A stretch of 63,692 nucleotides of DNA, filler included, from Collodictyon triciliatum (GCA_043381765.1; 27 parts of 27 records of this genome joined end to end with filler, not necessarily neighbours in it), one strand, 5' to 3'. Positions 1 through 63,692 are shown, numbered from the whole stretch's first letter. Numbers and translations are program-made. The notes: generated by a model from the sequence alone, not told the origin.

Positions 1-28481: not shown

Positions 28482-29232
28482 CGCACGCTGGCCGGGTGCT
28501 TCGCGTTAGTCTCTTTGGCTTCGACTGGCTGCCGGGCAGCGCTTTGCGAGAAGAAAAGAAAAAGAAATCGAAAAGGAATAAAGAAAAGGGAAACGAAAAC
28601 GGAAAGGGAATAAAGAAAAGGAAACCGAAAACGAAGAGGGAATAAAGAAAAGGAAAAGGAAAAGGAAAAAGGAAAAAGGAAAAAGGAAAAAGGAAAAAGG
28701 AAAAAGGAAAAAGGAAAAAGGAAAAAAAAAAAAAGGAATAAAGAAAAAGGAAATAAAAAAAGGAATAAAGAAAAAGGAAATAAAAAAAGGAATAAAGAAA
28801 AAGGAAATAAAAAAAGGAATAAAGAAAAAGAAAAAGAAANNNNNNNNNNNNNNNNNNNNNNNNNNNNNNNNNNNNNNNNNNNNTTAATTAATTAANNNNN
28901 NNNNNNNNNNNNNNNNNNNNNNNNNNNNNNNNNNNNNNNTTTGTTTGTTTGTTTGTTTGTTTGTTTGTTTGTTTGTTTGTTTGTTTGTTTGTTTGTTTGT
29001 TTGTTTGTTTGTTTGTTTGTTTGTTTGTTTGTCTGTCTGTTTGTCTGTTTGTCTGTTTCTTCTTTCTTCTTCTTTTCTTTCTCTATTTCTCATTTGATTA
29101 ACATTTTTCGTCTTGAGCTCTCACTTGTTATTTTAGCTTTAATATGCTATTTTTACGTAAGTGACGCAATATGTATTTTGTGCAAGTTCTGTTGAATTTG
29201 ATTTTTTTCTTCCTTCGACTATTATTCTCCAG

Positions 29233-31059
29233 ATTGGTAGCTGTATAGCTCATACAGCCGGTGAAGTGATTCTGGTGCATGACCCTGTGGTTGTTCGGGA
29301 GCAAAAACTATTGTTGGAGGAGAATGAAAGGTACTCATGTGATTCTATGTCTTTGTCCAGAAAAAAGCATAATCCAAATCAAGGACCTCTTTCATCTGAC
29401 TATGCTCTGCGATGTTTTATTCAGACAGCATCGCGGAATTACTAAACGTGCGACAATATGCACGTCATGCCATCGCCGTAGAAAACCTGCCGAGATATTC
29501 CAGCTCTCTGTTAGTCATTTCCTCTATCTCATCCTTCCCGATAGCCAATATAATAGCCATGATGAATGAATATTGGACTTGATCTATCTGACTGCCACCA
29601 ACAGAAATTACATCACTATGCTGAGTTTTATGCGATATATGTTAGGTTTGTTTTCATTCACACTGCCTTTCTTGCCTGAGAACACATGTTCGAGAAAATG
29701 TCCAAAAAGGTTGCTCTGGAGAAATCCGCTGTCCTTTGGCGTGCTGCAATGCAGCCATTGACCATGGGGACATGAAGGTTCTGACAACATTTATTTTGAT
29801 ACACATTCGTTTCACTTAATAAAAACAGAGGCCTTTTGTCTTTGGCCTGAATAAACTGCTGGAGTTCAAATCATTCCGCCGTCTTCATATGCATCATGCT
29901 TGCATGTAGACCTTTTTGAGCACAGCCGATTTCGATGCCTTTATGTCTACGACACTGGACGCCCTCGTGTCTAACAACCCGCACTTCTTCCGTTGTCCGA
30001 ACAAAACCTGCCGTCTCGTAATGGAGCGAATCGATGTGGACTCCACACTTCTGCCTGAAGAAGGCTCTATAATGGTCTGTGTTTCTATGACTAGATTTTC
30101 GTTCATTCCATCAAGTGCTTGTAATTTCATAGCCGTTTAAACAAATATTAAACAAATACATGAATTGTTGATTTTATTCTCTAGATATTGATGGAATCGT
30201 CCGTCTGCAGAGTGAGACAAAATCAACTGATATAAAATAATACAATAGAATCAAGATGGAAAACCATTATCCATGGAGCAGCTTCGTCACAGAGCTGAGA
30301 ATCGATTTCGCTGTCCAAAATGCAACACTGAATTCTGTGCGTCATGCTCGACCACGCCATATCACTTGGGTTTCACTTGCCAAGATGTTTGATTTAATCT
30401 GCTTGGAATATTGAATTTATTTGACGGTGCGATGATATTTTTTCTAGTTTATGTGTCTCTTTTCGTCCTATGTTAATAATTGGTGGAGTAGTCACTATGA
30501 TATTTTTCCAGTATGAGCTGTACTCCAAAGCAAGACACTGTCGGTTTTGCTCAGTCGTCTTACCACCTATAACTGTTCCCCTTACACCTAGAAAACTGGT
30601 ATGTGATGCCCTTCGTGATGAATTCGTTTGTCTCTCTTATTTTCACATATTGTAGAAAACACTGAAACGGATCTTTCGTACATATAACTACACTCTATGG
30701 GGATGGAAAAGGCAAATATCTTATGCATCACTCATCCATTATAAACTATCCTCATTCACTTGTAGACTTATGTTGGAAGAAGAAAAAATATGCATTCGGC
30801 GTTGTCTGATGTTTGTGCCAGTGCCGAATGTATCAACAAACTGGAGCACTCGTGCCCAAAGGTATACACCCTGATACATTGAGTTTCTGATTCTTGATTA
30901 ATTTTAAACGTTTCAAACTTCTTTTCTTGGTGCCATTACCCATTCAAACGTTACAAATCACTGAAGGTTCATTCGTGTGGACATCATTGCATCGGTGTGT
31001 GGAGAGAGAAACAGTGTCCCCCGTGTTTACATGAAGGCTGCGCCCCCAAAGACTCTGTG
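29233..31059 (+). CDS. IBR-like domain + MYCBP2/Highwire-like Cys-rich E3 ligase, partial, multi-exon
   Basis: FFRCPNKTC...RFRCPKCNTEFCASCSTTPYHLGFTC (IBR-like), then ARHCRFC...VCASAEC...SCPKVHSCGHHCIGVWREKQCPPCLHEGC. Exons before 29910 are not fully resolved. Confidence 0.75.
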
Positions 31060-31318
31060 GTATGTGAAATATGAGCACCGCATACGTGATTTTTGCTCTG
31101 TCCCTCATATATCCTTTCCTGCACACACATACACACATACACACATACACACATACACACATAAACACACATAAACACACACAAAAGAAAAAAATGAAAA
31201 AAAAACGAAANNNNNNNNNNNNNNNNNNNNNNNNNNNNNNNNNNNNNNNNNNNNTTAATTAATTAANNNNNNNNNNNNNNNNNNNNNNNNNNNNNNNNNN
31301 NNNNNNNNNNTTTTGTTT

Positions 31319-31356
<38 letters not shown>

Positions 31357-32959
31357 GTTTGTTTACATCGAAAATGAGTCGGGTGTTGAAGGAGAAAGAT
31401 AAAAGTAAATTTAGTTTTCTTATTACAAACTCTAGTCGCGCAGAGAAATCCAAAGCAAAAAAAACATAGGAAAGTGATGGACGGAGTGAAGGGGAAAAAA
31501 TGGGGCTAGTGTCTTGGTTGACTGAATAAGCGACTTTGTAATTGTCCTGAAAGTAAAAATAGCCTGGGATATATATATATATATATTGTTTTCTGATACT
31601 GCAACCCAATCCATCTCTTCCATCACATTATCAATTCTTCATCGATTATTCATTTTTATTTGTAACGGCCTATGAACAGAGGGAAATATTACAACTGCAC
31701 AAAATAAAATGCGAACCTATGGAAGGTTTATTAACATTATCATTATCATTCACATACAATACAAAACACAAAAACGCCAGAACATCGTATTGTATTAGCT
31801 GAAGAGAAAAGCACATTTTGCGCAACAAATGGCCAACATATCGACTTTATCCATTCAGATATCTGATGGAAAGGGATGCAGTCCGTGACCTAAAAAAATC
31901 AATAAATCAAAGCACTTTGATACATTTCACTGCTTATTGTTGCTCTTGAAAACACTGCAGGCACATATCGCTATTGGAATCCAAAGTCTAGTTTAATAGC
32001 TTGTTACTTCTTCCTTCTTTTCTTTCTTTTTTTCAATAGTTTATTGATCAAACACATCGCCAAAGATGAATACCGTTTTATTTGAATCTATTTTTTTTTG
32101 AAAAGGCTGATATTTGATGCGGGCTTAAGTGACGCCCACCACCTTTCGAGTATCTTTACTGACTCATTATAGTGGCTTACAAAACCTGACACAAAGCAAA
32201 GGTTTATGCTATAATATTACTTTTTTTACGTTTCAAAAGGAATATATGATATTATTGGATATTCTGTAAAAATAATAACTTATTAGAACACTGCTAGAAA
32301 TCTCTTTTTTTGTAAGTTACTGATCTCACACTGTCGTTGAGGTCAATATGGCTCATTGATTTTTTTCCTTTCATATTTTGTTTAAAGAAAGTGTTTTATT
32401 ATGATTATACAGCCCGCCCTAGTTTTTGCGCCTTGGTTGAAAGCACGAACGCGTTTTGGATTCGGTTTCAGGTCGGTGTAGTATAGAAACTAAATTCATG
32501 ACTCATATAAATATATATCTATTGTGGGTCGAGCTTCATACAATCCTTAAAAGCTGTAACTACCAAAGGCCTGACTTGGATTCTATCCGAGGCCTAGCTT
32601 CCGGCAAAGTCCAAGTGAAGCAGCTGATTTAAATCAGATAATGAATGCGCAACCAGTAGACACATCATGTGAAAGTCGCTTATCTTTATTTAAAAAAAGA
32701 ACATTCAATTTGGATATAGTGCTGTATTTGATTTTTTTGCATAGTTATTTGATTGAATGCCTTTAGCCCGTGATAAATATATGTATATGAACTATGCTGA
32801 CCCACTAAAACCTATTTCCTGAGTAACCTCGTTTCACCATTTGTTGCGATGCTCTGTTTAAATGCATCGTTCGAAGAATCCATCGCGTTCGTTATTTATT
32901 TGATCCACAAAGTCCAAGTCAAAGCCAATGTACTTTGCTTATAGACCCATCTTACTGAA

Positions 32960-33580
32960 CCATTCTTTGCCATTTTATTTTTTTATTCTCATTTTCAATT
33001 TTGTGCAGGATGGAGTTCCTGTCTCCAAGGTGCCAGCCTTCTTTCACGTGGACGCTACTTGGTTGTCGGATGGCGGAGAAGTAGTCGGTAATCAGGAATT
33101 GCATCCTGCGGTTTTGCCTGTAGCCTGGGTCTTGTGCTTGCGTGAGAGATACAAGGCGAGGTTGAATCTCTTTCTCAGGTTCTTTCCACATGTCTCTTCT
33201 CACAAGGTTTTAGTAGGAGAGAACGTGCAGGTGGCGAAGAAAGTTGTTGAGGAAAGATATTTGTATAATGTCACCCAGCCTATTATCAGGAATGGGTGGT
33301 TGGTGGTTGAGTCTTGAATGGTGTGAGTATATGCGCGCTATACACATAGTCCATAGCAAATGGCCTCGCGTCACTGCCCAGAATCTTTTTTTCGCATCTG
33401 AACGCAGCTGTTGCAGAGGCCCAAATATCGCCTGAATTGACCAACAGCCGCAGCCGTCTTGAGTGTCAGTCGAAGAATCTTTGGCTGTTTCGCGCAGGTT
33501 TTGAGCGAAGGGACATTGCACAGATGTGTGCTCAATGGATTCATCACCGTTGCTGCAAAGTGTGCATTGTTGGGAGACTT
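32960..33580 (-). mobile_element. Decayed 3' end of L1/Tx1-like ORF2 (zf-RVT CCHC domain) with A-rich tail
   Basis: QCTLCSNGDESIEHTSVQCPFA...IFG...FWAVTRGHLLWTMCIAR, an internal TAA, then RRDMWK...QFLITDYF, and an AATAAAAAAATAAAA tail. Confidence 0.82.
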
Positions 33581-33680
33581 NNNNNNNNNNNNNNNNNNNN
33601 NNNNNNNNNNNNNNNNNNNNNNNNTTAATTAATTAANNNNNNNNNNNNNNNNNNNNNNNNNNNNNNNNNNNNNNNNNNNN

Positions 33681-33757
<77 letters not shown>

Positions 33758-33989
33758 AAAAATTGAAAATGTTCGTTACTATTAAAAGCATAAAATATAA
33801 TCACTTTCTCTGAAATACATATGTCTGCTTCTCAACTCCGAGCCAAAGACAGACGACAGCGCGCAGAACTAACCAAGCAACTAATTAACCAACCCCCAAA
33901 AGAAAAAAAAGAAGTGATCTCTGTAGAGATACAGGAACTTGGGCCCGCCGCAAAACTGACAGCGATCCAAAGACACTCCACGCCGGCCA

Positions 33990-34323
33990 ATGCACGCCCC
34001 GCATGAACCCCCCGACAAGCCCAAAGGCCGAGACGCCTGCACAAACATCAAATGCCGCCCGGCACAAGACTTCGGGGCTTTTCATCCGCCTTTGCAGTCG
34101 TATCCTTCGGCTCATATTCCTACATTGCTGGACAGAGACCCGATTATCGGCGCGCCTGCGCATCATCCCGCCCACTCGCAGCCAATCCACGTCGCGTTCT
34201 TCAAAGATCCCTTCATGCACGGCTCGCATTTCAGACTGGAGTCCCATGGCCCTTGGACATTCTTTGCCCTTGTGCATCAAATCGCGGTTTGTGTGTGTAT
34301 GTGTGTATGTGTGTATGTGTGTA

Positions 34324-34356
<33 letters not shown>

Positions 34357-35059
34357 ATGTATGTATGTATGTATGTATGTATGTATGTATGTATGTATGT
34401 ATGTATGTATGTATGTATGTATGTATGTATGTATGTATGTATGTATTTGTTTTGTTTGTTTGTTTGTTTGTTTGTTTGTTTGTTTGTTTGTTTGTTTGTT
34501 TGAATGCAAAAAGGCTTTTTCTATCTCTCATGCAACTCTTAGACTCCGAAACATGGAAAATATGATACTTATATGCAATTTGATATCTTTATTTTTATCT
34601 TATTTTCGTTCTGATACTTAATTACCATCTTTGAAATGATATTTGACTCTGACTTGTAATATGTCTGTCTATATGTGTACATCTAATTCTTTTTATGATA
34701 CTCGATTATATATTATGACAGTTTCTCTTGTTATAAGCGGCCTCTGTGTATAAACTTTTCTCCATCATTATGAAAAACTTACAATTTTCCTGTGTTCTCT
34801 ACAGAATACCCTTCCACCCGACCCACATCCATTCCAACACGCCTTGCAATATCGAATTACTGGTGGAGAATATCCGTGGCTACGAATAGACCCATGCATC
34901 GAAATCTTCCACGCAAAAATCATTGTAAGAATCGACCCAGAGTCATGGGCACCGCTGCTCAGATTAGACGAAGGAAACGAAATGTCGCAAAAATTAGATT
35001 TGTCTGCAGAGAAGCCTTGTTTGTTTCCTAATACCAATCCGCATTCTATTTTATTATAA
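33990..35059 (+). CDS. Possible two-exon hypothetical protein
   Basis: The frame ...PWTFFALVHQIA (GTTTGT donor) joins in phase 0 to TACAG|NTLPPDPHPFQHALQYRITGGEYPW.... No family recognised, and the 5' end is uncertain. Confidence 0.3.
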
Positions 35060-35897
35060 TAAAATTATTCATCCAAATCATGCAGAATACATACGGAATA
35101 TTTTTAGTTTTTTTTATCGCGAAATTAATTCGGAACCCGACTATATCCATTCTCCCTCAAATGATTAATAATAATTGTAATGATATTAATAAACTCCATT
35201 CGATGTAGCGAATCATGTTGGCACCCTTGACTTAAGATTTTTCCAGGAGAATGAAACGCACAGCCAAAAACTAAGCTCGAGTTGCATGGAAAGAATTCGC
35301 CAGATCGGTCGCTCTGTGTGGGCCCCGTACATTGAAGAAGCCTCACAAAGGGCTTCACAAACCACCGACCAGAAAAAGCTCTCCGATATTATGAACCAGG
35401 CTGTATGAGACAAATCAATCTGGATTATCATGCTTTTAAATTAGATTAAATCAAAAAAGAAACATTTGTGGTGATGAGGGAAAATATCGTTTAGAAAGAG
35501 CCTTAAAACAAATTACCTCTGGTAAAACACAGAGGCATTATTTTCGGAATCATGCAGGATTCGAAAGAATAATTGAGAAAGAATTTTCACACTGTGACCC
35601 AGATTCTTTGAGGAGTTATGTAATGGAATTAACTCGAGGCTTTGCATGGTATTTGATACCTTCAAACCGAGACAGAAAGCGAAGTCAGGTTAAAGAATCT
35701 CGACGTAGGAGAAAGGTTCCATTTTCTTTTCTTTCAGCCCAGAATTATTTCTATTTACAATTCATTTTGTTATTAATATCATTCCAAATGCGCAAACCTT
35801 TATCTTTTATTTATGTTCATATTCTGTTTTTGTTTTTTTTGTTTTTTTTTGTTTTTTTTGTTTTTTTTTGTTTTTTTTGTTTTTTTTTGTTTTTTTT

Positions 35898-35950
<53 letters not shown>

Positions 35951-36050
35951 NNNNNNNNNNNNNNNNNNNNNNNNNNNNNNNNNNNNNNNNNNNNTTAATT
36001 AATTAANNNNNNNNNNNNNNNNNNNNNNNNNNNNNNNNNNNNNNNNNNNN

Positions 36051-36110
<60 letters not shown>

Positions 36111-36369
36111 CATTATCATTATCATTATCATTATCATTATCATTATCATTATTTTTTATTAAAAAAAAAAAGAAGAAATGACTGAAGTTGAATTTTCACG
36201 AAGCCCCAGAATAAAGACATTAATGATTCTCTATAATTTTACCTCATGTTTAGACTTCTTAGAGTCCTTATTCGTGGTTCTGCTCTGGTGTGCGAATATT
36301 TGAAATTGAATGAAAATTGTTTTTTGTTTGACGCTTCAATAAGGCATCGAATGTGTATGCGATTCAGAT

Positions 36370-38033
36370 AAACCTCAGCCTCTTGGTTTCGTTTATGAGA
36401 ACTTGATTGATCTGAGGATGCCTCTCTGTGATGAGATGATTTCCTAGGGTCGCATAGTTGGTACATAATATCAAATAAAATATCATGAGTTGGCATTTTC
36501 TAATATTCCTGTCTTAATGTCGCCAAAAAATGCATTTTCTAGGACACACCTCAGTTTCTGTGCGACGATACTGGCGATCTCTTTCGGATCTAATTAAAAG
36601 AAATGCTGAGTTTTCAAACGCGACATAGACGTTTATGACTGAGTGGCGAGAATTACACAAAAATCGGTCATCAAGCCAGAGTCATTTGTTGGGCAAATTG
36701 TTGATTCACAACTGTTGTATTTTCCAACCACTGCATGAAATTTCTCATGATATCATTTAGTGCTCTAATGTTTCGATGAAGCATAAATAAAAATGGACCA
36801 GAACCTTTTTTTGGTTCTGATTCCTCACAGTCATCTTTGGGGTGTACAAACTGTGCTTCAAATTTCTGCTTATCTACCGAGTAACCAATCCCTCTATGTC
36901 CTCTAGTTTGGTCAGCAGCGGTAGAAACCTGGAGTTGATTTTATTTATGAAAGAAAAAAGTGTGCTGAATATCAAAACTATGGAAGCACGTTATGATTAC
37001 CTCTTTGTAGATTCTCTCTTGATCAGACTCTGTGAAGCCATCTTTTCATATGCGAGTCACATAACATAAAAAGACATTTATTTAGAATAAGGTGCTTATA
37101 GAAGTAAAAAAAAAATTTCAGATTGAATTTTTTTGACAGGAGTTGGTTCCTGTTTGAATAGTCGGCTTGTCCATCGCATTTGTTTAAGGTGAGAGAAAAG
37201 GATGGTTTGTTTATCAGTAACCCCATTGATATTCCTTTATATACCTCCATGTGCATGCACAAACTCATCCTCTACAAATCCACCTTTCCACTTGTGTACC
37301 TTTTGAGAATCACCGTGGTACCCAAGTCCGTGATGACTCTTTGAGCCTTGTGAGCCCTCCAAAGTCTAACGCGAAGGGAGAAATTAGCGGTATATTATTC
37401 TTAAAAATTGGTTATATTCCTGTTGTTGTTTTTTCAAGACAATGGTATCAAAATAATCCTTTTTGGCTCGTGAAATGATATATAAGCAGTCAGAAAAGGA
37501 TGGGATTATAAAGAGCCCAATTATGTAACCGAATATGCTGGTATGTTTATACCAACCTCTTTGTAAATACGCTCCTGGTCATTCTCGGTGAAGAAGTCTA
37601 TGATTATTTGATTATATTTTTTGAATATGTTTATATTTAATTTGAAGATGAAAGAAGAATGGTAATCTCAGGCGAGATATAAGGTATACCATGCCGTGTA
37701 TCAGGATGGGATGCACGAACAAAAGTCGCTTCAGGTCGATCCTTCTCTGGGTGGTATCCTATTCCGCGGTGTCCTCTGGGTAATTGGGCCTCCTTTGAAG
37801 CCTATTAAAAAATAAAAGAAGTGAGAGAAAAGAAAGGAGAGTACCACTTCTTTTTTTGTTTAAGTGGGACTAAACCATTACTTAGTTTATTGAGGCTGTT
37901 TTCTGTTTTTACTTTGGAATTAGGACATTGGCAGGAAAGCAAGTAAGAGAGAGGGAGAGTAGAAGTAAAGCAAAAGCCAGACAGGCACCTCGTTGTAGAT
38001 TCGCTCCTGATCATTCTCTGTGAAGCCGTTCAT
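36370..38033 (-). CDS. Multi-exon protein with three FTExDQERIYxE...HxG(I/L)GY repeats
   Basis: In-phase GT-AG exons give MNGFTENDQERIYNE/ASKEAQLPRGHRGIGY, DFFTENDQERIYKE/TLEGSQGSKSHHGLGY and DGFTESDQERIYKE/VSTAADQTRGHRGIGY. The 3' exons and end coordinate are approximate. Confidence 0.7.
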
Positions 38034-39031
38034 TAATATTCCTCGGTTTGGTGGACAGGGTCTGAGCGATGTTGAGTCCGGCCTGTTGAGTGCTTGTGGC
38101 TCGGGGCGTTAAACTGGGGTGACAACGCTTTCAAGAACAAGCACTACTTCCATCTGTCTCTCTCCAGTTCAAAGGCAGCTTTTTATCGTCGGATGAAGTT
38201 GTTTGTTTGTTTGTTTGTTTGTTTGTTTGTTTGTTTGTTTGTTTGTTTGTTTGTTTGTTTGTTTGTTTGTTTGTTTGTTTGTTTGTTTGTTTGTTTGTTT
38301 GTTTGTTTGTTTGTTTGTTNNNNNNNNNNNNNNNNNNNNNNNNNNNNNNNNNNNNNNNNNNNNTTAATTAATTAANNNNNNNNNNNNNNNNNNNNNNNNN
38401 NNNNNNNNNNNNNNNNNNNCTTTTTTCTTTTTTCTTTTTTCTTTTTTCTTTTTTCTTTTTTCTTTTTTCTTTTTTCTTTTATCCACGGCCTTGTCTCTTG
38501 CGACTGTTGCGTTGTCGAGCGCCACTTGCGCGGCCTCTGTGCGGAATCGGCGAAAGTAGAATGCCTTTTGGGGGTGCAAGCAGGGCGATCATACCAAATA
38601 ATCACGACCACAAATATATGTGGATTTTATAAGTTCAACAATCTTAAATCATCAATAATCACCATTATGATATATTAATAACATTATACATGAAATATGA
38701 ACAATATGATACATAAAATAAAACTTAGATGCAGCAACAATACACTAACCCACCAAACATGGCGCAATGACGCACTCGGCATACACCACTATTTCTGTAA
38801 TCAGAAATCTGCAACCAACCCGAGTCCAAATCCATATTATTTCCTCTTCGTATCCCTCAATTAGCCTCCAAGCAAGTATTCTAACAAACCAACTAATGAT
38901 GAGTCTGTAAACGCCCCGCCCTTTCAGTCAGACCCAACCAGGCCAACTCCCACGAGAAAACGAGGGCTGAAGAAACAAATCAGAAAAGCACTCACACTCA
39001 ACCCTTCTCTTAATCCACAGGATCGAAGTCG

Positions 39032-40478
39032 ATGTCTTCTGGAAAGGAGGCCTCGATTTTAAAGTCTCTGGACGTTCAGGTGGTCTCTCCTACGTAAGTA
39101 CCCGAGAATCTTTTCCTTGGCGAACTCCTTCTTCCAGGCTATTTTCCAAAACTCACCTTCCTTTCACCTAACTCCTCCTTCTCTTGAACCTCGCCCTCTC
39201 AATTTTTTTATTTTTATATTATCTTTCTTTTAGACATGACCGCTTTGTTTCCTCTTTTGCAACCGAGATGTATATGTTTAACCTTTTGTGTTTCTCTCCG
39301 AGTTTCCTGGCAAGCTTACTCTGACGAATAGTGATTCTTTTAGAGGAACCCCGTTTGCTCTTCGGGACTCTTGGGAGAAGGGATCCACGCTGATAGTCCT
39401 GCTCCGCCGCTTCGGATGAGTAGGCACTTTCTTGAGAAACATTTCAGCTTCTGTTGTCTTGGGACACTCTCATAGATTAATTACTTTTTAGAACTCGTGT
39501 CCTTTTTTGATTTTTTTTTTAAGCAACATTGTGATCAATTCAACACCTGATATATCGTAGGTTTTGTGCCGCCATTCGGCCGCTCGTCTGTCCCTGATGA
39601 AACCGTTGATGGACAGCTTGAGTGTGCGAATGGTGGCGGTCGGACTGGAACGGTCTCTGCCCTTCATCGCTTCACTCGTTCTCCATATTCTCCAACTCTT
39701 CTTGATGTTACAATAATAACTACTCACCTTTCATGTTCTTTGAGTTGTATTATATTTAGAGATAATTACAAAAATTCTTTTGGTGGTTATCTCACGTAAT
39801 TTTTTTCATTTCTTTAATGCAGCCTTGGGTTGGATGAATTCATCGAAGGCAAGTACTGGTCCGGTGACCTCTATATTGATGAAAGTCAGGTGTGCTAAGC
39901 CTTTGTTATTCACTGTATATATTTATCTTTCCGTTAGTATATTAGTCATTTCTTACCTTCCGTATTTTCAGTCATCATACAAGAATCTTGCGTTGAAGCG
40001 ATTTGGTTTCACTGACGGATATGGTTTGCTCGATCGCTCCCTTTTCACTGCGGTTGGACAGGCTGAAGGTGTTGGATTTAAAGGCAACCTCAAAGGCGAT
40101 GGATAGTACGTTATCTTTGTTTACAGTATACATGATTAAACACATCCTTCTTTCCCTCTAACAGAGTCAGGTATCTCACTCAAATGCATTCTTTTACTTT
40201 ACGTGTGATGATAGCCAACTCGGAGCCACTTTTGTGATTATGAGGACTGAGAGTGGTAACCCCCCCCCCCCCCCCCCCCCCCCCACCACCACTAATCTAT
40301 ATATCATGCCGTGTTCAAAGGTTCAATCCATCACATTTTGACAGGCATACAGCGTGGACTAACATCATTAATGAATATTATATTCAAAGGCTACCAAATC
40401 CCATTCGAGCACCGCCAGACATCTTATGCTGACCACCCGAAGAACTTAGACATCGTCAAAGCCATGAACCTAAGTCCG
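39032..40478 (+). CDS. Peroxiredoxin-like 2 / selenoprotein U family (PRXL2B-like) with in-frame TGA, 8 exons, probably 3'-partial
   Basis: Spliced product: ...LRDSWEKGSTLIVLLRRFG[TGA]VLCRHSAARLSLMKPLMDSLSVRMVAVGLERLGLDEFIEGKYWSGDLYIDESQSSYKNLALKRFG...GFKGNLKGDGYQLGATFVI...FEHRQTSYADHP. Confidence 0.9.
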
Positions 40479-40603
40479 GTAAGGCCGGGATGGGCTATAT
40501 TTTGAAGAATACATTTCCTTTTCAACCCTTACATTTTCTCTGAGACTCAAGCTCAAAAGAAACAATAAAAACAAATATTAATAAATAATACCAAATAAAC
40601 AAA

Positions 40604-40673
<70 letters not shown>

Positions 40674-40988
40674 AAAAAAAAAAAAAAANNNNNNNNNNNN
40701 NNNNNNNNNNNNNNNNNNNNNNNNNNNNNNNNTTAATTAATTAANNNNNNNNNNNNNNNNNNNNNNNNNNNNNNNNNNNNNNNNNNNNAAAAGACAATAA
40801 AAGACAATAAAAGACAATAAAAGACAATAAAAGACAATAAAAGACAATAAAAGACAATAAAAGACAATAAAAGACAATAAAAGACAAAAAAGACAAACAG
40901 ACAGAAAACCCTCACCAACACATCAATCCAAAATCTCCCATCGCACCTCTATCCATAGAGCACAGACTTCAGCAACTATTACTCGCAA

Positions 40989-54439: not shown

Positions 54440-56324
54440 GTGGCTCGTCTGTTACCCACCCCATCTAAACAACCCATTTATCCACCAATACACCACCCTC
54501 TCCACAAAAACAGTACAAGTGAGTACTATCCCGATGACCGCCAAACTGAACGAGTGCAGACGACTGCTAGCTTGTTCGCAGGGGCTGGATGAAAAGAATA
54601 AAAAAAATAAAAAAAAAACCAACCTAACCTTTCCAGCAGTTGCCGATAAACGTGACACGTCTCCTGTTTGTTTGATAATCGACCTTGAGTATGTGTCACA
54701 GGCGAAAAGAATGATTATGTGTTGGTTATCATTGTGCTACTGAGGCGTTTGCTTTCATTTGATTCATTCATATTATTTTTTTTTTCGCTTGGTTAAGTGT
54801 TGCAATGTCAGCTTCATGGACACAATCTTTTCTTTTTCTTCTTGCGCCCATGATGATGGTGGGCTGTAACGATACATGCACTCGCTTTGTGTGCCTTTAT
54901 TCTGNNNNNNNNNNNNNNNNNNNNNNNNNNNNNNNNNNNNNNNNNNNNTTAATTAATTAANNNNNNNNNNNNNNNNNNNNNNNNNNNNNNNNNNNNNNNN
55001 NNNNGCCTTTTTTCTGTGCCCATAACGAGAGAGGCCAGCTCTTTGCTACCCATTATCTGCCGCATTCCTCCGGGCTTCATCAAGGGCGACATCGAAGGTA
55101 CGTGAAAAAACATCACCTCATCTTCACAGTATTCTTCAAGGGTTAAAAGGTGTTTTTGATGAATGAAGCGCTGAATAACAATCCCACATCAGAACTACCC
55201 TAAGTATAAAAATTATTCTATGTTACGTTTCTCTCACTATTTCGTACTCTGTCCAAGAACACAAGGGAAAAGCCAAAAGAAAATATCATGGTTAACACCG
55301 CCACAAACACTAACAGAACGAGCTGTCAATCATAGAAAGACAATGCGGACCTTTTTAAACCCAACCACCCGGAGCTATGGAAGAATAAGCATCGCTCAAG
55401 CAAGAGCAACTCATACAAGAGCTGTCCAAAAAGAGCGGAAGGGTTCTTGGAGACGCGCCTCACACTAAAACAATCTGGGCAATCAATTCAAGGTGCAATA
55501 TTATGAAGTCAGAATTATTTCCTTTTGATGCAAAATGCAAGTTTACTTTTTCATTCGAATAGTATTAGTATACAAGGACAATTCCTAACGAAGATTATCT
55601 TACATGATTTGTCAGTTACTGCAAGGCACATTTGGAAAAAAACGGTTACGTTGAATGGAAGGCAAGCACCTAAGCCTGCAAAACTTAAGTGGTGGTGGTT
55701 TTTTTTATCCCGCGTAAAGCCTTCTCCATGAAATCCAGGCTATAATTAGCGGAGAGTATTACATGAGCATCGGTACTACGATTTTATTTTGTTTGTGAAT
55801 TTGTCATTCTGTGGGAACATACTAACCACCACATATAGTTTGGGACATTTGCACAATTTCGAATAGATTCAGGGGAATTATATAAGTCGACCTGGAAGAA
55901 TATCAATCTATCACGCAGACTTACATACATCACATTTGTATATTATACGAAATAATTAGCATTAAGAGAATGTTTAGTGGCTGCATGATGCATAAGCAAA
56001 TCATACTATATTATTTACAAAAAAGCAATTAAAATATAAAATTCATCTAATATTGAGATATATTCGTATTGACGAATAGTTTATTTCATAATAAAGAAAA
56101 ATAAAACATTCAGAGTTGTAATATTGAGCTATGAGCATTAATACAATATAACCTTGTCAGCCTATTGAAATTATCTAAAACGCATTTAAAATATGAATCG
56201 ATAAATCAAACAACTTCCATTCATGAAAAAGTAGAATAACTTCATTGATAATTGTCATATATTAAAACCCATGAATACGATGTTTTTTATGCAACACACA
56301 CGAAGGAATAGGAAGATTCAAAAC

Positions 56325-57270
56325 ATGTCTGCAACCGAAACAAGCACCGAGGCCAACGTCAGCCTTGTCACCATTGACGAAGTCTGTACAAATACATGCA
56401 TTATCTTAAGAAATATTTTATTTATTGGTCAGGATTGATAACTTAATTTGGCAACTGAGCACAGGCTGTCCTCGAATGGGTGAACCACCATCTGGGAAAA
56501 ATCGAACTCAAGGCGAAGAACATCCGCGATGACTTATGGACGGGTTCTTATTGGCCATGCTGATTGAGGCGGTTACCGGAAAGTCCTTGGGAAGCTACCA
56601 TTCCCGCTTGTTTGCGTATGATTTATTTACGATATACACGATATTTATTGTTTATTTCTTTCATGGATTGGTATTTAATCCCTTTATTTATATCAGTGAC
56701 AGAACTATTGAGGAGGAGGTTCTTGTTGACGAGAATCAAAAACTCATCGTTGATTGGTTTCTGAAATTGAATGTGCGTTATGAGGCTGTTGCTTCTCAGG
56801 CCCATTACGCTGGTTTGCTTTATTTGTTTTAAAGGGAACTGATTTTGGAATTTTTCATATCTCATCCATTTGATTTGTATGAGTAACTGACATATAAATA
56901 TTCTTACAGATTTGCTCAATGCAATGATCCGATATCTAATTGGACATAGTGTTGACCATTTGGGAAGTCTTGGGGTAACAAAATACACCTCCTTTTAATC
57001 TTTCATATTTAAGGTTTTTTTTTATATTTTTTGAACCATGCCAAAATGTAATTCCCAATCGTTAAAAATTGTAGAAAAAATGTCGTGAGAGGTACGATAT
57101 TGCCAAGAAGCTCTGCGAAAGAGCAAAGGCCCCGTTTCCGTTCCAAGGTTGAAATTCGATTTTTATTTAGTTTTTTTATATTTTTATTAATTTATTGTTT
57201 TATATTTATTTCCCAACTAAATTAAATTCAAATATTGATGCAGGTCTTGGTCTGGAAGAAAAAGGCTCTG
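56325..57270 (+). pseudogene. Calponin-homology domain gene with a 1-nt frameshift
   Basis: AVLEWVNHHLGKIELKAKNIRDD//MDGFLLAMLIEAVTGKSL is a CH motif broken at 56534-56536. Four later exons splice in frame. Confidence 0.7.
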
Positions 57271-57375
57271 NNNNNNNNNNNNNNNNNNNNNNNNNNNNNN
57301 NNNNNNNNNNNNNNTTAATTAATTAANNNNNNNNNNNNNNNNNNNNNNNNNNNNNNNNNNNNNNNNNNNNAAAAA

Positions 57376-57421
<46 letters not shown>

Positions 57422-59154
57422 CAAATAGCAATACCGGTTGTAATATTTTGTCAACAAAAGACCACTACGCTTGTATACTGTTGATGAGTGGTCTTTAATC
57501 TGGTGTATGAACGTGCTGGGTACAACTTTTAAAATAAAAAATTCCTGAATTTTCTTTTTGAGACGATTTGGTAACGTTACATCGTTTTAGAGGGGATTTG
57601 AGGATGCTTTCAATAGATATGGTAGATAAATGTTTTGGAATAAGCAGACAGATTACGATTAGAAAAAAAAATAAAAGGGTGCATGTTCCTGTCTCTGAAT
57701 TATCTAGGTAAGAATTCTATTTCTGAGAACCATTTTCGTAGGTTTCAGGCGAAATACATAACCAGTCATCATCGTATTCGAAAGTGCTACTCTGATGGAC
57801 ACATGTCCCCAGGCCAGTTGTAGATGTTCCTATGTGCTGGACTGGCGGTCGCGTCAGTACATATATTGGAATGTTTTTTCTTCCACAATATCGCCCCAGT
57901 TCGATATCATATGGATCTTTGCTGNNNNNNNNNNNNNNNNNNNNNNNNNNNNNNNNNNNNNNNNNNNNNNNNNNNNNNNNNNNNNNNNNNNNNNNNNNNN
58001 NNNNNNNNNNNNNNNNNNNNNNNNNNNNNNNNNNNNNNNNNNNNNNNNNNNNNNNNNNNNNNNNNNNNNNNNNNNNNNNNNNNNNNNNNNNNNNNNNNNN
58101 NNNNNNNNNNNNNNNNNNNNNNNNNNNNNNNNNNNNNNNNNNNNNNNNNNNNNNNNNNNNNNNNNNNNNNNNNNNNNNNNNNNNNNNNNNNNNNNNNNNN
58201 NNNNNNNNNNNNNNNNNNNNNNNNNNNNNNNNNNNNNNNNNNNNNNNNNNNNNNNNNNNNNNNNNNNNNNNNNNNNNNNNNNNNNNNNNNNNNNNNNNNN
58301 NNNNNNNNNNNNNNNNNNNNNNNNNNNNNNNNNNNNNNNNNNNNNNNNNNNNNNNNNNNNNNNNNNNAGAGAAAAAAAAAGAGAAAAGAGAAAAAAGAAA
58401 GAAAAGAAAAAAAAGAGAAAAGAGAAAAAAGAAAGAAAAGAAAAAAAAGAAGTAGCGATAATCAAGAACTTGATGCACCCAAAAGAAGGGGAGGTATGTG
58501 TAGTTTCAATAATGTTTCCATTTTTCTCTACTTTTCTTTTCGTTTTGGGTAGTTTCGATAACAATTCGCATATGAATCGGCCTGTGTTCGCACCAACTGG
58601 CTTTGGCTGCTGTGCTTCAGAAGCCTGTGGCAAAGGGAGGTTTTCAAGGAATCAACAAAGAACCAAAGCAGAGCCAGTCTATTACTGCGCAAATGATGCC
58701 ATACATACAGCATTTTGTTGGGTATCGCTTCTCGCCTTTCTCTTTGTTAATTCTTCCTCCTCTTTTCATTTTGATGTGAGCTCGATGCAGGTATATGCAT
58801 ATTTATGTTGTGGGGATATGACAGAGGCGAACCATTAAGTGAGCGCTTTGACTGCAATGTCTATTGATTGACGAGAATATCTTGATGAATATAACCTCCC
58901 TGAAGTAACAATGGTGTGCACTTATGTGATGAAGAACAGATTTATTTCGGACACTACTCCATAGCATAATTCACTTTGTTCGGGCTTGTATCGCGCATTG
59001 TGCTATTTTGGATGTGCAAGGATATGAATAGCGAAGTTGACTTGTGTTGTCTTTGTATTCAGACTTGTTTCAATTAGGTCGCTGAAGTGGGCCACTGCCT
59101 GTTTTGCAGAATTGTGTTGTGTTTTTATAAACACCCCAAATAGTATTAGTGCCA

Positions 59155-59225
<71 letters not shown>

Positions 59226-59736
59226 AGTTGAAGTTACAATTTAGTATTTAGCTCATGAAAAGGAAATAAAACAACAGCTACTACTTTTTGGATGGGTAAA
59301 ATCAAGTTTACCTCTTGTTCGGTGGCCCCTAAATTGAAAGCTGCTCGAAGATAAAGTAAATCCTTAGTACTGGTGAGCTCTGGTATACCTGTGCAAACCA
59401 TCTATTCGCAAAAATAAAATAAAATAAAATGGGAAATATAAGTGTGTGTCCAATCTAAGGAAATGTGAATATAATGATTCCGAAGAAAAGAAAAGAAAAG
59501 AAAAGCATAAAAAGCATAAAAAGCATAAAAAGCATAAAAAGCATAAAAAGCATAAAAAGCATAAAAAGCATAAAAAGCATAAAAAGCATAAAAAGCATAA
59601 AAAGCATAAAAAGCATAAAAAGCATAAAAAGCATAANNNNNNNNNNNNNNNNNNNNNNNNNNNNNNNNNNNNNNNNNNNNTTAATTAATTAANNNNNNNN
59701 NNNNNNNNNNNNNNNNNNNNNNNNNNNNNNNNNNNN

Positions 59737-62000
59737 CCTGTGGCCTGACCTTGGCTATCCGCGAGATATAGCTTGCCGTTGGTGGGTACGCTTGTGACAG
59801 TGAGTGTGATTGCCAGTCCGTCAAGGTCGCTCGCCGTTACCGTTGTTGCTTGTTGCTGTTGCTCTTGTATCGAAATGCTGCTAGGATTGGACGATATCAC
59901 TGGATTTCGTGCAACAAACCCTACATTTGTTGACACGCTGACAGCTGTCGACGCCAGATTGCTATTGTCTATCACCGTGTACGAGAAGGTGTCGAGGTTG
60001 TTTCCGTAGTCTTTCGCTGCTCCTGCAGACGGTGGTGTGTACACTACAGACACAGCGCTTTGCGATGCACCAAGCGGTGTGATATATCCGGTAGTAATTG
60101 TTGTACTTCCTATGCTCAGCTTGCCGAGGAATCCGCTGGGAATCGTAAACTGCACCTTGACTTGGTCTCCTGCATCGTAGTCGTTGGGGGTGATGCTGAA
60201 TGACGCTGGGGTGTATCGGTTGGTTTGGATAGGATTGGATGAGACTGTGCTCACAGGCGCATGGTTCACGTGCACAACAGAAATCGTCACAGTCGAGGCG
60301 GTCGAATCAAGCTTGCCATCGTTCGCTGTAAACGTGAACGTGGTGTATGGGTTGCCGAAAGAGTATGCAGAGTTCACAAAGCTGACAGACTTTGGTGTGC
60401 CGAGAGAAAACGGGACGGTGTTGATTGCTTGTCCGTTGAACGACAGCGTGCCTTTGGTTGGGAGTGTGCGTATTGTGTACGTCAGTGTCTCAGCTGGCAC
60501 GTTTGCGTCTGTCGCAGCTAGTGTGACGGTCACCGGTGTGTCTTCGTTGGTGCTGACACTTTGCGATTGAGATACGGGTGCGATGTTGACATAGTTGACG
60601 GTTATCGGCACGGTCTTTGTGTCAGCTGCTTGGTTGTTGTCAATCACTTGTACACTGATTTGGTCTGTGTAGAACTGGTTCGCTGCTGGCGTGTATGTCA
60701 GCGTCGCTCCGTTGGATGGGAGGGTGTACTTTGTGTTTACGACTATGGAAGTGCTTTCCATCATCAGCGATGACCCAGCTCTGGTCGGCAGTGCTGTCAC
60801 GGAAAAGCTCAGGGTGTCGCCCACGTCTACATCTTGTCCGTTGATAAGAATAGAAGCTGCGACATTCAGGTTGGTGCTGACTGCTGTCGGCATAGTCGCT
60901 GTGGGCGCGTGGTTGACGTGGTTGACGTTGATTGATAGTGTTTGCTCGTTCGACCGAAGCTGTCCGTCAGACACATAGTATCGGAAGGTGGTCACGGGTT
61001 TACCATACGTGAGCTTTGGAGGTGTGTACCGGATAGTGGTCGACCCACCGGTCATTACAAGTGGTGTGCTGGCTGTCACAGCTGCGCCTCCATACGTAAT
61101 TGTCCCGATTGTCGGAAGCTGAGATATATATGCTGTGATGGCATCTTGGTTGTCGTCTTTGCCTCCCAGTGGTATATCGACAAAGCTGTCCTCATTGCAG
61201 TCGGGTGTAGTTGCGGTTGTGGTTGTTGGTGCAAAATTGACCTGGCTCACACTAAGTGTAAGTGTAAGCGGTGTGGACGATACTTGAGAAGAGTCACGAG
61301 TGACCACCGTTATGGTTGCAACGGGTCCGGTCATGAGAGCGGGTATTCCGACTGTAATGAGCCATGTATTGCTGTTACTGGTCGAGCGCACAAGTTGTGT
61401 GTTGGCTGCGATGTTGATGCCACCGCTGGCTGCTGTCACACCGCTTGTCAGTGTGACTCCTGTGGCCACTGCATTGATGATATCACCGTCTGGGTCGACA
61501 CCACTCACACTGAATATTGCTGTCTGTGTCGATTGCGATGATTGCATGGTGATACTTGGTGCAGTTGCGCTTACAAACGGTGCATAGTTCTTGTCTGCAA
61601 CAGCTACACTCACGGTTGTGGTTGATGACTTGGCGGTGTTCTGAGTGCTCAGGGTGTATGTATCAGTGTTTGCTCCAAGAGATACATAGACAGATGATGG
61701 AATGGGCGCAACATAAACAATTTGACTGCTGATGCTCCCCGCACTGCTTGTGGATATGACTTGACCGCTGCTCAGTGCGTTGCCTGTGGCCTGACCTTGG
61801 CTGTCCGCGAGATATAGCTTGCCGTTGGTGGGTACGCTTGTGACAGTGAGTGTGATTGCCAGTCCGTCAAGGTCGCTCGCCGTTACCGTTGTTGATTTTT
61901 GCTGTTGCTCTTGTATCGAAATGCTGCTAGGATTGGACGATATCACTGGATTTCGTGCAACAAACCCTACATTTGTTGACACGCTGACAGCTGTCGATGC
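59737..62000 (-). CDS. Internal fragment of a large surface protein made of bacterial-type Ig/cadherin-like (Big_9/tandem-95-like) repeats
   Basis: Open across the whole contig with no introns. Thr/Ser/Val-rich units of about 105-125 aa begin NxAP and contain ED, DxD and LPTxGxL motifs. Confidence 0.88.
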
Positions 62001-62100
62001 NNNNNNNNNNNNNNNNNNNNNNNNNNNNNNNNNNNNNNNNNNNNTTAATTAATTAANNNNNNNNNNNNNNNNNNNNNNNNNNNNNNNNNNNNNNNNNNNN

Positions 62101-62195
<95 letters not shown>

Positions 62196-62426
62196 GTGTT
62201 GATGAAATTTACATCAGATCATTTGTTCTGCCATTTTTAAGTCTCATTTTTTAAAAAAATCAAAGTTGGAAGAATTTCAATAGTAATATAGTACATGCCT
62301 TTCAATTTTTTTTAACATTTAAATAAGTGATTATGCGAATTAATTTTTGAAATATTTACAAGATAAGAAACTAAGACGAGGTGTCTAAAGCAAAAGAAAT
62401 GAAGAAATAAGAAGTAAATAAACTAG

Positions 62427-63580
62427 GTACATCTCTTCGACATTTCTATCCCTGGGAAAATTACTTTCAAGGAATCTGACACTTTAACTGCGGGGAATCA
62501 AATCACTACTTTTGAGACTGGTTTGTTTCAAGTACTATTGTTGGCCGATTGTTTACACCTTACACTTTCCCTCGAAAAGATTGCTTCCCCTTTTTTTTTT
62601 TTTTTTTTTTAAATTATCTAAATATCCCCCCAAACCACGCCTTTGTCTATGGTTCTTCTATTTTTTTTTATTTCCAAAAAAAAATAATATTTATTCAGTA
62701 TATCACCCATTCACTCATCTGAAAATGCAACAGATTTCTGTAAAATCGGTGTTGGAATTTGCTATGATATTCGATTTGCCGAGCTCGCTCAAATTATGGC
62801 CAAAGATGGGTGCCGCCTGCTTGTCTACCCAGGAGGTAAGCAAACCAATCCAACATCCAGCCCGCAACATTTTAGTACAGCCCATAAAAATATCCCATCG
62901 AGAGTGAAAGCATCAACATTTTGTGGTTGAGTATGCTCCATCAGCTTTGGTTTTAGATTTTCATGCACATATTTAGATTTAACAAACCACACATACGGAA
63001 AAAAAAAAAGAAAGAAAGAAAAAGAAAACAATCTTGATTGAAAATGAATCACAGAAAAAAGATTGAATTATGCATTCACTATTATTGTTTTTTTTTAAGC
63101 CTTCAATACTACGACCGGCCCAGCACATTGGGAACTTCTTCAACGCGGACGGTAAACGCACTCTTATTTTATTCCTTATTCGATTGCATTTTAAATGAAG
63201 TTTACATGATTGATTTGATTATACCTTATCAAGTTTAATTTTATTGTTAATCTAATGGCTTGTACATGAAAATCCTATCGTTCACTTGGACATATCCCAA
63301 CGACAATACTTTCTGCTGTCTTCCTTTTCTTTTGTATGTGCGGCAAAGTGCCATCGATAACCAAGTTTACGTGTGCACTGCATCCCCTGCAAGGAACCCA
63401 AACTCGAGTTATCAAGCCTGGGGACACTCCACTGTCGTCTCACCCTGGTATTTTTATTTTATGTTATAATGAAAACCAAAAAAGAAAAAAAAAGGCAATA
63501 AATGTTCTTTGATTCTGAATGCAGGGGCGAGGTTTTGGCGACCTGTGAGCATGATGCAGCGATAGTGTACGCAGACCTTG
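62427..63580 (+). CDS. NIT2: Omega-amidase (nitrilase superfamily), partial, 5 exons
   Basis: [19 protein letters not shown]...[14 protein letters not shown]...[29 protein letters not shown]...[16 protein letters not shown]. Confidence 0.93.
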
Positions 63581-63692
63581 GTATAGTGGATTCAAAAAAA
63601 AATAACAACTCTGTAAAGGGGGGGGGGGGGGGGGAAAAAAAAAAAAAAGGAGAAAAAACACAAAAAAAAAAAATTATAAAAAACAAAAAAAA

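What the first reader, a model, noticed from the sequence alone, without database searches (positions are those of the whole stretch)
39344..39652. Hidden selenoprotein candidate: PRXL2B/SelU-like gene with TGA at the catalytic UxxC, as the last codon of an exon
Seen: exons 39032-39093, 39234-39269 and 39344-39419 splice in frame. The third ends CGC CGC TTC GGA TGA|gtaggc (TGA at 39417-39419), and the next exon (39561) starts GTT TTG TGC CGC, giving RRFG-[TGA]-VL-C-R. Five intact exons follow, and no GT donor removes the TGA while keeping the motif. Known: PRXL2/SelU proteins carry RRxGCxxCR, and some SelU proteins have Sec at the first Cys. Inference: TGA is read as selenocysteine, implying a Sec pathway in this protist. 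The downstream sequence looks closest to PRXL2B, which is Cys-type in mammals. The ORF track misses this gene, and an automated caller would probably call it a pseudogene. No SECIS is visible, because the 3'UTR probably lies beyond the contig.
Basis: partly seen in the sequence, partly recalled or inferred. Interest (0 to 1): 0.8.

Follow-up and report, generated by a model that had tools for sequence, protein, structure and literature searches.

The report
Selenocysteine-type PRXL2/SelU gene in protist
A spliced, expressed thioredoxin-like redox gene of a freshwater protist has a TGA codon where its relatives have the catalytic cysteine, so it is very probably an ordinary but unannotated selenoprotein of the known SelU/PRXL2 family.

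Summary
The core observation holds. On the 2.27-kb contig 38420-40688, a + strand gene reads RRFG-[TGA]-VL-C-R. The TGA (39417-39419) is the last codon of an exon that joins to 39561.

Spliced RNA contigs from 4 of 4 runs laid (3 studies) show this junction. They also correct the gene model:
- A short leader is joined at 39019/39021.
- The transcript splices out at 40478 to sequence that is off the contig.

The TGA column aligns with the first Cys of RRFGCxxCR in 105 of 212 family proteins. That Cys is catalytic Cys44 of human prostamide/PGF synthase. Another 17 proteins look interrupted at that column. A metagenome relative (L001) has TGA at the same site and a SECIS-like hairpin.

The closest relative is labelled Diphylleia rotans and is 79% identical. 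Its ORF starts only after this column.

All 6 RNA variants listed are synonymous, on both sides of the TGA. TGA is absent from 1295 other coding codons in the window.

Not tested: the SECIS and the Sec machinery of this organism. The 3' end is missing and no genome is held.

Verdict: a genuine Sec-type SelU/PRXL2 gene (about 0.8), a new member of a known kind. Earlier scan notes concern bacterial relatives only.

The parts
39019..39020 (+). AG acceptor where a short 5' leader (21-24 nt seen, ending ...CCTAATCAAAG[AG]) is joined to the transcript
   Evidence: table 7: the same loose end lies before 39019 in 4 of 4 runs; the sequence there is CCACAG|GATCG; the leader motif is absent from the window.
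39021..39093 (+). Exon 1; CDS starts at ATG 39032; donor GTAAGT
   Evidence: the contig pieces cover 39019-39093.
39344..39419 (+).
   Evidence: the joint 39093>39344 is present in X1, X2 and X3. X6 has the same junction with a base difference..
39417..39419 (+). In-frame TGA (codon 46), proposed selenocysteine codon; last codon of the exon
   Evidence: It aligns with the first Cys of CxxC.
39561..39652 (+). Exon 3; starts VLCR (resolving Cys TGC at 39567-39569)
   Evidence: the joint 39419>39561 is present in 4 of 4 runs; tblastn with P0002.
39823..39889 (+). Exon 4 (LGLDEFIEGKYWSGDLYIDESQ)
   Evidence: the joint 39651>39822 (cut +1) is present in 4 of 4 runs; weak PF13911 hit, E 0.043; 91% identity to P0002.
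39972..40105 (+). Exon 5 (…GVGFKGNLKGDG)
   Evidence: the joint 39885>39968 (cut +4) is present in 4 of 4 runs; 84% identity to P0001.
40215..40255 (+). Exon 6 (QLGATFVI…)
   Evidence: the joint 40105>40215 is present in 4 of 4 runs. The next joint is masked by the poly-C run 40260-40284, but the record coordinates in table 8 are contiguous..
40390..40478 (+). Exon 7; donor CCG|GTAAGG; the transcript continues off the contig (rest of CDS, stop and 3'UTR are not in the window)
   Evidence: table 7: a loose end lies behind 40479 in X1, X2 and X3 (median 255 nt); no match in the window to residues 124-163 of P0002.

Best explanation
This is an expressed gene with at least 8 exons for a thioredoxin-fold CxxC oxidoreductase of the SelU/PRXL2 family (Pfam AhpC-TSA_2). 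Its closest named relatives are prostamide/prostaglandin F synthase (PRXL2B). The attacking cysteine of the RRFG-C-xx-C-R active site is encoded by UGA and is read as selenocysteine.

Inferred mechanism:
- A SECIS stem-loop in the 3'UTR, which lies on DNA outside this contig, recruits SBP2, eEFSec and Sec-tRNA(Sec), so that codon 46 is decoded instead of ending translation.
- The selenolate at the position of human PGFS Cys44 attacks a peroxide or endoperoxide substrate.
- Cys49 (TGC at 39567-39569) resolves the intermediate as a selenenylsulfide.

Shown here: the gene structure, its expression and splicing, retention of the TGA in mRNA contigs, and homology of the TGA column to the catalytic Cys.

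Inferred: Sec decoding, the SECIS, the Sec machinery and the substrate.
For: 1. Sequence: RRFG-TGA-VL-TGC-R spans the 39419/39561 junction.

2. RNA: spliced contigs in 4 of 4 runs (3 studies) carry this junction, at depths of 78, 66, 11 and 2. No difference is listed at 39417-39419.

3. Family: the ortholog P0002 matches PF13911 at E 4.4e-19. A profile of 29 full-length relatives matches PDB 9us9, human prostamide/PGF synthase, at E 7.5e-64, with RRFGCVVCR aligned. Cys44 is described as the catalytic residue (PMC12938796, passages read).

4. The TGA column in 212 family proteins of 100-320 aa:
- 105 have Cys.
- 6 have W, as expected if TGA was translated by another table.
- 11 ORFs start 1-2 residues after the column.
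- 59 start later.
- 31 are other or gapped.

5. L001, a metagenome relative, has TGA at the same column and a TAA terminal stop. It also has a hairpin of -21.4 kcal/mol (z -4.64) with UGA/GA core strands and an AAAA apical loop, about 100 nt downstream.

6. The nearest relatives are labelled Diphylleia rotans. They are 79% identical over 125 aa and group with the window protein at support 0.996. They are known only as ORFs starting at a Met 17 codons after the column.

7. All 6 of 6 variant positions listed in or derivable are synonymous: 39059, 39091 and 39344 upstream of the TGA, and 39606, 39617 and 40037 downstream.

8. Two GT92-domain ORFs in the window total 1295 codons with 26 Cys and 28 Trp codons and no in-frame TGA. 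The gene itself uses TGC and TGG.

9. Sec-type SelU is documented in fish, birds, Ostreococcus and Thalassiosira (PMC2375036, passages read).
Against: - No SECIS could be examined. The window holds only 210 nt beyond exon 7, all of it intron or A-rich, before a scaffold linker. Rfam finds no SECIS or tRNA-Sec in the window.
- No genome is held, so tRNA-Sec, SPS2, PSTK, SepSecS, eEFSec and SBP2 are untested.
- The X1 and X2 contigs differ from the window at one unlocated letter within 39344-39419 (table 8).
- The Logan contigs laid are assemblies and drop rare variants, so a minor TGC/TGT allele cannot be excluded.
- X1 and X2 are only guessed to be RNA.
- The truncated ORF of the Diphylleia-labelled ortholog is indirect evidence, because its DNA was not seen.
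- A search for a separate N-terminal ORF fragment found nothing.
- The Rfam SECIS models also fail on the L001 hairpin, so that element rests on my reading of a fold.
Confidence: 0.8

Rival explanations
1. UGA terminates translation. The gene then yields only a 45-residue peptide, or a shortened enzyme initiated at an internal Met (MKPLMDS…) that lacks the first active-site residue. It would not be a selenoprotein.
For: No SECIS and no Sec machinery have been shown for this organism. Databases hold the ortholog only as the post-TGA ORF.
Against: - The RRFG motif and the N-terminal strand upstream of the TGA are conserved with full-length relatives.
- The 3 of 3 variants listed upstream of the TGA are synonymous.
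- A product starting at an internal Met would lack the catalytic residue and Arg40/Arg41 equivalents, which PMC12938796 describes as strictly conserved.
- The truncated database ORFs are what gene callers produce for any selenoprotein.
Confidence: 0.08
2. The gene is a pseudogene or null allele, or the TGA is an assembly error on a small unplaced contig. In that case a TGC/TGT codon mutated to TGA, or was misread.
For: The contig is a 2.27-kb unplaced fragment in a concatenated scaffold. A single base change turns TGY into TGA. One unlocated mismatch exists in the X1 and X2 contigs within this exon.
Against: - Contigs from 4 runs in 3 studies place the joint at 39419 with the A present. These include a lineage about 7% diverged (X6 record 8, with 6 differences in 91 nt).
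- All introns are spliced, expression is high, and the rest of the frame is intact over 187 codons.
- All 6 listed variants are synonymous.
- The same column is TGA, W or an ORF break in other family members.
Confidence: 0.05
3. The organism reads UGA as a standard amino acid, through a variant nuclear code (Cys as in Euplotes, or Trp) or through efficient near-cognate readthrough, without selenium.
For: The frame stays open if TGA is a sense codon. With the corrected gene model, no TGA terminator of this gene is seen, because the real stop is off the contig.
Against: - The GT92 ORFs at 4712-6901 and 43786-45480 have 0 in-frame TGA in 1295 codons, against 26 TGT/TGC and 28 TGG.
- The gene itself uses TGC once and TGG twice.
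- Stop-to-stop frames at 7810-9108 (-), 47853-49079 (+) and 40959-41579 (+) end in TGA, although it was not shown that these are real gene ends.
- The TGA falls on exactly the one column where Sec is known in this family.
Confidence: 0.04

Closest known systems
Selenoprotein U (SelU/SELENOU1) of fish and birds, and the SelU genes of Ostreococcus and Thalassiosira
   Same: It belongs to the same family. Sec is encoded by UGA in place of a Cys found in homologs. [quoted passage not shown]
   Different: No SelU1 sequence was in hand, so this comparison rests on the literature. The named relatives of the window gene are all PRXL2B/PGFS-type. The animal survey found Sec only in the SELENOU1 (PRXL2A) branch (bioRxiv 10.1101/2025.05.29.656587, passages read). 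The host is a heterotrophic freshwater protist whose nearest database match is labelled Diphylleia.
Human prostamide/prostaglandin F synthase (PRXL2B/FAM213B; PDB 9us9, 9usa)
   Same: It is the best and only solved-structure match: profile E 7.5e-64, and ortholog P0002 E 1.6e-18. It shares the RRFG-C-xx-C-R active site, a thioredoxin-like fold, and Cys44 as the attacking residue with Arg40 and Arg41 conserved (PMC12938796).
   Different: The human enzyme has Cys at position 44, where the window gene has TGA. Whether a protist enzyme acts on prostaglandin H2 is unknown and unlikely to be its native role. Identity was not computed: the ortholog P0002 aligns to the PDB chain over about 125 residues.
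Metagenome relative L001 (contig Ga0105051_10057344)
   Same: It has TGA at the identical column (LRRFG-TGA-SLC) and a SECIS-like hairpin in the 3'UTR.
   Different: It is only 33% identical to the window protein. The contig has 22% GC, and the gene has no introns in the matched part. Rfam does not call its hairpin a SECIS.

Membership tests
SelU/PRXL2 family (Pfam PF13911 AhpC-TSA_2) | PF13911 domain | tested here: met
   The ortholog P0002 scores E 4.4e-19, 69 bits, against a cut-off of 27. All post-TGA exons of the window align to P0002 by tblastn at 76-93% identity for the main exons. Scanned singly, 1 of 5 window exon peptides gave a weak PF13911 hit (E 0.043) and 4 gave none, as expected for peptides of 22-44 aa.
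SelU/PRXL2 family (Pfam PF13911 AhpC-TSA_2) | RRxG-C/U-xx-C-R active-site motif | tested here: met
   The window reads RRFG-[TGA]-VL-C-R. R, R, G, C, C and R are invariant in the 29-sequence alignment A1. The column holds Cys in 105 of 212 relatives.
SelU/PRXL2 family (Pfam PF13911 AhpC-TSA_2) | Thioredoxin-like fold | not tested
   No structure was predicted. The fold is inferred from sequence homology to PDB 9us9, which PMC12938796 describes as Trx-like.
Eukaryotic selenoprotein | In-frame UGA at a position that is Cys in homologs | tested here: met
Eukaryotic selenoprotein | UGA retained in the mature, spliced mRNA | tested here: met
   the joint 39419>39561 is present in 4 of 4 runs and no difference is listed at the codon. 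One unlocated mismatch lies elsewhere in, or at, this exon in X1 and X2. The evidence comes from assembled contigs, not raw reads.
Eukaryotic selenoprotein | SECIS element in the 3'UTR | not testable with these tools
   The 3'UTR is not in the window. Rfam finds none in what is held. The scan for transcript contigs returned only L001.
Eukaryotic selenoprotein | Sec machinery in the genome (tRNA-Sec, SPS2, PSTK, SepSecS, eEFSec, SBP2) | not testable with these tools
   No genome is held for the window. There is no tRNA in the window.
PRXL2B / prostamide-PGF synthase subfamily (SELENOU3) | Closer to PRXL2B than to PRXL2A or PRXL2C | tested here: inconclusive
   All named relatives are PGFS or PGFS-like: 6 of 6 named animal clusters, and every functional (non-placeholder) name. 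The only PDB match is PGFS. However, many of these names are automatic, no PRXL2A or PRXL2C sequence was available to contrast, and deep nodes of my tree are unresolved (support 0.188).
PRXL2B / prostamide-PGF synthase subfamily (SELENOU3) | Reduction of PGH2 or prostamide H2 | not testable with these tools
   This needs an enzyme assay.

The most novel reading that the evidence does not exclude
The gene may be a selenocysteine form of the PRXL2B/PGFS-like branch of the SelU family. In the animal survey, Sec was found only in the SELENOU1/PRXL2A branch. Together with the 17 of 212 family ORFs that look interrupted at the same column, and with L001, this would mean that Sec at this site is widespread and probably ancestral in the PGFS-like branch among protists. 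It would also be the first evidence of a working Sec pathway in Diphyllatea/CRuMs, a deep-branching lineage for which my two searches found no selenoprotein paper. In addition, the conserved short leader on this mRNA hints at spliced-leader trans-splicing in that lineage.
Probability: 0.4. Interest if true: 0.45.

Novelty: new member of a known kind. Interest (0 to 1): 0.3.

Why it matters
Standard gene callers truncate selenoprotein genes or call them pseudogenes. This one is absent as a full-length protein from the databases searched. One confirmed selenoprotein gene implies the whole Sec-decoding pathway in its host. The host appears to be a relative of Diphylleia (CRuMs), a lineage near the base of Amorphea with no selenoproteome description in the searched literature. 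The gene therefore adds one data point to the map of Sec/Cys exchange in the SelU/PRXL2 family. The family, the site and the mechanism are all already known, so a specialist would find this sound but not surprising.

Tried and rejected
1. Whole-genome search for Sec machinery: no genome is held.

2. Rfam: at gathering thresholds on the whole window there were 0 matches. At E up to 10 on 39000-43500 there was one irrelevant match and no SECIS. ARAGORN found 0 tRNAs.

3. My own crude SECIS pattern-and-fold script found 0 candidates on the contig. It also missed the L001 hairpin, so its negative result says nothing.

4. Recovering the transcript's 3' end:
- The metagenome-contig scan with P0002 matched 126 stretches, of which 1 was confirmed: the distant L001.
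- tblastn of P0002 residues 124-163 against the window found nothing better than E 2.6.

A 40-aa reference extended into the upstream intron gave no candidate among proteins of 22-70 aa. This is weak evidence only.

6. The leader motif has 0 matches in the window at up to 1 mismatch.

Their small word shares are no evidence of anything.

8. The tree of 213 sequences resolves only the grouping of the window protein with the Diphylleia-labelled proteins (support 0.996). Deeper nodes are unresolved (0.775, 0.188), so no order of Sec/Cys events is claimed.

10. My first gene end, the TGA stop at 40503-40505, is rejected for the same reason.

11. Earlier scan notes: there were none for this genome. 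Two notes on bacterial PRXL2/SelL-like Sec genes in other genomes were seen and not used.

Full report
**Setting.** The window is not one locus. It is 27 pieces of about 2.27 kb joined by 26 linkers of the form N44-TTAATTAATTAA-N44. Neighbouring pieces are therefore unrelated. The finding lies on the piece 38420-40688, which ends in a poly-A run (40605-40672) just before a linker. No whole genome is held for the window.

**Observation.** Direct reading confirms the key claim:
- The ATG is at 39032.
- An exon at 39344-39419 ends …CGC CGC TTC GGA TGA and is followed by GTAGGC.
- An exon starting at 39561 begins GTT TTG TGC CGC.
- Together these give RRFG-[TGA]-VL-C-R.
- The only other GT in the last 40 nt of the TGA exon is at 39396. 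Using it would remove the LLRRFG motif.

**RNA evidence.** One run search found 20 runs holding part of the stretch, all with small word shares and mostly freshwater metatranscriptomes. I laid four of them on the contig. X1 and X2 come from one study and their RNA label is a guess. X3 and X6 come from two other studies and are on record as RNA. All four are assembled contigs, not raw reads.

The joints seen are:
- 39093>39344 in X1, X2 and X3. X6 has the same junction with a base difference next to it.
- 39419>39561 in 4 of 4 runs.
- 39651>39822 (cut +1) in 4 of 4 runs.
- 39885>39968 (cut +4) in 4 of 4 runs.
- 40105>40215 in 4 of 4 runs.
- 40255>40390 is not listed, because the poly-C run (40260-40284) was masked. 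The record coordinates of the flanking pieces are contiguous to within the masked letters.

Contigs join across it, and depth is 0 over 39104-39331 in all four runs. The exon is 36 nt, so the frame is unaffected.
- The contigs carry a leader of 21-24 nt that is not in the window. It is joined at the AG at 39019-39020.
- In X1, X2 and X3 the transcript leaves the contig at the donor 40478|GTAAGG and continues for at least 255 nt. By the record lengths, 485 nt (X1) and 742 nt (X2) remain. Read in frame by me, the first 30 letters continue the ORF and resemble the C-terminus of the ortholog.

No difference is listed at 39417-39419 in any run. One caveat remains. The X1 and X2 pieces covering 39344-39419 have one 'other letter' whose place is not printed. 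The joint is placed at 39419, with the next two letters fitting both sides. The same tool reported a mismatch at a joint edge elsewhere as 'letters between'. Together these argue that the A at 39419 is present, which excludes TGT or TGC.

**Coding constraint.** Six variant positions are listed in, or derivable from:
- 39059 T>C.
- 39091 T>C.
- 39344 A>C.
- 39606 T>C.
- 39617 C>T.
- 40037 C>G.

All 6 of 6 are synonymous in the spliced frame. Three lie upstream of the TGA and three downstream. Further differences in the diverged X6 contigs are counted in table 8 but not located. The spliced frame has 187 codons within the contig and one in-frame stop, at codon 46.

**Family.**
- Exon 5 finds a single cluster (1 significant protein among 9 candidates, 84% identical). 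Its members are labelled Diphylleia rotans in EukProt.
- The spliced window protein is 79% identical to P0002 over 125 residues. It groups with these three proteins at support 0.996.
- P0002 matches Pfam PF13911 (AhpC-TSA_2) at E 4.4e-19.
- These ortholog ORFs start at a Met 17 codons after the TGA column. That is what an ORF caller gives if an in-frame stop lies just upstream. Their DNA could not be fetched.
- A full HMMER scan with P0002 found 410 proteins at E up to 1e-3, of which the best 150 are listed.
- In an alignment of 212 family proteins of 100-320 aa, the TGA column holds Cys in 105 and W in 6. In 11 the ORF begins 1-2 residues after it, and in 59 it begins later. The other 31 have a gap or another residue.
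- RR.GC..CR is invariant in the 29 full-length sequences of A1.

**A relative with DNA.** The one metagenome locus recovered is L001 (126 stretches matched, 1 confirmed). It encodes a 33%-identical relative with LRRFG-TGA-SLC at the same column and a TAA terminal stop. About 100 nt downstream there is a long hairpin (L001 2189-2288). It has a lower stem of 16 pairs, an internal loop, GUGA and UGAG strands facing each other, a 4+6 bp upper stem and an AAAA-containing apical loop. Its energy is -21.4 kcal/mol and its z-score is -4.64, and 0 of 200 shuffles fold as well. By its architecture I read this as a SECIS, but the Rfam SECIS models do not score it. It shows that Sec forms exist in this part of the family. 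It says nothing direct about the window gene's own 3'UTR.

**What it resembles.**
- The only solved structures matched are human prostamide/prostaglandin F synthase, PDB 9us9 and 9usa. The A1 profile scores E 7.5e-64 and P0002 scores E 1.6e-18. RRFGCVVCR aligns to the motif.
- The structure paper (PMC12938796, passages read) describes Cys44-x-x-Cys47 as the CXXC motif. It names Cys44 as the residue that attacks the peroxide, and describes Arg40 and Arg41 as strictly conserved.
- All informative source names among the relatives are prostamide/PGF synthase. So are 6 of 6 named animal clusters.
Many such names are automatic, however, and I had no PRXL2A or PRXL2C sequence for contrast.

**Literature.**
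[quoted passage not shown] It occurs as a Cys homolog in mammals (PMC2375036 and PMC3316567, passages read).
- A recent preprint maps SELENOU1 to PRXL2A, SELENOU2 to PRXL2C and SELENOU3 to PRXL2B. It reports that all Sec genes it detected lie in the SELENOU1 branch (10.1101/2025.05.29.656587, passages read). Its supplementary trees were not visible to me.
- A search for Diphylleia together with selenoprotein found 0 papers.
- A search combining CRuMs names with selenocysteine or selenoproteins listed none with both among its 12 top rows.

**Rivals.**
- Variant code. This is unlikely. Two GT92-domain ORFs in the window total 1295 codons with 26 Cys and 28 Trp codons and no TGA, and the gene itself uses TGC and TGG.
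- Pseudogene or assembly error. This is unlikely given the shared TGA junction in contigs from three studies, one of them from a lineage about 7% diverged, together with intact splicing and synonymous-only variation.
- Termination at the UGA with an internally initiated product. This cannot be excluded without the SECIS. It conflicts with the constraint seen upstream of the TGA and with the loss of the catalytic residue.

**Verdict.** This is a genuine, expressed, Sec-type member of the SelU/PRXL2 family, with confidence about 0.8. The SECIS, the Sec machinery and selenium incorporation remain untested, because the 3' end and the rest of the genome are not available here. It is a new member of a known kind, and interest is modest.

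Noticed in passing
window 39019-39021 (5' end of the transcript): RNA contigs from 4 of 4 runs begin with the same 21-24 nt leader (…GCTAACACTACCTAATCAAAG), joined at an AG acceptor. A diverged X6 contig has the same leader with one change, ahead of a different 5'UTR. The leader's last 14 nt are not in the window. This looks like spliced-leader trans-splicing. A literature search combining 'spliced leader' with CRuMs names listed no paper holding both among its 10 rows.
   Followed up: partly
whole window: The window is a concatenation of 27 pieces of about 2.27 kb joined by 26 N44-TTAATTAATTAA-N44 linkers. Most pieces end in low-complexity runs. Gene neighbourhood therefore carries no meaning here.
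   Followed up: yes
L001 1674-1676 and 2189-2288: A metagenome contig (22% GC) encodes a family member with TGA at the same active-site column. It has a SECIS-like hairpin (z -4.64) that the Rfam SECIS models do not score.
   Followed up: partly
window 59685-62048 (-): A 787-aa open frame spans a whole piece and carries bacterial cadherin-like and Big_9 domains, at about 49% GC. It may be bacterial contamination of the assembly, or a transferred gene.
   Followed up: no
window 4712-6901 (+) and 43786-45480 (+): Two long intron-free frames on separate pieces both carry glycosyltransferase family 92 domains (E 2e-18 and 2e-22). This suggests a multi-copy family.
   Followed up: no
window 40260-40284 and 40789-40880: A 25-nt poly-C run lies inside the intron between exons 6 and 7. 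An AAAGACAATA tandem array sits at the start of the next piece.
   Followed up: no
family proteins P0032, P0054, P0080, P0144 and two more: Six database proteins have W at the Sec column (RRFGW…C). This is probably TGA translated with a Trp-reading table by the depositors' pipelines, so they may be mis-translated selenoproteins.
   Followed up: no
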